Shown here piece by piece: positions 1-64,000 of a stretch of DNA of 64,000 bases. Source of the DNA: Cenarchaeum sp. (GTDB lineage: Archaea > Thermoproteota > Nitrososphaeria > Nitrososphaerales > Nitrosopumilaceae); contig OZ242221.1 in NCBI GenBank assembly GCA_965206845.1, positions 384,001 through 448,000 of the forward strand, written 5' to 3'. How positions within the stretch are numbered: position 1 is the stretch's first letter; each line of letters opens with the position of its first letter. Under the pieces are notes generated by a model that was not told where the DNA came from, did not search any database, and saw only the letters and a program-made list of their open reading frames with translations. Position numbers and translations under genes: made by a program.

Positions 1-1
1 C

Positions 2-595
2 TGCAACCGCAAACCCCATCACCTTCAGCGTCTCCTCGGCGGTCTGGCTTGAGCGCTTGAGGATCTTCTCTGCAAGCTCCGTTCGGGCCCGCGCCGCAAG
101 CGTCTGGCCTATCTTGTACTTTCCCCGGACGGACACGGGGGATACGCGTATTACGGCCACGTGATCCAGCACGGACATCGGCGGAGTGATGGGGGTGTAT
201 CCGCCCTCCGGCTGGTACTTCTCCATCAGGCCGTTTAGAGCCCGGGACTTTTCGGCGAGGTCAGATACGATGTGCGCCGCCCCCTTGATCACCACGCTGA
301 CGTACAGGGTGTCTGCCAGGGAGGCGTCGTGGGGATCCTCAAAGTACGAGGGCAGAAACTCCAGCTCCCGGTCCACCTCGAATCCCGCCTTTGGGTTTCG
401 CCTTATGTTGTCCAGCTTCTCGCCCCTGATATGCGAGTGCAGGTAGATGAACCCGTCAAGGAACACAAAGTTCATGGGAATTACCTGCGGGTAGCCGCGC
501 TCGTCCATGGTGGCAATCCTGCCCACATGCTCGGTGTTGAGGAAACGGGCAATCCGTTCCGGAGATTTAATCTCCAGCTTTCCCAGTAGCTGCAT
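2..595 (-). CDS. Pyridoxamine 5'-phosphate oxidase-like FMN-binding protein (3' end runs off window start)
   Basis: Not in the ORF track. Manual translation from ATG at 595 gives MQLLGKLEIKSPERIARFLNTEHVGRIATMDERGYPQVIPMNFVFLDGFIYLHSHIRGEKLDNIRRNPKAGFEVD...YVSVVIKG, a typical split-barrel flavin-binding pattern, open to position 2. Confidence 0.8.
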   Translation of the reverse strand, partial: MQLLGKLEIKSPERIARFLNTEHVGRIATMDERGYPQVIPMNFVFLDGFIYLHSHIRGEKLDNIRRNPKAGFEVDRELEFLPSYFEDPHDASLADTLYVSVVIKGAAHIVSDLAEKSRALNGLMEKYQPEGGYTPITPPMSVLDHVAVIRVSPVSVRGKYKIGQTLAARARTELAEKILKRSSQTAEETLKVMGFAVA

Positions 596-763
596 GGTCT
601 TTGGTCTGCCGCGCCTGCCATAAATTTAGCTCCCACATATGGATACAAGTGGCATGGAGGAGTACGCATCCCACCATACCCGATACGGGATCACACAGGT
701 GCCGGATCCAGAACCAAACATCGTCTGAAAACGTTTTAATCACAAGGAGCGACTTTTGTTCCT

Positions 764-2035
764 GTGAACATAACTGAGAAGATACTGGCACGGGCATCCG
801 GCAGGGACCGCGTGGTCCCCGACGACGTCATATTTGCAGATGTGGACAGGGTGATGGTCCACGACGTTTCGGGGCCCGGCGTGCTCAAGGTGTTTGAGAG
901 GCTAAGGGAGCAGGGCATACCAGTAGACAGGCTCAAGGATCCCTCCAAGGTGTGGGTCGCAGAGGACCACTTTGTCCCCTCGGCCGACAAGATATCAGCG
1001 GAGAACATAGTCAAGCTGTCCAACTTTACAAGGGAGTACGGCATCGAGAAGCACTTCCGGTACGGCATGGGCCAGTACGGAATATGCCACACGCTCTCGC
1101 ACGAGGAGGCGCTAGTCCTTCCCGGCCAGGTGTACGTGGGCGGCGACTCGCACACCAACACCACTGGGGCCTTGGGCGCCTTTGCATGCGGCCTCGGACA
1201 CACAGACGTGGCGTACGTCCTGCTAAACGGCAGAATCTGGTTCAAGGTACCAGAGACGCTATACTTTCAGATAAACGGCAGGCTGCCGGATCACGTAATG
1301 GCCAAGGACCTGATCCTGAGGATAATCGGCGAGATCGGGACCGACGGCGGGGCGTACAGAGCGATGCAGTTTGGGGGCAGCGGGGTGGAGAACATGTCAG
1401 TGGAGGGAAGGCTCACCCTGACCAACATGACCACCGAGGCAGGCGCCAAGAACGGAATCATCGAGCCGGACCAAAAGGTCTACGACTACTTGGACGGACA
1501 CGGCGCCGCGAGCTACACCCCCGTACACGGGGACGGTGACGCCGAGTATGCCAGGGTGTACGAGTACGAGGCAGAAGAGCTTGAGCCCGTTGTCGCAGAG
1601 CCGTTCTCCCCTGCGAACATATCCGTGGTAAGGGAGGCGCCGTCCACGCCCCTGGACAAGGCATACATCGGATCCTGCACCGGCGCCAAGATGGAGGACC
1701 TGGAGGCAGCGGCAAGGGTGCTCAAGGGAAAGACCGTAAAGATAAGAACAGAGGTCCTGCCAGCGGCAATCTCGATATACAAGAGGGCGGCCGACAGCGG
1801 ACTGCTGAAGATATTCCTTGATGCCGGAGCCGTGGTGGGCCCGCCGACCTGCGGCGCATGCTGCGGCGCGCACATGGGGGTCCTGGCAAAGGGCGAGGTG
1901 TGCATCAGCACCACCAACAGGAACTTTCCCGGGCGCATGGGGCATGTCGAGTCCAGGACGTACCTGGCGTCGCCCCAGGTGACTGCCGCATCGGCGGTGA
2001 CCGGCAGGATAACTGACCCGAGGGATCTGGATTGA
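764..2035 (+). CDS. Archaeal-type homoaconitase/isopropylmalate isomerase large subunit
   Basis: Aconitase-family motifs DH, GICH, GGDSHT, IGSCT, CGACCG, STTNRNFPGRMG. Confidence 0.9.
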   Translation: MNITEKILARASGRDRVVPDDVIFADVDRVMVHDVSGPGVLKVFERLREQGIPVDRLKDPSKVWVAEDHFVPSADKISAENIVKLSNFTREYGIEKHFRYGMGQYGICHTLSHEEALVLPGQVYVGGDSHTNTTGALGAFACGLGHTDVAYVLLNGRIWFKVPETLYFQINGRLPDHVMAKDLILRIIGEIGTDGGAYRAMQFGGSGVENMSVEGRLTLTNMTTEAGAKNGIIEPDQKVYDYLDGHGAASYTPVHGDGDAEYARVYEYEAEELEPVVAEPFSPANISVVREAPSTPLDKAYIGSCTGAKMEDLEAAARVLKGKTVKIRTEVLPAAISIYKRAADSGLLKIFLDAGAVVGPPTCGACCGAHMGVLAKGEVCISTTNRNFPGRMGHVESRTYLASPQVTAASAVTGRITDPRDLD

Positions 2036-2520
2036 GGGGCGGCGTCATCAAGTATGCGCAGGACAACATAGACACGGACGTCATAATACCAGGCATGTAC
2101 CTCAAGATTCACGACTATGCGGAGCTTGCTACGCATGCCATGGAGGGGCTGGATCCCGACTTTCACTCCAAGGTGAAGAAGGGGGACTTTGTGCTTGCGG
2201 GGAAGAACTTTGGATGCGGCTCGTCCCGGGAGCATGCGCCGATCGCGCTTGCCCATTCCGGAATCCAGGCGGTGCTGGCGCTCTCCTTTGCCAGGATATT
2301 TTACAGGAATGCGGTGGACGGCGCCTTTCTTCTCCCCATCGAGGTGGACGAGTCCACGTACTCGGCAATCTCCCAGGGCGACGAGCTTGAGATCGACACC
2401 GCAACATCCAGGATACGCAACATCACAAGGAACGAGACCTACAGGATGAAGCCGTTTCCGGACATAATTGCCAAGATCGTGGCAGCGGGCGGGCTCTTCA
2501 AGTTCAGGCCCGAGGAGTAG
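2032..2520 (+). CDS. Homoaconitase/isopropylmalate isomerase small subunit
   Basis: NIDTDVIIP and NFGCGSSREHA motifs; overlaps the large-subunit stop. Confidence 0.9.
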   Translation: MRGGVIKYAQDNIDTDVIIPGMYLKIHDYAELATHAMEGLDPDFHSKVKKGDFVLAGKNFGCGSSREHAPIALAHSGIQAVLALSFARIFYRNAVDGAFLLPIEVDESTYSAISQGDELEIDTATSRIRNITRNETYRMKPFPDIIAKIVAAGGLFKFRPEE

Positions 2521-2523
2521 ACC

Positions 2524-3927
2524 ATGGCGAGGACGCTCTTTGGTAAGATATGGGACGCGCACGTAGTGGCAGACGGTCGCCCGTCACTCCTGTACATAGA
2601 CAGGCACCTGGTACATGAGGTGACCTCGCCGCAGGCGTTTGACGGGCTGCGCAAGAGCAACAGGGGCGTGCGGCGCCCGGACCTGACTGTGGCCACGGTG
2701 GATCACAACATACCGACGACCAACCGCTCCCTTCCCATAGCGGACCAGACGTCCCTCATACAGATACAGACCCTGGAGAGGAACTGCCGGGACTTTGGGA
2801 TCAGGCTGTTCGGGATGGGCAGCGCCGGCCAGGGTATCGTGCATGTCATAGGGCCACAGATGGGAATCACGCTGCCCGGCACCACCATCGTCTGCGGGGA
2901 CAGCCACACCTCGACGCACGGCGCCTTTGGCGCCTTGGCGCTGGGAATCGGAACGAGTGAGGTGGAGCATGTGCTGGCATCGCAGACCCTCTGGCTGGAG
3001 AGGCCGGAGCCCTTTGAGGTCGTGGTGACAGGAAAGAGGGGCCCCACCATAACCGCCAAGGACGTCATACTGTCCATAATAAGGAACATCGGCACCGCCG
3101 GCGGAACCGGCACGGTGATCGAGTACAGGGGATCCGGAATATCTGACATGTCCATGGAACAGAGGATGACCGTGTGCAACATGTCCATTGAGGCAGGAGC
3201 CCGCGCAGGCCTCATCGCCCCAGATGAGAAGACGTTCCGGTACCTGCGGGGCCGCAGGTACACGCCCGAGGACTATGAGGAGATGGTGGATGCATGGAGA
3301 CGGGATCTCACCACGGACTCCGGGGCCACGTTTGCAAAGTCATACACGATACACGCCGACGAGATCGCCCCCCAGGTGAGCTGGGGAACCAACCCCGCCA
3401 TGACCTGCGACGTCACCCAGTCGGTGCCGTTTCCCGAGGACTATGCCGGGGACGACCCCGGCCAGGTGCGCGGCGCAAAGAAGGCGCTGGAGTACATGGA
3501 CCTGAGGCCCGGCACCCCCATCACCGAGATCCCCGTGGACCGGGTCTTTATCGGCTCGTGCACCAACGCCCGGCTGGAGGATCTGATCGATGCCGCCCGC
3601 GCAGCCCGCGGCCGCAGGGTGGCCCCGGGTGTTGACGCAATGGTGGTGCCCGGCTCCCAGGACGTCAAAAGGCAGGCAGAGGAGATGGGCCTTGACAGGG
3701 TATTTCGGGACGCGGGCTTTGAGTGGCGCGAGTCCGGCTGCAGCATGTGCCTTGGGATGAACCCGGACATACTCGAACCCGGCCAGCGGTGCGCCAGTAC
3801 GTCAAACCGCAACTTTGAGGGCCGCCAGGGAGCCGGGGGAAGGACCCACCTGGTGAGCCCCGTGATGGCAGCGGCCGCCGCGGTAAGCGGGCACTTTGTG
3901 GACGTAAGAGAGATGGACCTGAACTGA
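2524..3927 (+). CDS. leuC: 3-isopropylmalate dehydratase large subunit (bacterial type)
   Basis: [52 protein letters not shown]. Confidence 0.93.
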
Positions 3928-3928
3928 G

Positions 3929-4507
3929 ATGGAGCCCTTTGCAGAGATCCGCAGCACCGCGGTGTTGCTGGACAAGGTGAACGTGGACACGGACCAGATA
4001 GTGCCCAAGCAGTTCCTCAAGAGGGTGCAGAAGACCGGCTTCGGCAAGTGCCTCTTCTTTAACTGGCGCTTTGATCAGCAGGGCGCTCCAGATCCGGGAT
4101 TTGTCCTCAACGAGCCCCGGTACCGGGACTCGCAGATACTGGTAACCGGGGAGAACTTTGGGTGCGGCTCGTCCCGGGAGCACGCGGTGTGGGCCCTGCT
4201 GGACTACGGGTTCCGCGCGGTCATAGCCCCGTCCTTTGGCGACATCTTCTACAGCAACTGCTTCAAGAACGGCCTGCTGCCGATCAGGCTTGGCCGGGAC
4301 GAGATAGGCCGGCTCGGGGCCGGCACGATCCGCATCGACCTGGAGTCCCAGGAGATCACGTCCGGATCAGGCAGGATACCGTTCACAATAGACCCCCACA
4401 AGAAGAGGATACTGCTGGAAGGACTGGACGACATAGCCTTGACCCTCAGGCTGGAAGACAAGATATCAGACTATGAGCGGCGCACTAGGCTGCCATCCGT
4501 CGTATGA
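3929..4507 (+). CDS. leuD: 3-isopropylmalate dehydratase small subunit
   Basis: NVDTDQIVPKQFLK, NFGCGSSREHA, FGDIFYSNCFKNG. Confidence 0.93.
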   Translation: MEPFAEIRSTAVLLDKVNVDTDQIVPKQFLKRVQKTGFGKCLFFNWRFDQQGAPDPGFVLNEPRYRDSQILVTGENFGCGSSREHAVWALLDYGFRAVIAPSFGDIFYSNCFKNGLLPIRLGRDEIGRLGAGTIRIDLESQEITSGSGRIPFTIDPHKKRILLEGLDDIALTLRLEDKISDYERRTRLPSVV

Positions 4508-5204
4508 TCCCGCTGGCAAGGGAGGCGTTTCTCTCCAGGGTCGCAGGCGAGCCGACATCCATCCAGTCCTCGTCCGTGTTGTAGGCGCTCACGCCGCCCC
4601 GCTGCGCCAGCCCCTGCAGTATGTCATAGGACAGGTTGACGCTGCCCTGCACCTGCCTTATCATCGGAAGGATCCCAGTCGAGAGGATGTATATCCCCAG
4701 GCACTCTGCCATGGGCAGCCGCACCGTGGGCTTTTCGCTGAAGCTTCGCACCATGCCGTCGGCCACGTCGGCAAAGCCGGTCTCCTCCCTCCTGCTGGTC
4801 CGGGTTGCGATGCATGCGAGGCCGCCCTTCTCTTGAAAGTGCGACAGCATTGCGGATATGTCCAGCGCGCACAGGTTGTCCACAAACCATAGCAGGAACT
4901 CCTGCGACCCCTCCAAGGCCTGCTGGGCGTGAAGCAGGTCCCCGCCGGTGCCGGACTGGGAGTCCTGGACCAGCGTGATCCCTTTTTTGCGGCGGGAGCC
5001 CTCCAGGTAGTTCCTTATCTGGCCGCCCAGCCCCTCAAAGTCAGATATTATGATCACCCCGTCGATCACGTCTGAGGCGCAGACGTGATCCAGGATGTAG
5101 TCGATCAGCGGCCGGTTGCCCACTGGGAACATGGCCTTGGGGATGTAGTCGGTGTACGGCTTTCCCCGGGTGCCACTGCCACCGGCTAAAATTACCGCCT
5201 TCAC
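4485..5204 (-). CDS. Sugar-phosphate nucleotidyltransferase
   Basis: N-terminal MKAVILAGGSGTR...PKAM; FSEKP; WMDVG. Confidence 0.88.
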   Translation of the reverse strand: MKAVILAGGSGTRGKPYTDYIPKAMFPVGNRPLIDYILDHVCASDVIDGVIIISDFEGLGGQIRNYLEGSRRKKGITLVQDSQSGTGGDLLHAQQALEGSQEFLLWFVDNLCALDISAMLSHFQEKGGLACIATRTSRREETGFADVADGMVRSFSEKPTVRLPMAECLGIYILSTGILPMIRQVQGSVNLSYDILQGLAQRGGVSAYNTDEDWMDVGSPATLERNASLASGIIRRMAA

Positions 5205-5207
5205 GCC

Positions 5208-5657
5208 CTAACGGTAGGACTTTTGCTTTCGTCTTCTTGCACCGGGGCCGCCGAACTTTTTGGGTTCCTTCATCCTGGCGTCGCCGCTGATCAGATACTT
5301 GTCATATACCGAGATTCTCTTTCGCAGGTCTTCCCTGATGGATTTGGGAAACGGGTGATCCCTGGGCTCCTTCTTGCTCTTGGTCCAGCCTGTTAGCGCC
5401 CGAGATATGGCAGTCGCCACGGCGCTGGCCTGCCCCGAGTGGCCGCCGCCCCTTACCCGGACAGATATGTTCACCCTGGTTCTGAGGTCTCCTGCTATCT
5501 CCAGCGGAGCCAGGATTGCTTCCCGGGACATCTCGTGTCCGATCATCTCCACCGGCACGTTGTTTATCCTGATCCTGCCGTTGCCCTTGGTTATGTAGAC
5601 GTGGGCGCTGGCAGTCTTTCTTGTTGCAAAGTAGATCTCCGTCTTGGGCGTGGTCAT
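5208..5657 (-). CDS. rps9: 30S ribosomal protein S9
   Basis: RKTASA, VRGGGHSGQA, EPKKFGGPGARRRKQKSYR. Confidence 0.96.
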   Translation of the reverse strand: MTTPKTEIYFATRKTASAHVYITKGNGRIRINNVPVEMIGHEMSREAILAPLEIAGDLRTRVNISVRVRGGGHSGQASAVATAISRALTGWTKSKKEPRDHPFPKSIREDLRKRISVYDKYLISGDARMKEPKKFGGPGARRRKQKSYR

Positions 5658-6085
5658 TCGGTCCACCCCACTGTTCGTCCAAGCTCCGCCATAGTGACAT
5701 AGTCTGCTGCCGGCCTTTTGATCTTTGCCTTGTCAAACTGTGTCTTCTTTGTGGTCTTGAGCGGCTTTGGGACCCCGATGTACGCGCGCAGCCTCTTGTG
5801 GGCCTCGATTCCCGATGTCTTGGTCCTGGGCAGCATTCCGCGGACCATTCGCGTAATTATGGTGTCAGGCCGCCTGGGATGAAACGGGCCGTGCTTTGGG
5901 TTTATGATGCTGCCGATCTCCAGAAATTTCTTGTACTCCCCGACTATGTTTCTCCTGCTTCCGCTGAGCATGATGTTCTCGCAGTTCACTAGCGAGACCC
6001 TGTTGCCCTGAAGAAGCTGCTTTGCGGTGAAGGATGCCAGCCTTCCGGCCACGTGATCCGTTGCGTCAACCACCAAGTGGCTCAT
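5654..6085 (-). CDS. rpl13: 50S ribosomal protein L13
   Basis: VVDATDHVAGRLAS, GPFHPRRPD, VRGMLP. Confidence 0.95.
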   Translation of the reverse strand: MSHLVVDATDHVAGRLASFTAKQLLQGNRVSLVNCENIMLSGSRRNIVGEYKKFLEIGSIINPKHGPFHPRRPDTIITRMVRGMLPRTKTSGIEAHKRLRAYIGVPKPLKTTKKTQFDKAKIKRPAADYVTMAELGRTVGWTE

Positions 6086-6130
6086 GCCGGATATCATTGC
6101 ACAGCCTCCTTATCTGCTGACATGACGGCG

Positions 6131-6478
6131 CTACCCAAGCAGAACTACCCCCTTGCCTGTGGGAAACTGGCCCACCATCTCCCGGTATCCCTGAATGCTT
6201 CCGCCCGAGGCAAGAACCTTCTGCGCGGCCGTGCGGGATATGGAAAACGAGCACAGTGTAATCTTGTGGGAGATTGCGCCGGTGCCCAGGACCTTGCCTG
6301 CAAAGAAGACGGCGTCACCTTCGCGGGTAAGCTTGCTCATCTTGTTGAGGTTGATGGTTCTTCTTGCTGCCGACGGCTTGAGCGCCTCGCGGGAGAGCCT
6401 GGACCAGATGGGCGCGTCGTTGCTTCTAGACGCCTTTCTGAGCTCCCTTGCCATGGTAAATACAGTCTGGCTAGCCAT
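6131..6478 (-). CDS. rpl18e: 50S ribosomal protein L18e
   Basis: APIW, INLNKM, GKVLGTG; conserved rpoD-L18e-L13-S9 order. Confidence 0.92.
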   Translation of the reverse strand: MASQTVFTMARELRKASRSNDAPIWSRLSREALKPSAARRTINLNKMSKLTREGDAVFFAGKVLGTGAISHKITLCSFSISRTAAQKVLASGGSIQGYREMVGQFPTGKGVVLLG

Positions 6479-6518
6479 CAGAATGAACTCCCTGTGCACC
6501 CAAATATAATATGCATGC

Positions 6519-7142
6519 TTATGCCACCTGGCTTACCAGCTCTTTAAAGCCGGATATTCGGTTTGAGAGCTCTTCTACTGCCGAGAGTACGATCTGCTCC
6601 GGCGGTAGCGCCCCGGTGGACTCGACGGTCAGGATCCTCTCCTCGTCCTCGTCTGTCTCGGTCAGCACGGCGATGTTTGCCGAGTTCCACTTTGCGTGCT
6701 CGGTGCCGCGCCCCAGGCGCGCGTAGGCGTCTATCCATACCTTCTGCCCCGGTGCCAGAACCACGATCGGGATATCAGCAGACACAGGCTTTACAAACCT
6801 GTCCTCAGACGTCAGCTCGCCGGAGAGGACGGTTCTGGTGGCGTCAGACTCCTCCAGGTCCAGTATCAGCATCACCTTGCTGGTGTCGTGATCGGTATCC
6901 ACGCTTTTGAGCTCCTTGAACTCGGTGAGATCTGTCTTCAGCGGAATCAGCCCCAGCCTGTGGGCGAGGGCCTCGTCTGCCATGACCGAGGAGTTCTCCC
7001 TCACCGACACCTTGTCTATGGCAAAGACCGGAACGCCGTTGAGACATATCCTCCTTATGGCATTGGCGTAGGGAAGCGGAATGTTCCTCATCATTATCGA
7101 GATCCTTCTCTCATCCTTGCTGATTACCTCTAGAGAAGACAA
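6519..7142 (-). CDS. rpoD: DNA-directed RNA polymerase subunit D (Rpo3)
   Basis: YANAIRRI, ENSSVMADEALAHRLGLIPL, GRGTEHAKW, VESTGALPP. Confidence 0.94.
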   Translation of the reverse strand: MSSLEVISKDERRISIMMRNIPLPYANAIRRICLNGVPVFAIDKVSVRENSSVMADEALAHRLGLIPLKTDLTEFKELKSVDTDHDTSKVMLILDLEESDATRTVLSGELTSEDRFVKPVSADIPIVVLAPGQKVWIDAYARLGRGTEHAKWNSANIAVLTETDEDEERILTVESTGALPPEQIVLSAVEELSNRISGFKELVSQVA

Positions 7143-7364
7143 ATCACTCAAAAACGCCCAAGTCCAAATAAAAATCTAGCTGGTTTTGTAGGTGCGACAT
7201 GCCGGGGAGGCAGACCGGGCCGCAGGAGCTGCTTCAGAGACGCGTTACCCTGCGAACCCAAGACGCGCGCCAGCGCCCGGTGGCGGCCAGCTGCCCCACT
7301 AAGACCGGAGCCGTGCGCCGCCATCCTGGAAACGCGATCTGCCGCGGCGCGACTCTCCGCAGCC

Positions 7365-7386
7365 CGAAAGAACCCATATATAAATA
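7365..7386 (+). promoter_or_regulatory. Probable BRE/TATA promoter of the exosome operon (leaderless)
   Basis: cgaaag...tatataaata about 25 nt upstream of the ATG at 7410. Confidence 0.6.
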
Positions 7387-7409
7387 ACCGACTGCCGACA
7401 GGATGATCC

Positions 7410-8096
7410 ATGACGGACGTAACCGTGGTCAGGTTCTCGTTTGAGGGGAACAAGTTCGAGATCCTGGTCAGGCCGGATCCTGCGCTGGACTACAAGCTGG
7501 GAAGGAAGAAGGACATGTCCGCAGTCATGGTGTCTGATGAGATCTACACCGATTCTGGCAGGGGAACCCGGGCGTCGTCTGAGAAGATCCTCAAGGCGTT
7601 TGGAACGGAGGATCACGCAGAGGTGGCAAGGCGCATACTGGAGAAGGGCGATCTCAACCTCACCACGGACCAGAGGCGCAAGATGATAGAGGAGAAGCGG
7701 AGGCAGCTGGTGACGCACATCTCCAGAAACTTTGTGGATCCCAGATCCCACCTACCCCACCCGCCCCTGAGAATAGAGCAGGCGATGAAGGACGCCAAGA
7801 TCTCAATCGATCCGCACAGGAGCGCAGACGAGCAGGTAAAGGAGACAGTCGAGAAGCTTCGAAGGATCATCCCCCTCAAGACAGAGAACCTCGATCTGGA
7901 GATCGTCGTGCCCGCGCAGTACGTGGCCCGATCCTATTCGATCCTCAAATCCACCGGACAGCTCAAGCGCGAGGACTGGCTTCCCAACGGCTCCCTAAAA
8001 GCAATACTTGAAATATCCGCCGCAGCAAGGCCAACTGTGATAGACCGATTGGGCTCGATTACAAAGGGCACCGCCACGGTGGAGATGGTTCGCTGA
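7410..8096 (+). CDS. Ribosome maturation factor SBDS/Sdo1
   Basis: FEILVRPD, EIYTDSGRG, LKAFGT, PHPPLRIEQAM. Confidence 0.93.
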   Translation: MTDVTVVRFSFEGNKFEILVRPDPALDYKLGRKKDMSAVMVSDEIYTDSGRGTRASSEKILKAFGTEDHAEVARRILEKGDLNLTTDQRRKMIEEKRRQLVTHISRNFVDPRSHLPHPPLRIEQAMKDAKISIDPHRSADEQVKETVEKLRRIIPLKTENLDLEIVVPAQYVARSYSILKSTGQLKREDWLPNGSLKAILEISAAARPTVIDRLGSITKGTATVEMVR

Positions 8097-8776
8097 TGGA
8101 TCCAATAAAGAGAAAGTACGTGATCCCCGGAGACACAATCACAAGCGGCCCCTACAGGCCTGAGCAGAACGTAACGATGCGCGGCAAGAACATTGTTGCA
8201 ACGACGGTCGGAATATCCGAGATATTTGACAACACCGTAAGGGTCATCCCGCTTACGGGAAAGTACTACCCAAAGATCAACGATCTGGTAATCGGCAAGG
8301 TGACCACAAACACATCCCTCTCATGGGAGCTGGACATCAGCTCCTCGTACGTGGGGGTGCTTCCTGCATCAGACGTGTTTGGCAGGAACTTTTCCGCGCA
8401 CGCCGACGAGCTATTCTCAAAGCTCCGGCCCGGTGACCTGGTGGCAACCAGGGTGGCAAACTTTGACAGGACGCGGGATCCGCTTCTCACCGTGTCAGAC
8501 ATGGATCTGGGAAAGATCGACTCGGGAGACCTTGTGGAGATATCTCCAAGCAAGGTGCCAAGGCTGATTGGAAAGCGGGGAAGCATGGTTCAGATAATAG
8601 AGAACGCAACAGGAACTACGATCACCATAGGCCAGAACGGCAGGATCGTGGTGGCAGGAGAGGATCCGGATGGGTTATTAAAGGCAAAGAAGGCCATCCA
8701 GTTGATAAATGAAAAGGCGCACGTTGCAAACCTTACCGAACAGGTCAGGAAGATGCTAGAGACAAAGGGCGATTAA
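8096..8776 (+). CDS. rrp4: Exosome RNA-binding protein Rrp4
   Basis: VIPGD, S1 domain (YYPKINDLVIG), KH motif KVPRLIGKRGSM. Confidence 0.94.
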   Translation: MDPIKRKYVIPGDTITSGPYRPEQNVTMRGKNIVATTVGISEIFDNTVRVIPLTGKYYPKINDLVIGKVTTNTSLSWELDISSSYVGVLPASDVFGRNFSAHADELFSKLRPGDLVATRVANFDRTRDPLLTVSDMDLGKIDSGDLVEISPSKVPRLIGKRGSMVQIIENATGTTITIGQNGRIVVAGEDPDGLLKAKKAIQLINEKAHVANLTEQVRKMLETKGD

Positions 8777-8777
8777 A

Positions 8778-9512
8778 ATGGGCGGAAGAGATTCAACTAT
8801 GGTTCTGCTGGACAAGAACGGCATCCGTTGCGACGGGCGCAAGATCGACGAGCCGCGCAAGATCATGATAAAGGCAGGAGTTCTCAAGAACGCCAACGGC
8901 TCTGCATACATCGAGTTTGGCGACAACAAGATCATGTGCGGGGTGTATGGACCCAGGGACGTGCACCCAAAACACATGGCAAACTCAAGTACCGGAATAC
9001 TCAGGTGCCGCTACCACATGGTGCCGTACTCTGTCAGTGAGAGAAAGAACCCAGCCCCGTCAAGAAGGGAGATCGAGATATCCAAGGTGATAAAGGAGGC
9101 GCTGGAACCGGCAGTCATGCTGGAGAGGTTTCCGCGGACGGCAGTTGACGTATTCATCGAAGTGCTGCAGGCAGACGGTGGATCGCGGTGCGCGGCGCTA
9201 GACGCGGCATCAGTTGCGCTGGCAGACGCGGGGATTCCCATGAGGGACATGGTATCGGCGTGCGCTGCCGGCAAGGTCGCGGACACCGTTGTTCTTGACG
9301 TAAACAACGAGGAGGATCAGGCAGGCCAGGCGGACATGCCCATCGGCTACATGCCAAACCTTGAAAAGGTCACCCTGCTTCAGCTGGACGGCATCATGAG
9401 CCCCAAGGAGTACAAGGAGTGCATCGAGACCGGAATCAAGGGATGCAAGATAGTATACGAGATACAAAAGAAGGCGCTCAACGAGCGGTACTTTGGAGAT
9501 GACCACAAATGA
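8778..9512 (+). CDS. rrp41: Exosome exonuclease Rrp41
   Basis: RCDGR, NANGSAYIEFG, VYGPR, EVLQADGGSR. Confidence 0.95.
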   Translation: MGGRDSTMVLLDKNGIRCDGRKIDEPRKIMIKAGVLKNANGSAYIEFGDNKIMCGVYGPRDVHPKHMANSSTGILRCRYHMVPYSVSERKNPAPSRREIEISKVIKEALEPAVMLERFPRTAVDVFIEVLQADGGSRCAALDAASVALADAGIPMRDMVSACAAGKVADTVVLDVNNEEDQAGQADMPIGYMPNLEKVTLLQLDGIMSPKEYKECIETGIKGCKIVYEIQKKALNERYFGDDHK

Positions 9513-10318
9513 CGACCACGGTGGTTCTCGATCAGCTAAAGAAGGACAAGATAGTCGAGCTGCTAGACCAGGGCAAGAGGATAGACGGCCGGGCCTTTGA
9601 CGAGACAAGGGAGATCATCATCGAGGCAGGCGTAATACCCAAGGCCAACGGCTCTGCCCGCGTTCACCTCGGAAGCACCGACGTGATCTGCGGCATAAAG
9701 ATACAGCCCGACAGGCCGTTTCCCGACGTGGGCGACAAGGGCATCTTCATCTGCACCGCCGAGCTGCTTCCGCTCTCACACCCCACAGTAGAGACCGGAC
9801 CCCCCAACCCGACAGTGATCGAGCTGGCCCGGGTAGTGGACCGCGGAATACGGGAGAGCAAGATGATCGACCTGACGCAGCTGGTAATAAAGAAGGACAA
9901 GTCGGTGGTGGGCGTGTTCGCCGACAACACCGTGATTGACTATGACGGAAACCTCTTTGATGCCTGCTCCTATGCCGCCACCGCGGCAGTGCTGTCCTCC
10001 AAGATGCCCCGGTGGGAGATCAAGGACGACGTGCCGACGCTGATAGACGACGAGAAGGTTGACCTGCCGGTCAGTACGATTCCCGTGTCGGTTACCATGG
10101 GCAGGATAGGCAAGCACATCATCGTTGACCCGACAGGCGACGAGTGGGACTGCCTTGACGCCAGAATCACAATCACCAGCAACTCTGACGGCAACATCTG
10201 CGCCCTGCAAAAGGGTGGCAAGAACGGCTTTACCGTGGAAGAGCTCGTAGAGTGCGGCAAGACCGCAGTGAAGCTGGCCGACAAGATAAGGACGATCTTA
10301 AAAGGGACTCAAGAGTAG
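9509..10318 (+). CDS. rrp42: Exosome component Rrp42
   Basis: RIDGR, PFPD, ELARVVDRGIRE, DGNLFDA. Confidence 0.95.
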   Translation: MTTTVVLDQLKKDKIVELLDQGKRIDGRAFDETREIIIEAGVIPKANGSARVHLGSTDVICGIKIQPDRPFPDVGDKGIFICTAELLPLSHPTVETGPPNPTVIELARVVDRGIRESKMIDLTQLVIKKDKSVVGVFADNTVIDYDGNLFDACSYAATAAVLSSKMPRWEIKDDVPTLIDDEKVDLPVSTIPVSVTMGRIGKHIIVDPTGDEWDCLDARITITSNSDGNICALQKGGKNGFTVEELVECGKTAVKLADKIRTILKGTQE

Positions 10319-10319
10319 C

Positions 10320-10529
10320 ATGGCCAAGAGAAAGTCTCTCAGGGGACTCGGCGCAAGGTACGGCATCAAGCTGAGAAAGCAGTACTCGAAGATACACTTT
10401 CAGCTCAAGCAGGAGAGGGTGTGCCCGGAGTGCGGCTCGAAGAAGTTCGGGCGTACCGCGGTGGGAATCTGGGAATGCCGCCGGTGCAACTTCAAGGTGG
10501 CCGGTACCGCATATGACATCAAGATTTAG
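10320..10529 (+). CDS. rpl37ae: 50S ribosomal protein L37ae
   Basis: GARYG..LRK, CPEC...GIWECRRC zinc ribbon. Confidence 0.92.
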   Translation: MAKRKSLRGLGARYGIKLRKQYSKIHFQLKQERVCPECGSKKFGRTAVGIWECRRCNFKVAGTAYDIKI

Positions 10530-10773
10530 TGCCAGGGTTACCGTGGATCTCGGGGAGAAGAACCGGGCCGTATACGAATCCATAAACGCAGACAACATGT
10601 TCTATCCGGAGAACCCCACAGAGACCGTCATGTCACTGTCAGATGAGGTGGTTGCAGACATTCGGTCGGACCAGATATCCCACCTGAGGGCGAACCTCAA
10701 CTCGCTTCTGCGCCTGATTCAGGCAAGCGCAAAATCTATCGAGTCCGCAGCCAGGCCACCCGACGGCCCGTGA
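10513..10773 (+). CDS. pcc1: KEOPS complex subunit Pcc1
   Basis: SHLRANLNSLLRLI motif; conserved position between L37ae and prefoldin beta. Confidence 0.8.
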   Translation: MTSRFSARVTVDLGEKNRAVYESINADNMFYPENPTETVMSLSDEVVADIRSDQISHLRANLNSLLRLIQASAKSIESAARPPDGP

Positions 10774-10822
10774 TCCGGGCAGCGTGACAAGGTATAATAG
10801 AACATCGGCCGCGCCGTATCCT

Positions 10823-11203
10823 ATGTCAGGCCAACAGATGCCGCCGTGGCTGCGGGAGCAGCTGATGAATATGCAGCAGGCACAGCAGAACCTGCAGTCG
10901 ATCATGGCTCAAAAGCAGCAGCTGGACGTGGAGCGGATGGAGACTGACCGGGCCCTAGAGGAGCTCCAGAAGGCGTCTGACGAGGACACAATCTACAAGC
11001 ACGCAGGGAGCGTCCTGGTGAGATACTCAAGAAAGGACATCGTAGACGAGCTGGAAGAGAAGAGGATGCTGGCAAAGACGCGCCACGACGTACTGGAAAA
11101 GCAGGAAGCCCGGCTAAAGGAGTCCCTCAAGGAACAAGAGGCAAAGCTGAACGAGGCCATGAGGGGCCAACAGGCGGGCCCCGATCCGCACCAACGTAAA
11201 TAA
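10823..11203 (+). CDS. pfdB: Prefoldin beta subunit
   Basis: Coiled coils flanking IYKHAGSVLV; MSGQQMPPWL start. Confidence 0.92.
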   Translation: MSGQQMPPWLREQLMNMQQAQQNLQSIMAQKQQLDVERMETDRALEELQKASDEDTIYKHAGSVLVRYSRKDIVDELEEKRMLAKTRHDVLEKQEARLKESLKEQEAKLNEAMRGQQAGPDPHQRK

Positions 11204-11225
11204 CCGACAGCCTTTTCATCACACT

Positions 11226-11912
11226 GTGGCAGGACTCAAGGGTCTGCGCATAGTAGCAGACGAGAGGGAGAAGAAGAGCAGGATTCCCCAGCTGCTCAAG
11301 AATCTGGGGCTTGATGTCGAGGTCGTGACGCTGCCGGTGGGCGACTACATCGTGGCGCCAGAGACGGTAGTCGAGCGCAAGAGCGTCCACGACTTTATAT
11401 CGTCGGTCTTTGACGGCCGGCTTCTGGATCAGTGCCACAGGCTCAAGGAGAACTATACGGATCCCGTCATCATACTGGAGGGGAACATAGACGAGATAGA
11501 GGAGATCGTCGACAACCCCATGGTGTTCTACGGCTCGATGAGGCGGGTCGCAATGGAGTTCAAGATTCCGATACTGCCCACGCCCAGCGCGTACCACACC
11601 GCAAGGCTGCTAGTGGCGCTGTGCAAGAAGCAGGAACACACGCCGGGGCCGTTTCTGAAGAAGATAAAAAAGTCATCGGACCTGCAGCGCCAGCAGCTGT
11701 CAGCCCTTGGGAGCCTTCCAGGGGTAGGGGAGAAGCTGGCAGCCAGGATGCTTGAGAGGTTCGGCTCCCCGCTTGACGCCTTCAACGCTACGCTGGCAGA
11801 CCTATCAAAGGTGGAGGGACTCGGCGAGGCGCGGGCAAAGAAGATCAGGGCAATGCTCAAGAAGAAGACAGGCCGCACGGGGAGCACTGGACAGAAGAGG
11901 CTTGGCGAGTAG
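11226..11912 (+). CDS. xpf: ERCC4/XPF structure-specific endonuclease with HhH motifs
   Basis: DERE, GDY, ERKSVHD, DGRL..Q, LPGVG, VEGLG. Confidence 0.9.
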   Translation: MAGLKGLRIVADEREKKSRIPQLLKNLGLDVEVVTLPVGDYIVAPETVVERKSVHDFISSVFDGRLLDQCHRLKENYTDPVIILEGNIDEIEEIVDNPMVFYGSMRRVAMEFKIPILPTPSAYHTARLLVALCKKQEHTPGPFLKKIKKSSDLQRQQLSALGSLPGVGEKLAARMLERFGSPLDAFNATLADLSKVEGLGEARAKKIRAMLKKKTGRTGSTGQKRLGE

Positions 11913-12207
11913 CGCCGGCAGGGCTTGCCGTCGGGATCTCTGCCGCTCGTAAAGCATGCTGCGGGATCCAGAAGGCCGTTCCCGCTTGACACGGTATCTT
12001 TCGCTTGCCGGCTCGTCAGCAGCTACCTTCTTGGTGAGCGGCTACGCGGCCCTGATCGGCGGCGCATCCCTGCATTGCCACCGCACCCTTGCCGGCGTGC
12101 ATCCTAATGCGATGTGGTCGGTATCTAGTGACGATCACAGGTTCGTATCAGGCCAAGGCGACACCATGATTGACACGATTAAATAAAATGAGACGCATAA
12201 GACAGTC

Positions 12208-12960
12208 ATGTTCAGATCATACAGGTGGGTTGTGGAGAACCTTCACAATCCCGATGTTATAGTACTGGACTCCCGGCAGGAGACGGCGTACAGGTACGGC
12301 CACATACCAGGCTCCCAGTCGCTGATGCTGGACAGGGTGATAAGGCCTGACAGGTACGGCGCCAACCTGGCACCCGACGCGCAGCAAGCCGCAGACGTGT
12401 TTGGCAAAGCGGGGATAGACAAGACAAAGACGGTGGTGGTAACAGGCGACCTCATGGACCCGTCTGCCGCTCGCATAGCCTGGACGCTGAACTACTTTGG
12501 ACACAAGAAGACGTTTCTCATGGAGGATCCGGGGGAGCTGTGGAGGAACAGCTCCAAGATGACAAGGAGGCCGGCAGAGGTCGCGCCCGCCAGGTTCGTC
12601 CCGGAGGTCGACCCCCTCATCAGGACAGACGCGGCAGCAATCCAGGACGGCACCGGCATCACGCTGATTGACGCCCGGAGTCCGCAGGAGTACATGGGAG
12701 GGCACCTGCCCGGCTCGATCCTCATTCCGTTCACAGACGGGCTGGGAACCGACGGCAGGCTGTTTCTGGACGGGAACCGGCTGGAAAGAATGTTCCGATC
12801 CCGCGGTGTCGACGGCGAGGAAAGGATCGTGTGCTACTGCATGCACGGCCACAGGGCATCCAGCCTGTACTTTCAGCTCAGGACTGCGGGGTTTGGAGAT
12901 GTGGTCCTCTATGACGGCTCGTTTGCGGACTGGTACGGGAGGGGGCTACCGCTTGTGTAG
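12208..12960 (+). CDS. Tandem rhodanese sulfurtransferase
   Basis: GHIPGS, DARS..EY.GGHLPG, YCMHGHRAS, LYDGSFADW. Confidence 0.92.
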   Translation: MFRSYRWVVENLHNPDVIVLDSRQETAYRYGHIPGSQSLMLDRVIRPDRYGANLAPDAQQAADVFGKAGIDKTKTVVVTGDLMDPSAARIAWTLNYFGHKKTFLMEDPGELWRNSSKMTRRPAEVAPARFVPEVDPLIRTDAAAIQDGTGITLIDARSPQEYMGGHLPGSILIPFTDGLGTDGRLFLDGNRLERMFRSRGVDGEERIVCYCMHGHRASSLYFQLRTAGFGDVVLYDGSFADWYGRGLPLV

Positions 12961-13467
12961 TCTTCTTTTCAGCGCATTTCCGCACAGCGGGCACTCCCGG
13001 GAATTCTGGAAGCCCTTCTTGCACCCGATACAGTAGTAGACCCACCTGCCGACGGTGCGTATCCCGCCGGTCATCAGGGGTATGACGGGCATCATGAGAT
13101 TTCTTGCCACATTTGACACCGCAAAGTCATCGGTCACCAGCTGGCCGCCCCGCTCCATGCACAGCGCAAGGACCGAGATGTCCTGCTCTGAGAGGTGGCC
13201 GTGATCCCCGGTCTCCCTAGCTTTTGAGATGATCCGCTCCGTTGCGCCGGCGCCTGCCCGCTCCACTGTCAGCCTGCCCGTATGGATCAGGGTCCCCAAG
13301 GCATCCTGCGCCCTTTTGATGTGCCTTACCTCGTCGAAGACCTGCGGCGTGGTGGCAAACCTCTCCGCTGACCTAAAGGGCAGGCCGGCATAAAACGCGC
13401 TGGCATCCAGAATCTTACACGAGTCCGGGGGATCGTCCCCTTGGGTGCCGTGGCTCATCGCCTGCAC
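12946..13467 (-). CDS. nob1: Nob1-like PIN endonuclease with Zn ribbon
   Basis: ILDASAF, LSEQDISVLAL, VTDDFAVSNVA, CIGC...CPLCG. Confidence 0.88.
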   Translation of the reverse strand: MQAMSHGTQGDDPPDSCKILDASAFYAGLPFRSAERFATTPQVFDEVRHIKRAQDALGTLIHTGRLTVERAGAGATERIISKARETGDHGHLSEQDISVLALCMERGGQLVTDDFAVSNVARNLMMPVIPLMTGGIRTVGRWVYYCIGCKKGFQNSRECPLCGNALKRRLHKR

Positions 13468-13559
13468 CCGGCCGGCATTCCCGCAGTCTGCTGGTGCCGC
13501 GCGCCCCCAAGCCGGCGGTTCGGCAGTATGGCATCACAGGACAGGACAGGCGACATCTG

Positions 13560-14384
13560 CTAGAACCCGAGCTTGCTCATCTGCCGCAGGCCGCGCTTCT
13601 TGAGCCTCACAAACGTGGCGGGCGTGTTGTATTTTTTAATGGTGATCGTCTCCCCAAACCCGGCGGACTTGATCACCTGCGCGTCCATGACAACGCTGCA
13701 GTCGTGCGAGCAGACAATCTCGATCTTCTCGTCGGGCACGACGATGGACTCAAGCCGGTACACCGGGGCCACGGGCGTGATTATCAGCACATCTAGGCTC
13801 TCGTGCAGGATAGGGCCGCCCAGGGAGAACGAGTGGCCCGTGGACCCGCTGGGGGTAGCGATTATCACCCCGTCCATCTTCTGCTTGACGTAGTCGTTCT
13901 GAAACTTTATCTCGATCTCTGCCGTCTTGGTAAGGTTCTTCCGCTGGATGAGGATCTCGTTTAGCGCCGGCGCAAACTCTTCTCCCCCGATGGAGGCCAC
14001 GACCCTGGTGCGCCTCTCCAGTATTATCCTGTCCGATGCGATCTGCCTTATGGCCGAGTCCAGCTCGTCCATCGTGATCTCCGCAAGGATCCCCCTGTTG
14101 CCGCCCACGTTTATCGTAAGGAGCGGGGTGACGTCATCCAGGCCTCGAAAGGTCCGCAGGGTGGTACCGTCTCCCCCCATGGTAACTGCCAGATCCAGGT
14201 TCTCCGTCCGCAGGTCCGCTATGCTGTCTGCCCTCTCTGCCCCGTCCACCGACACAGGCGAGATCGTAAAGACCTTGGCCCTTCTCTTCAGGAACTTTGT
14301 TGCGACCATCTTGGCCGCATCTTCGGACACCTTGGAGCCAAACTTGCTGATGATCGCCACTCTGTTTAACTTCAACCACCTCAC
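13560..14384 (-). CDS. ppnK: NAD kinase
   Basis: GGDGT, ALNE, DGVIIATPSGSTGHSFSLGGP. Confidence 0.93.
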   Translation of the reverse strand: MRWLKLNRVAIISKFGSKVSEDAAKMVATKFLKRRAKVFTISPVSVDGAERADSIADLRTENLDLAVTMGGDGTTLRTFRGLDDVTPLLTINVGGNRGILAEITMDELDSAIRQIASDRIILERRTRVVASIGGEEFAPALNEILIQRKNLTKTAEIEIKFQNDYVKQKMDGVIIATPSGSTGHSFSLGGPILHESLDVLIITPVAPVYRLESIVVPDEKIEIVCSHDCSVVMDAQVIKSAGFGETITIKKYNTPATFVRLKKRGLRQMSKLGF

Positions 14385-14583
14385 GATACCCGCGTTTACT
14401 TAAAAATGGATAGCCCGGCGCCAAGGCCGCGTCACGCAAAGCAGGGCTGCTGCGCGCGTGCCGCAGGTGCAGGATCGGCGCCGGCGCAGCGACGCACCCC
14501 CGCCGCAGAACCATGGGACGGAGACCGCCCAGATGCCGGTCGCTACAAAAGAGAATTAAACCCGGTAGAGGAGAGTGCGGTAA

Positions 14584-15402
14584 ATGAGCTACAACCCAAG
14601 GGGTGATCTTGAGAGGTTCCTGGCAGAAGACATCGGGAGCGGTGACATCACAAGCGATCTCCTCTCCCCTGGAACGATGTCTGCGAGGATCGTCGCAAAG
14701 GAGGCGGGCGTCCTGGCAGGCATCGGGTTTGCGGCCCAGATATTCGAGATCGGCGGAGCGTCGGCGTCGGCCACATGGGGCGACGGGGATGCCATTGAGT
14801 CAGATGACGTGGTGCTGGAGGTTGCAGGCACCGCACGCGCGGTCCTCTCGTCTGAGAGGACCGCCCTCAACCTGCTCTCCAGAATGAGCGGCATAGCGAC
14901 ACAGACCCGCGCCCTGACAGAGAGGATCAGGGGCAGCGGGGCGGAGATCTTTGCCACAAGAAAGACCGCCCCGGGGCTCCGGTACTTTGACAAGACTGCA
15001 GTGGAGATTGGGGGCGGCCGGCGGCACAGGATGGCGCTAGACGAGATGGTAATGATAAAGGACAACCATCTTGCGGCAGGAGCGGTACTAGAGGAGGTCA
15101 TCCCCCGGGCAAAGAAGAGACACCACAGAATCGAGGTGGAGGTTGAGAGCACCGCTGACGCCATCACGGCGGCAGAGTGCGGCGCGAACATCATAATGCT
15201 GGACAACTTTACCCCGGAGCAGGTGGCCGCGGCCCTGAAGGCCCTAGAGGACGGCGGGCTCCGGGGCCGGGTCAAGGTGGAAGCGTCAGGCAGAATCAAC
15301 GAGGAGAATGTCGCCCTCTATGCCAGAACCGGCGTGGACATGATATCGTCTGGGGCCATCACGAGCTCGGTCAGGGGCATAGACTTTAGCCTGGAAGTCT
15401 AG
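14584..15402 (+). CDS. nadC: Quinolinate phosphoribosyltransferase
   Basis: ED.G.GDITS, ERTALN, TRKTAPG, IKDNH, IMLDN, EASG. Confidence 0.95.
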   Translation: MSYNPRGDLERFLAEDIGSGDITSDLLSPGTMSARIVAKEAGVLAGIGFAAQIFEIGGASASATWGDGDAIESDDVVLEVAGTARAVLSSERTALNLLSRMSGIATQTRALTERIRGSGAEIFATRKTAPGLRYFDKTAVEIGGGRRHRMALDEMVMIKDNHLAAGAVLEEVIPRAKKRHHRIEVEVESTADAITAAECGANIIMLDNFTPEQVAAALKALEDGGLRGRVKVEASGRINEENVALYARTGVDMISSGAITSSVRGIDFSLEV

Positions 15403-15788
15403 GTCCCAGACAGAATCCGCGCAGCCTCCCTGTTCTTTGGGTCCACCTCCTGCACCATGCGGCAGCACTCCTTAGCCTCCTCTGGCTGACCCAGCTCCAA
15501 GTGCGAGCGGGCCTTGAGGATCAAGGCCTCGGTGTCGTATGTGGCCACATCCAGCGACCTTGCAAGGTAGTGGATCGCCTTTTGGTGCTTGCCGCGGATA
15601 TGGTAGATGCTCCCGACTATGAAGAGGATGTCGTTTTCGTGTGGGACCTCTCGGAGCAGATCCAGCCCCGACCTGAGCGCCAGATCGTACTCCTTGCGCT
15701 TTACCAGCCGTCGCAGCTCCTTCTTCTTGTTCCATATGATACCGGCCCTTGTGTCCTTTGGACCGCGGCCGAACAACCCCAGCACCAC
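15399..15788 (-). CDS. TPR-repeat protein
   Basis: Tandem helical repeats with TPR-like G/A/P pattern (GKHQKAIHYLARSL; LGQPEEAKECC...DPKN). Confidence 0.7.
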   Translation of the reverse strand: MVLGLFGRGPKDTRAGIIWNKKKELRRLVKRKEYDLALRSGLDLLREVPHENDILFIVGSIYHIRGKHQKAIHYLARSLDVATYDTEALILKARSHLELGQPEEAKECCRMVQEVDPKNREAARILSGT

Positions 15789-15817
15789 TACATGAGACGC
15801 GCGAACGAGTCGTATTT

Positions 15818-16774
15818 TTAGCTTATCGCAAGCATCCGCTCTATGGCCAGGCGCGCCCTGTCTGCCGTCTCCTGGGGAACCTTGACCTCGAACCGGTCAC
15901 GGACCAGCGAGTCGTGCACCCCCTCCAGCGTGATCATCTTCATGTACCGGCACTCCGCCTGGTCCGATGCCGCGGCAAAGTTCTTGCCGGGGTTCTGCTT
16001 TCTCATCCTGTGGAGTATGCCGGTCTCCGTGGCGACCACAAAGTTCCTTGATTTTGACTCCTTGGCATGGCGCATCATGCCCTCGGTGGAGAGCACATGC
16101 AGGTTCTCCCCGGCAAACCTTCCCGATGCCACGTCATACATTATCGGAGTGGTGCAGCCGCACTCCGGGTGGATCATAAACTCCGCCTCGCGCATAGAGT
16201 CAAGCTTCCTCTTCACGTCATCAGGCGTTATTCCCGCATGCACGTGGCACTCGCCTGCCCAGATGTACATGTTCTTTCGCCCGGTCATCTTGGAGACGTA
16301 CGATCCCAGAAACATGTCCGGCAAAAAGAGGATCTCCCTGTCTGCGGGTATGGCCTGCACGACACTCACCGCGTTGGATGACGTGCAGCAGTAGTCAAGC
16401 TCCGCCTTGACTTCTGCCGTAGTGTTGACATATCCCACCGCTATGGCATCAGGGTGCCGCCCCTTCCACTGCCGCAGGTCCTCTGCGGTTATCGTGTCAG
16501 ACAGCGAGCAGCCTGCCTCCAGGCTTGGAATCAGGATCCTCTTGTCCGGGGATATGATCGAGGCGGTCTCTGCCATAAAGTGTACCCCGCAAAACACTAT
16601 GACCTTGCTGTCGGTTCTGGCAGCCTGCCTTGCAAGCCCCAGGGAGTCGCCGACAAAGTCTGCCACGTCCTGCACGTCCGGAATCTGATAGTTGTGGGCA
16701 AGGATCACCGCGTCCCGCTCCCCCTTTAGCCTGATGATCTCGTCGCGCAGCGCGGATGTTTGCTGTACCAGCAT
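15818..16774 (-). CDS. nadA: Quinolinate synthase
   Basis: LAHNYQ, GDS, FCGVHFMAE, AGCS, YVNT, CHVH, HPEC, CRYMK. Confidence 0.95.
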   Translation of the reverse strand: MLVQQTSALRDEIIRLKGERDAVILAHNYQIPDVQDVADFVGDSLGLARQAARTDSKVIVFCGVHFMAETASIISPDKRILIPSLEAGCSLSDTITAEDLRQWKGRHPDAIAVGYVNTTAEVKAELDYCCTSSNAVSVVQAIPADREILFLPDMFLGSYVSKMTGRKNMYIWAGECHVHAGITPDDVKRKLDSMREAEFMIHPECGCTTPIMYDVASGRFAGENLHVLSTEGMMRHAKESKSRNFVVATETGILHRMRKQNPGKNFAAASDQAECRYMKMITLEGVHDSLVRDRFEVKVPQETADRARLAIERMLAIS

Positions 16775-16875
16775 GAACTCTAGAATTAAGCTGTCCCGGG
16801 AATTTAAAGAATAGGATACTGCCGGTTATCTCCGCCAAACGGTATAACGGCGGCAATAATTGCCCCTTTGGACGG

Positions 16876-17708
16876 CTACGTTCCCACCCTGATCCCTTCG
16901 GAGCATATCCTGCGCAGCATCTCGACTGCAGACAGGGCGGCCAGACGGCTGGTCTTGGGGTTGTCCTGGTCGGGGACGTTCTCTGTGAGGAACGTCATCC
17001 TGCCAAACCGCCCCCGCGCCTCGATCCTGTGGGAGTTTTTTGTGGCAGAGGGATCCGCCACGATACTCACCTCCGTCCTCTGCGCCCCGAGGCCCGCCAG
17101 GCTGAGAAGGGCGGCCACGTTGATGTTGGCAGGGAACATGGAGACTGCGTTCCGGGCCGGGCCGCGGAATATGGTTGTGGGCTTGGTGATCTCATCGGCG
17201 GACATGTCGAGGGCCGCGAAGAACTTGGCGCCCCGGAGCGAGTCGGGGTGCTTTGTGGTGGTAAGCGTGACCTCCTCCAGCTCGGACCGAACAGACGCAA
17301 GCCCGTCAAGTCCCGCAATGGCACCGGAGGGGAGGTAGATGGTCCTTCCAAACTCCCTGCACGCGTCCTCCAGAACCGCAAAGACCGACTCGTCAAGCAG
17401 GGCCCCGGCGCTCATGATCATGAGATCCTTCCTGTTCTGCAGCACGCTTAGCGCCGCGTCCCTCACCGCATCCTGGGATGCCGCCTCCACCACCAGGTCT
17501 ATGCTCTGGGAGGACAGCAGGTGGTGGTTTGCAACAAGCTGCGGCTTTTTTTGCAGTCTTGAGATCAGGCGGTGTGCCCGCTCGGCTGACGCGTCATACA
17601 CGTGGGTCAGTGCGGCAGCTGCAGTGCGGCAGGTATCTCCCCCGAGTCTATTGCCAGCGCAATCCGGGTGCCTATGGCGCCGCACCCAAGAAGGCCTATC
17701 CGTTTCAA
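16876..17708 (-). pseudogene. nadX: L-aspartate dehydrogenase, frameshifted by a 14-bp insertion near codon 29
   Basis: The N-terminus MKRIGLLGCGAIG (TTG at 17708) is in one frame and LTHVYD...EAAS...SGAIAGLD...FPANINVA...NPKTS is in another. The junction carries the duplication cagtgcggcag-ctg-cagtgcggcag (17608-17632). Confidence 0.8.
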
Positions 17709-17825
17709 TGCGCAAGCTGCCACACGGTTCCTAATTAACTGGATCCGCGCCCTGTCAGGCGCAGGAGCCCTTCCCGGGCGTGCGCCTTCATGCCCGGGCA
17801 GGGGAATGTAGCCACACACTCAGGA

Positions 17826-17869
17826 TAGTCTGCACAGTAAGCATACTAATGACACTGTCCTTAATAATT
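17826..17869. promoter_or_regulatory. Putative operator shared with the CARF-wHTH/PIN locus
   Basis: 17826-17851 matches the reverse complement of 30934-30959 at 23/26 nt, and both are followed at equal spacing by taataatt. Confidence 0.55.
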
Positions 17870-17989
17870 CGTCAGCCCGCATCCAAGTATGCAGCCGTTA
17901 CGGAGGTCGACTCCAAGACCAATTGAGTTAAAAGTGCACGGGGGGCAGCCTCGCATGATGCCTACGCGCGACCGGAGGGGGACATAACC

Positions 17990-19090
17990 TTGCCTAGCAG
18001 CCCCATGGAGTCCCTGGCCAGGGAGCTGGGAGGGCAGATAAGCGGCGTGGAGCACGACGACATCCTTCTTGGTTCCGGAGAGCACGGGTACAGGATAAGG
18101 CCAGAGGGATTCGTTGCGATAGTGCCAACGGATGCTCCCAAAAGGATTGCCGTGGTGGACGGGGGCAACGGCCGGCTTGAGGAGACGGCCAGCTTTTCTG
18201 TCATGATCAACCGCACCTACTTTTCGCTGTTCAAGGGGAAGAGGAGAGAGAGGCCAAGGACCAGATCCCGAATAGAGTTCTTCTCCACGACGGTAGTCAG
18301 CATACCCAAGGGCGAGGCAAAGGACAGGATCAAGTACAGCATCAGACTGTATCCCCAAAAGCCCGAGGATGCGGAGTATCTGCCCGATGCGGCGGACCTG
18401 CACCAGGACAGGAGCTATCCGGGATTCCACGAGCTGACTCAGGTAGACTCGATGGCCAGGAGGTTTGCGGAGTGGAGAATGGCCGCGCATGTGACAAGGG
18501 CCGAGCTGACCGGCGGGGACATACTGATAATGGACGGCTCCCTGCAGACTGGCTTTAAGAGGGAGAAGAGGTACGCAGACGTGCTGTACGATGAGGCCGT
18601 GGAGAAAGGAGTGACAGTGTGCGGCCTGTCAAAGACCAGCATGATGCTTACGGAGTCCGGCGAGTCCCTGCTGGCCAGGGTGGAGGAGATATCCAAGGAG
18701 GCCGGACATGGCATGTGGTACGTAAAGGTGGCCGACAGGGCCTCGCCCGACGGCAGAGTCATGGTGCTGGTGGCAAAGTTTCATCCAAGGTCGGAGTTTG
18801 TTTTCAGGATTGAGATGCTCCGCGACCAGTTCCAGGATATGGACGCAGGCAAGATCAACGACATACTCTCAAGCATAGCCGCAAACGCAGAGGACATCTC
18901 GATGCTGGGATACCCGTACGCGGCAATTGACGCGGACAGGTTTGCGCAGGTGCGCAACAACGAACTGGAAATGTACAAGAGCATGCTGCGCTCTGAGACC
19001 GTAAACGTTCCGGAGCTGGACTGGGAGAGGATCTACAGGTACCGCAACGCACTGACCGCACACGAAAGGCTAAACGAGGTGACCAGCTGA
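17990..19090 (+). CDS. nurA: NurA 5'-3' nuclease
   Basis: AVVDGGN, LIMDGSL, GLSKTS, GYPY...AD..A; directly upstream of herA. Confidence 0.85.
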
Positions 19091-20640
19091 TGGGCGCAGA
19101 TGACGGCGTGATAGGCCAGGTGGTCGGCGGAAAGTTTGGCGACGTGATCATACGCCAAAAGGCCGGAACCACCCTGGAGATCGGCTCTCTGCTGGTGTCT
19201 GACGAGGGAAACGGCTTTGTAATCCTCCAGGTGTTTGCCCTGGAATACGCCTCGCAGATTCAGGACAGGATACAGCAGATGCGATCCAGTATCAATCTGG
19301 AGCAGGGAGTCGAGGCCAAGTTTTACGAGCCCGAGTTTGTCAACTACGTGCTTGCCAGGATGAAGCAGATGGCCAGAATCTCAAGCTCAGATCAGGTCAG
19401 CATTCCAAAGAGCCTTCCGACGTTCTTCAACAAGCTGCGGCCGATCTCCAAGGACGATCTGGGCTTTCTGCAGAAGAGAGAGGGAGACATATTTGTGGGC
19501 CACATCAGAAGCGGCACCAAAGTAATCGAGGATGCAGGCGTCTGGCTTCCCGCAGAGGACGTGTTCGCGCACCACATTCTGATTCCCGCCGCCACCGGCC
19601 GGGGAAAGTCAAACCTTGTAAAGACCATACTGTATCACACCATGGACTCAAACAGGGTCGGCGCCTTGGTGCTTGACGCGCACGACGAGTACTATGGAAG
19701 GCATGGCCCCGGGCTCAAGGATCATCCCGATGCAAGGGACAACTTGGAGTACTATACCGCAGAGGATCCCCCACCGGGCGCAAACATGCTGGCCATAAAC
19801 CTGCAGTCGATAAGGCCAGAGCACTTTGAGGGAATCGTGGAGCTCAGCGAGGCACAGGAGAGGGCCATGCGGATGCTATACATGAAGTACAGAAAAGGGT
19901 GGATATCTGCCCTGATGCTTACCGACCCCAGCGCGGCAGAGGACGAGACTGCCGCAAGCACCAGGGCCGTGCTCAAGAGGAAGGTGCAGCTTGTCCTTGG
20001 CCTGGATGTGGACGATGAGGGCAACCTGATCTCGGCTCACAACGTGTTTGACTCTGGAACCAAGGGATTCAAAACGGTGGACCAAGTGGTGCAGCACATC
20101 GAGCAGGGAAGAGTGGTGGTTCTGGACACCTCGCGGCTGGGCGACGAGGCAGAGCTGATAGTCGGAAACATCATCGCCACCAGGCTCCTGCGCAGGTACA
20201 AGCTTCACAAGGCGCGGGGGCAGCTTGCAGACAAGCCCGTGGCAACCATCGTCATCGAGGAGGCGCCCAGGGTCATCGGGGAGGATGTGCTGGCATCAAA
20301 CGGCAACATTTATGCCACCATTGCAAAGGAGGGCCGCAAGTTCAAGATCGGCCTCACCGCAATAACCCAGCTCAGCAGCGTAATACCCAAGACGATACTG
20401 GCAAACATGAACACAAAGATAGTTCTCGGAAACGAGATGAGGCAGGAGCGGGCCGCCATCATCGCGTCGTCCTCGCAGGATCTCTCCGATGACGACAGGA
20501 ACATCGCAAGCCTGGACAAGGGCGAGGCAATAGTCACAAGCATCTTTGTCCCCTTTGCCATGCCCGTCAAGATTCCGCTGTTTGAAGATTTGATAAAGGG
20601 GCGCGCCCCAAGGCGCCAAAAGACGATGAGGGTGCCGTAG
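19090..20640 (+). CDS. herA: HerA helicase/translocase
   Basis: HAS-barrel-like N-terminus, Walker [14 protein letters not shown], Walker [17 protein letters not shown]. Confidence 0.92.
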
Positions 20641-21891
20641 TTGGGACGGTTCGCCCACCTTGCAGACGTGCACCTGGGGTTCCAAAAGTTTGACAGCCTC
20701 AAAAAGATCGAGCAGGACGCGTTTGAGGGCATAGTCTCCCAGTGCATATCCAGAAGGGTGGACTTTGTGCTGGTATGCGGCGACCTGTTCCACGTGAACA
20801 TCCCAGACATGGGGACAAACACGTTTGCCTTTGAGCAGTTCCGCCGGCTAAAGGAGTCCGGAATTCCGGTCTACGCGGTGTACGGCAGCCACGACTTCTC
20901 CCCCGTCTCAAAGTCCATAATCGATCTGCTCCAAGCGGCAGGCCTGATTACCAAGGTCACAATTCCGGAGGGCGCCAGCGGCAAGACAAGACTCGGGTTC
21001 ATAACCGATCCCAAAACCGGCGCAAAGATTACAGGGCTTCCAGGCCTCAAGGCCGGAAGGGAGAAGGACCTTTATGAGAACCTCGACAGGGAGGCCCTCA
21101 AAGCCGAAGAGGGCTTTAAGATATTCCTGTTCCACGGGGCCATAAGCGAGCTCGTCTCCGATACCCACGGCGACAGCATGGCCCTCTCACTGCTTCCGCC
21201 GGGGTTTGAGTACTACGCCGGAGGCCACCTGCACAAATACACACCCAGGGAGTATCCTGACTATCCCCACGTAATCTATCCCGGGACGCCGTTCTGCGGA
21301 TATCACAGTGACCTGGAGTACAACGCCCGGGGAGGAAAGCGCGGATTTGTCCTAGTTGACTTTGATGACAGGGTAACAGACGTGAAGTTTGTGGTGATTG
21401 AAAACGCAAAGTACGAGATCATAGACACGAACTGCAATAACAGAAACTCGATCCGCGTTGATGCCGAACTGCGCGACTGCGCAAAAAACATCAACCCGCA
21501 GGGCAAGATCATCATAATAAAGCTTGCAGGCGAGCTCAGCACGGGAAAGACCGCAGATATCGACACCACGGAGGTAAAGGGCGGGCTGATGGAGGCAGGG
21601 GCGCTGGCCGTGAACATCCACAAAAACCAGCTGACATCCAAAGAGTACAACATAACCGGGGTAAAGGGAAAGAACCGGGAAGAGATCACGCACAACATAT
21701 TCGCAGAGAACATCGGAGAGGTAATAACCCGCCAAGAGGAGCTTGCAGGCGAGTCCGGGGTGTCGCTGGCAAAAAGACTGCTTGAGGAACTGGCGCAGCC
21801 CAAACAGGACAACGAGAAGAAGCGGGAGTATGAGGAGCGAGTCGACAGCAGGGCACTAGGTGCGATGGAGATAGACATCAATGATTCTTAA
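20641..21891 (+). CDS. mre11: Mre11 nuclease
   Basis: [27 protein letters not shown]. Confidence 0.92.
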
Positions 21892-24319
21892 CTACATAAA
21901 ACTGGAGAACATCAGGAGCTATGCCGAGCAGGAGATCACGCTTCCCAGAGGCACCACGCTCTTTGGGGGCGACATCGGCTCCGGAAAATCCACAATTCTC
22001 ATGGGAATAGAGTTTGCCCTGTTCGGCCTGGGATCGCAGAAGGGCAGCGGCCTCCTGTCAAAGAGGAAGGACCACGGCAGCGTCACGCTGGACTTTGAGG
22101 TGGAAGGGCGCCTCTACCAAGTCACGCGCGGCCTGATACGCCGCAATGGCGCGGTATCACAGGACTCCAAAAGATCGCACCTCTGGGAGGATGGTGTAGA
22201 GGAGGCGCTGTCGCCCACCGATCTCAAGCAGAGGATACTAAAGATTCTCGGATTCAACGAACCGCCAAACCCGCGCGCGGAGAGCAGGATCTTCAGGTAT
22301 GCCGTATTCACGCCGCAGGAGGAGATAAAGCACATCCTGAGCGACCCAAGGGACAGACTGGAGACGATCCGCAAGGCCTTTCGCATAGAGGATTATCGGG
22401 ACGCAACAGAGAATGCAGGGCGCGTTGCCGCCCTGCTAAAAGCGCGTACCCGCGTACTCAAGGAGAGGTTCAGGAACCTGGAGGAGCTGAAGGAGAGGCT
22501 CGCCGGCATCACGGATGATATCCGCCGGACAGATGCCAGCATAAGCAGCAAGAAGGAAAAGATAGAGGAGGCAGAGGGCCAGAAGAGAAGTCTGGTGCTT
22601 GAGCAGCAGGGTCTAAAGGAACGGGAAAACGAGGCAGCAAATTTAAAACTGAAGAGAAGAGAGATTGAAGGCGAGATCAGGCTCCACAGTGGGAACGCAA
22701 GGACACTCCAGGCCAAAATACAAAAGTCAGATGAGAGCATCGCCAAAATCCAGACCGAGATCGCCAGACTGGAGAGCAAGAGGCCGCCCACCAGCATGAC
22801 CATGGACCAGCTGAACTACGCAATTGGCCGGCGCTCTGAACTGAGGGCAGAGGAGCGAGGCACGGCATCGCTCATAGGAACGACATCCGCCAGAATAGCA
22901 GACCTGGAGAGAAGGCTGGGGACGCAAAGAGACCGGGACGCAGACGAGCTAAGGAAGGCGATCTCCGAGGCGACATCACAGATTGAGGAATCAGCCAGGA
23001 GGCTAGGAACAATAGACAGCAGGATTAGCGAGCTGAAGGAGGCAGAAGGGATGTTCAAAGGCCAGGTAATGGCAGGCCAGGACGAGCTTGACAGCATTGC
23101 AGGGCTGGGAGCCAGATGCCACACATGCAAAAGCGAGATCACAGCAGAGCACAAGAACCGGCTCGAGTCAGGGATACGGAGCAGGATCCGTGAGGCACAA
23201 AACAGCATCGCAGGGATCACTCAGGAACTAGGGGGGAACAGGTCCGAGAAGGCCAGGCTGGAAGGCGAGACAAGCCAAGACAGGGGAAGCATCAATGCCA
23301 TGGAACGCACCATACCGGATCTGGAGGAGCTGCCCAAGAAGAGGGCCGAGCTGCAGGAGTTGAGGCTGCAGCAAGACAAGATACAGAGCCAGTATGCGGC
23401 CATATCAGAAGAGTTTCCGGACCTGCCGGCGAGCATAACCGACGGCGAGCTGTCGTTGCTCAGGAGAGGGCTCCAGGACTACCAGAGCGCCCAGAACAGC
23501 CTAAAGTACCTGAGGGACAATTTGGAGAGGACACGCGGGGATAGAGAGACGGCAGAACAGGAGAGAGAGTCCGCACACAAGAGAATACAGGAATGCGAAT
23601 CCGACATGGAAGCCACCGACGAGCAGCTGAAGTCATTTGAGGGGATTGCAGGCAAGATGGCAGAGCTTGACCGCGAAATCGAGATCCTTGCAAGAAGCAT
23701 CAGCAGAAGCAACGGAGACATTCGCGCGCTAGAAGAGAGGAAGAGTGCAGATGAGGAGAAGAAGCGCGAGCACGATGCGCAGATTGACGAGGCCAAAAGA
23801 TGGAGGAGTGTGCATGAACGGATCAGCGGCCACCAGAGGTGGATAGAGGACTATTTTATTCCCGCCACCAGGCAGATAGAGAGGCAGGTCATGCTCTCCA
23901 TCCAGCAGCAGTTCAACGACACGTATCGCAGATGGTACTCCATCATGATCGAGGATCCGTCAAAGGAGACGAGGATAGACGAGAACTTTGCCCCCATTGT
24001 GGAGCAGGACGGGTTTGAACAGGAGATCGGCTTTCTCTCCGGCGGCGAGAAGACCGGGATAGCCCTGGCCTACCGGCTTACGCTGAACGCGCTGATGAGA
24101 AGTGAGACCGAAAGCATGAAGTCCAACCTCCTGATTCTTGATGAACCCACGGATGGGTTCTCAGACGGTCAGCTCCACAAGATGAAGGAGGTTCTGGACG
24201 AGATGAGATCAGAGCAGACAATCCTGGTATCGCACGACCGTGAGCTTGAGACCTTTGCAGACAGCGTCTTTGACGTGTCAAAGGAGAGCGGCGAGTCAAG
24301 AGTGGTTCCCCACCAATGA
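21881..24319 (+). CDS. rad50: Rad50 ATPase
   Basis: Walker A GDIGSGKST, long coiled coil with central CHTC zinc hook, LSGGE, ILDEPT, VSH. Confidence 0.93.
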   Translation: MILNYIKLENIRSYAEQEITLPRGTTLFGGDIGSGKSTILMGIEFALFGLGSQKGSGLLSKRKDHGSVTLDFEVEGRLYQVTRGLIRRNGAVSQDSKRSHLWEDGVEEALSPTDLKQRILKILGFNEPPNPRAESRIFRYAVFTPQEEIKHILSDPRDRLETIRKAFRIEDYRDATENAGRVAALLKARTRVLKERFRNLEELKERLAGITDDIRRTDASISSKKEKIEEAEGQKRSLVLEQQGLKERENEAANLKLKRREIEGEIRLHSGNARTLQAKIQKSDESIAKIQTEIARLESKRPPTSMTMDQLNYAIGRRSELRAEERGTASLIGTTSARIADLERRLGTQRDRDADELRKAISEATSQIEESARRLGTIDSRISELKEAEGMFKGQVMAGQDELDSIAGLGARCHTCKSEITAEHKNRLESGIRSRIREAQNSIAGITQELGGNRSEKARLEGETSQDRGSINAMERTIPDLEELPKKRAELQELRLQQDKIQSQYAAISEEFPDLPASITDGELSLLRRGLQDYQSAQNSLKYLRDNLERTRGDRETAEQERESAHKRIQECESDMEATDEQLKSFEGIAGKMAELDREIEILARSISRSNGDIRALEERKSADEEKKREHDAQIDEAKRWRSVHERISGHQRWIEDYFIPATRQIERQVMLSIQQQFNDTYRRWYSIMIEDPSKETRIDENFAPIVEQDGFEQEIGFLSGGEKTGIALAYRLTLNALMRSETESMKSNLLILDEPTDGFSDGQLHKMKEVLDEMRSEQTILVSHDRELETFADSVFDVSKESGESRVVPHQ

Positions 24320-24366
24320 TCACCCCTGGATGAAACAAAAAAGCGGGCCGCGCCGGCCCGCGGGCT

Positions 24367-24927
24367 TTATTCGCTCGTAATGGGCGAGTTGAGTATCTTA
24401 TTCTTCTTGGGTGGCAAGCCCATCGCGCCTTTGGCAGTCAGCTCGTACCCGGTGGGTGGCCTGCGCTGCGTATCGCACGGCAGGTTGTCTGGGTTTATGC
24501 AGGCGCAGTGGGCCTGACCGGCGGCCTTGGCCAGTCCCTTGTCGCATGTGACCAGGGTTGTCTTTTTGTCCCTGGCAAAGACAAGGATATCGCTGTCTCC
24601 CGTATGCAGGGTCGCGTAGCGCTTCTCCAGCCGTTTTGCCTCGGTGTGCTGCAGGTGGGTAATCTGCTCATATCGGACCGGCGCCTTCAACCGACGGAAG
24701 ACAAGATCCTCGATGGTGGCGTAGTCATAGCCGTGCCGGGATGCTTCTTCGAGCGCCTTTGAGGTTACAACAACGTACGAGTCCTCAAAGCCGATGCGGC
24801 ACGACAGGGAGACCGCAAAGTTTTCGTTGTCACAGATGCGCCTGAGGACGCATGTATCCAGAACATAGCCGGTTTTGCCGGCAGTTTTCATACTTTCGAA
24901 CATACCATCATGTGGTTTTATTATCAT
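24367..24927 (-). CDS. PIN-domain ribonuclease (start could be at 24903 or 24891)
   Basis: VLDTC, EE, HTGD..IL.FA, LVTCD: all four PIN acidic positions are present. Confidence 0.75.
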   Translation of the reverse strand: MIIKPHDGMFESMKTAGKTGYVLDTCVLRRICDNENFAVSLSCRIGFEDSYVVVTSKALEEASRHGYDYATIEDLVFRRLKAPVRYEQITHLQHTEAKRLEKRYATLHTGDSDILVFARDKKTTLVTCDKGLAKAAGQAHCACINPDNLPCDTQRRPPTGYELTAKGAMGLPPKKNKILNSPITSE

Positions 24928-25111
24928 ATAAGGTTATCTCCATATTTTATAACAACTAGATCTATTTTTAAATACATATAAAATATGGTTATTACATATA
25001 AAGATGTCAATTACACGCGTTCCAATCTTACATACGTTTTAACACGACCTTATTTGGTCAAAATATCAATTGTAAATACAGTATTTATACGAGTATTCAA
25101 TATAATAGGTA
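24928..25111. promoter_or_regulatory. Very AT-rich divergent control region with palindromes and repeats
   Basis: 12-bp inverted repeat ccatattttata/tataaaatatgg (24940-24951, 24977-24988); direct repeat tacatataaa (24973, 24993); palindrome taaatac-a-gtattta (25073-25087). Confidence 0.6.
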
Positions 25112-26356
25112 GTGGGAGAGAAGATACAGTACAACGTTTTAGGCATCTATGAGACGAAGATCCGCGAGCTCGTGGAGGACGGCAGGTACAGAAATCCTGA
25201 TGACTTTATCAGGTCGGCGATCGAGCTCCTGCTGACCTGGGAGAGCCCCCATCCAGAGGAGTGCTTTGATCTGCTGCGAAGCCTGATGCCGTTTTCGGCA
25301 GGGCAGGAGGCATTCCTGAAGAGATCCATGTTCCGCCACATACTGCAGGAGCAGTTCGGGGAGCTGCAGATCGACCGGGAGATGAACGAGGCGCAGAGGC
25401 AGGAGGTTCTGGCCCTGAGCGACGATGACTACCTGAACCTGCAGCACAACATGCTGCAGGTAATGGAGCATGCGAGATCGCTGAGGATTACAGAGCCGGA
25501 GAGCGCAATCCCGTACGACCGGTACCCGCTGCTGCTCGGCTTTTACAGCCGGATTCTTCCGGTAAAGATCGTCCTTGCGGTTCTGGGAAATCTTCTGGAG
25601 AGGGACAAGACGGCAAGCGTGGAGATCTCCGAGCTGCGCGCCCACGCGTACGACATTGCCGAGGAGATCTCCATAATACTGAGCGACTACGAGAAGGGGA
25701 ACAGCATCCCAAGGAACAGGAAGATGTCGACAGGGCTTCCCAAGAAGGGAAACGACGAGGAAGACAGGGAGAAGATAACAATGGCCCAGAAGAGGTTCAA
25801 GGATCAGTACGTTGGGAAGGTAAGAAGGAGCAGGGTTACAAAGACGGAGTACTTTGAGGGGGCGCTCTCCGCACTGGGACTTGCATACGCGACACACGCA
25901 GACGGCAGGACGCTTGTCTCGCTGACGGAGCTGGGCAGAAGGTTCCTTCTGATGGAGAACCCGATAATCCAGGGAAGGTACGCCCAGGGGTCGCTGACAG
26001 GCGAGGAGTCGGAGTTTGTCCTAAACGAGCTCATACCGCAGCGGGATCTGGAGAAGCGGTTTGTGGATGCGGCCATATCGGCAGTCAGGAATTTTGGCGA
26101 CAACACGGATGAGGGCGGCACGAAGATGACCCATGTCCTGAACTCTGAGATCCGCAGGATTGCAGGGGAGTACGCGGCAAAAAACCCCCAGCTGGTAAGG
26201 ACGCATAACATCAGCACGCTGGATCACCCAATCGAGGCAGAGAGAAAGATCACACAGTGGAGGGTAGCCACCATGGGCAGGCTCGCCGAGCTCGGGGCGG
26301 TCAGGTGGACAATAGACAGCAAGGGGGACTCGGTGTACACGCTCGCAGACCCGTAG
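25112..26356 (+). CDS. Uncharacterised DNA-binding protein: N-terminal ribbon-helix-helix plus probable winged-helix domains
   Basis: IRELVEDGRYRNPDDFIRSAIELLL (RHH/CopG-like); wHTH-like wing motifs LSALGL...VSLTELGRRF and RLAELGAV...VYTL. Confidence 0.6.
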   Translation: MGEKIQYNVLGIYETKIRELVEDGRYRNPDDFIRSAIELLLTWESPHPEECFDLLRSLMPFSAGQEAFLKRSMFRHILQEQFGELQIDREMNEAQRQEVLALSDDDYLNLQHNMLQVMEHARSLRITEPESAIPYDRYPLLLGFYSRILPVKIVLAVLGNLLERDKTASVEISELRAHAYDIAEEISIILSDYEKGNSIPRNRKMSTGLPKKGNDEEDREKITMAQKRFKDQYVGKVRRSRVTKTEYFEGALSALGLAYATHADGRTLVSLTELGRRFLLMENPIIQGRYAQGSLTGEESEFVLNELIPQRDLEKRFVDAAISAVRNFGDNTDEGGTKMTHVLNSEIRRIAGEYAAKNPQLVRTHNISTLDHPIEAERKITQWRVATMGRLAELGAVRWTIDSKGDSVYTLADP

Positions 26357-26556
26357 CCGCACGCCGCAGCTCCCCGGCACTGCCTGCAATCCTGCCTCCA
26401 GGCCATCTCACTGCATCACCGGATGCGCAGGCGCCGCACCCGGCTGCCGCCCTAGCGTGATCGGCCGTCTTGCAGCCACGACGCTCTCCTGTCACGCCGC
26501 CGGACACCCTGTCGGATCTAGATCCCTTCCTGAACACCGGGCAGTCGGCCACAGGC

Positions 26557-27120
26557 CTATGGAACGACGCTGACCACGTGGATCTCTACCGTCTCGCCCT
26601 GAGCATCGCTGGGGCCAGAATGCGGAAAGTGGGCCATCCCGTGGGAGTGCGGAACCGCGGCAGTCTTTACGTGCACCGCAAAGTCGCCCGGGGCCGGCGG
26701 GGTAACGGAGAGCTCAATGTGGTACCGCTCCCCGGCCCCGACATCGCTGCTGGTCGACTCGATGGACGCGTAGGCGCTACCGTCAGATCCGGCGCCATAG
26801 ACCGAGCGTGGCGGGTCGCCCGCTGCCGCATATCTTGGGGGCAGGTCAAAGTCATACCCCACAAGATCCACATGCGCACCGGCATCCTCCAAGCCGGGAA
26901 AGCCGACCGATGTCACCACGAAATCCGCAAAGTCGCGGTCGTTTACCACGTCCACCCGCAGGCGAAACGACTCGCCCAGGGAGATCACGTCATCGGACAC
27001 GGTGACGGAATGGACCGGTGCAGGATACGAGGTATAGCTCTCCAGGTATAGCGGCGGCACCACCGCCACCATAACTGCAAAGTATGCCGCCACCGCCGCG
27101 ATCACCACCAGTACCTTCAT
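26557..27120 (-). CDS. Membrane-anchored/secreted beta-sandwich protein of unknown function
   Basis: Hydrophobic N-terminal segment followed by a beta-rich acidic domain; TATA-like tattaaa at 27144-27150. Confidence 0.6.
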   Translation of the reverse strand: MKVLVVIAAVAAYFAVMVAVVPPLYLESYTSYPAPVHSVTVSDDVISLGESFRLRVDVVNDRDFADFVVTSVGFPGLEDAGAHVDLVGYDFDLPPRYAAAGDPPRSVYGAGSDGSAYASIESTSSDVGAGERYHIELSVTPPAPGDFAVHVKTAAVPHSHGMAHFPHSGPSDAQGETVEIHVVSVVP

Positions 27121-27139
27121 CGCTCACTGTTTGTGCAGG

Positions 27140-27340
27140 GTGGTTTAATAGTTGATCAGGGAATTATATACAAAAGTACACAGTACCTTTGCCTTTTGCT
27201 GGCGCTCTTGCACTGCCTCCCACGCTTGGCTCTCGCGTGCTGTTTGCGGAACGCGCGGGAGCAATCCCGCGCTGACTTCTCGCGCCTTCAGACGACAATC
27301 CCTGCCGCCCTGCCGCCACGGCTTCCGCCCTGGAGGCAAT
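27140..27340 (-). ncRNA. Predicted omegaRNA/reRNA scaffold plus flanking guide
   Basis: The region after RuvC-III overlaps the element end, as in TnpB systems, and contains an 8-bp hairpin gcgcggga-N4-tcccgcgc (27253-27272). Boundaries are inferred. Confidence 0.45.
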
Positions 27341-29076
27341 GTTATGCGCGGCATTCACGTCCGCGTCGATGTCATTGTAACACTTGTCATTGGTGCAGCG
27401 GAACTCCCCCCGCGACACCCTGGATTCCTTGTCCTTGCGCCCGCAGGCGCTGCATGTTATGCTCGTCCCCTTGGGGTCCACCATTATCACGGTGACGCCC
27501 GCGTTCTTGCAGGCGCCCTTTATCTGGCGCTGGAACGTGCCCGGCCTCGAGTAGGCCATCTCGCGGTTGAGCCCCGTCTTTGCCGAGCTTCCCTTGCCCT
27601 TTACCTTGGCTGTCATGTTGTTGAGGTCCAGATCCTCCATAACCACCGTTCCCGCGCCGTCCGCTATCTTCTTGGAGGCGTGCCTTTCCCAGTTCGTCTG
27701 GCGGTTGGCTATCTTTTCCCTCTTTTTCCGGATCCTCCTGTGGAGTTCCTTGTAGCCCCTTGACTTTGGCTTCCTCGGCTTGTTCCTGTTGTGGCCGCTG
27801 GTGTTGTTCTTGGTGTCGCCGTTGGTGCCGGTACCACCGTCCGCGCCCTCGCTTACGCCGTCCGCGCCCTCCTTGGCGTCCTGCCTGATCCTGCGGTTGC
27901 CGCGTCCCCCGCGCTTCCGTGAGAGCTCCGAGTACATTTTCGATATGTCGTCGTTCTTGGAGCGCCTGCAGCCCTTGGGGAGGTCATAAAACGCGTGGCT
28001 GCCCGTGTCCAGGTCGACTGTGGCGGCGCCATGGACTATGCCCATATCGACCCCGCGTACGGTGCCGGATTCCGATGACTCTGGAGCCCTGGTTTTGACC
28101 TGGATGTGGAGCCTGTATGTCCTGTTGTGGCTCTCGGTGCGCTTGGTCGTCTTCTTCGTGGTCTCGACGAGCTGGAAGGATCGCATGTCCAATCCCTCCA
28201 CGTTGCCGTGCACCCTCACGGTGCCTATGGCGGGAAGGTGCAGCAGGCCGTTGCCCTTGTACACGGGACGCTTGAACACAGTTAGGGCCTTCGTTTCCCC
28301 CTTTTTGCTGAACAGGGTGTCCCTGAAGCGCCACTTGTTCCTCTTGTTGCTCCACTTGTTGGACGGCAGGTTGGGCGCGGTGTCGATGTCCTTGACGCCC
28401 TCCTTTTCCCTGTATTTCCTGGCCAGGTACTTCCATAATGACTTGTTGCGGCGCTTTTTGCCGTTTGACTTCATGAACTTCTTTACCGCGTCCAGGCCCT
28501 GCTGGAGCCCCGCCCTCTGCACCCTGCTGTCGCAGGCCTCCCTGAGTCCTGCTGCCGGCGCGTCCTCGTCGTGTACGAGCCACGCCCTCCCGTCCCTCCA
28601 TTTGGTGAGCATGCTGTTGAGGTCGAACTTGGTTGTCCTCGGGTCGTTGAGCTTCTCCTTGACTGCCATGTTGAATGCCCACCTCTGCTGGTCCATGTGA
28701 CGGGATATGAGATCCGACAGCTCTCCGGACTGGTCAAAGTCCACCTTTATGGTGCGCACCATGGAGCCCTCCATTGAGCGCCTTGGCCACTTTTTTGGCT
28801 TCTGCGGCGCCGTAGATGCCGCTGTTGGGGTTGCAGCTGCAGGCGCTGTTGCCGCCATTCTGGCTTTCATCTCTACAGGAACATACCACGTGTTGCATAA
28901 AAGGTGACGCGGCGCCGCCGCGCCGGCCGTCAGCCCTGCAATGGCGACCGATGCCGTTGTGCGGCCCGTGCGGTTCCGGCCGTCATGGTTGCCGCGCGGG
29001 CGCCGCGCAATGGAAGCGCGCCCGACGTGAAGCCGAAAAAGTGTAGAAGGCCGGTGTACTTTTGTATATAATTCCC
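27159..29076 (-). mobile_element. Non-autonomous TIR transposon carrying only tnpB
   Basis: Perfect 23-bp TIRs gggaattatatacaaaagtacac (27159-27181 and reverse complement 29054-29076); 8-bp direct repeat gttgatca on both flanks (27151-27158, 29077-29084). Confidence 0.92.
27164..28870 (-). CDS. tnpB: RNA-guided endonuclease TnpB, 568 aa
   Basis: RuvC-I RGVDMG, RuvC-II VVMEDL, TSITCSACG...FRC...C zinc finger, RuvC-III DADVNAAHNI. TATA-like ttttatg lies about 26 nt upstream of ATG 28870, and the stop codon lies inside the TIR. Confidence 0.9.
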   Translation of the reverse strand: MKARMAATAPAAATPTAASTAPQKPKKWPRRSMEGSMVRTIKVDFDQSGELSDLISRHMDQQRWAFNMAVKEKLNDPRTTKFDLNSMLTKWRDGRAWLVHDEDAPAAGLREACDSRVQRAGLQQGLDAVKKFMKSNGKKRRNKSLWKYLARKYREKEGVKDIDTAPNLPSNKWSNKRNKWRFRDTLFSKKGETKALTVFKRPVYKGNGLLHLPAIGTVRVHGNVEGLDMRSFQLVETTKKTTKRTESHNRTYRLHIQVKTRAPESSESGTVRGVDMGIVHGAATVDLDTGSHAFYDLPKGCRRSKNDDISKMYSELSRKRGGRGNRRIRQDAKEGADGVSEGADGGTGTNGDTKNNTSGHNRNKPRKPKSRGYKELHRRIRKKREKIANRQTNWERHASKKIADGAGTVVMEDLDLNNMTAKVKGKGSSAKTGLNREMAYSRPGTFQRQIKGACKNAGVTVIMVDPKGTSITCSACGRKDKESRVSRGEFRCTNDKCYNDIDADVNAAHNIASRAEAVAAGRQGLSSEGARSQRGIAPARSANSTREPSVGGSARAPAKGKGTVYFCI

Positions 29077-29183
29077 GTTGATCACACCGGGGGTTTGCTG
29101 CTTCCGCCCCGGGGCACTCTGCCCTGGCGCGGCCCGGGCAGCAGACAGAATACATTAAATGAATCCAGACACAGGGATACACC

Positions 29184-30263
29184 ATGGAGGTTTCGCAGGC
29201 GCCGGCCCTGATGTCTGCGCGCAAGAGGTTCCTGCTTGCCAGCATGACAGTCAGCCTTGGCTCCATGATAACCATCACGGCCGGATTCTGGGACGTCATG
29301 AACCACGTCCTAAACAGGCCGGAGTCGTTCTTCTCCCCTCCCCACGCCATGCTCTACTCTGGCGTCGCGATCGCCCTGGCCGGATCAGTCATGGCATTTG
29401 TGTTCTGGAGGGGGCTCGATCCGTCCGCACGGGCGGCCTGGCGCTTTCCCTTCAGGCTGGGCATCGTGGGAATCTTCATCCTGGTCGGGGCCGGCCCCGC
29501 AGACTTTGCGTGGCACTCGAACTTTGGCCTGGACGGGCTGCTCTCGCCCCCTCACCAGGTTCTGCTTGCGGGCATGCTGCTGTGCGCCGTCGCCCCGGCA
29601 GTCGTGATTCTTCGCTACGGAATGGACCACGTACGATCCCGCGGCGCCCTCACGGGCATGGCCATATTCTCGCTTCTTCCGGTGTGGATGAGCGCAACGG
29701 GATTCCTGTACTCGTACACCCTGCCGTTCTCAAACACCGACTTTTTCACCTACAATCCCGACATCTGGTTTGCGGTGGTATTTGCCACCGTGTCGATGCC
29801 GTTCCTGTACGCCATAGTCCTCACTCTGGCGTCCCGGCTGGTCCGATACCGGTTTGGGGCGGTGTCCGGCCTGGGCTTTATGCTGCTGGCGATAAACGCG
29901 GCAAGCGTCATAGCCTCAAACCCCGCCCTCGTCGAGACGATTCCGTTCTACTTTCTGACCATGATACCGTTTGTGGCAGCCGACATCATGATGGCAACGT
30001 ACAGGAACAGGGCTGGCATTGCAGCCGCCGGGGCCATCATAGGATCCGCCTTTTACTTTGCATATTTCCCGTTTGTGACGTACGTCTACAACGAGGTGAT
30101 CTTTACCCGTGCAATATCGGGCAGCGTCACGTTCCAGGTCTTCTTTGAGCAGCTTCCCGTGGTGCTGCCGGCGGTGATAGGCCCCGCCGTCATAATGGGA
30201 ATCCTGGGCGCGATACTCAGCGGGAGGCTTGAGGCGCTAATAGTCGGGCACCGCGCCAGGTAG
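29184..30263 (+). CDS. Polytopic membrane protein with two DxxxH-x12-H motifs
   Basis: Many TM segments; WDVMNHVLNRPESFFSPPH and ADFAWHSNFGLDGLLSPPH. Confidence 0.8.
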   Translation: MEVSQAPALMSARKRFLLASMTVSLGSMITITAGFWDVMNHVLNRPESFFSPPHAMLYSGVAIALAGSVMAFVFWRGLDPSARAAWRFPFRLGIVGIFILVGAGPADFAWHSNFGLDGLLSPPHQVLLAGMLLCAVAPAVVILRYGMDHVRSRGALTGMAIFSLLPVWMSATGFLYSYTLPFSNTDFFTYNPDIWFAVVFATVSMPFLYAIVLTLASRLVRYRFGAVSGLGFMLLAINAASVIASNPALVETIPFYFLTMIPFVAADIMMATYRNRAGIAAAGAIIGSAFYFAYFPFVTYVYNEVIFTRAISGSVTFQVFFEQLPVVLPAVIGPAVIMGILGAILSGRLEALIVGHRAR

Positions 30264-30479
30264 CCGCGGTTCCCCAAACGGCACACCCTGCGGCAGGGCC
30301 CGCAGCGGTCTTTTGCGGCACCAGAAACAGCGCGGCCTGGGCCCGATGGCAGGCGGCGCCGGATTCGGCGCCACATCGTGTAAAAAAAAAATATGCCGCA
30401 TCAGCGGCTGCGGTAGATCAGGGGGTCTTCGTCGTCGTCAAACTCCCGTATTATGCGCGGGAAGAATCCCTTGGACATC

Positions 30480-30895
30480 TCAGATACCCCCTACCTCTGA
30501 CGGGCGGAACGATGCGACCCCGACCCACTGGGACACGCGGTGAAGATCTTCGTCCCGCGTCACAAGGGGGAGGCTCCTCTCACGGCAGAATGCCAGGATA
30601 CGGTTGTCGCCGTGGTGGCACATGTGGTACCTGGAGCTCAAGCGCTCTGCCTCGGCGATGTGCCGTTCCTCTATTGAGATCACGTCCACCTCCCGCCCAA
30701 GGAGTCTCTGAATCCTTGCGGATATGCTGTGCACATCAAATCCACGACCTTCTTTGCCTCGCGGCACACCACGTCGGTCAGCACGAACCTGATCGACTTG
30801 CCGCGGAGCCGTCTGCGCATCTTCTGGGCAAAGATGTCAGCCTCCATGATGTCGATCACCATGCAGGTATCAAGCACAACTTGTCTTTGTGTCAT
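30480..30895 (-). pseudogene. PIN-domain ribonuclease with a 1-nt frameshift near 30746
   Basis: MTQRQVVLDTC...REAKKV is in one frame and RGFDVH...EAERL..RY...HHGDNRIL.F...LVTRD is in another; paralogue of 24367..24927. Confidence 0.75.
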
Positions 30896-30936
30896 GAGTA
30901 TAATGGGTCGAAAGCAATTATTATATACCGTTACAT

Positions 30937-30950
30937 TAGTATGCATACTA
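30937..30950. promoter_or_regulatory. Perfect 14-bp palindrome TAGTATGCATACTA, putative autoregulatory operator
   Basis: Lies between ttatata (30921-30927) and the ATG at 30961, in the 65-bp divergent spacer. Confidence 0.65.
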
Positions 30951-30960
30951 TACAGACTAA

Positions 30961-31698
30961 ATGAACAAACCAAACCTGCGAATCCACATCGCTCCCGTCG
31001 GCTACGAGATTGACAGGATCGTGCTTCCCGCAAGGGAGAGGCGGGCCGACCGGGTCTACCTAATGGTACACGAGAATCCGGGACAGGACAGGGCGCTCGG
31101 GTTCATCGAGGCGGTAAAGGAGAGGCTGGAGGAGCAGAGTATCGAGGTCAGGACGGCAGACCACGACCGCCTGGATCTCTTCAGCATCATAAAGGCGGTC
31201 AAGGAGATAATAAGAGGCGAGTGTGGCAACAACGTCTATGTCAACCTGGCCTCGGGATCCAAGATTCAGGCCGTCGGAGGCATGATGGCATGCATGATGT
31301 TCAACGAGGAGAACAACGTGATACCGTTCTATGTGGAGGCAGAGGAGTACGCGAGCCCCCAGAACGAGCAGAGCTCAAGCGGGATCAGGGAGATCATGGA
31401 CATTCCCCCATACGAGATTCAAAAGCCGGCAGAGAGGCTGATCAGGGCGCTAAGGATAGTGCGTGACAAGGGGAGGATCAGCAAGAAGGAGATGGCCGAC
31501 CTGTGCGACGAGGAGGGAATAATCAAGGTGGATCCAAAAAAGACGAGTCGCTCCCAGGCGCTGTTCACAAGCCTGGACATGAACATAATACAGCCGCTAA
31601 AGGTCCAGTGGGGGTTTATAGAGGAGGAGAAGATCGGCAGAAACCGCTGGCTTGAGATTACCGAGGATGGCAAGAATGCCGCAAAGTTTCTGATCTAG
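30961..31698 (+). CDS. CARF-like Rossmann + winged-HTH transcription regulator (DUF6293/HFX_2341-like)
   Basis: HIAPVGYEIDRI, ADRVYL, CARF-type VNLASGSK, C-terminal wHTH ISKKEMA...KIGRNRWLEITEDG. Confidence 0.8.
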   Translation: MNKPNLRIHIAPVGYEIDRIVLPARERRADRVYLMVHENPGQDRALGFIEAVKERLEEQSIEVRTADHDRLDLFSIIKAVKEIIRGECGNNVYVNLASGSKIQAVGGMMACMMFNEENNVIPFYVEAEEYASPQNEQSSSGIREIMDIPPYEIQKPAERLIRALRIVRDKGRISKKEMADLCDEEGIIKVDPKKTSRSQALFTSLDMNIIQPLKVQWGFIEEEKIGRNRWLEITEDGKNAAKFLI

Positions 31699-31770
31699 GC
31701 CGTGCTAGTATGTCCGGGCATGGTATGGCCTGGCCGCGTGGCAGACCGGCCCGGCACGCGGCCGCCCGGG

Positions 31771-32268
31771 CTAGCCGCCCGTGAGCCTTGCAAACTTTTC
31801 GTTCTTGCTGAGCTTCTCCATGAACTCGATGTTGGAGAGCGCAACCACGGCAGACTCGACCACCGGCGGGTCGGGATCGTCTAGCGCCCTCTCCAGGGCC
31901 TGCCTGGCATCCCTGTTTCCGATTACGCCCAGCGCTATCGCCGCCTCGTGCCTTACAAACATGCTGGAGTCGTTCAGGGTGGCATCCTCAAGGTGTTTTA
32001 CGCCGCCGGCGTATCCCATCTGGCCCAGGGAGAAGGCCGCCTCGTGCCTGACCAGCTCGTTTGGATCGCTCTTGAGGATCCGGGCGATGTGCGGTATCTT
32101 GTCTTCCCCGCCAAAGTCCGCCAGGATGCAGGTGGCTCGCGTTCGCACCACATAGTCGCCGTGTCCCAGCAGGCCGGCAAAGTATCCGGTATCGCCCCGC
32201 TCGTATCTCTCCTCCATCTCCACAAGGGCGTCAAGCCGCTCCTGTGTTACCACACGGTTACCGCTCAT
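31771..32268 (-). CDS. HEAT-repeat (PBS lyase/DOHH-like) protein
   Basis: VRHEAAFSLG and VRHEAAIALG repeats. Confidence 0.8.
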   Translation of the reverse strand: MSGNRVVTQERLDALVEMEERYERGDTGYFAGLLGHGDYVVRTRATCILADFGGEDKIPHIARILKSDPNELVRHEAAFSLGQMGYAGGVKHLEDATLNDSSMFVRHEAAIALGVIGNRDARQALERALDDPDPPVVESAVVALSNIEFMEKLSKNEKFARLTGG

Positions 32269-32383
32269 ATGGAGGGCGGATCCATGGCACTATATTATTC
32301 TAGTCGAGAGCGGCGCACCGGCCCGGAGCCAGTGACGTGCCTGACAAGTACCTTTTTTAATACAAAACCAGGCAAGTGATAGC

Positions 32384-33043
32384 ATGCTTGCCAGAGTAGG
32401 CCAAATGGCGCCCAACCTGCACATCTCGGAGTGGGTTCAGGGGATGCCCACAAACCTGGATCAGGAGAAGGACAAGATCGTCCTGGTGGAGGTGTTCCAG
32501 GTAAACTGCCCGGGATGCTTCCTGTACGGCATACCCAGCGCCATCGACATCTACAACGAGTATGCAGATGACGGCGTCCGCGTGCTGGGACTGGCAACGG
32601 CGTTTGAGGACTATGACAAGAACACCCTGGACAACCTCAGGATGCTGGCAGAGACAGGCGAGGTGGTGGGCGAGACCAGGACGGCCCTGTCCCAGCACAG
32701 CCAGCTGGACCAGGACAGGCTCAAGTACAAAATCCCGTTCCCGCTTGCAATGGACCAGGTCGCTAGGAGTAACGGCGAGGTGAGCCAAGAGAAGATCATG
32801 GACTTTATCACCGCCCAGATTCCGGACTTTGACTCGCACCCCCCGGAGAACCGGCAGCAGGTAATTCAGAAGGTTCGGGACTACATGGGAGCAAAGGAGT
32901 ACACGGCAGAGACATTTGAGATGTACGCCCTACAGGGAACCCCGTCCACAATCCTGGTGGACAGAGAGGGCGTGCTCAGGGACGTGTCCTTTGGACAGGG
33001 CACGAATCTAAGACACACGATTCAGAAGCTGCTCGCGGAATAG
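32384..33043 (+). CDS. Thioredoxin-fold redoxin (TlpA/AhpC-like)
   Basis: VEVFQVNCPGC; GTPSTILVD. Confidence 0.85.
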   Translation: MLARVGQMAPNLHISEWVQGMPTNLDQEKDKIVLVEVFQVNCPGCFLYGIPSAIDIYNEYADDGVRVLGLATAFEDYDKNTLDNLRMLAETGEVVGETRTALSQHSQLDQDRLKYKIPFPLAMDQVARSNGEVSQEKIMDFITAQIPDFDSHPPENRQQVIQKVRDYMGAKEYTAETFEMYALQGTPSTILVDREGVLRDVSFGQGTNLRHTIQKLLAE

Positions 33044-33101
33044 GGCATCAGAACACGGCACCATCAGCAGTTATGGCAGGACCTAATCAGCATTCGCGCA
33101 G

Positions 33102-33557
33102 TCAGGCAGCTACGGATATCCGGCCCTTTATCTCCTTGTCCTGGATGATTCGCGGGTGTGAGGGATCCGCCAGAATTATCTCAAACCAGTGGTGCCTGCC
33201 GTCCTTGTAGACAAAGTACGAGCCTAGAAGATTCAGGTTCGGGTATCTTTGAAGAATGCGGTTCTCTGCCACCTGTCTCATGCTTACGTCTGCCTTGATG
33301 CGGGTAACACCAAGGTGCTTGGGTCTCCGTCCACCGCGTGGACGCCGTCTTCTCATTCCTCCGACTCCGACCCTCATTCGAACCACGATGATTCCCTGCT
33401 TTGCCTTGTACCCCAGGCGGCGGGCACGCTGTATCCGGCTGGGCTTCTCTATCCGGGTGACTGCGTTCTCCCGCCTCCAGATGACTGCCCGGCTTCTCAG
33501 CTCCGGCGAGTTCTCTTTTAGCATATTGATCCATGTTTGATCCTGGCGTGTAGGCAT
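33102..33557 (-). CDS. rpl15e: 50S ribosomal protein L15e
   Basis: RARRLGYKAKQG, RPRGGRRPK, WFEIILADPSHP. Confidence 0.95.
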   Translation of the reverse strand: MPTRQDQTWINMLKENSPELRSRAVIWRRENAVTRIEKPSRIQRARRLGYKAKQGIIVVRMRVGVGGMRRRRPRGGRRPKHLGVTRIKADVSMRQVAENRILQRYPNLNLLGSYFVYKDGRHHWFEIILADPSHPRIIQDKEIKGRISVAA

Positions 33558-33704
33558 TTCGCAGATTAAAGCACGCCGAGTGTCATACATATACCTTTAG
33601 ATATGAGATCGGTCGCGGAACAGCCCACTGCCGTGGAGCACCGTGCCGCATCCATCAGGAGGCATGTCTTGGATGAGTCGAATTCGACAGGCAGAGGTGC
33701 GGCG

Positions 33705-34439
33705 CTAGGACTCTGCGGACTGGGATCTTCTTCTTGCCCTTCTGTCCAGCACCCTGATCAGGTACAGCAGGATAATTACCACGGCGGCAATTGTGGCTGC
33801 AGCGGATATTCCGACGAGCAGGCCCGAAGAGGCGCCGGCAGATGGGTCCTGCTCCGGTACGTCCGGCGCTTCTGCATCCGGATCCTGGGCATCGGGTGCG
33901 GGCTTGTCTGTGGGTGGCGCGTCCGGTGTGGGTTTGTCTGCAGGTGGTTCATCAGGTGCTGGTTTGTCAGCAGGTGGCTCGTCCGGTGTGGGTTTGTCTG
34001 CAGGTGGGGAGTCGGATATGGGCTCTGGCGTGTCCGCGCCCAGCCTGGTTCCAATTACATCCACGGAGAGCGTTCCGCCTTCAAGTGCGAGCCGGATGGT
34101 TCTGCTCTGCTCTGTTGTCGCAACTTCTACGACATCCACAATGCGGCCGCCATCGGCAATAGCGAAGAACTCCTCGTCGCCGTCGTCGGATACCGCATCA
34201 AACAGGGCCCGCTCAAGCGTGATCTCCAGGATCCCGGAGGGATCGGCAACCAGCACGTCAAAGGACAGCAGGGCGATATCCGGATCCGGTAAAACCTGAA
34301 GTACCTCCACATTCTGGGCATCGTACTGTACGGAGTACGCTGTGCCGTCCACATCAACGGGTATGTCTCCCGGCTCGGCGCCCGCATACAGCGGCACCAT
34401 TGCCATCAGCAACGCCAGAACGACAGGTTTTCTTATCAA
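33705..34439 (-). CDS. Surface protein: signal peptide, thaumarchaeal extracellular domain, Pro-rich linker, C-terminal TM anchor
   Basis: LEITLERALFDA...EEFFAIADG...RTI domain; TM helix followed by a basic tail. Confidence 0.75.
   Translation of the reverse strand: MIRKPVVLALLMAMVPLYAGAEPGDIPVDVDGTAYSVQYDAQNVEVLQVLPDPDIALLSFDVLVADPSGILEITLERALFDAVSDDGDEEFFAIADGGRIVDVVEVATTEQSRTIRLALEGGTLSVDVIGTRLGADTPEPISDSPPADKPTPDEPPADKPAPDEPPADKPTPDAPPTDKPAPDAQDPDAEAPDVPEQDPSAGASSGLLVGISAAATIAAVVIILLYLIRVLDRRARRRSQSAES
33890..34010 (-). repeat. Four 30-bp tandem repeats encoding PP(A/T)DKP(T/A)PD(E/A)
   Basis: Visible directly in both DNA and protein. Confidence 0.85.
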
Positions 34440-34495
34440 TACTGGTTGGACTTGGCAAATCCAACTTAAAAAGTGTGATATGCGGGGCAGCGCAT

Positions 34496-35428
34496 CTAGA
34501 TTACCCCTCTCAGAATCTGAATGATCTTCTCTGCCACGATGTTTGCAGCCAGTGTCTGGGCCTCGACCGTCTGGGCCCCCATGTGCGGTGTCAGGATCAC
34601 GTTATCAAGCTCTGTCAGCCGGTGGCCCGTCGCAGGCTCGCTCTCAAACACGTCCAGTGCCGCTCCCCCCAGCCTCCCGTCTTTGAGCGCGCCGTACAGC
34701 GCATCCTCGTCAACTATCCCGCCCCGGGATGTGTTGATTATCTTTGCCGTGGGCTTCATCAGGGAGAGCTTCTCTTCGTTGATCATGTGGTATGTCGACT
34801 TCAATAGCGGCACATGCAGTGAGATGTAATCCGAGCTTTGGAGAAGCGTATCCAGATCGGTTTTGAGCATGCCCACGTCACGGGAGAACTCCTTGTCCAC
34901 GGGAACCACGTCGTAGCCTATGATGTTCATGTTGAGGCCCCTGGCAAGCCGCCCCAGCCGCTTTCCGATGTTCCCAAGTCCCACTATGCCCAGGTACTTG
35001 CCCTTCAGCTCGGATCCCGCAGCCTGCTTCTTCAGCCACTGGCCGTTCCGCATTGCCCGGTCCATCCGCGGAACCTGCCTTGCCAGCCCCAGCATCAGGC
35101 CCAAGACGAGCTCTGCCACCGCGGTCATGGCGCCCTCGGCGGCATTGATTACGCGGATCTCGCCTGCCTTTGCCGCGTCAAGATCGACGTTGTCAAGGCC
35201 CACACCGACCCGGGCGATGATCTTGCACCTACTGGCCCTGCCTATCAGATCCTTTGTGAGCTTGGTTCTGCTCCGCACTATCACTATGTCAAACCGGGCT
35301 ATCTCTTCGGACAGCTGGGCCGGCGTGATCTCCGGCTCGTAGGTCACCTTCAGGCCGTTCTCCGTCAGAATCCGTCCCAGGATGCTATCCACCTTGTCAC
35401 ATATCAGTACGTCTTGGTCAAAAGTCAA
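34496..35428 (-). CDS. serA: D-3-phosphoglycerate dehydrogenase-like 2-hydroxyacid dehydrogenase
   Basis: VRSRT, RVGVGLDNVD, GLGNIG, INTSRG, ALDVF..EP, TPHMGA. Confidence 0.88.
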   Translation of the reverse strand: MTFDQDVLICDKVDSILGRILTENGLKVTYEPEITPAQLSEEIARFDIVIVRSRTKLTKDLIGRASRCKIIARVGVGLDNVDLDAAKAGEIRVINAAEGAMTAVAELVLGLMLGLARQVPRMDRAMRNGQWLKKQAAGSELKGKYLGIVGLGNIGKRLGRLARGLNMNIIGYDVVPVDKEFSRDVGMLKTDLDTLLQSSDYISLHVPLLKSTYHMINEEKLSLMKPTAKIINTSRGGIVDEDALYGALKDGRLGGAALDVFESEPATGHRLTELDNVILTPHMGAQTVEAQTLAANIVAEKIIQILRGVI

Positions 35429-35605
35429 CGGTAATCCGTTATTTGAACAAGATATAAAGCTGTTATGTCCGATGCCGGATCCCTGGCGTGGTTCCCAACC
35501 AGGATCTCAGTCCGTTGCGACCCGCCCGGGTGTGCGCGGGCGCAGCCCGGCGCGGCGGCGCAAAGAAAGCGTATTTTTATTGGTGCACGCCGCACCATAC
35601 ACGGT

Positions 35606-36838
35606 GTGAGACGGCAAGAAGATGTGGTTCTCTTGGGGCTGGCAGCGGCGCTGCTCTTTGCCGCAGGCTCTGCGGGCATGCAGACTGCCGGTGCGGCAGG
35701 GGACGGGGTCGAGGTGCTGGAGACTGTCGGCTTTTTTGACTCGCGCGGCACGTATACGGTTGTGGGATCCGTCAAGAACCACGAACCGTACCACATAGTG
35801 CCCAGGATCACCGTCAGCGTGCTGGACGGGAGCGCAACCGTAACCGAGTCGTTTCTGCACATGCCGGTGGCCCCATCAGGCGAGATGCCCTTCAGGGTAG
35901 GGCTGGCAGTGTCTGGCGACTCGCCCATACTCCTGGCACCGGAGGTATCCTACGTCGCCATACAGAGGAGCCCCACCAGCATCCAGGTCATATACGATAA
36001 GACCCTCATAGTGCACGACGACGGGCACCTGACGGGGCGGGTGATCAACGTCGGCAACGACACCATGCACAACGTCAGCATCCTTGCGGTAATGCACGGC
36101 ACGGACCACCGCGTCCTTGATGCAGGCCGGAGCGCAGAGCTGATCGGCAGCATGGGGCCCGGAGAGATCCTCGGGTTCTCCATGTATCCGGATCCCGCCG
36201 TATCCGAGGAGATCTTCTACTACAGCTGCTTTGCCATTACCGACTCGTTTGTCAAGCCGGTCTACACCGAGAGAAACGGCAGCAAGTTCTACTTCAGGTA
36301 CGAGTCCGGATCGTGGTACGCGTACCCGGCGTTCAACGAGGGGGGGACGGAGCTTCGCATGCGGACGCAGAACAGCTTCCCGCTTGAGACCTATGCAAAC
36401 TTTGAGTTTCCGGTGTTCGACGAGGGCGAGAGGTTTGCCGTGTTTGTAAACGGCCAGCAGAAGGAGATAATCCAGAGCGTGGACGAGTGGGGAAGCTGGC
36501 ATGTTGCGTTTGTCGTGGATGCCCGGGAGAGCGGGGACATCCTGATAACCGGCTTTGAGGAGGGCTGGGAGCTGGGAGACAGCATACTCATTCCGGACTG
36601 GATGAGGACCAACGCCCTCTGGTGGTCAGGCCAGGAGGGAGGCGACGAGGTGTTTCTCATGGGGATCAAGTTCCTGGTGGATGAGGGGATCATCCAGGGG
36701 GCAGAAAACACAGGTGACGCTGCGGTTCCCGGATGGGTAAAGTGGGTTGCCGCGCTGTGGGCCGACGGGCAGATAGACGACGCGACGTTTGTGGCCGGAA
36801 TGGAGTACCTCATAGGGGCAGGAGTCATACGTGTGTGA
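35606..36838 (+). CDS. Secreted protein with C-terminal thaumarchaeal IPxW...WW repeats
   Basis: Signal peptide; IPDWMRTNALWWS...FLVDEGII and VPGWVKWVAALWADGQIDDATF...YLI. Confidence 0.75.
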   Translation: MRRQEDVVLLGLAAALLFAAGSAGMQTAGAAGDGVEVLETVGFFDSRGTYTVVGSVKNHEPYHIVPRITVSVLDGSATVTESFLHMPVAPSGEMPFRVGLAVSGDSPILLAPEVSYVAIQRSPTSIQVIYDKTLIVHDDGHLTGRVINVGNDTMHNVSILAVMHGTDHRVLDAGRSAELIGSMGPGEILGFSMYPDPAVSEEIFYYSCFAITDSFVKPVYTERNGSKFYFRYESGSWYAYPAFNEGGTELRMRTQNSFPLETYANFEFPVFDEGERFAVFVNGQQKEIIQSVDEWGSWHVAFVVDARESGDILITGFEEGWELGDSILIPDWMRTNALWWSGQEGGDEVFLMGIKFLVDEGIIQGAENTGDAAVPGWVKWVAALWADGQIDDATFVAGMEYLIGAGVIRV

Positions 36839-36967
36839 TGCGCCGCGCAACAAAGGGCTACAGCAACATCTGCTACGCCACTGGGCCCTGCCGGTACCAC
36901 GGTCTGCATCTGGCGCGGCGCCGATCAAAACTGAGGTTTTTAAGGACAGCGTCACAGGATATACCAA

Positions 36968-37597
36968 ATGAACCGATACGCCCTGATGGTGCCATGCCTT
37001 GCCGTCCTGTGCGCGGCCCTCCCGGCAGCACATGCCGCTGACATCTCCATCGAGACCGCGCAGGAGATCTACTACTACGGGGATCGCCTCACGTATACGG
37101 TAACAGTAAGCGAGGTGACAGGCGAGCCGGCATTCCTGTACATTGTGGATGCCGGCGGCACGAAGAGCTCGGCCATCCCGCTGCCGGTGTCCCAGCCGGT
37201 AACCGAGTTTGTGTCGCCGTTTCCGTTTGAGGCCGCCACGTACCAGGTGGGCGGGTGGACACTGGAGATATACTACGGCGAGTCCCAGAGCGAGGCCGCA
37301 TTTACCCTAATGGACTCCGGGCGGGCGGTGATTCCCACCTGGATCAAGGACGCCGGAAGGCTGTGGATCGCCGGAGCAAGCGAGGAGTACTACCTGTCCG
37401 CAATCGAGTACCTGGTTGACCAGGGCATACTGCAGGTTGACGCACCGCCGGCGCCAGACGACGGCAGGGCGTCAATCCCCGAATGGGTGAAAGTCATAAC
37501 GGCGTGGTGGATCCAGGGGCATGTTGCGGATCACGAGTATGCGAGCGCCATCGAGTACCTGATCAACCACGGGGCCATAAGGGTCGGCCAACAATGA
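36968..37597 (+). CDS. Secreted protein with IPxW...WW repeats
   Basis: Signal peptide; IPTWIK..GRLW and IPEWVKVITAWW...YLI. Confidence 0.75.
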   Translation: MNRYALMVPCLAVLCAALPAAHAADISIETAQEIYYYGDRLTYTVTVSEVTGEPAFLYIVDAGGTKSSAIPLPVSQPVTEFVSPFPFEAATYQVGGWTLEIYYGESQSEAAFTLMDSGRAVIPTWIKDAGRLWIAGASEEYYLSAIEYLVDQGILQVDAPPAPDDGRASIPEWVKVITAWWIQGHVADHEYASAIEYLINHGAIRVGQQ

Positions 37598-38115
37598 ACC
37601 CGCACACGATAATTGTAGCCATCGCGTCAGTAGTAATTGCCGGTACCGTCGCATTCTCTGCATCTGGCGTGGTGGTGGCAGACGGCATCCGGCTGGGGGC
37701 GCCTGACGACGAGGGTTTCAGCTACTTTAGGATGATCAACGGAGAGAAGGTCTCGGTGTGCAATCCCACCATGCTCTACGCACGCATCAACGGCCTGGAC
37801 ATCACCATCATCAACGGGGGCAGCCAGATAGGCCAGCTAAGCCTTCCTGGAAGGTTCCTGGAGCCGAACTCCGCATATGTGGAGCAGGGCCAGTTTACGA
37901 CCGGCGTCCAAGAGGAGATCCAGTACCTCGCGCTGCACTTTGATGCCATGGCAAACGATGTCATACCGCAGCGCATCGATCCGGCCTCGCTGGTCATCAC
38001 CACGGAGGTGCGGGCGAGCATACTGGGCTTTGTGCCATACTCTGCAACCAAGAGCTACCAGGCATTTGACTTCATAGACATGATGAACGGGATCGGAGAA
38101 GAGCACCCCTGCTAG
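37594..38115 (+). CDS. Membrane-anchored hypothetical protein
   Basis: MNPHTIIV N-terminal TM helix; ATGA overlap with the upstream gene. Confidence 0.65.
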   Translation: MNPHTIIVAIASVVIAGTVAFSASGVVVADGIRLGAPDDEGFSYFRMINGEKVSVCNPTMLYARINGLDITIINGGSQIGQLSLPGRFLEPNSAYVEQGQFTTGVQEEIQYLALHFDAMANDVIPQRIDPASLVITTEVRASILGFVPYSATKSYQAFDFIDMMNGIGEEHPC

Positions 38116-38152
38116 AGGGTCTCAAAAATAAAAAAAGGTATAGTGTATCGGG

Positions 38153-39580
38153 TTACAGAAGTCCTGCGGATTCCAGAATCGGAGGTAGTACTTCCCACAA
38201 TGCTACTGCACCATCTGCCTGGATTTCGGCTGCACGCTCGTCGGTATACAGTCCGTGAACGTTGGTTGCCGGGTGGGCGATGCTGTTCATGCCTGTTGGA
38301 GGTACTGCATCACTTGGGTTGCCCAGCACGTATGCGTATGACGGTACGGGCTCTGGGATTACGCCAAGGCTGACTAGTGTCGGGTTCAGGCTGAAGGGAT
38401 CTCCTGCCACAAAGACAGTGAGCGCTCCAGTGTAGATTGCGGCATAGTCGTGGTTGACTGCTGCGTATGTTCCGGGCTCGTCAAATACTAGATCAACGAT
38501 CATGTTCTGAGAACCGCCAAGCAGCCACGTCTCGGTTGCAGCGGACTGCACCCTGTTACCCTGTACCACACGATCCAGAATCTCGCCCACTATGTGGAAG
38601 AACACGGGCTCGTTGCCCTGGTTCTCGACGAAGATTCTTACGTGCTGGTCAAGCTCTACATAGAGAAGCTGCGACTGGTACTGCTTTAGTGCGACATCAT
38701 TCCATGGCTGGGCCACGAAGATGTTATCGTCCATGGATCCTGCAATAAGCAGGTTGTGCACTCCGTTTGGAACGTAGTTGAACGGTATTCCGTTGACGAC
38801 TGAGCCTGTGTTGTGATGTTCAAACATTGCCTCTGCATCGTAGAATCCTGCGCCAGTAAGATACATCTGGCTGTACTGCAGTTGGAACTCCAGTGCGTCT
38901 GCATCATAGAACTGTCTGTCCACCTCGCCGCTGCCGCTGGTCTTCTCAACCATCAGTCTCTTGTAGCCGTCTGCTGGGTCGACTATGGTAATGCCATACA
39001 TACCCGAGAGTACGTGCTGGTCCATTGCCACCAGGTCGACACCTGAGCAGTGGTACTTGAATACGCCGGCAGAGTGTGCAATGTAGCAGAATGCTCTGGA
39101 CTCTCCGGGCTGTACAGCGCCGAAGGTTGCAGATGACACCTGTGATGCATGCATGTCGTTTCCGTGTGCCGTTGTCTCGTCAGCAGGGATGGTAAGCGTC
39201 ATCTTGATGACATCACCCTGTGTGACGCGGATCGTCGGACCTGGAACCTGATCGTTGAAGACCATTGCCTGGAACAGCTTTGGCTCTTCAGCCGTGTGTC
39301 CCAGCATGGGCAGTGCAACGCTGGTACCTATCAGCTGAAAGTCGTGAACCGTGCGGCCACTCTCTTCCAGTGCGGTGCAGTCTGTCTCGGCAAATGCGCT
39401 TGGCATTACGAGTTCCAGACCGCCCATGGCGTGGATCTGTTCTAATACGTCGATATCCATTGCTTCAAGGTCAAGTGTTTGACCGGCAATCTGTGTCTGT
39501 GTGTAGTTACTTCCAAGCAGTGTTGCTCCCATTACTGCTACTGCAGCAACGGTAAACATCATGCTTAAACGTCTATTCAT
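38153..39580 (-). CDS. nirK: Copper-containing nitrite reductase (archaeal type)
   Basis: VPGPTIRVTQGD, HGNDMH, YHC...H...GMYG, FHIVGE, AVNHD copper ligands. Confidence 0.9.
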   Translation of the reverse strand: MNRRLSMMFTVAAVAVMGATLLGSNYTQTQIAGQTLDLEAMDIDVLEQIHAMGGLELVMPSAFAETDCTALEESGRTVHDFQLIGTSVALPMLGHTAEEPKLFQAMVFNDQVPGPTIRVTQGDVIKMTLTIPADETTAHGNDMHASQVSSATFGAVQPGESRAFCYIAHSAGVFKYHCSGVDLVAMDQHVLSGMYGITIVDPADGYKRLMVEKTSGSGEVDRQFYDADALEFQLQYSQMYLTGAGFYDAEAMFEHHNTGSVVNGIPFNYVPNGVHNLLIAGSMDDNIFVAQPWNDVALKQYQSQLLYVELDQHVRIFVENQGNEPVFFHIVGEILDRVVQGNRVQSAATETWLLGGSQNMIVDLVFDEPGTYAAVNHDYAAIYTGALTVFVAGDPFSLNPTLVSLGVIPEPVPSYAYVLGNPSDAVPPTGMNSIAHPATNVHGLYTDERAAEIQADGAVALWEVLPPILESAGLL

Positions 39581-40044
39581 TAGATTGGTGCTTATACCAA
39601 ACTATATAAAAGTACTAACTTTGGCCGCTATGTCCAGCATACACATACCGCCCCTGACCCGTTGTGTTCCACTGGCGCATACCCCATCATACCAAAGAGT
39701 ACGTTAGCCTAGTGATGGTGGCCTCCTCAGGTAGCACCTGCCGGATCTGGTTCCAAACATGTCGATGTCGACGGGTGGACACGCCGCGAGGCAGTCCCCC
39801 TCCCCCAAGGCGCCTGCCTGGCCTGGCTCCAGACACCGTCTTGTGGGCAGTGTGGAGAACAGGCAAATCCTACAGGAGTGGCATAAGGATGAAGGTGGAA
39901 CGGATGCATGTCTGCTGGAACCAGATGCCGCAGGGACGCTCACCTGAGCCCGTGTCCGGGCCGCCGGAGCGAACCGGGACGGCATGAAGCATGGCCCATC
40001 TTGAGGGCGCAGGCGGCGCCACGCAGGCCTAAACAAATACAGAT

Positions 40045-40832
40045 ATGAAGCAGGCAGCAACGCGAAGAGGCATGCACAAGACACCGGCTGAGCTGGCATC
40101 AGAGAGGCAGGTTCGCGTCAACCTGATTGCGGGCCGTGAAGGGTGCGTCAACAGATGCGTCCCTGATCTCTTTGGCCGGCGGTACTCAAGCGTGCTGTAT
40201 GTCGGGCCAACAAAAAATGACAGCACTTCCTGAACTGTTTTGAAGAATCCGGCTACAGAAGGATTGTAATCCTTGAGGCGTTCCGGGAGAATTACGAGTT
40301 CCTTAAGGAAAAGTTTGAGGCAAAGAATCCCGACACATACCAGAGATGTGATTCGTAATTAGCACGCAGGCACATTAGAGCACGATCTTTGGCATAATCA
40401 TACGAAAGTTGCATGCTTTGGAGCATATATCTGTAAGATTATGGGCATCAAAGGTTCGATTCTTAATTGCGGATCATGTCTCAGGTCGTCTGGGGGAAGG
40501 TGCAGGAGATTGAGAGGCTCCCGCTGGGGCGCTTTGACGTGGTCTTCTTCTGGCACGGCCCGGAACACCTGCAGGAGCGTCAGATATCCCCAACGTTGGA
40601 GAAGCTGGAGCTCATCTGCAACCACCTAGTGGTCTGCGGGATGCCCTTTGGGTTCTATGAGCAGGGGCCGGAGTACGGGAATCCCTTCGAGACGCACCAA
40701 TCACACATCTATCCCCCGTTCCTGGAGGGGCTGGGCTACAAGACCGAGACTCTGGGGAACCGAGACCAGATGGGGGCCAACACTACCGCCTGGAAGTATG
40801 CGAGAGGGGCGCCCGCCACCGAGTCTGCATAG
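40045..40832 (+). pseudogene. Class I SAM-methyltransferase-like gene, frameshifted and split by a MITE
   Basis: Reconstructed VLYVG(A)N...IVILEAFRENY...TYQ|VVWG...FDVVFFWHGPEHL; frameshift and stop near 40207-40220; insertion at 40344-40481. Confidence 0.6.
40344..40481. mobile_element. 138-bp MITE
   Basis: Imperfect TIRs agatgtgattcgtaatta / agacatgatccgcaatta (14/18), flanked by cag...cag. Removing the element restores tac-cag-gtc in frame. Confidence 0.7.
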
Positions 40833-40964
40833 CCGCGGATCCTTGTGTGCGCCGAGCAAGAAGGCATCCACGGGCCGGAACGGATCAGGACGGTGTGGGC
40901 CATGACCTGCCACAAACGCCGGGGCGCATACAAAAGGAAATTAAGTGGAAAAGTATTCCACAGC

Positions 40965-42332
40965 TTGAACGTGGAGTACAGAACAGATACCGACTCGCTG
41001 GGAGAGGTCAGCATTCCATCAGACGCATACTACGGTCCGTTTACCGGAAGGGCCGTCAGGCAGTACTCGGTAACGGGAGTCAGATCCCACGACAACCTGA
41101 TACGGGCGTTTGTCATGATAAAGCGATCTGCCGCCGTTGCCAACATGAAGGCAGGGGTCGTGGACGCGGAGCGCGGCGACGCCATCGTCGAGGCCTGCGA
41201 TCAGATTCTGGCCGGCCGGTTTGTGGATCAGTTTGTGGTGGATGCGATCAACTCAGGGGCGGGAACCGCCTTTAACATGAACTCAAACGAGGTGATCGCC
41301 AACGTGGCGCTGGAGATAATGGGCAAGGAGAAGGGACAGTACCAACACCTGCACCCAAACGACCACGTGAACATGTCCCAGTCAAGCAACGACACGTTTC
41401 CCACCGCGATGCATGTCGCCATCCTGGAAAATCTAGTCCAAGCCGTGCAGGCAATAGATGCGCTCATCGGCTCCCTCTCAAGAAAGGCAGAGCAGTTTGC
41501 GCCGTGCAAAAAGATAGGAAGGACGCACCTGATGGATGCCCTGCCGGTAACCCTGGGCGGCGAGTTTGCCGCATATGCCACTGCCATCACAAGGGCGAGG
41601 GACGCCATCGCAGAGGCGCAAAAGACGCTGGAGCCAGTGGCGCTTGGGGCAACAGCTGTGGGCACCGGGGCAAACACGCCAGAAGGGTACAGAGAGACAG
41701 CAATCACGGAGCTGGCAGAGATCTCGGGGCTTCCGCTGGTACCGGAGCAGGACATGCAGTACGCGCTACAGAGCAGGTTTGCCGTCGCAAAGGCGTCCGC
41801 GTCACTGCGGAACTTGGCGCTGGAGCTTGGCAGGCTCGCAAACGACATCAGGCTGATGGCATCGGGGCCGGTTGCGGGTCTCTCGGAGCTTGGGATTCCC
41901 GCGGTGCACGCCGGCTCGTCGATCATGCCAGGAAAGGTAAACCCGTCGCTGGCCGAGTGCATGAACATGATCTGCTTTTGCATAATTGGGAACGATGCAG
42001 CAGTGGCCCACGCCGCCCAGGGCGGGCAGTTCGAGCTGAACGTAATGCTGCCGGGCATGCTAAAGTGCATGCTCGAGTCAACAGACATGCTCAAGAACTT
42101 TCTGCCGGTCTTCTCTGCAAACCTGATCGACGGCCTGACCGCGGACAGGGGGCGCCTGCAAAAGGACATAGAGAACAGCCCGGTTATAGTCACGCTTCTT
42201 GCGCCCAAGATCGGGTACCTCAAGTCGGCCGAGCTGTTCAAGGAGTCCCTGAAGACCGGCAAGACCATCAGGGAGCTGGTGCTGGAGAAGGGGATGCTTT
42301 CGCAAGAAGAGCTGGACGCGGTATTCGGGTAG
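40965..42332 (+). CDS. Class II fumarase/aspartate ammonia-lyase family enzyme
   Basis: YRTDTDSLG, NMNSNEVIAN, HPNDHVNMSQSSND, GRTHLMDA, GSSIMPGKVNP. Confidence 0.92.
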   Translation: MNVEYRTDTDSLGEVSIPSDAYYGPFTGRAVRQYSVTGVRSHDNLIRAFVMIKRSAAVANMKAGVVDAERGDAIVEACDQILAGRFVDQFVVDAINSGAGTAFNMNSNEVIANVALEIMGKEKGQYQHLHPNDHVNMSQSSNDTFPTAMHVAILENLVQAVQAIDALIGSLSRKAEQFAPCKKIGRTHLMDALPVTLGGEFAAYATAITRARDAIAEAQKTLEPVALGATAVGTGANTPEGYRETAITELAEISGLPLVPEQDMQYALQSRFAVAKASASLRNLALELGRLANDIRLMASGPVAGLSELGIPAVHAGSSIMPGKVNPSLAECMNMICFCIIGNDAAVAHAAQGGQFELNVMLPGMLKCMLESTDMLKNFLPVFSANLIDGLTADRGRLQKDIENSPVIVTLLAPKIGYLKSAELFKESLKTGKTIRELVLEKGMLSQEELDAVFG

Positions 42333-42334
42333 AG

Positions 42335-43603
42335 ATGGCAAGGATACATGTAGAGGCGTACGGGTGCTCGGCAAGCTCTGCCGACTCTGAGATGATCTCC
42401 GGCCTGATAGTAAACGGCGGACACACCGTGGCAGAGAGCGCCGCAGAGTCCGATCTCTCCGTCATAGTCACCTGCTCCGTAAAGGACGCCACGGCCAACA
42501 GGATGATCCACCGGATAAAGTCGCTGAGCTCGGGGCCGCTGGTGGTGGCAGGCTGCCTTCCCAAGGCGGAGCCCAAGACGGTGGAGAGGTTTGCCCCGGG
42601 GGCCAGCATGATGGGCCCCGGCTCCATCGGAAGGACGCTGCAGGTGGTCGAGTCGGCGCTGGGCGGAGTGCGGACCGTTGCCCTGGAGGACACGGACATC
42701 TCAAAGGTAGGGCTGCCCAGGGTCAGGCTGAATCCCGCGGTCGGGATAATAGAGATCGCCAGCGGATGCATGAGCGAGTGCACGTTCTGCCAGACCAAGC
42801 TGGCCAAGGGCGGCCTCACAAGCTACCGCGTCGGGGACATAGTACGGCAGGCAGAAGCGGACGTTGCCGACGGCTGCAAGGAGATCTGGCTGAGCTCGAC
42901 TGACAACGGGTGCTACGGCCTTGACATCGGCTCGGACCTGCCGGAGCTGATAGACGCGGTGTCCGCGGTGCCCCGCGACTTTATGGTCCGGGTGGGCATG
43001 ATGAACCCCATGTACATGCCAAGGATAAGGGACGGCCTGCTCTCGTCCTTTGAGAACGAGAGGGTGTACAGGTTTCTTCACGTCCCGGTCCAGAGCGGCA
43101 GCAACCGGGTCCTTGCGGACATGAGGCGCGGCCACACCGCGGAGACCTTCCGGGATGTGGCGAAGAGGTTCCGCAGAAAGTTCGGCAGGTTTACCATATC
43201 CACGGACATCATAGTGGGGTTTCCCACCGAGACCGCCAGGGACTTTGAGGAGACGGTCCGGCTCCTGGAGGAGACGCGCCCGGACATCGTCAACCTCTCA
43301 AGGTACAGCGCCAGGCCCGGAACCCCGGCAGCGGAGATGGAGCAGGTGGACGTGGCCGAGGTGAAGAGGAGGAGCAAGCGCATCTTCGAGCTGTCCTGCC
43401 GCATCTCCCTGGAGCACAACAGGGAATGGATAGGGTGGAGCGGGCCCGTGGTCTTTGGCGAGACGGCAGAGGACGGGGTCAGGGGGCGGAACTATGCGTA
43501 CAAGCCCGTCTTCGTCGGGGAGCCCACAGATATCGGTTCTGTGCATACGGTCGAGATCACGTCTGCGACAAACCACAGCCTGGTGGGGACCATCAAGAGC
43601 TAA
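42335..43603 (+). CDS. mtaB: tRNA methylthiotransferase (MtaB/CDKAL1 type)
   Basis: EAYGCSAS..DSE, TCSVK, GC, CMSECTFC radical-SAM motif, TRAM domain. Confidence 0.88.
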   Translation: MARIHVEAYGCSASSADSEMISGLIVNGGHTVAESAAESDLSVIVTCSVKDATANRMIHRIKSLSSGPLVVAGCLPKAEPKTVERFAPGASMMGPGSIGRTLQVVESALGGVRTVALEDTDISKVGLPRVRLNPAVGIIEIASGCMSECTFCQTKLAKGGLTSYRVGDIVRQAEADVADGCKEIWLSSTDNGCYGLDIGSDLPELIDAVSAVPRDFMVRVGMMNPMYMPRIRDGLLSSFENERVYRFLHVPVQSGSNRVLADMRRGHTAETFRDVAKRFRRKFGRFTISTDIIVGFPTETARDFEETVRLLEETRPDIVNLSRYSARPGTPAAEMEQVDVAEVKRRSKRIFELSCRISLEHNREWIGWSGPVVFGETAEDGVRGRNYAYKPVFVGEPTDIGSVHTVEITSATNHSLVGTIKS

Positions 43604-43658
43604 ATAAAACGAATCCTCGGTTTGACTAAAGCTTAGTGATGGGCTTTTGTAGTTTATT

Positions 43659-44600
43659 GTGGAGTATATACCAGTGGCATCTCAATTTACAGAGCCTGTC
43701 CTGATTGTCGGGGTTGGCGGAGCCGGCTCCAAGCTGGCGCGGCAGGCCGGAGAGTTGCTGGGGTATGACACCATGACAATCAGCCAGGACGCAAAAGATG
43801 CGGACATCAGGGTATCCACCGAGTCCGTGCTAAACCCGTCCGTGCATCTCTTGAGGGGGTTTGCCCTCAAGGAGACGCAGAGGATTCGGGACAGGCTGGA
43901 CGGCTACGCCTCGATAGTTATGATATGCAATCTGGCCGGAAAGGACGGAGCCGCCATGGCCCCCGTCGTATCAAACATCGCAAGGGGCAAGAATGTTGCC
44001 TGCTTTGCGATAATGCCCTTCGGGTATGAAAAGGGCCGGATCTTTGCGTCCGGCGTCGCCCTGAAGCGGCTTAGGGCCGATGCTGACTTTGTTGTAGTGG
44101 TGGACAACGATGCAGTGCTGGACAGCAATCCGGATCTGACCCCTGCCCAGTGCTACGGGATCACCAACTCCGCCATGCTTCACGTTATATCATCACTGGA
44201 ATGGCCAGAGATGCCCGGAGTCGGGATCGTCTCTGCCGGCCGCAGCAATCCAGACATGGAGACGTCCCTGCGGGACTCGCTGAAGGTCCTCTACGGAAGC
44301 ACCCGCCCCGGCTGCATAAAGCGATCCATAGTCTACGCCATGGGAGGAAACGCCGTCCCGCTGGGGGCGCTCCGCTCGGTTCGGGACATGGCGTCGGAGG
44401 TTCTTGGGGAGGGCGCGCAGGTGGAGATCTCGGCAAACTCTTCGGACGCGTCTGGAATCGTCATGGTGTCCTCGGTGCAGGGGGAGACGCGCTTTGACAG
44501 TTATGATCCCCTTGGGGTGATCCCGCCCGAGTCCACGCTGGACTGGGACGAGCCGGACTGTAGCATGGACTGCGGGCTGGACTTTTATCAACTTGAATAA
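43659..44600 (+). CDS. ftsZ: Thaumarchaeal FtsZ-like tubulin-superfamily protein
   Basis: IVGVGGAG, MPFGYE, VVDND; the GTP signature is degenerate (NLAGKDG). Confidence 0.8.
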   Translation: MEYIPVASQFTEPVLIVGVGGAGSKLARQAGELLGYDTMTISQDAKDADIRVSTESVLNPSVHLLRGFALKETQRIRDRLDGYASIVMICNLAGKDGAAMAPVVSNIARGKNVACFAIMPFGYEKGRIFASGVALKRLRADADFVVVVDNDAVLDSNPDLTPAQCYGITNSAMLHVISSLEWPEMPGVGIVSAGRSNPDMETSLRDSLKVLYGSTRPGCIKRSIVYAMGGNAVPLGALRSVRDMASEVLGEGAQVEISANSSDASGIVMVSSVQGETRFDSYDPLGVIPPESTLDWDEPDCSMDCGLDFYQLE

Positions 44601-44740
44601 GATCTGATCCTTCGGCATAGCCCGTGGCAGGCCGTTTCACAATATCTGTACTGGAACCACGCTGCTTTGTAAGATACCTGTCTTGAATACTCTGCGAACC
44701 CGGACGATGCTGTGATCTGCTGCCGTGCAGAGGATGCGGG

Positions 44741-45280
44741 CTACTCTGTCTTGGTCTTTGGCTGATCTGCCTCGGACCCTGGCTGCTCCGCCTTTGTCTC
44801 TGGCGGTTCCGTCTGGGGTTCTGGCTGTTCCGCCTTGGTCGCCGGTGGCGCTACTTGGGGTTCTGGCTGTTCTACTTCTGGCTCTAGCGGTTCTGCTTCT
44901 GACGGTTCTGCTTCGGGCTCCGGCAGTTCTGCCACCCCTTCCTGCGGGGATGGCGGCTGCTCTGGGAGCTCGGGCTCTGTTGGCTCCACAGCTGCAGGTG
45001 TCGCATCGGCTGCTGCCTCGTCCTTGTCGTACAGGTATACCAAGACAAATCCCTCATCGGTACGCTCCATTCCCACCCTGATCTTTCTTGGGGGGTGCTT
45101 TATTCCCCTCTTCCAGACATAATGTGCCACGTCCTCGCTTATCCGAACGCTATTGGTCTTCATGTGGTGCATGGTAAACTCCTTTATCATATTGATGGCG
45201 CGCTTTGCGCGTATATTGTTGGGCGAGAGCAGAACCTTGCCCAGGTTTATGGTGTAAATGCGCTCTGCCTCTTCGGACAT
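44741..45280 (-). CDS. rpl31e: 50S ribosomal protein L31e with acidic Pro/Glu C-terminal extension
   Basis: ERIYTINL, RAKRAI, WKRGIKHPPRKIRV. Confidence 0.92.
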   Translation of the reverse strand: MSEEAERIYTINLGKVLLSPNNIRAKRAINMIKEFTMHHMKTNSVRISEDVAHYVWKRGIKHPPRKIRVGMERTDEGFVLVYLYDKDEAAADATPAAVEPTEPELPEQPPSPQEGVAELPEPEAEPSEAEPLEPEVEQPEPQVAPPATKAEQPEPQTEPPETKAEQPGSEADQPKTKTE

Positions 45281-45439
45281 CTAGCCGACCTCCACGTCAG
45301 TGGATCTCCAGTTTCTGCGTTTGGGATTGGTCTTTACGGTGCGCTTGGTTTTGGCTATCACCCAAGCCGGGACTGGGGATGTCTCCTTTGTCTTCTTGAT
45401 AAGACGGATCTTTCTGCTAGAGGTCTTGCGAGCAGCCAT
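45281..45439 (-). CDS. rpl39e: 50S ribosomal protein L39e
   Basis: [21 protein letters not shown]. Confidence 0.92.
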
Positions 45440-45782
45440 AGGTTCACAAGCCAAAGGAGCTCTTTTTAAATTAATGGGAATTGATCTTATAGGCTCTGCC
45501 GGTTTGATCAGGGCCGTGGACAAAGTCTGCAGTCGTCAACCGCCCGGTGCAATGGTCTGATCGTCTGCCCAAGCGATTCTAGGCAGGTCCATGGAACAAA
45601 AGAGCCACAGTAATTGTCTTATGATATTCCGCCTATTAAAAAAAAGCGTAAGAACCCCGTCACCCAAAAAGTTGGCGTTACTGGGATATGGCGCCACTTT
45701 GCCCAAAGGCAGCACAGACTGGGCCAAGATATGCGTCAAATACCCGCGCAAGCGAATCCGCATCTAAAACGCGGCCGGCGCC

Positions 45783-46325
45783 TTACGCCACCCTCAGAGC
45801 AATCTGCCTCAGTATCCTTGCAGACGCGCCCCAGATGATCCTGCCTCCGTGCTCAAATGTGTACATCCCCTCAAGGAGGCGGTGATCCCTGGCCGGATCG
45901 TCTGCCATGGTCTTCAGAAACGGCTCCAGGGGAATGCGCAGTATCTCCTGGACCTCAGGGTTTGCGGAGAGCGTCGGAACGTCGTCCAGAACCGCCACAA
46001 ACGGCGATATCACAAAGCCGGAGTTGAGCGTGGTGACGCTTGCCAGCTGTCCGATGACCTGCTCCCGGCGGGCTGCGAGTCCTATCTCCTCTGCGGTCTC
46101 GCGCAGGGCGGTATCCAGAAGATCCCGGTCCCGCCCCTCGCGCTTGCCTCCCGGAAAGGAGATCTCGCCCGCATGTGTCTTCAGGGATCTGGGCTTCTCG
46201 GTCATTATCACGCGTGGCTCGCTGCCGTATATCACCACCAGAACGGAGGCAGGCCTGTACCCCCCGCCGGCAGCCGCGGGGTCAAACCCCCCTGCCAGCG
46301 TGGACTTGATGAGACGCAGATCCAC
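45783..46325 (-). CDS. Nudix hydrolase (CoA pyrophosphatase-like)
   Basis: HAGEISFPGG...TALRETAEEIG, IWGASARIL. Confidence 0.9.
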   Translation of the reverse strand: MDLRLIKSTLAGGFDPAAAGGGYRPASVLVVIYGSEPRVIMTEKPRSLKTHAGEISFPGGKREGRDRDLLDTALRETAEEIGLAARREQVIGQLASVTTLNSGFVISPFVAVLDDVPTLSANPEVQEILRIPLEPFLKTMADDPARDHRLLEGMYTFEHGGRIIWGASARILRQIALRVA

Positions 46326-46548
46326 TACCCGTACCCAGGCGCCACGCACTATTGAATTTGTCTTAAAAGTTTTAAGGGAATTAATCTTATGTGCGCCGAT
46401 CAAAGGCGCGGCATTGCCCGCAGACGTCCGTGAATTCTCAGACGCATTCAATGTCTTCGGCATCTGGCATGGAGAAGGGGTTTTTGTTTATAGGACACCG
46501 CCGTACATTTCCAACTACTGATATACCTGTGTAGCGCACCCACTACAC

Positions 46549-47811
46549 ATGACCGGCTGGCGGCGCCAACCCAAGGATGGCAGCTTTCAGGACACTCTCA
46601 CGCTGACCATCGCTGACGCGGTGGAAGCGGCCACGGAGGCGGCCGACGACGCGGGCGTGGCGACCTACCAGACTGTACCAGGGAAGTCGGGCCTCAGGGC
46701 GGTCTTTATGGCCGCCCGAGAGGCGGTAGCCGAGACCGAGCCGGGGAATATCGGCTCCAGCGTCTTTGATACGGCGCTGAGGGCTGCGGTGGGCGCCGTA
46801 ACCGACTCAAGCATCCCCTCCAACTACGACCGGATGCGCAGGGCCGTCATGTCCATCCCCGGCCGTCTAATCCGGATGGCCGCCCGGCAGGCAGCCAACG
46901 ACCTGTTCGCCAAGATGCCCGCCAAGGCGGGAAAGGCAGGTGACAGTCGCCTGCTGCGCAGGATGAGGGCTGCCGCCGTCAGGGCAGCCAAGGTCCGCCT
47001 CGGACGGGACGACGGCATCGCGGCGGTCAGGGCCGCCACCGACGGCGCCCGGGATATCGCCGACAGAACCGTCCAGATGACATCCGAGATAGTCCTGATC
47101 GGGGCGCCCGTGCACGCCGCCACGGCTGCCGTCTTCGGGGTGGCCATACAAGGCGTCCAGCCAGCCAACCTGGCAGAGGCCATCAGGGAAGCCTGTGAGG
47201 ATCTGCCGGAGGTGGCGCGCCGGCACGACGATCTCGTCGTGGGTTTTGTGGCAGCGCTCTCCGCGATGATCGCCGCGGATGCCGAGTACCGACGCAAGTA
47301 CCAGACCGCCGTCCGCGGCGCCGAGAAGCTGTCCCTGAACGAGGCCGCCGACCAGATAGTCAACATGATAACCGACAACACCTTCGAGGCGGTCTACATG
47401 GCGCTGGTGGCAGGCGCCTACGCGACCTCCGACGGATCCGCCTTCGAGTCGGGCTACGGGGGGGCCTTGGCGGGGGCCTGTGGGGTAAACCCCCGGCAGA
47501 GCCGGCAGGCCGGGATGGGCGGCATCCCCGACGGCATTCCCCCCGATGTTGAGGACGGGATACCCGAAGAGGTGTTTCAGGAGCTGCACCAGAGGCTGTC
47601 GGGCACTATGGAGTGGCTGTTTGCCTCCGAGGCCGAGCTGGCCCGCCAGAGGAGGTTCAAGAACGCACTGGACGTCGACTACAAAGCCGCCGCCTCCGGC
47701 CGCCGGATGGGCGGCATCGTCCACCTGTACGAGGTGGCCTACCGCGCAGGGTACGAGGGGGCTCGAGCAACCGCTGCCAAGGAGCCTGGCGACTTGCGCC
47801 GACGGCGGTAG
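46549..47811 (+). CDS. Ala-rich all-helical hypothetical protein
   Basis: 420-codon high-GC ORF with no recognisable motif. Confidence 0.55.
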   Translation: MTGWRRQPKDGSFQDTLTLTIADAVEAATEAADDAGVATYQTVPGKSGLRAVFMAAREAVAETEPGNIGSSVFDTALRAAVGAVTDSSIPSNYDRMRRAVMSIPGRLIRMAARQAANDLFAKMPAKAGKAGDSRLLRRMRAAAVRAAKVRLGRDDGIAAVRAATDGARDIADRTVQMTSEIVLIGAPVHAATAAVFGVAIQGVQPANLAEAIREACEDLPEVARRHDDLVVGFVAALSAMIAADAEYRRKYQTAVRGAEKLSLNEAADQIVNMITDNTFEAVYMALVAGAYATSDGSAFESGYGGALAGACGVNPRQSRQAGMGGIPDGIPPDVEDGIPEEVFQELHQRLSGTMEWLFASEAELARQRRFKNALDVDYKAAASGRRMGGIVHLYEVAYRAGYEGARATAAKEPGDLRRRR

Positions 47812-47842
47812 CGCCCGCCCCCCTCCCCTAGCGGGGAATAGC

Positions 47843-49053
47843 GGCTGTGTCCTGGAGACACAGCCCCACAATCATCCGCCGGTGTCGTCCCGGTACAGGC
47901 ATTCTTCGAGTTTTTGGGATTGTGGCATTTTTCGCATACCGCCGGCTTCAAAGTCTGTCCGAAACCGTAAAATCCAATCTGATCCAAGGGTGGTGCGCAG
48001 GCTCCCCCACGGGCGGCGCGACGGTTACCGCGCCTGTTACGCAGCCGTTGCAGTGAGCGACTCGTGCGTGAGCCTACCGTCTTTTACTTGCGATCGCGCG
48101 ACCACCTCGATGTTGTAGCAGATGACGCAGGTTGCTGCCTTGCGGCTCTGCCGGGCGCGCCTGCGACTCCTGAGGTGGTTCCCGTACATTCTCTTGATTG
48201 CTCCAAAGACGGCCTCGATTATGCTGCGCTGGTGGCACTCGTCCATGAACCGGGCCAGCCCGTCCCTGTGCGTTCTGGTCATATCGCCCCAGGCCTGGCT
48301 ACCACCGTTCTTGCAGACGGCATTGGACTTGGGCCGGATGCGCGGCACCGTGCCCTTGTCGGATATGGCGTCGCAGATCTTCCTGGCCGGGTAGGCCGAG
48401 TCCAGGCAGAAGAAACCCGTGCCCTCTTCGATCCTTCCCAGCATCGGCCACAATCCTGTGATGTCGGAGGCGTACCCGTCGGTGACCGGGTAGTCTAGGA
48501 CGGTCCTGGTGGAGACGTCGACGATGCTGTGCAGCTTGACCCGGCCGCGCTTGAGCCTGACCTAGTCGTGGCGGACGCTGAACCACCGAACGAACCTGTT
48601 GCTGGAGTGGTCTGTGCTGTCCCCGGCCAACGAGCCGGTCACCATGACCTCGCCGATGATCCTCGTGTGGACCTCCCGCAGGTAAGCCTCGGGAATCATG
48701 CCATAGGCGCGCCGGATGGTGCTCTTGGAGGGTATCCTGGGCAGCCCCACCTTCCGGACCAGATTCGGGTTGATCCTGAGGTGGCCCACCATCTTTCGGC
48801 AGGTGCGCGTCTCGGCATCCATGGGGATGCAGGCGACGGCCATGGACTTTGGCGGGTAGGCGGTCGTGCCGCCCGGTTCGGGTTTGGCCTGGTAGGGGTC
48901 GCCCAGATCCTCTACTATCCCCAGTATCGTGCCCAGTATGAGACCCGGCAGATGCTGCTGGACGCGTTTTCTTTTTTTCATTGGGTCGGGCCGCGATCAT
49001 CGGATCATTACGCCTTGCGATTTTGAGGGAGTATATGTCCGTGGGACACAGCC
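47843..49053 (-). mobile_element. IS5/IS4-superfamily insertion sequence, inactivated
   Basis: TIRs ggctgtgtcc (14/18 when extended) at 47843 and 49053; encloses a DDE transposase gene. Confidence 0.7.
48037..48981 (-). pseudogene. DDE transposase with in-frame TAG at 48562-48564
   Basis: Both ORF halves share one frame; motifs GDST, KLH.IVD, LDSAY, HQRSIIEAVF..IKR. Confidence 0.8.
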
Positions 49054-49098
49054 ACCTGAGGATGTACAGTTTTAACGGAGCAGGCGACGAGACAGCAT

Positions 49099-49860
49099 GT
49101 GGCCATAATCTACGAGATAAACCCGCCCAGGGTTACAGGAGAGCCAGACGACGATCCGGAGCCACGGATATCGGCGCAGCTGCTGCGGGTGGATGAGATC
49201 AGCCCGCTGTGCGACGGCATCCACGTGACAGACTCCGTACTGGGAACGAGGAGGGTCCCTGCAGTCTTGATGGCAAGGCGCATAAAAGAGAGGCACCAGA
49301 ACCTCCAGGTCACCGCCAGCATGCGGGTAAGGGACAGGAACATGCAGAGAATAGAGGAGCTGGTGGAGGAGTACGCATCGGCAGGCATAGACGGGGTACT
49401 GGTCCTGATGGGGGATCCGTCACAGGACGGCCGGGCCGACCTGGGGCTGGTTCCCAGCTCGGTGGCCGGCAGCCTCGTCCGATCCAGGTACGAAAAGGAG
49501 ATCGCGTTCTACCTCTCGCTTCCCGCAAATCCCGACTTTGCAAAGATCCGAAAAAAGATCGATGCCGGGCCGGCGGGCTTTGTGACACAGGTGATCCACT
49601 CGGCGGATCAGGTGGAGTGGATATGCCGCAGGCTGAAGCCGCAGGGATTCAGGATCATCCCGTGCATCCTTCTGCCCTCAGAGAAGAACGCGCGCTCGGC
49701 AGAGTTCCTAGGGCTTGACTGGTCCCCATATAGGAACAATCCGGCAGGGTTCATCACGCGGATTCACGACATGGCAGGGGACGTCCTGCTGACATCGCCA
49801 AACGACTTTGCCGCGGCCAAGGACACCCTTCAGAGGACAAAGTACTCCGCTTCTGGATGA
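49099..49860 (+). CDS. metF: Methylenetetrahydrofolate reductase-like protein
   Basis: YEINPP, HVTDS, RVRDRN, LMGD, KKIDAG..GFVTQ; adjacent to metH. Confidence 0.8.
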   Translation: MAIIYEINPPRVTGEPDDDPEPRISAQLLRVDEISPLCDGIHVTDSVLGTRRVPAVLMARRIKERHQNLQVTASMRVRDRNMQRIEELVEEYASAGIDGVLVLMGDPSQDGRADLGLVPSSVAGSLVRSRYEKEIAFYLSLPANPDFAKIRKKIDAGPAGFVTQVIHSADQVEWICRRLKPQGFRIIPCILLPSEKNARSAEFLGLDWSPYRNNPAGFITRIHDMAGDVLLTSPNDFAAAKDTLQRTKYSASG

Positions 49861-52322
49861 TGGAGAACGATCGCCGCGGTGGACTGCTCCGGGTCTATCT
49901 GCCCCGCCGAGGTCAAAGTCATTCCGGACTTTTCTGGCTCCAGCAGCTTCCACACGGCAAAGTGCTGCGACACGTCCGGGCAGCTGGCGTACCCCCAGCT
50001 GTACCTCAATCCCCCCCGCTTCAGCCCCAGCTCGGATATTATCCTGCGGTTTGTCCACTCCGCCAGGGCCTCCGCGGTCTGGACTGCCAGCCCCTGCAGG
50101 TACAGGGCATCGGCATACCTGCCCTCTTGGTCCCATTTGTGGGCGACGCGGGAGACGATCTCCCCCACCGTAACTGACTGGAAGGCTACCACGTCATCCC
50201 TGCCAAAGTAGTCCGTGATGCAGAGGTGCTTTGGGCGGGTCGAGCGCGGAAAGTCAAATGTGACCTGGCCGCCAGAGTAGTCCACCGTCAGCCGCTGATC
50301 CTGGGCGTGGCACCCAAAGTACCCGTAGACTATCTGCGGCTCAAAGAGGTTCTCCCTTGTGATCCTGCCCTTCAGCTCCTCCAGTATTCCCTCATGGTCC
50401 TCCTGCGACTCGGCGCCGGCCTTTCCGCGGAGCCCCCACGACATCTTGAAGAGCGCCCTCTTGTCCAGTAGCGGCCACACCTCGTCCATGTTGATTTCAT
50501 CCCCGGAGAGCCGTATGGGCTCTGCCGTGACCGGCGGGACTGGGGGCCGCACCGGCGCCACAGAGCTTCTGGGCAGCGGCTGCGCGGGCGGTGTGGCCGC
50601 CGGGCCCTCCTGCCACCTCTCAAGGTCGCCCCTCCACTTGTCTAGAAGCTGCTGCCTTTGGCCGCTGACCAGCGCGTCCATCGTCTTGAGCCCGTCAAAC
50701 ATAGTATTGCAGTAGAACACGCCGCCGGGATACACTCCCCCCTCCTTTGCGATCCGGTTGATAAAGCCGGAGTTGATTGCGGCGCCGCCGCACAGCACCG
50801 GCAGTACCATGCCGCTCTTTCTTGCATGGCTCACAAAGAGGTTCATCTGCTTTGATGTGGACACCAGCAGTGCGGAGAGGCCGATGGCGTCCGGGCTTAC
50901 CCGGTCCACCTCCTCAAGAAACCTCTGCAGCGGGACCTGCTTTCCCAGGTCGTATACCGTGTAGCCGTTGTTCTCAAAGATCGTCTTCACGAGGTTCTTG
51001 CCGATGTCATGTACGTCGCCGTACACGGTTCCCAGGACCAGCCTGCCCTTGCTGGACCCTTCCTTTCGCAGAAGGTACTTCTCCAGCTCGGCGACTGCTG
51101 CCTTCATGCACTCGGCGGATTTCAGGACAAAGGGGAGGATCAGCTCGCCTGCGCCGAACCTGTCGCCGACCTCCTTCATTGCGGGCAGGAGATCCTGGTT
51201 GAGGGTCTGGATGGCCGCGCCATGGGTGACGTCCTTTGGGCGGTCGATCGCAAGGCGGCCGTCCCTCTCTGTAGTGTCCTGGCCGGGAATCTTCTCGGCT
51301 ATCGCCGACACCACGTCATCCTCGATTCCGTCCTTGAGGCGGTTGATGATCCTAAAGTTGGATCTCCTTCCGGCGTCCCAGGAGGGATCCATCTTCGCCT
51401 TCCTTGCGGGCGCCGCCTGCTGCCCTGCCTTCTCAAAGTGCGTGATTACGTCGGAGAGCGCGTCAGGGTGGGTGTTGAATATCAGGGACTCGACGAGATC
51501 CCTCTCCCTCTTGTCGATCTCCCCGTAGGGGACTATCTCCCGGGCGTTTACGATGGCGCAGTCAAGCCCCGCCCTCACCGCATGGTACAGGAACGCGGAG
51601 TTGAGGATCTTTCTTGCGTACGGGGTCAGGCCGAAGCTGATGTTGCTCAGCCCCAGGACCGTAAACGAGTCCGGAAGGTGCTCCCTCACCAGCCGGATTC
51701 CCTCTAGGGTGTTCTTGCCGGCGTCCAGGAACTCCGGCTCGCCGGTTGCGAGGGTGAACGTGAGCACGTCAAAGACGAACTGGCCCGGCTCCAGGCCGTA
51801 CTTTTCTCCCGTCTTGAGCAGGAGCCTGGCGGTGTCCAGCTTCTGCTGGGGCGTCTTTGCCATGCCGTCGGGGCCGATGCACAGAGCTATTGCAGGCAGG
51901 CCGTACCTTGCCATCAGGGGCGCAAGCCTGCGAAAGCGCGAGCCGTCGCCCTCCAGGTTGATGGAGTTGATGAGCGGCCTTCCGGGTATCTGTCGCACGG
52001 CTGCCTCGATGACGTCGGGATCAGTCGAGTCGATCACCAGCGGCGCGTCCACCACCAGGCTGATCTTCTTTACCAGCTTCAGCATGAACTCGCCCTCGTC
52101 TGCGCGCTCAGTTGTGGCGATGCACACGTCGATGCAGTGCGCGCCGTCCTCTGCCTGTATTCTTGCCAGGTCCACGAGGCCGTCCAGGTCGTCACCAAGC
52201 ACCAAGCGCTTTGCCTTTCTTGAGCCCTGCGTGTTGAGCCTCTCGCCTATTATCAGCGGGGCCGGCGCCTGCCTGATCTCCACGGCCTTTAGCGCCGAGC
52301 TGACTCTGGGTATGAATCGCAT
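49830..52322 (-). CDS. metH: B12-dependent methionine synthase (pterin-, cobalamin-binding and activation domains)
   Basis: IIGERLN..GS, IDST, GLSNISFG, GDVHDIGKN, RYSWGY.SCPD, PEQST. Confidence 0.93.
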   Translation of the reverse strand: MRFIPRVSSALKAVEIRQAPAPLIIGERLNTQGSRKAKRLVLGDDLDGLVDLARIQAEDGAHCIDVCIATTERADEGEFMLKLVKKISLVVDAPLVIDSTDPDVIEAAVRQIPGRPLINSINLEGDGSRFRRLAPLMARYGLPAIALCIGPDGMAKTPQQKLDTARLLLKTGEKYGLEPGQFVFDVLTFTLATGEPEFLDAGKNTLEGIRLVREHLPDSFTVLGLSNISFGLTPYARKILNSAFLYHAVRAGLDCAIVNAREIVPYGEIDKRERDLVESLIFNTHPDALSDVITHFEKAGQQAAPARKAKMDPSWDAGRRSNFRIINRLKDGIEDDVVSAIAEKIPGQDTTERDGRLAIDRPKDVTHGAAIQTLNQDLLPAMKEVGDRFGAGELILPFVLKSAECMKAAVAELEKYLLRKEGSSKGRLVLGTVYGDVHDIGKNLVKTIFENNGYTVYDLGKQVPLQRFLEEVDRVSPDAIGLSALLVSTSKQMNLFVSHARKSGMVLPVLCGGAAINSGFINRIAKEGGVYPGGVFYCNTMFDGLKTMDALVSGQRQQLLDKWRGDLERWQEGPAATPPAQPLPRSSVAPVRPPVPPVTAEPIRLSGDEINMDEVWPLLDKRALFKMSWGLRGKAGAESQEDHEGILEELKGRITRENLFEPQIVYGYFGCHAQDQRLTVDYSGGQVTFDFPRSTRPKHLCITDYFGRDDVVAFQSVTVGEIVSRVAHKWDQEGRYADALYLQGLAVQTAEALAEWTNRRIISELGLKRGGLRYSWGYASCPDVSQHFAVWKLLEPEKSGMTLTSAGQIDPEQSTAAIVLHHPEAEYFVL

Positions 52323-52354
52323 ATGGTAGATCCAGTCAGAATATTGCTAAAAAC

Positions 52355-53308
52355 CTAGCTTCTGCCAGGCTCTTCGTCGATCAGCCTGCGGAGGGCCCTG
52401 ATGTGGCCGGGGCCCGTCCCGCAGCACCCGCCTATGATGCGGATGCTGCCGCACTCCTGCAGCAGGTCCTCCATGGCGCCTGCCATCTCATCTGGAGTCA
52501 TCCTGTAGACCGCGCGGCCCTGCTGGTTCTCCGGCATGCCGGCGTTTGGCACCACCAGCACCCCGTGCTCCTGCTCGTCCAGCCACTTCACGCTGGACAC
52601 CATCTCCACCGGGCCAGTGGAGCAATTCAGCCCAAAGATGTCTATCCCCATGCCTGACACGGTGGTGTACGCGGCCTGCACGCTGGTTCCAAGAAGCATC
52701 TTCCCGTGCTGGTCCAGTGTCGTGTTTGCGATTATTGGGGTCGGGGTCTTGGTGGCCTCTGCTGCGTGATGACACGCCTCCACTGCCAGCTTGATCTCCA
52801 GCACGTCCTGGCTTGTCTCGATTAGTAAAGCATCAACCCCGCCAAGTATGAGGCCGCGTGCCTGAAGCTCGAATGCCTGGCAGATCTCGTCCAGGGGCTT
52901 CTGGCCCAAGTCGGGATCATCGGAGCTGGGCAGGTATCCGGTGGGGCCCATGCTCCCTATCACGTATCTGGGCCTGTCCGTGTAGCCGGATGCCACCCCG
53001 GCTGCCAGCTGCGCCACCTTTTGGTTGAACCCGACTGTCTGGTTCCCGAACCCGTACTCGTCCAGCTTGATGCGGTTTGAGCCAAAGGAGTTGGTCTCGA
53101 TGCAGTCGGCGCCGGCATCAAGGTAGCTCCGGTGGATCTGCCGTATCCACTCCGGATGGGTGAGCACCAGGCCGTCGTTGAAGCCGTCCTTGCCGTCTGG
53201 AAAGTCCTCGGGCTTGGGATCCAACTTCTGGATCTCGGTGCCCATGGCCCCGTCAAAGAGCAGTATGCGGCGCTTCAGTGCTTCCAAGAGCGGTTCCTTT
53301 TGTGCCAA
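52355..53308 (-). CDS. Methionine synthase homocysteine-binding module (split MetH)
   Basis: DGAMGT, AGADCIETNSFG, GLNCSTGP, PNAG.P, GGCCGT. Confidence 0.92.
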   Translation of the reverse strand: MAQKEPLLEALKRRILLFDGAMGTEIQKLDPKPEDFPDGKDGFNDGLVLTHPEWIRQIHRSYLDAGADCIETNSFGSNRIKLDEYGFGNQTVGFNQKVAQLAAGVASGYTDRPRYVIGSMGPTGYLPSSDDPDLGQKPLDEICQAFELQARGLILGGVDALLIETSQDVLEIKLAVEACHHAAEATKTPTPIIANTTLDQHGKMLLGTSVQAAYTTVSGMGIDIFGLNCSTGPVEMVSSVKWLDEQEHGVLVVPNAGMPENQQGRAVYRMTPDEMAGAMEDLLQECGSIRIIGGCCGTGPGHIRALRRLIDEEPGRS

Positions 53309-53545
53309 CGTGTGTGTTGTGATACAGTCACTAATATTGTTAGGTTTTGGCATGTCCTGTACGGCGTACCGACGATGCAGCCAACTTCTGCGCTACGGAC
53401 GTACCAGTTCTGGTTGTGCAGTAGCACTGCCAGACATGCGTCTGCTCAAACTGTTTGCATGTCTCGTACCGGTGCATACACTCCAATCCCAGCACGGACA
53501 GGTTTCCTGCACAGGACATACCGAGCCGTTGTGGGCTTAAAGGCG

Positions 53546-54913
53546 CTATCCCAGATACTTTAGGATTGTCCTGGAGCCGGGATGAAGGGGTATCTTCTTC
53601 TGGCAGTCATAGATCATTTTGACCACCGACTCCTCGTAAATCCGGTTTAGTCGGAATCTGGTCTTTGCGTGGTGCTGCACTATGCAGATGCAGGAGATGT
53701 CGCGCAGCAGCCCGTCTGCAAGATCAGGCAGGACGGTAAAGTTTTTTTCGGTCATCGAGTTCTCCACCAAGTACTTTCCTATCAGATCGCCATCAAAGTA
53801 CGGATCGTACGCATACACGTCATAGCCGTTGGCGGCGAACTCGCCGATGACCTTGAATGCCGGCGAGTCGCGCATGTCCTCGATGTCGGGCTTGTAGGCC
53901 AGCCCGCAGACCAGGACTGATCTCTTCAGGGAGTTCTCAGAGATCGCCCGGTCTATCGAGTCAAAGACATACCTTGGCACGAATGCATTTGTCTGTAGGG
54001 CCTTTGAGATGGATCCAAAGTCAAGACCGAACTTTTTAGCAGATTCCAGCAGGAACTGTGGATCCTTGGGTACGCAGTGGCCACCGGCTCCCGCGCCGGG
54101 ATAAAACGGCATAAAGCCAAAGGGCTTTGTCGCCGCGGCGCCAATAACCTCGGACACGCTGATTCCCAGGCGGTCGCAGAGAACCGCCAGCTCGTTGACA
54201 AGTGATATGTTTACAAGCCGGAACGTGTTCTCAAAGGACTTTACTACCTCTGCGGTCTTGGCAGAGGAGACGCGCATTAGGTTTGAGTTGTTGATGTGGT
54301 GGTAGATTTTTTCTGTGATCGAGAACGTGGTATCGTCAGAGCAGTAAATTATCCTTGGAATGTTCTCAAGGTTCCATTTCCGGTTTTGCGGGTCTATGCG
54401 CTCGGGGCAGAAGGCCAGTCCGAAGTCCAGGCCCATGCGATATCCCGAGGACTCGATCATTTTTTTGATCTCATCGGTGGTTCCAACCTCGACGCTGCTC
54501 TCAATGATGACAAGGTCGCCTGCACTTGCAGATTTTAGAAAGTCCCTGACTGCCGCAACCACATGGACGCTGGAGTCTATGCCATTTCGCGGAATTATGG
54601 TCGGGACGCAGATGATTCCGATCCGCGTATTGGGAGACGGCCTGCTCTGGCTATCCAGCAAGAGGTATCCGCTCTTCCGGTTCTCCAAAAAGACGCCCTT
54701 CATCTTGAGCTCGGAGTTGCACAGCCGGTTCTCAGACAGCCTTTTGATCCTGTCGCGGTTTGTGTCGATGCCAGTAACATGGAACCTAGCCGAAGACACC
54801 CTGACTGACAGCGGAAATCCGACGTAGCCCAGGCCAAAGATCTCTATGCGCGCCAGGCGCGACTCAACATCGGCCTGGGATTCGTGCAAGGTTCTGCCGC
54901 TTGTGCCATCCAA
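53546..54913 (-). CDS. UDP-N-acetylhexosamine/nucleotide-sugar dehydrogenase
   Basis: GLGYVG, ICVPT, CPER, KSFEN.FR.VN, GGHCVPKD, GLAYK...DMRDSP. Confidence 0.9.
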   Translation of the reverse strand: MDGTSGRTLHESQADVESRLARIEIFGLGYVGFPLSVRVSSARFHVTGIDTNRDRIKRLSENRLCNSELKMKGVFLENRKSGYLLLDSQSRPSPNTRIGIICVPTIIPRNGIDSSVHVVAAVRDFLKSASAGDLVIIESSVEVGTTDEIKKMIESSGYRMGLDFGLAFCPERIDPQNRKWNLENIPRIIYCSDDTTFSITEKIYHHINNSNLMRVSSAKTAEVVKSFENTFRLVNISLVNELAVLCDRLGISVSEVIGAAATKPFGFMPFYPGAGAGGHCVPKDPQFLLESAKKFGLDFGSISKALQTNAFVPRYVFDSIDRAISENSLKRSVLVCGLAYKPDIEDMRDSPAFKVIGEFAANGYDVYAYDPYFDGDLIGKYLVENSMTEKNFTVLPDLADGLLRDISCICIVQHHAKTRFRLNRIYEESVVKMIYDCQKKIPLHPGSRTILKYLG

Positions 54914-55002
54914 AATGCTTACAGCGGTCTTGATTGCGGCGGACTTAATATTTTGTGTGCACCTGGCCAGGCGGTGGCCGGATCGGGCCTGCAGGCAGGC
55001 TC

Positions 55003-55770
55003 CTACCGCAGGCCCCACCGGGACATGACCTTGAACTCAAGCCGCTTGAAGAGCAGCCCGTCGATCACCATTCCCAGAGCCATGATCAGCACCATTATGG
55101 CGATCACCTGGGATACGTCAATCGTCTGCCTTCCCACGTTCAGCAGGAATCCCAGTCCCAGAAACGAGAACAGAATCTCCGCCCCTATCACACCCCTCCA
55201 AGCAAAGGCCCACCCCTGTTTGAATCCGGATATCATGTAGGGGAATGCGGCCGGAATCAGCACGTTTGTGATGAGCTGGCCCTCCTTTGCCCCCATGTTG
55301 CGGGCAGCCTCGACATAGTGGGGATCGATGTTCTTTACGCCGGTATACGTGTTTATCGTGACCGCAAAGACGGCGCCGATCGCAGTCACAAACACGATTC
55401 CCGCACCGGAGACCCCGAACCAGATCAGCGCCAGCGGCACCCAGGCAATCGAGGGAATGGACTGCAGGCCAAGAACCAGCGATCCTATGGTCTGGTTTAC
55501 CGTCTCCACCCTGGCCATAAAGATTCCCAGAACCATTCCGCCGCATATTGCAATTGCCAGGCCGACGATCAGTCTCCACATGCTGGTTCCCATACCAAGC
55601 AGAATGCTTCCGTCGGCTATGCCGTAGGCAAGATCCTCGGCGACCTCGTAGGGTGACGGGAATATCTCGTCCGGCCACACCCCCGAGTCTGCCACCCCCT
55701 GCCAGATGCCGATCAGTGCGGTATAGAATGCAATCTTCTTCAGCATTGTCTTGTGCGACTTGCTCTTCAT
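55003..55770 (-). CDS. Nitrate/sulfonate/taurine-type ABC permease
   Basis: SIPSIAWVP, EAARNMGA, AW..VIGAE. Confidence 0.9.
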   Translation of the reverse strand: MKSKSHKTMLKKIAFYTALIGIWQGVADSGVWPDEIFPSPYEVAEDLAYGIADGSILLGMGTSMWRLIVGLAIAICGGMVLGIFMARVETVNQTIGSLVLGLQSIPSIAWVPLALIWFGVSGAGIVFVTAIGAVFAVTINTYTGVKNIDPHYVEAARNMGAKEGQLITNVLIPAAFPYMISGFKQGWAFAWRGVIGAEILFSFLGLGFLLNVGRQTIDVSQVIAIMVLIMALGMVIDGLLFKRLEFKVMSRWGLR

Positions 55771-56528
55771 TTGCCCTTCTTCACCTCGGGTCTCAGCTCG
55801 GCCAGGATGTCCTGTTGGTACTTTATCAGGTCTCCGTCCTCCGGTATGCGCGGCCTCTTGTAGTCTATGGATATCTCTTTTTTTATCACAGACGGCCTGC
55901 CGCTGAACACTGCAACCCTGGAGCCCAGCACCACGGCCTCAGAGACGTTGTGCGTCACAAACAGGATGGTCTTCTTGGTCCTAGTCCATATGAGCTGCAT
56001 CTCTACCAGCAGCAGGTCCCTGGTCTGCGCATCCAGCGCGGCAAAGGGCTCGTCCATCAGCAATACGTCGGGATCCATCACGAGCGCCCTCGCTATTGCC
56101 ACGCGCTGCTTCATTCCCGTGGAGAGCTGGTACGTGTACGAGTCTGCAAAGTCTGTCAGCTGCATCATGTCCAGATACCGCCGCGATATCTCCGTGCGCT
56201 CGTCCTTGGGAACGCCTGCCATCTTGAGGCCAAACTCCACATTGTCAGATACCTTGAGCCAGGGGAACAGGGCGCCCTCCTGAAACACCATGATCCTCTC
56301 CGGTCCCGTACCGGTTACGGGCTTGCCGTCAAACAGGATCTCACCCTCGTCCATCGTATCCATGCCCGCTACAATTCTAAGAAAGGTGGACTTGCCGCAT
56401 CCCGAGGGGCCCACCAGGCACACAAACTCGCCGTCCTCTACCTTGAGGTTTATCCCCCCCAGAGCCTTGAGCCGGTATTTGTCGTGCTGAAAGTGTTTTA
56501 CGACGTTTCTTGCTTCCAGATTGACCAT
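55767..56528 (-). CDS. Nitrate/sulfonate-type ABC ATPase
   Basis: GPSGCGKST, LSTGMKQR, LLMDEPF, VTH. Confidence 0.92.
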   Translation of the reverse strand: MVNLEARNVVKHFQHDKYRLKALGGINLKVEDGEFVCLVGPSGCGKSTFLRIVAGMDTMDEGEILFDGKPVTGTGPERIMVFQEGALFPWLKVSDNVEFGLKMAGVPKDERTEISRRYLDMMQLTDFADSYTYQLSTGMKQRVAIARALVMDPDVLLMDEPFAALDAQTRDLLLVEMQLIWTRTKKTILFVTHNVSEAVVLGSRVAVFSGRPSVIKKEISIDYKRPRIPEDGDLIKYQQDILAELRPEVKKGK

Positions 56529-56534
56529 GATCCG

Positions 56535-57539
56535 CTACATCTCCCCCTCATGCCCACCATCCGGCGGCTCGTAGAAGATGCCGTCCAGGTTGTAGCCGTG
56601 CCTGCCCAGGTATCCCAGCGAGTCGGCCCTCTGCGCAAAGACCGAGATCGAGTCCGCCACGGGATCCGAAGTAATCTCGATGTTGGAGAGCGCGGTGTCA
56701 ATTATGCCATCTGGAAAGGAGCTCCCCAGCTCTCTGTCAGTGTATGCGTTGAAGATCATTCTTGCCTCCTGTGGATGTTGGTTGATCCAAACCTCGGCCT
56801 TTTTGTGTGATTCGATCCATTTTCCGACTATCTCAGGATTCTCCTCTGCGTATGCCGCCCTGGCCACCAGCAACACCGACGCAAAGCGTCCGTCGGGCCA
56901 CAGATCCTCCTCCTGGAACACCCTCTTGCCGCCCAGCTGGTCAACGAATATGGTGGCCCAGGGCTCCGGAACCCATGCCGCATCGATGTCGCCCTTGACA
57001 AACAGCGTATAGATGTCCGAGTTTGGCACGTTCAGCACGTACACGGAACCGCCTTTCTCGGCCGGACGCAATCCGTGCTCGGAGAGGTAGTGCCGCAGTG
57101 AGACGTCCTGCGTGTTGGCTATCTGCGGGGCTGCGATCCTTTTTCCGGCAAAGTCCTCCGCGGATTCAATGTCAGAATCTGGATGCGCCACAAGGCTTGC
57201 GCCACCGCTTGCAGCGCCGGCCAGGATCACAATGCCCCGCTCCTCGGACTTGATGAATCCGTTGACTGCAGGTCCGGGACCGACATACGCCATGTCAATC
57301 GAGTTTGCGAACAGTGACTCGATCACCTGCGGGCCGCTGTCAAACAGTTTTGGCGATATCGGGATATCTCCCAGGTTTTCGGAGAATATCTGGTTCTCCA
57401 GTCCCACTATTGGTATGGCATGGCCTATATTTGGGAAGAACGCCACCCTGACACGGTCGTGTTGGGGATCTGTAGTACTGGCCAACGATACTGCCACGGC
57501 TGCGACGACTATAACGCCTATTGCAATCTTGATTTTCAT
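56535..57539 (-). CDS. Aliphatic sulfonate-type ABC substrate-binding protein
   Basis: FFPNIGHA, YVGPGP, APQIANTQD, WVPEPW. Confidence 0.88.
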   Translation of the reverse strand: MKIKIAIGVIVVAAVAVSLASTTDPQHDRVRVAFFPNIGHAIPIVGLENQIFSENLGDIPISPKLFDSGPQVIESLFANSIDMAYVGPGPAVNGFIKSEERGIVILAGAASGGASLVAHPDSDIESAEDFAGKRIAAPQIANTQDVSLRHYLSEHGLRPAEKGGSVYVLNVPNSDIYTLFVKGDIDAAWVPEPWATIFVDQLGGKRVFQEEDLWPDGRFASVLLVARAAYAEENPEIVGKWIESHKKAEVWINQHPQEARMIFNAYTDRELGSSFPDGIIDTALSNIEITSDPVADSISVFAQRADSLGYLGRHGYNLDGIFYEPPDGGHEGEM

Positions 57540-57828
57540 AAAACGCTGTTACAAGTGACCGATAAATAATGATCGAATTTTAGCTCAAGCTATATGCCAT
57601 TGAGATCAGTTGGCATACTCGCCCAACAGATCTCGTCGTCTTGTCCACTTTTTTAGCCATAAGATACTGGCTATTTTGCACGAACCTATGCTTGCCACTA
57701 TTGCGCCTAAGAGAGGACGTGACCCCACATCTAGTTTCGGCGGATCGCTTTAGACGCGGGTCATGGTGGTGACACGCAAAAAAGGTTGCCTCATCTACTG
57801 CTCCACGCATAAGATCTATTAGGTAGTA

Positions 57829-58913
57829 TTACCTATCCCAATCAAAACTGCGTTGCAGTAGTTTGGACAATCTCTCGTTGTGGGGCTTGAAGTATTCGAT
57901 GAGAAACTTGCGCGTACCTTCGTTCATCTTCTTGTAATTTCCAACGTTGCGGTTCTTTAGGTTCCCTACCCTGAAGGGACGTACTCCCAAGAAATCAAAA
58001 ATTTGATCCAGGGTTTGCTGCGGGCTCTTACGGAGGTCTTCTGTGGCCAAGATCAAAAACTGCTTCCTGCCATAATGCCTGAACCAGTTTTCCAACTGCT
58101 CGGCGTAAAAGCCCCTGGCAAGATACGAATGCTTACGGTAGTGATCAGGAACAAAATCCGGATCTTTGATCAGCTGTTCTCTCTCTCCGGCGTACCTCTC
58201 TTTTTCCAACTCAATGGCTTTCTCAAACGACAATGGTTCATTGTTTGTTCTCAATATATGATGATAGTGGGAATATGCACGATCAACGGGATTGCGCAAA
58301 ATCACGATCAGTTTTACGTGCTCCTCAGTTTTCTGCCGGGAACCACCGGGTACGAAAAGTGATAGATCCGGGCTTGCTTCCCGGCCTCTCTTTTTCCAAC
58401 TCAATGGCTTTCTCAAACGACAATGGTTCATTGTTTGTTCTCAATATATGATGATAGTGGGAATATGCACGATCAACGGGATTGCGCAAAATCACGATCA
58501 GTTTTACGTCAGGCAAAAGCTCCTTCATCCTGCCGGGAACCACCGGGTAAAAAAGATAGACCGGGCTTGCTTCCCCACTGAGAAGTTTCTGATTCGTTTT
58601 TTTGTAAAAGCGACGTCTTGACAGATTGGTTGGAAAATGAGAACGATACCACAGTTCGCCAAACTTATACCATATAGAAAAATAATGTACCTCTTTTTTA
58701 GCAGCGGGCACAATCGCCGGATGCTTGACAATAAATCTATACAGCGATCCCGGACTTCATCGCGCCGATAATAACAAAATCAGGAAGCCCCCTCCCCACC
58801 AAATGTGTGGTAATTAGTCGGAACCGGGACTTGTTTTGGTGGTAGGATGCGCGTAAATGCGGATGTTGACGAAGCCAAGTCCTAGCTTTATCCTTGAGAC
58901 GTCCCAATATCAA
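57829..58913 (-). pseudogene. PAPS sulfotransferase, disrupted
   Basis: LPDFVIIGAMKSG is followed by a 5-nt deletion in the PAPS-binding loop (vs the paralogue); LRNPVDRAYS is present twice because of a 190-bp tandem duplication. Confidence 0.8.
58195..58575. repeat. 190-bp tandem duplication
   Basis: 58195-58319 is identical to 58385-58509; the remainder is degenerate. Confidence 0.9.
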
Positions 58914-59324
58914 AATTAACGAACCGGCATTATTTGTATGATATGCTCGGGTGTTGTCCACATTGCCAAAATCCGGCACGCTTTGGCACTCTGATGGGGC
59001 GCCACCCGAGGAGGCTGCGGTGGCGGTATATTCTCTCGTATCCGCAGTGCCGCCGGATCAAGTTGTTCCATCCACGGCATAGTAATCTTATGTGCGTCAA
59101 TCAGATCGTTCAGAAGATAACCGCCACGAGACTACCGCTCTTGGGGGTTATAGCTAAGGGCATAAGTTTGTACGGAACATTGACCAGCACCTATTGGAAT
59201 CGATCACAATTAGTCAAAAAAACAGTGTATTCCATGAAAGATTTGATTCCATAAGTAGGTTTTTGAGCGCGTCAAAGTCTTACGGCCTGCTTACACCCTG
59301 CACGAATTTTTGCGTGTCGCTATA

Positions 59325-59482
59325 GTCGCAGCCATAATGAAAGCATGATAACATCCGCCCACGTACTGTACGTGACAGGTTGACCCCTACCGGATCATGG
59401 CCCATGAGGCCTGCATAATGAATGGGGCGATCCGAGCTGCTTTCGTTAGTGGGACGCACGATCCCTGATAGGTGGCTGCAGC
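59325..59482 (+). ncRNA. Candidate IS110 bridge RNA-type non-coding end
   Basis: Structured non-coding region upstream of an IS110 recombinase: gcagcca...tggctgc closing stem and an internal ggatc...gatcc stem with a large loop. Confidence 0.4.
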
Positions 59483-59519
59483 TTCCGGCCTGTCGCAAAT
59501 GGAAAAAGGAGGTGAGAAA

Positions 59520-60500
59520 GTGAAAAGCATAGGAATCAACATCGGAAAAAGAAGATGCATAGTCTGCATCATGGACCGGAACGGAACCGTCCTGGAGGAA
59601 ACGGGATACGAGAACACCTACGCCGCGGCAGACGCGTTTGCAAGGAAGGCAAAGATGGAGTACGAGAAATGCCAGGCGGTGTGCGAGTCGACGGGAAATC
59701 TTTGGATCAAGACGTACGAGGCGTTTGAGGATCGCGGCATACCTATCGAGCTTTCCAACCCCATGAAGGCGAGGGCCGTAGCGGAGGCCGGCGTCAAGAC
59801 CGACAGGGTGGGCGCAAGGACTCTGGCGCACCTGCTGCGGACAAACCTTATCGCAAGGTACCACGTGGCAGAAAGGGGGGTGCGTGGAGTGCGGCAGCTC
59901 CTGGGGGAGAGGAACAACCTGGTAAGGGCGAGGACGCAGACCATCAACCGGCTGCACAACCTGCTTGACAGGTACGACCTGAACCCCAAGGATTTCGCAC
60001 AGGACGTCTGGAGGGAGAAGGCCCTCAAGGCTCTCGATTCGAAGAGTTTGGCAGATCCCAACGACGACTACGTGTTGCACATGGCGAGGCGCCTGCGGAA
60101 AGACCACGTTATAAGCTACAGTAGCATATACAGGATAATGAAGGGGAACGGACTGGTGACCCCGTCGGCCGCAAAGTCCAGGAAGAGAAAGTGGGTACGC
60201 TACGAGAGGGGGCACTCCAACTTCATGTGGCATACGGACTGGCACATAATGAAGGATCCGCGCTTCAAAGGACTCAATTTGATAACGTTTCTTGACGATG
60301 CTTCCAGGTGCGTGACCGGGGCAGCCCTGTTCACGGAGGCCACACCGGAGAACGTCGTGGCGGTGCTCCGGCAGGCAATCAAAAGGTTCGGAACCCTGGC
60401 CACGATACTCTCGGACAACGGGTTCTGTTTTGTCGGTGTTCGCAGAAAGGAGCCAAAAAGGCCTTGGCAGGTAACTGATCGGTCTCATGAAGCTAAATAA
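59520..60500 (+). pseudogene. In-frame chimera of an IS110 DEDD recombinase N-terminus and an IS481-type integrase core, truncated by an IS66 end
   Basis: SIGINIG, CESTG, KTDRVG (IS110), switching near 60080 to YER...WHTD...LDDASR...LSDNG (IS481); strong ggaggtga SD. Confidence 0.75.
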
Positions 60501-60626
60501 CGTGCCACGCCATGTCAAGGGTAATTTTTTGTGCTGGCGGTGAGGAATTTTACGTACGCCATGGAGGGTTTGCAATGTCGCTGCATTGCACGATCAGACG
60601 GCGATGGTCGTTTGACTCTGCGCGGG
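60471..60626 (-). mobile_element. IS66 right-end remnant (copy 1)
   Basis: Starts gtaactgatcggtctcatgaag; direct repeat of 61727-61920. Confidence 0.7.
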
Positions 60627-60654
60627 GTCCGGCTCAATCTTCATATACTGTATT

Positions 60655-61554
60655 TTGCTAGCTTTGGCATTGGGATATTGCAGAGGCAAGGTCAAGAATT
60701 GGCTTTATCGGCATCCGCATTTACACGCATCTTATAGACAAAACAAGTTCCGGATGATCACCTCGCATTTGAGGGGGCTACCTGATTTTGTTATCATCGG
60801 CGCGCAAAAGTCCGGAACTACCTCGCTGTATGACTTTGTTGTCAGGCATCCAGACATCGCGCCCGCCGCTAAAAAAGAAATGCACTATTTTTCTCGGCGT
60901 TATGGGCTTGGCGAACTGTGGTATCGTTCCAATTTCCCAACCAACCTGTCAAGACGTAACTTTTACAAGAAAACTAACCAGAGACGCCTCAGCGGGGAAG
61001 CCAGCCCGACCTATATTTTCTACCCGGCTGTCCCTAGCAGGATGAAGAAGATCTTGCCTGACGTAAAGCTGATCGTGCTCTTGCGCAATCCCGTTGATCG
61101 CGCGTATTCCCAGTATCATCACACTATGAGAGCGAATAAGGAAACGTTGCCGTTTGAGAAGGCCATCGAGGCGGAAGAGGAGAGATGCACCGGAGAAAGG
61201 GAGCGGTTGGTCAAAGATCCATACTTCGTCCCTAGATCATACCAATTATATTCGTATATTGCCAGAGGCCACTACGCGGATCAGCTAGAAAATTGGTTCA
61301 GATATTACAACAGGAAGCAGTTTTTGATCTTGGCCACAGAAGACCTCCGTAAGAGCCCGCAACGGATCCTAGATCAGGTTTTTGGTTTCTTGGAAGTGCC
61401 CCCCTCCCTCCGGGTAGAAAATCTAAGGGATCGCAACGTTGGAAATTACAAGAAGATAAACGAGGGTACACGCAAACTTCTCATCGAGTACTTCAAGCCC
61501 CATAACGAGAGATTATACAAACTGCTGCAACGCAACTTTGATTGGGATAAGTAG
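60655..61554 (+). CDS. PAPS-dependent sulfotransferase (heparan-sulfate sulfotransferase-like)
   Basis: LPDFVIIGAQKSGTTSLY, KKEMHYF, GEASPTY, LRNPVDRAYSQY. Confidence 0.9.
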   Translation: MLALALGYCRGKVKNWLYRHPHLHASYRQNKFRMITSHLRGLPDFVIIGAQKSGTTSLYDFVVRHPDIAPAAKKEMHYFSRRYGLGELWYRSNFPTNLSRRNFYKKTNQRRLSGEASPTYIFYPAVPSRMKKILPDVKLIVLLRNPVDRAYSQYHHTMRANKETLPFEKAIEAEEERCTGERERLVKDPYFVPRSYQLYSYIARGHYADQLENWFRYYNRKQFLILATEDLRKSPQRILDQVFGFLEVPPSLRVENLRDRNVGNYKKINEGTRKLLIEYFKPHNERLYKLLQRNFDWDK

Positions 61555-61726
61555 GAATGGTACTGCAATGCCGGATCTGATCGTTTTATGCGCAGCCGCT
61601 ACATGCAGGCGCGATCCAGGCCCGATTATGCCCAAGTGTGAATTCAAACAGTCTAAGCCAGCGCCAAGCCACCCAACGGCGGTTAACGCCACGCGGCGCC
61701 CAACGTTAAGCTAAAAGTCGCCCGCC

Positions 61727-62114
61727 GTAACTGATCGGTCTCATGAAGCTAAATAACATGCCACGCCATGTCGGGAGTAATTTTTTGTGCCGGCGGTGAG
61801 GAATTTTACGCGCCGCGCATGTCGTGTGTTTTAGGTGCCCCGGTTACGCACGCCATGAATGGTTTGCAATGTCGCTGCATTGCACGGTCAGACGCGATGG
61901 CCGTTTGATTCTGCGCGGGCCGGGAGGGATTGTCCCGGTCTTGCCTGAAAGGTAGTCCTGTACGAACTGGTAAAAGTTCACGCCACACTGCTCGCACGTG
62001 GCGTAGACGCTCATGAGGATCTTGGTTTGCCGGGCACCGGCATCGGACCTGTTCCCGTACAGGATCTTGCGGAATTCTGCGAACCTCCTCAGCGCCCGCT
62101 CGCTTACGTTGTTG
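61727..62114 (-). mobile_element. IS66 right end with transposase C-terminus, interrupted by IS630
   Basis: GTAA terminus. Minus-strand translation NNVSERALRRFAEFRKILYGNRSDAGA...SVYATC..GVNF is a typical IS66 TnpC C-terminus. Confidence 0.8.
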
Positions 62115-62557
62115 TATAGCGCCGACTGAAAGTTCGTTCAGGGTAAATCTGCCAAATCGAAAGCAATAATGATCCCCTCCCGTACAGCCACGTCATGGAC
62201 GTTACAAAGCGGGAAGAGCTGGAAAAAGCGTACAGAAAAGAAAAGGATTCCAGAGTGATCCTCAGGATGCTTGCCGTACACATGGTCCGCGTGCGCAAAA
62301 TGCCGTACACATGGTCCGCGTGCGCAAAATGAGCGTAAGCGAGACTGCAGCCAACCTCATGCGGTCCGACAGGTGGGTGCATACTTGGCTGGAACGCTTC
62401 GATGCCGGAGGCCTTGACGGCCTCCGGGATCTTCCCAGAAGCGGTAGGCCGCCAAAGATTCCGCGCGAGATCATGGCGCGGATAATCGAACAGGCCGTCC
62501 AACCCCAGTGCACCCCCAGGGAGCTGCAGAAGATCATACGCGAGGATACCGGCACTA
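62115..62557 (+). mobile_element. IS630-family element, 5' part (ORF from 62195, frameshifted and truncated)
   Basis: tatagcgccg end; HTH region VHTWLERFDAGGLDGLRDLPRSGRPPK; 29-bp tandem duplication at 62272-62329. Confidence 0.75.
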
Positions 62558-63660
62558 GAGTGACGCTCATTGAAAATTTCGCATCACACGCAACGGTACA
62601 GGGATTTGTAGATGTCGAGCCTGATCGAACAAGTCCTGAAATACTCTGACACCGCATGCGTCAGGTCCTCCAGCGTCTCGTAGTGTTCGGAGGTGACAAG
62701 CCTGTATTTTGCATCCTTCCATACGGACTCGACTGCGCTGAGCTTCGGTGTCGCGGTAGGCAGGTACAGGATCTCCAATCCGTCGTGCTCCTCCAGATAC
62801 TTCAGCACATCCCTGTGCTTGTGCTGGCTTGCGTTGTCCGTTACGAGGAGAACCTTGCCCCACTTGCGGCGCACCTCCTTGAGGTATCGTACAAACGTCG
62901 GGCCGTCAAACTTTCCATACTGCCGCATCAGCCTGGTCCCGTCCTCGGCAAGCGCGCCGAACACGATGGTTCTGTCCCTCCTGCCATGCCTGCTGACAGT
63001 CACTGGATCCCCGACGCGCGACCACAGCTTCCTTCCGTTCGTCCCCGTTCTGAGAAATATGGACTCGTCCTGCACCACGATCGTAAATCTGCGCCTTTTT
63101 GCCCCAGATATCGTGCCTGCGGCGCCTGCCTGCCACTGCCTTACCGCATCGGAGTCGGCTGCCGAGGCGTACCCCGTGGTAGACCTCTTGGACGAGAATC
63201 CGAGGAAGCGCAGGATCCTGCGCACGCTGCACAGGCTGTACCTGGCGTTCAGTTTCCCGCGTATCCAGTTCCGAAGCTTTCTGAGGGTGAGCATGTTCTT
63301 GCCGGCAAGCCTGCCGGCCAGTTTCCTGATCCGCACGTACCTTGCACGGGAAGTCCTGTCCCTACCGGGGGCGTCCCGGAGGCCACCGATGCCGCCCTCG
63401 TCGAATCGGGCAACCCACAGTTGTACCGTCCGCTGATCCACGTCCGCAAAGTCAGAGGCGATCTTTGTCGAGTGGCCCTTAAGAACCCCCAAGACCGCCA
63501 TCATCCTATTGCGGATCCTGATATCTCTCTCTGCATGCATGGCCTCCGTCAGCTCCCGTATCGTCTTGCTGTTTTCGTCCATGGTTCGGCGATCCGACGA
63601 TCATTAAGCTTTTCTTTCACTGTCTTTCGTGAGACGAAATTTTCAATGAGCGTCACTCTA
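62556..63660 (-). mobile_element. Complete IS630-family element
   Basis: Perfect 26-bp inverted ends including the TA (tagagtgacgctcattgaaaatttcg at 62556-62581; reverse complement at 63635-63660). Confidence 0.92.
62584..63582 (-). CDS. IS630 transposase
   Basis: HTH N-terminus; DDE motifs VQDES, TDNASQH, LSAVESVW. Confidence 0.9.
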   Translation of the reverse strand: MDENSKTIRELTEAMHAERDIRIRNRMMAVLGVLKGHSTKIASDFADVDQRTVQLWVARFDEGGIGGLRDAPGRDRTSRARYVRIRKLAGRLAGKNMLTLRKLRNWIRGKLNARYSLCSVRRILRFLGFSSKRSTTGYASAADSDAVRQWQAGAAGTISGAKRRRFTIVVQDESIFLRTGTNGRKLWSRVGDPVTVSRHGRRDRTIVFGALAEDGTRLMRQYGKFDGPTFVRYLKEVRRKWGKVLLVTDNASQHKHRDVLKYLEEHDGLEILYLPTATPKLSAVESVWKDAKYRLVTSEHYETLEDLTHAVSEYFRTCSIRLDIYKSLYRCV

Positions 63661-64000
63661 GAGTCACGCTCACAAATAATTTCGCCTCCTGAAGTGCAGT
63701 TAGGCAGAAAAGCTTTTTGATCACCAGATCGACAAGCCACCCATGGACGAGACTGGCAAGAAGATCCGGGAGCTGACGGAGGCCATGCGTGCAGAGCAGG
63801 ACGCCAGGATCCGCAACAGGATGATGGCGGTGCGCGGAATACTCGCTGGATACCACACAAAGGACGCGGCGTACTTCGCAGACGTGGACCGGCGCACGGT
63901 CCAGCTGTGGGTGGCGCGGTTCGACGAGGGCGGCATCGGTGGCCTCCGGGACGCTCCCGGAAGGGGAAGGCCTCCACGCGCGGGGTACGGGCGGATCAGG
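63659..64000 (+). mobile_element. Second related IS630 element (partial; transposase from 63743)
   Basis: End tagagtcacgctcacaaataatttcg shares the TA at 63659-63660; ORF MDETGKKIRELTEAM...RTVQLWVARFDEGG is a paralogue of 62584..63582. Confidence 0.85.

Follow-up and report, generated by a model that had tools for sequence, protein, structure and literature searches.

The element at 17.8 kb of the analysed window, ahead of the nurA-herA-mre11-rad50 operon, probably duplicates, in working form, the promoter module that belongs to an orphan Csa3-like regulator encoded at 30.9 kb and, judged from its sequence, would link this break-repair operon to the regulator. The window is the whole stretch of DNA that was analysed (64,000 nucleotides, bases 384001-448000 of a single-contig genome of 1.65 Mb with 57% G+C and 99.99% completeness), and window positions are used throughout unless genome positions are stated. 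An archaeal AmoA is encoded by the genome, and the host was therefore taken to be an ammonia-oxidising archaeon. To our knowledge, it is uncharted how ammonia-oxidising archaea control their DNA-repair genes at the level of transcription, and we know of no bacterial SOS system in these organisms. The original prediction had proposed that a ligand-sensing CARF-wHTH regulator may co-control a PIN nuclease, end-resection genes and/or NAD synthesis; this regulon idea was partly supported, namely as regards PIN and the repair operon, but not for nadX or for a CRISPR-derived signal.

Direct alignment of the two sites gave 23 identities over 26 bases when 17826-17851 was set against 30934-30959 in reverse complement. 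In both copies, TAATAATT follows 10 bases after the 26-mer and is identical at 8/8 positions, and the perfect palindrome TAGTATGCATACTA is located at 30937-30950, before the regulator's ATG at 30961. All three features had been described in the original prediction and were recovered as described, and its gene assignments around both sites were confirmed using Pfam. A gapless local alignment of the two copies extended over 44 bases with a score of 43, compared with a maximum of 25 in 200 shuffles, by which a chance origin of the likeness was ruled out. Identity amounted to 31/34 in the operator plus TATA and to 4/10, which is the chance level, in the 10-base spacer. When up to three mismatches were allowed, the 14-base palindrome occurred five times in the window (0.68 expected), and all but one of these occurrences fell within the two sites. 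In the operator, two half-sites form an inverted pair (TAGTAT..ATACTA), and a third, direct half-site follows 9 bases on.

The genome-wide motif scan suggested as a check was performed with a matrix constructed from 18 operators of other genomes, to which no site of the window's own genome and no nurA-upstream site contributed. The regulator promoter scored 29.0 bits and the 17.8-kb site, as the second best in the whole genome, 25.6 bits, both far above the best scores obtained from 20 block-shuffled genomes (mean 10.3 bits, maximum 16.1 bits). The order was unchanged with an 8-site matrix, which gave 27.7 bits for the regulator promoter, 25.7 bits for the 17.8-kb site, and 13.6 bits for the next match.

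The protein encoded at 30961..31698 on the plus strand (245 aa) was identified as a Csa3-like CARF-wHTH regulator of the DUF6293/HFX_2341 family on the basis of Pfam searches, a structure model, and a fold match, in agreement with the CARF-wHTH identity proposed for it. Both Pfam domains of the family were found: HFX_2341_N (PF19810, E-value 3e-38, 131.4 bits versus a gathering cut-off of 30) and, at residues 148-243, the C-terminal DUF6293_C wHTH (PF22665, 6e-18, 65.5 bits versus a cut-off of 27). Weaker matches were obtained to Csa3_N (4e-7) and CARF_Card1 (0.005). An AlphaFold model generated from 13 homologues (pLDDT 89.4) displayed an N-terminal Rossmann-like CARF fold and a C-terminal winged helix, the C-terminus being helical with a hairpin. 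When the model was searched with Foldseek, the best PDB match was Csa3 with cA4 (6wxq_A, E-value 1.2e-8), and the top matches comprised Csa3, Csm6, Can2, Card1, and ring nucleases; a PDB search with the regulator sequence returned no match below an E-value of 0.1. The regulator family was detected in 111 of 301 genomes of the class; from the window's own family, 180 genomes were sampled, and 104 of them had it. These tallies include the unpublished genomes G157, G247, and G298, which were counted only in the numbers.

The predicted operator of the regulator itself (30934..30960, plus strand) comprises the palindrome and the third half-site CAGACTA, and lies next to an AT-rich TATA block, AATTATTATATA, at 30917..30928, which is common to the two divergent units and conserved in orthologous promoters. 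In nine other genomes, the orthologue promoters consist of AATTATTATATA, 8 bases, ATAGTATGCATACTRTASATACTAT, and the start codon, and in a second set of loci, a site of 34-43 bits was found beside the regulator start in 13 of 14. Both sets together place the operator at the regulator promoter in 21 distinct genomes besides the window's own; in the same-genus genome G001, the regulator operator has diverged. The 30.9-kb site, with its position and sequence kept across genomes, thereby behaves as the regulator's predicted operator. The RNA evidence consisted of sponge metatranscriptome contigs (32 pieces listed), which show neither starts nor strand and give hints at most; among the pieces listed, the contig at the regulator starts at 30963. 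Binding of the site by a different protein, for which the Csa3-like gene would be only one target, was judged quite unlikely. It takes its weight from the fact that the site was putatively assigned to the regulator protein by its position at the regulator's own promoter. Nevertheless, the site accompanies the regulator gene in those 21 other genomes, an operator is absent upstream of the distant paralogues L022 and L023, and the inverted repeat suits a dimeric wHTH protein, imperfect palindromes being bound by the CARF-wHTH relative Csa3a (PMC5587795).

Divergent from the regulator, a PIN-domain gene was located at 30480..30895 on the minus strand, in which the Pfam PIN match lies on the C-terminal frame and a one-base frameshift follows position 30745. 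In the RNA-library contigs of X3, X4, and X6, an extra G behind 30745 yields a single frame of the 138-aa PIN type, while the contig of X8 has the assembly version; the frameshift is either a strain polymorphism or an assembly error. In 7 of 11 loci, an intact PIN orthologue of 136-141 aa lies beside the regulator and is transcribed away from it. In two genomes PIN is separated from the regulator, and a full copy of the TATA block plus operator was kept with PIN in both: in G002 (locus L036), the PIN-side operator differs by one base from the regulator's own operator, and in G014 (locus L015), the module is located at 726-768. These retained modules support in silico that the predicted 30.9-kb operator also serves the divergent PIN gene, and the proposed co-control of a PIN nuclease was in this sense borne out. 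Between the centre of the AT block common to both units and the ATG of PIN there are 27 bases, the usual leaderless distance in this genome, and the PIN contig pieces extend to 30899 among those listed from the sponge metatranscriptome.

A tiny gene of 25 aa (..FFPRIIREFDDDEDPLIY..) follows PIN at 30401..30478 on the minus strand, with its ATG 2 bases past the PIN stop codon. At 11 further loci, homologous acidic ORFs of 25-43 aa are transcribed away from the regulator. This conserved micro-protein, noted here and in loci L110-L119, has the motif (F/Y)PRIIREF(D/E)D..EP.MYG, is apparently unannotated, and in most cases forms the regulator's divergent partner. A third near-perfect operator was observed in G002 (L041:1501-1713, one mismatch to the search pattern) before a 51-aa ORF (MKNAEFGHK...), for which no homologue was found in the window's own genome; this site suggests possible lineage-specific additions to the regulon.

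The operator copy ahead of nurA was delimited to 17825..17851 on the minus strand, where it reads in the regulator direction as an imperfect inverted repeat with the third half-site 9 bases on. A TATA-like box, TTAATAATT, is found at 17861..17869 on the plus strand, 11 bases after the 25-base operator, and is a putative distal promoter of the nurA operon. The operon extends over 17990..24319 on the plus strand and consists of nurA (17990-19090), herA (19090-20640), mre11 (20641-21891), and rad50 (21881-24319), which were assigned using the Pfam families NurA, HerA (DUF87), Metallophos, and Rad50-type AAA_23/SMC_N and whose ORFs abut or overlap. A proximal TATA-like sequence, TTAAAAG, was read at 17929..17935 (plus strand), about 58 bases before the nurA start, and GGAGGGGG is present at 17975-17982, followed by the nurA TTG at 17990. 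Counterparts of the proximal box were found in G002 (TTAATAAAG, at a similar distance to nurA) and also in genomes of genus g13. Since a proximal box also precedes nurA, the TTAATAATT of the module would be a distal promoter; by its sequence, the proximal box could suffice alone for nurA. The nurA contig pieces reach as far up as 17913 (X8, 17913-18367) and 17941 (X6), before the proximal box, and none of the pieces listed covers 17699-17912 or 30900-30962. Gaps at these two intervals would fit untranscribed promoter DNA. The further AGTATGCA core reported at 17886-17893 is present, but G124, G289, and G195 have not conserved it; it may be due to chance, and its function is doubtful.

On the other side of the 17.8-kb site, nadX (aspartate dehydrogenase, 16876-17715) and nadA (15818-16774) were assigned on the minus strand using Pfam. 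The nadX gene has a TTG start at 17708 with its N-terminus in another frame, and a TATA-like box at 17732-17738 (minus strand) that is centred 27 bases before the TTG. Across the genome, 8-mers made up of A and T only are most frequent 25-29 bases ahead of start codons, and most mRNAs are therefore leaderless. The original prediction had included control of nadX and NAD synthesis, and the orientation of the module is the one that would suit such control, given that it points to nadX as it does to the regulator's own gene; moreover, nadX-nadA and the nurA operon adjoin each other in divergent orientation, as they also do in G002, G273, and G137. However, nadX has its own TATA-like box at the standard leaderless distance and the operator lies 118 bases beyond it, and none of the nadX contig pieces listed extends beyond 17698. 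What lies upstream of the nurA site also varies: it is nadX here, terminase-/portal-like ORFs (by eye) in G124, and a small zinc-ribbon-like ORF in G289, the site being retained in both of the latter, while in G002 and G273 nadX adjoins nurA without any site. As these upstream neighbours differ, the site belongs to nurA-herA-mre11-rad50 and not to nadX, and control of nadX-nadA, alone or together with nurA, was considered very unlikely. The split of nadX into two frames was traced to 17594-17621, where an apparent 14-base tandem duplication (gccgcactgcagct, then gccgcactg) is found. Contigs of X4, X6, and X8 lack those 14 bases at 17608, by which the nadX frame is restored, and X3 has the assembly version.

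For a first phylogenetic footprinting, 15 genomes of the family were sampled. NurA and HerA were detected in three only (G001, G002, and G014), and no operator was found ahead of nurA in them (best scores 3.6 bits in G001, -9.9 bits in G014, and -15.2 bits in G002). A lineage-specific copy or relic was favoured after this step and was overturned by a wider genome sample. In the 301 genomes of the class, HerA was present in 63, both HerA and the regulator family in 44, and the regulator without herA in 67 (odds ratio of co-occurrence 5.9, related genomes not being independent). The starts of the regulator and herA were no more than 12 kb apart in 12 of the 44 genomes and no more than 16 kb apart in 15 (7 genera, 2 families). 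Because the regulator is found without herA in 67 genomes, repair is not its core target. A NurA search of metagenomes returned no relative.

For the wider footprinting, 13 neighbourhoods in which the regulator is near herA were taken, and G167 was left out because the region upstream of nurA was outside its locus. A nurA-upstream operator was recovered in three genomes of genus g13, with scores of 30.2 bits (G124), 36.7 bits (G289), and 30.8 bits (G195) and distances to nurA of 126, 125, and 123 bases, respectively, compared with 141 bases in the window's own genome. All four modules have equal orientation and 11 bases to TTAATA, the same spacing as in the regulator module, and in an alignment of the five sequences the invariant columns fell within the operator and TAATA. 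A palindromic site upstream of the nurA/herA promoter was found in silico, in sum, in the window's own genome, G124, G289, and G195, and the proposed co-control of end-resection genes gained in silico support from the module ahead of nurA in the three g13 genomes. No site of at least 10 bits preceded nurA in G104, G116, G273, G170, G137, G231, G128, G190, and G147; overall, 16 regulator-bearing genomes were examined and 4 had the nurA-upstream site, and 5 of 8 g13 genomes examined were without it.

These results also bear on whether the 17.8-kb copy is a neutral relic of a duplicated or deleted regulator promoter with no function. Lack of conservation, named at the outset as a sign of such a relic, is indeed seen in the nearest relatives, as neither the same-genus G001 nor G002 and G014 have a copy before nurA, but it does not extend to genus g13. 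The relic reading further accommodates the absence of a gene on the regulator side of the 17.8-kb copy and the TTAG and CAGACTA carried by both window copies, states unseen in other genera and expected after duplication in the lineage. It does not account for the same module orientation, TTAATA spacing, and nurA distance in three genomes of another genus, nor for a likeness of the window copies that is limited to the operator and TATA, and no coding remnant of the regulator or PIN was seen beside the 17.8-kb copy when three frames on each side were read. A relic was accordingly rated unlikely, and a working promoter module remained the preferred reading.

A genome-wide mismatch scan placed the 26-mer in five further locations, about 50 bases before the ATG of paralogous tnpB genes encoding 550-620 aa, and all five lie within the conserved left end, of about 240 bases, of TnpB transposons. 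A profile of this left end identified about 13 full copies in the genome and about 20 copies of the outer 115 bases, which form inverted terminal repeats. The family has 19 matches in the genome, and the window itself holds one copy, which separates rad50 from the regulator (27158-29078, with tnpB at about 27164-28870 on the minus strand and inverted 115-base terminal segments at 27158-27297 and 28925-29078). The left ends were observed to consist of 2-7 degenerate tandem 9-mers with a consensus of about CCATGCAGA, and protein identity among the family's copies is no more than 56-75%, an unusual degree of divergence for an insertion sequence. A small repeat protein was tried as an explanation of the 9-base periodicity and dropped, given that a G+C content of 57% makes long open frames common and that a family match was not obtained. 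A search of five transposon loci against Rfam returned SRP RNA only, which is unrelated.

New here is the occurrence of a 36-base patch of the nurA site within the left ends of two TnpB transposons (L002:5267-5292 and L003:438-463, genome positions 1049766-1049791 and 1189737-1189762), with a weaker third occurrence at L004:446-471 (974170). The patch is positioned 18 bases upstream of the tnpB TATA-like box and is oriented as for PIN and nurA. It matches the left ends at 1049766 and 1189762 at 30 of 36 bases (z = 12.6 and 11.7, 300 shuffles), and it takes in 3 bases at one edge and, at the opposite edge, the first 7 bases of the spacer, which are absent from the regulator promoter. On these grounds, together with the abundance of the family and its copy inside the window, the 17.8-kb site could be viewed as a fragment of a transposon left end. 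This was regarded as extremely unlikely: a search (nhmmer) with the whole left-end profile found nothing at 17.8 or 30.9 kb at E <= 10, the TnpB copies at 748k and 1008k bear no likeness to the site (z about 0), and the transposon sites score 10-12 bits with the family-wide matrix, within the shuffled-genome range, versus 25.6 bits at 17.8 kb. Furthermore, the spacing of TAATAATT at 17.8 kb is that of the regulator module and not that of the transposon, and the nurA-upstream module is also present in G124, G289, and G195; a search of 25 relatives, a set to which these three genomes do not belong, gave no match to the TnpB family. The 36-base patch was instead read as having putatively passed, in one direction or the other, between the promoter of nurA and a single sub-lineage of the transposon.

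With the 17.8-kb element taken as a second promoter module, we infer binding by the regulator, the sign of regulation, and the type of ligand along the following lines. A regulator dimer would bind the operator. At the regulator's own gene, where the operator lies between the shared TATA block and the ATG, the bound dimer would hinder RNA polymerase, resulting in autorepression. For the unit of PIN and the tiny protein, the operator is positioned 10-11 bases upstream of the shared TATA block and would act at the upstream edge of the TATA/BRE region, and nurA would have the same partner-side geometry as PIN (operator, 11 bases, TTAATA). This position is that of Csa3a activation at nurA/herA in Sulfolobus, an analogy which suggests that the site is tied to the distal promoter of the repair operon and is most likely activating. 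The site and promoter box shared by the regulator and the repair operon suggest a common regulator for both, as is known for a related regulator in Sulfolobus. The ligand sensed by the CARF-like domain would be a small molecule other than a CRISPR type III product. Searches of the 99.99% complete genome with TIGR02578, TIGR02577, and TIGR00287 (csm1, cmr2, cas1) gave no match, neither cas1 nor cas10 thus being found, while controls were matched, and the regulator showed no CRISPR-cas association; there is therefore no known type III source of cyclic oligoadenylates, and a CRISPR-made signal, which had been among the ligands proposed, is unlikely.

The regulon had been proposed as possibly undescribed. 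Its link to nurA/herA was already known from Csa3a of Sulfolobus islandicus, and what is new is its probable occurrence in a CRISPR-less lineage. According to the available text of PMC5587795, the palindrome bound by Csa3a is imperfect and directly precedes promoters, and the nurA-herA and herA-mre11-rad50-nurA operons are activated by the protein, with EMSA and expression data; the text of PMC7515695 describes activation of DNA-damage-response genes as well. The regulator shares with Csa3a the two-domain CARF-wHTH architecture, Csa3 being its best fold match, and a palindrome upstream of a nurA/herA promoter, which is a prediction here and has been described for Csa3a (PMC5587795). It differs in belonging to the PF19810/PF22665 family, with only a weak Csa3_N match and no PDB match by sequence, in the lack of CRISPR-Cas in its genome, in the operator sequence, and in its core partners, which are the PIN gene and the acidic peptide of 25-43 aa and not cas genes.

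The second relative, HFX_2341 of Haloferax mediterranei, is presented in the available text of PMC11434293 as a chromosomal transcriptional regulator that is conserved in species without CRISPR, is Csa3a-like by HHpred, and acts mainly as a repressor, globally on transport and metabolism genes and on cas genes upon over-expression; this counts against the activating sign suggested for the nurA site by analogy with Csa3a. It belongs to the same Pfam family (DUF6293) as the regulator but is longer (308 versus 245 aa), and neither an operator nor a nurA/herA link is reported in that text. A literature search on the regulator family in ammonia-oxidising archaea yielded no paper other than this Haloferax study and unrelated texts.

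The conserved operator with its defined architecture makes the regulon directly testable. If the proposed link is true, the connection between a Csa3-type sensor regulator and NurA/HerA exists independently of CRISPR, which suggests that this class of proteins may have been linked to repair before it was linked to cas genes. A broader reading appears doubtful at present: the regulator would govern a CRISPR-less, ligand-sensing 'nuclease alarm' regulon (PIN, the acidic micro-protein, and NurA-HerA-Mre11-Rad50), and two TnpB transposons would have copied the nurA operator patch upstream of the tnpB TATA. If this is true, the copied patch would wire the RNA-guided nuclease TnpB to the host recombination-repair response, on which TnpB-assisted transposon retention depends.

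Several minor features were noted around the operon. Two G+C-rich hairpins, GCGCC..GGCGC and CCCGGGC..GCCCGGG, are located at 17745-17806, between the nadX TATA-like box and the operator. A second PIN-domain gene (24367-24927, minus strand; Pfam PIN, 7e-5) lies just downstream of rad50 and is followed by an AT-rich spacer of 180 bases with a weak operator-like match at 25069-25093 (8.6-10.4 bits). In genus g13, a full copy of the module was found just past rad50, in the position equivalent to this spacer, and extra copies are present elsewhere too.

Follow-up and report, generated by a model that had tools for sequence, protein, structure and literature searches.

Fanzor1 proteins are said to be carried by eukaryotic transposons with terminal inverted repeats and target-site duplications (TIR/TSD), as Bao and Jurka in 2013 and a Sci Adv article of 2023 reportedly described, and the IS1595 family is said to have been described by Siguier, Gagnevin and Chandler in 2009, together with its passenger-carrying 'transporter' forms and its MITEs. 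Six TnpB branches that are associated with DDE transposases (DDE-1 to DDE-6) and have inverted terminal repeats were described by Altae-Tran et al. 2023 (PMC10691335), as well as solo TnpBs with the same ends, taken as moved in trans. Given these branches, the premise of the initial annotation of the DNA studied here, namely that the TIR/TSD hosts of TnpB are essentially eukaryotic (Fanzor), is not supported. The main text of PMC10691335 mentions IS630 (DDE-6) only, and a 2026 review names ISL2, IS630 and IS1031 as DDE hosts of TnpB (PMC13565253). IS1595 is named as a TnpB host in neither the main text of the former nor the parts of the latter considered here, and none of the papers found to mention both IS1595 and TnpB treats their association, judged by title and abstract.

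The element described here lies in a window of 64,000 nucleotides (the whole stretch of DNA analysed) of a sponge-associated ammonia-oxidising archaeon (AmoC match) with a genome of 1.65 Mb. Like those of the DDE-associated branches (PMC10691335), its TnpB is carried by a transposon bounded by inverted terminal repeats. The architecture, i.e., a TnpB in a DDE transposon with solo copies moved in trans, is not new, as it was reported in kind in 2023 (PMC10691335). The element also resembles the IS1341-type members of IS200/IS605 in having tnpB as sole gene, a predicted RNA scaffold overlapping the tnpB 3' end and a guide presumably taken from the flank, but IS1341-type elements have no inverted ends and no duplication (PMC13565253), both of which are present here.

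Anatomy of the element and its copies

The element spans 1,918 bp (window positions 27159-29076). The inverted-repeat search returned two arms of 23 nt, at 27159-27181 (tnpB 3' side) and 29054-29076 (tnpB 5' side), which are 100% complementary with 1872 nt between them, the runner-up inverted pairs around the element being only 71-83% complementary. Direct reading of the edges gave the target-site duplication GTTGATCA at 27151-27158 (tnpB 3' side) and again at 29077-29084 (tnpB 5' side), with an 8/8 match. The repeat search and the reading confirm the perfect 23-bp repeats, the exact 8-bp duplication and the 1,918-bp unit of the initial annotation, as well as its statement that tnpB is the only gene and ends inside a terminal repeat: the TAA stop codon (27164-27166) lies in the left repeat, 5 nt from the transposon tip. 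Likewise, in the DDE-associated branches, less than 250 bp separate the tnpB 3' end from the end of the transposon (PMC10691335). The tnpB gene (27164-28870, minus strand; Pfam, NCBIfam) is the single long frame giving a known protein, of 568 amino acids from a likely ATG at 28868-28870, and the conserved TnpB core starts at MVRTIKV (28762). The 5' untranslated stretch of the element (28871-29053, minus strand) is G+C-rich, contains no frame with a family match and shows little conservation, as it is alignable in only 3 of the 14 other copies, at 70-75%.

In the TnpB protein, Pfam detected Cas12f1-like_TNB (8.6e-16) and OrfB_IS605 (30.5 bits, exactly the cut-off), and the NCBIfam model guided_TnpB was passed (115 bits versus a cut-off of 100). 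The three RuvC acidic residues (D239, E376 and D468) and the zinc-finger cysteines (C437, C440, C456 and C461), already noticed in the initial annotation, do not vary among 10 aligned copies of this genome. The 45 pairs among these copies gave a dN/dS of 0.23 and a dS of 0.73 over the tnpB body, which, judging from these rates, is under purifying selection. The best solved relatives of the protein, by sequence, are TnpB and Cas12f (5.7e-13 to 2e-10), with a single giant-virus TnpB-like chain at 7.8e-05 only. The element is like Fanzor1 in placing a TnpB-type nuclease in a cut-and-paste DDE transposon that makes target duplications, and unlike Fanzor in its archaeal host and in these closest solved relatives.

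The genome harbors 15 end-to-end elements of 1.83-2.64 kb, with 67-84% DNA identity, all of which have the tip GGGAATTATATA in common. When up to 3 mismatches are allowed, the genome has 15 occurrences of the 23-mer and none of its reversed control; this recurrence excludes a chance origin of the ends. The duplications match at 8/8 and are all different in 10 of the 15 elements, and match at 7/8 in 2 more, as anticipated for further copies with different 8-bp duplications. A search for transposase remnants inside the 15 elements, admitting E values as high as 10, found none (the best value being 0.2). Since no copy has a transposase match, we regard the element as non-autonomous. Beyond this genome, an alignment-based scan of genome collections returned 28 loci, a single-protein scan of genome contigs detected no close relatives, and a metagenome scan found distant fragments only (26-42% identity).

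The layout of these copies bears on another explanation, in which a tnpB element of the IS200/IS605 type (IS1341-like), having hairpin ends of its own, would sit inside an older miniature inverted-repeat element, the ends and duplication being unrelated to tnpB. IS1341-type tnpB-only elements are indeed common in archaea (PMC13565253), and these tips are also found on short elements lacking the tnpB gene, of 706 bp (G000:C1:938659-939364), 318 bp (in another genome, G397) and, from a viral contig, 338 bp. However, the 706-bp and 318-bp elements hold a piece of tnpB or the RNA module, and therefore derive from the long form, not the reverse. In addition, in 15/15 copies the tnpB frame extends into the inverted repeat and the RNA structure reaches up to the tip, which leaves no space for a separate right end, and the same layout is found in the elements of four other genomes despite TnpBs only about 26-40% identical. 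Furthermore, a search for the Y1 transposase (Y1_Tnp) found none in this genome and was positive in 6 of 14 genomes, and no tnpB occurs outside TIR-bound elements or their fragments, where all 22 TnpB matches of the genome are located. The lack of Y1 TnpA is also a difference from IS200/IS605, as is the failure of the NCBIfam models IS200_TnpB (50 bits versus a cut-off of 425) and IS607_TnpB (57 versus 350). Such a nested element, which the initial annotation had itself put forward against its own reading and which we looked for, is largely refuted and appears highly improbable.

The IS1595-type shell and its candidate transposases

Eight base pairs is the duplication length of the IS1595 family (ISfinder). 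Judging from the following comparison of ends, the shell of the element is of the IS1595 type. In a related genome (G018), a 332-aa frame has the tip GGGAATTATATAC beginning 2 nt past its first base, and this frame matches Pfam DDE_Tnp_IS1595 (5.9e-40) and the NCBIfam 'IS1595 family transposase' (174 bits versus a cut-off of 75). In G018, the tip lies ahead of frames for IS1595 transposases, exactly in L048 and L037 and with 2 mismatches in L176, and the transposases pass NCBIfam NF033547. Complete elements that are bounded by GGGAATTATATACATGAGT... and have a transposase and 8/8 duplications occur in viral contigs, namely L214 (1,882 bp), L204 (1,630 bp) and L244 (1,443 bp). In L214, the shared ends enclose the transposase and a second frame of 247 aa, and the passenger slot of our element corresponds to the one in L214. 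These transposase-bearing partners, whose existence the initial annotation had proposed to check, leave IS1595 as the part of its IS1595/IS256-like guess that stands, through shared ends and transposase matches, and IS256 as the part that does not. The DDE-associated solo tnpBs likewise have ends in common with transposase-bearing elements (PMC10691335).

This genome has one open IS1595 transposase gene (G000:C1:27545-28447), with a 313-aa frame scoring 160 bits (NCBIfam), and a decayed IS1595 transposase copy (1466759-1467163) that adjoins a solo end, GGGAATTATATACACAAGTAGCA, the shared end sequence directly preceding the transposase gene here as in the related genome. The open gene has only one recognisable end, the upstream GGGGCTTATATCGCTGAGTACAC, which is 18/23 identical to the variant GGGAATTATATACATGAGTACAC, and its product carries a D seven residues past the conserved E, at a position occupied by K or R in two relatives. 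From this single 18/23 end and the D substitution, the open transposase may be immobile or weakened. Among the remaining insertion sequences that this genome has in several copies (IS4/IS5-like, rve, IS630 and IS110), none has these ends, and we rejected them as partners. We found no secure case of a transposase and a tnpB enclosed by a single pair of such ends; as composite candidates, L158 and L159 adjoin but are separate, and L160 is decayed and ambiguous.

The element is like the IS1595 family in its 8-bp duplication, in the ends that it shares with elements bearing an NCBIfam-confirmed transposase and in the existence of transposase-less derivatives, and unlike it in that the DDE (DDNK-type) transposase is absent from all 15 copies, that the cargo is an RNA-guided nuclease, that the predicted RNA crosses the inverted repeat and that the frame ends within it. 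We consider it very likely that the element is a non-autonomous IS1595-family cut-and-paste (DDE-type) unit, in which the transposase gene was replaced by tnpB and an omega-RNA scaffold, and which is moved in trans. The copies and partners support the initial proposal of a transposase-less DDE-type element carrying tnpB and needing mobilisation in trans. An IS1595-family transposase encoded elsewhere would recognise the shared tip and move the element, the candidate mover in this genome being the open gene mentioned above.

The predicted omega RNA and the base beside the duplication

The omega-RNA scaffold is predicted at 27159-27313 (minus strand), with six helices; it overlaps the C-terminal tail of tnpB and terminates at the transposon tip. 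RNAalifold and pair counts over the 15 copies gave 37 pairs with 97.6% of the cells paired, versus 36-52% with slid partners, and 35 compensatory cells, versus 1-3 with slid partners. In the same region, the synonymous rate drops about fourfold, to 0.19 versus 0.73 in the gene body. A covariance model found the structure at the tnpB end of the elements in four other genomes, with scores of 23-177 bits for the TnpB elements versus 10-18 bits for transposase-only elements, and the structure was assigned to the tnpB sense strand because of its G-U pairs. It has no family match in Rfam. From this modelling, the last ~150 nt of the element fit an omega RNA. Such an RNA would comprise the final ~150 nt of tnpB, cross the inverted repeat and continue into the flanking DNA, so that its guide would begin with the 8-bp duplication, by analogy with known TnpB guides. 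The predicted guide (27139-27158, minus strand), the 20-nt length of which is an assumption, is the flank past the tnpB-side end, its first 8 nt being the duplication; this flank is unrelated among copies, as a guide region should be. Metatranscriptome contigs from two runs cover parts of tnpB and its 3' end; as their depth pools all family copies and may include DNA carry-over, we did not count them as expression.

The duplication cannot itself be the target-adjacent motif since it is variable here, as opposed to Fanzor1. In a survey of 28 elements, drawn from MAG contigs and six genomes, the duplications of 20 match at 7/8 or better. On the tnpB strand, a G stands directly 5' of the duplication in 25 of the 28 elements and in 19 of these 20 (here at 29085, minus strand, i.e., a C on the plus strand), and this G is a candidate target-adjacent motif, as suggested by its position. 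The mirror position is a C in only 5/20, the background level (Fisher 1e-5). An essentially one-base target-adjacent motif is unusually short for a TnpB. The conserved G might instead reflect a preference of the transposition machinery, which would then depend on orientation, or the local sequence, the guide possibly starting elsewhere, and we regard this as a real possibility, short of probable. In agreement with it, only one base is strongly conserved, and the T at base 1 of the duplication (14/20) and the A at base 3 (12/20) indicate that the transposase has its own target preferences. Nevertheless, the G preference follows the orientation of tnpB even in copies with symmetric ends of 23-30 nt (this element, 992385 and 1049606), the mirror position stays at background, and four tnpB-free IS1595 elements of viral contigs have the G at only 3 of 8 ends.

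As for the homing reading, we propose it tentatively, as possible rather than likely: TnpB would read the orientation-specific G, the 8-bp duplication would be the first 8 nt of the guide, and the DDE transposon would thereby gain an RNA-guided recognition of its empty site, for homing or retention. TnpB and its RNA would cut the element-free site, made up of the G, the 8-bp target and the flank, but not the occupied one, in which ...TTCCC stands ahead of the DNA matching the guide, and repair from the occupied copy would then preserve the element or bring it back. For a cut-and-paste transposon, the excision of which already leaves a break, the advantage of carrying a homing nuclease is less evident (PMC13565253).

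Age, mobility and significance

The recent insertion suggested by the perfect ends is not borne out: the closest sister copy in the genome is 82% identical, and both junctions recur in contigs of two additional public runs, one of which represents a strain with diverged flanks. In this strain, the element has about 1 difference in 1,480 nt and the flanks differ by ~4.5% and 1.4%. We found no exact empty-site allele, and none of the contig joints listed for four public runs skips 27159-29084, bearing in mind that contigs cannot show absence. A genome of the same genus (G001), which has 71% DNA identity in the neighbouring gene, is too distant for DNA comparison. At the protein level, it has both flanking genes adjacent, 94 bp apart, and G001 has no end motif; as one of the genes is inverted relative to the window, we take this arrangement as no more than a genus-level hint of an empty site.

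Another reading is that of immobile relics, whose tnpB would have been taken over by the host for RNA-guided regulation or defence, the ends and duplications being leftovers. Consistent with such relics, the copies are old relative to one another (dS 0.73) and still under purifying selection, no pair of copies in this genome exceeds 84% identity, the same insertion is present in several public runs, and exapted TnpBs are known (PMC10691335). Against them, recruited TnpBs are mostly inactivated (PMC10691335), whereas the catalytic residues are all retained here, and a host function would not need fifteen paralogues. Furthermore, the exact duplications in 10 of the 15 elements and the perfect ends are hard to keep over a dS of 0.73, so that the insertions are younger than the lineages. 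Finally, the near-identical copies of a related genome (G222), with end branches of 0.0035-0.057 in a quick tree, show a recent movement of the element family. We therefore regard relics as improbable, and retain the non-autonomous unit moved in trans.

RNA-guided nucleases in DDE cut-and-paste transposons are considered rare outside the eukaryotic Fanzors. The elements described here are a clean and many-copy natural example of such a nuclease in a prokaryotic transposon, for which transposase candidates, defined ends, an omega-RNA prediction and a candidate one-base motif are already available. If the homing reading is true, it would explain why nearly all surviving insertions have a single orientation with respect to the flanking G, how 15 deeply diverged single-copy lineages persist and why a near-identical element is found in a strain with diverged flanks. 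Such a nearly motif-free compact TnpB would be of interest to genome editors. If both the G motif and homing are true, the elements would show how the scarless-excision nuclease of the IS605 type was fitted to a transposon with variable duplications.

The tnpB element and its copies in the genome

The 1,918-bp element is bounded by two inverted repeat arms of 23 nt (window positions 27159-27181 and 29054-29076), which are 100% complementary and separated by 1872 nt; the remaining inverted pairs returned for the region by the repeat search are 71-83% complementary or much shorter. On direct reading, an 8-bp duplication, GTTGATCA, abuts the outer side of each arm (27151-27158 and 29077-29084). 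The tnpB gene runs on the minus strand from an ATG at 28868-28870 to a TAA at 27164-27166, which falls within the left arm; arms, duplication and gene are all as the initial annotation had described. The 568-aa product matches the Pfam models Cas12f1-like_TNB (8.6e-16) and OrfB_IS605 (30.5 bits, equal to the cut-off) and the NCBIfam model guided_TnpB (115 bits; cut-off 100), and misses by far the narrower NCBIfam models of the IS200/IS605-type (50 versus 425 bits) and IS607-type TnpBs (57 versus 350). The tip, i.e., the conserved outermost part of the ends (GGGAATTATATAC; 27159-27171 and 29064-29076), includes a TATA-box-like run, TTATATA, and one may speculate that the ends also serve as archaeal promoter elements.

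The complete genome of this Cenarchaeum (G000; 1.65 Mb, 57% G+C; the window is C1:384001-448000), which encodes AmoC and is placed in a family of ammonia-oxidising archaea, is unusually IS-rich relative to its size. It contains 15 occurrences of the 23-mer end at three mismatches or fewer (reversed control, 0), and looser scans delimited 15 end-to-end elements of 1,829-2,644 bp, besides solo ends and fragments. The tnpB gene is the sole family-matching gene in each of them, and the element at 870565 is disrupted by an unrelated IS. The other copies with different 8-bp duplications that the initial annotation had called for are thus present: the duplication is 8/8 in 10 elements, 7/8 in two, and 6/8, 5/8 and 1/8 in the remainder, every sequence being different. 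All 22 matches of a TnpB profile search of G000 lie within these elements or fragments of them, and no Y1 transposase was found in this genome by a search whose control was positive in 6 of 14 known genomes. These results dispose of the counter-reading raised in that annotation, namely an IS605-type element lying inside an older MITE.

The G000 copies are old lineages under selection. Their DNA identity is 67-84% (82% for the best partner of the window element); 13 profile matches cover nearly the entire TnpB, of which 11 are stop-free, and ten aligned TnpBs are 67-79% identical to the window protein, with the RuvC D, E and D residues and the four zinc-finger cysteines invariant. The body of the gene has a dN/dS of 0.23 and a dS of 0.73 (45 pairs). 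Since exact duplications and perfect ends could not outlast such a dS, the insertions must be much younger than the split of the lineages, a pattern that would fit conservative cut-and-paste movement of single-copy lineages. The related genome G222 holds near-identical copies (end branches of 0.0035-0.057 in a quick tree).

At least half of the words of the stretch occur in 15 public sequencing runs from about seven studies, two of the runs being labelled sponge metatranscriptomes; four runs were compared with the window, all as contigs. The contigs of run X13 bridge both junctions with zero differences. Those of run X15 also bridge both junctions, but diverge from the window in the flanks (26700-27150 and 29085-29500): the left flank has 19 differences over about 420 nt (about 4.5%), and the right flank has 5 differences and one deletion over 416 nt (about 1.4%). 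Inside the element (27159-29084), the contigs listed differ once over about 1,480 nt (about 0.07%). In X15 the element seems to postdate the divergence of the strains, or to have been copied between strains; these mixed-community contigs, among those listed, are compatible with, and no evidence for, its recent arrival at this position through recombination or homing.

The genes beside the element, at 26557-27120 (minus strand) and 29184-30263 (plus strand), are adjacent in the same-genus genome G001 (contig C7), 94 bp apart, where they point in the same direction, whereas they are divergent in the window; this gene order points to an inversion with a breakpoint at the insertion site or close to it. 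Elsewhere in G000 (C1:1008018-1008070 and 1332002-1333850), tandem ends at 1008018 and 1008048 are spaced by 30 nt, and the sequence flanking the end at 1333850 is similar to the reverse complement of that flanking 1008048, which suggests a rearrangement through recombination between copies. A 1.23-kb repeat, present about nine times in the genome by self-comparison, also has a copy in the window, at 47840-49070 (G000:C1:431840-433070); for the window copy, size alone fits an IS5-like element that has ends GGCTGTGTCC and encodes a DDE_Tnp_1 transposase.

The shell and its candidate transposases

Ends like GGGAATTATATA are absent from the multi-copy DDE elements of G000 (IS4/IS5-like, rve, IS630 and IS110). 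Among 60 relatives, the 13-mer tip has several copies in G018 only; among 400 genomes of the phylum, it occurs 24 times in G000, 22 in G397, 11 in G222, 8 in G018 and 2 in G374, all multi-copy carriers belonging to one family and the single matches elsewhere being at chance level. In G018, a 332-aa frame comes directly after the tip, an arrangement repeated in two more G018 copies. This frame matches Pfam DDE_Tnp_IS1595 (5.9e-40), Zn_ribbon_IS1595 and the NCBIfam model 'IS1595 family transposase' (174 bits; cut-off 75). This transposase has two relatives in G000. The first is a decayed copy (genome positions 1466759-1467163) adjoining a solo end, GGGAATTATATACACAAGTAGCA. The second is an open frame of 313 aa (genome positions 27545-28447; 160 bits with NCBIfam) that retains the catalytic D, D and N/E positions, and the end upstream of it, GGGGCTTATATCGCTGAGTACAC, is 18/23 identical to an end variant of the TnpB elements. 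A search for the second end of this IS did not find one; just downstream of the gene, at G000:C1:27200-27450, short repeated words (ACACTTTTGAA; GATCACC...AATTTAAC/GATTTGAAC) occupy its expected place.

Viral contigs carry complete IS1595 elements, L214 (1,882 bp), L204 (1,630 bp) and L244 (1,443 bp), each with ends GGGAATTATATACATGAGT..., an exact 8-bp duplication and an IS1595 transposase. In L214 (2001-3882 of its contig), the transposase is followed by a second frame, a 247-aa passenger, which by eye resembles a PAPS-reductase-type ATP pyrophosphatase. As the tip is common to the IS1595 transposase loci and these complete viral elements, the shell of the tnpB element is of the IS1595 type, and its ends are also those of elements that encode a transposase. 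Of the IS1595- or IS256-like chemistry initially suggested, the shared ends retain IS1595 and not IS256. The proposal of a non-autonomous DDE-type element moved in trans gains support, tnpB being its only gene and the same-ended partner with a DDE transposase having been found in G018 and on the viral contigs. Eight bp is the duplication length of the IS1595 family in ISfinder and, reportedly, in Siguier et al. 2009.

In a quick, unrooted tree, the TnpBs with IS1595 ends fall into five or more deep lineages, among which a Nitrosopumilus TnpB clade with other ends is nested; by this tree, the IS1595-TnpB association is old and diversified. On two Nitrosopumilus MAG chromosomes (L094-L120), a TnpB of 28-30% identity is present in more than 20 copies, in 1.5-kb elements with ends TATAG, 5 nt, AGCGAAAGTTCGTGCAA, TA flanks and no 8-bp duplication; these elements could be IS630-type carriers. 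Same-tip elements also occur on two bacteria-binned contigs, L093 (1174-5340; Dehalococcoidia MAG label), with an interrupted TnpB 69% identical to that of the window and an IS66-like 443-aa frame upstream, and L116 (995-2290; Dadabacteria MAG label), with an 8/8 duplication, AAAACCCC; these reflect either inter-domain transfer in one habitat or mis-binned contigs.

A predicted omega RNA at the 3' end of tnpB

On the tnpB strand, conservation over the final ~150 nt far exceeds that of the gene, and we read this structured region as the scaffold of the omega RNA, the guide-bearing RNA of TnpB, from the following lines of evidence. First, the structure predicted by RNAalifold has six helices and 37 pairs, and compensatory changes occur in 8 of these pairs. 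Second, in the 15 copies, 97.6% of the cells are paired versus 36-52% with the partners slid by 1-3 columns, compensatory cells number 35 versus 1-3, and the covariation score was matched by 0 of 500 shuffles. Third, several invariant G-U pairs assign the structure to the sense strand. Fourth, in the part of tnpB overlapping the structure, dS drops to 0.19 and dN/dS goes up to about 1, a combination that marks a second, nucleic-acid constraint. Rfam contains no matching family.

A covariance model built on the 15 G000 copies and run over 32 loci gave full-length matches at the tnpB-side tip of 15 loci of G222, G397, G374 and G018 with tnpB or a fragment of it, and matched the 69%-identical copy on L093, all at 23-177 bits (E ≤2e-4). 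The exception is the 1,296-bp tnpB element of L116, which at 10.2 bits (E 0.53) is at the level of transposase-only elements (10-18 bits for four viral ones; no match at E ≤1 for five archaeal loci). The model-fitted alignment, which itself leans towards the structure, has 102 compensatory cells versus 9-20 slid, and retains pairing through many double changes in the first hairpin, the closing helix and the last hairpin. As the scaffold terminates at the tip, the flanking DNA would supply the guide, with the 8-bp duplication first. A 318-bp miniature element of G397 (C1:1710543-1710860; locus L181, 201-518) has the same tips and lacks tnpB, and retains a predicted omega-RNA module scoring 22 bits (E 3.7e-4). 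This may be a derivative reduced to the guide RNA, which could borrow both nuclease and transposase.

The flanking base and the relation to known systems

For the flanks, 28 elements were read in the direction of tnpB: the 15 of G000 and 13 of G222, G397, G374, G018 and one MAG contig. On the upstream side, a G immediately precedes the duplication in 25 of the 28, and in 19 of the 20 whose duplication is at least 7/8, versus C at the mirror position on the other side in 5/20 only (Fisher 1e-5; binomial against 28.5% G, 6e-10). In these 20 elements, position -2 is never A. The duplication has T at base 1 in 14 and A at base 3 in 12, and these two biases look like preferences of the transposase. 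As a small control from other hosts, four tnpB-free IS1595 elements have the G at 3 of 8 ends. Since a symmetric transpososome should be blind to the direction of tnpB, above all with perfectly symmetric ends of 23-30 nt, we tentatively propose that the G is (part of) a motif that TnpB requires beside its target, a hypothesis that we consider less likely than not. A site free of the element would consist of G, the duplication and the flank, in that order, and in the occupied site the guide-matching DNA would be preceded by ...TTCCC.

The novelty initially attached to a DDE-type, trans-moved tnpB carrier was not borne out. The main text of Altae-Tran et al. 2023 (PMC10691335) describes, in the passages concerned, six branches of TnpBs with DDE transposases, all having inverted terminal repeats, with the tnpB end mostly ≤250 bp from the transposon end, and solo TnpBs with nearly identical ends, probably moved in trans; the window element has this architecture. 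That text names only IS630 as a family, and passages of a 2026 review (PMC13565253), which argues that DDE-TnpB associations are rare in prokaryotes, list ISL2, IS630 and IS1031 as TnpB carriers. IS1595 is unnamed in these main-text passages of both papers, supplements aside, and the titles and abstracts of the literature mentioning both terms do not treat an IS1595-TnpB pairing. To this known architecture, the present analysis adds candidate transposases for the tnpB elements, a predicted omega RNA that is supported by covariation and runs through the inverted repeat, and a candidate one-base target-adjacent motif.
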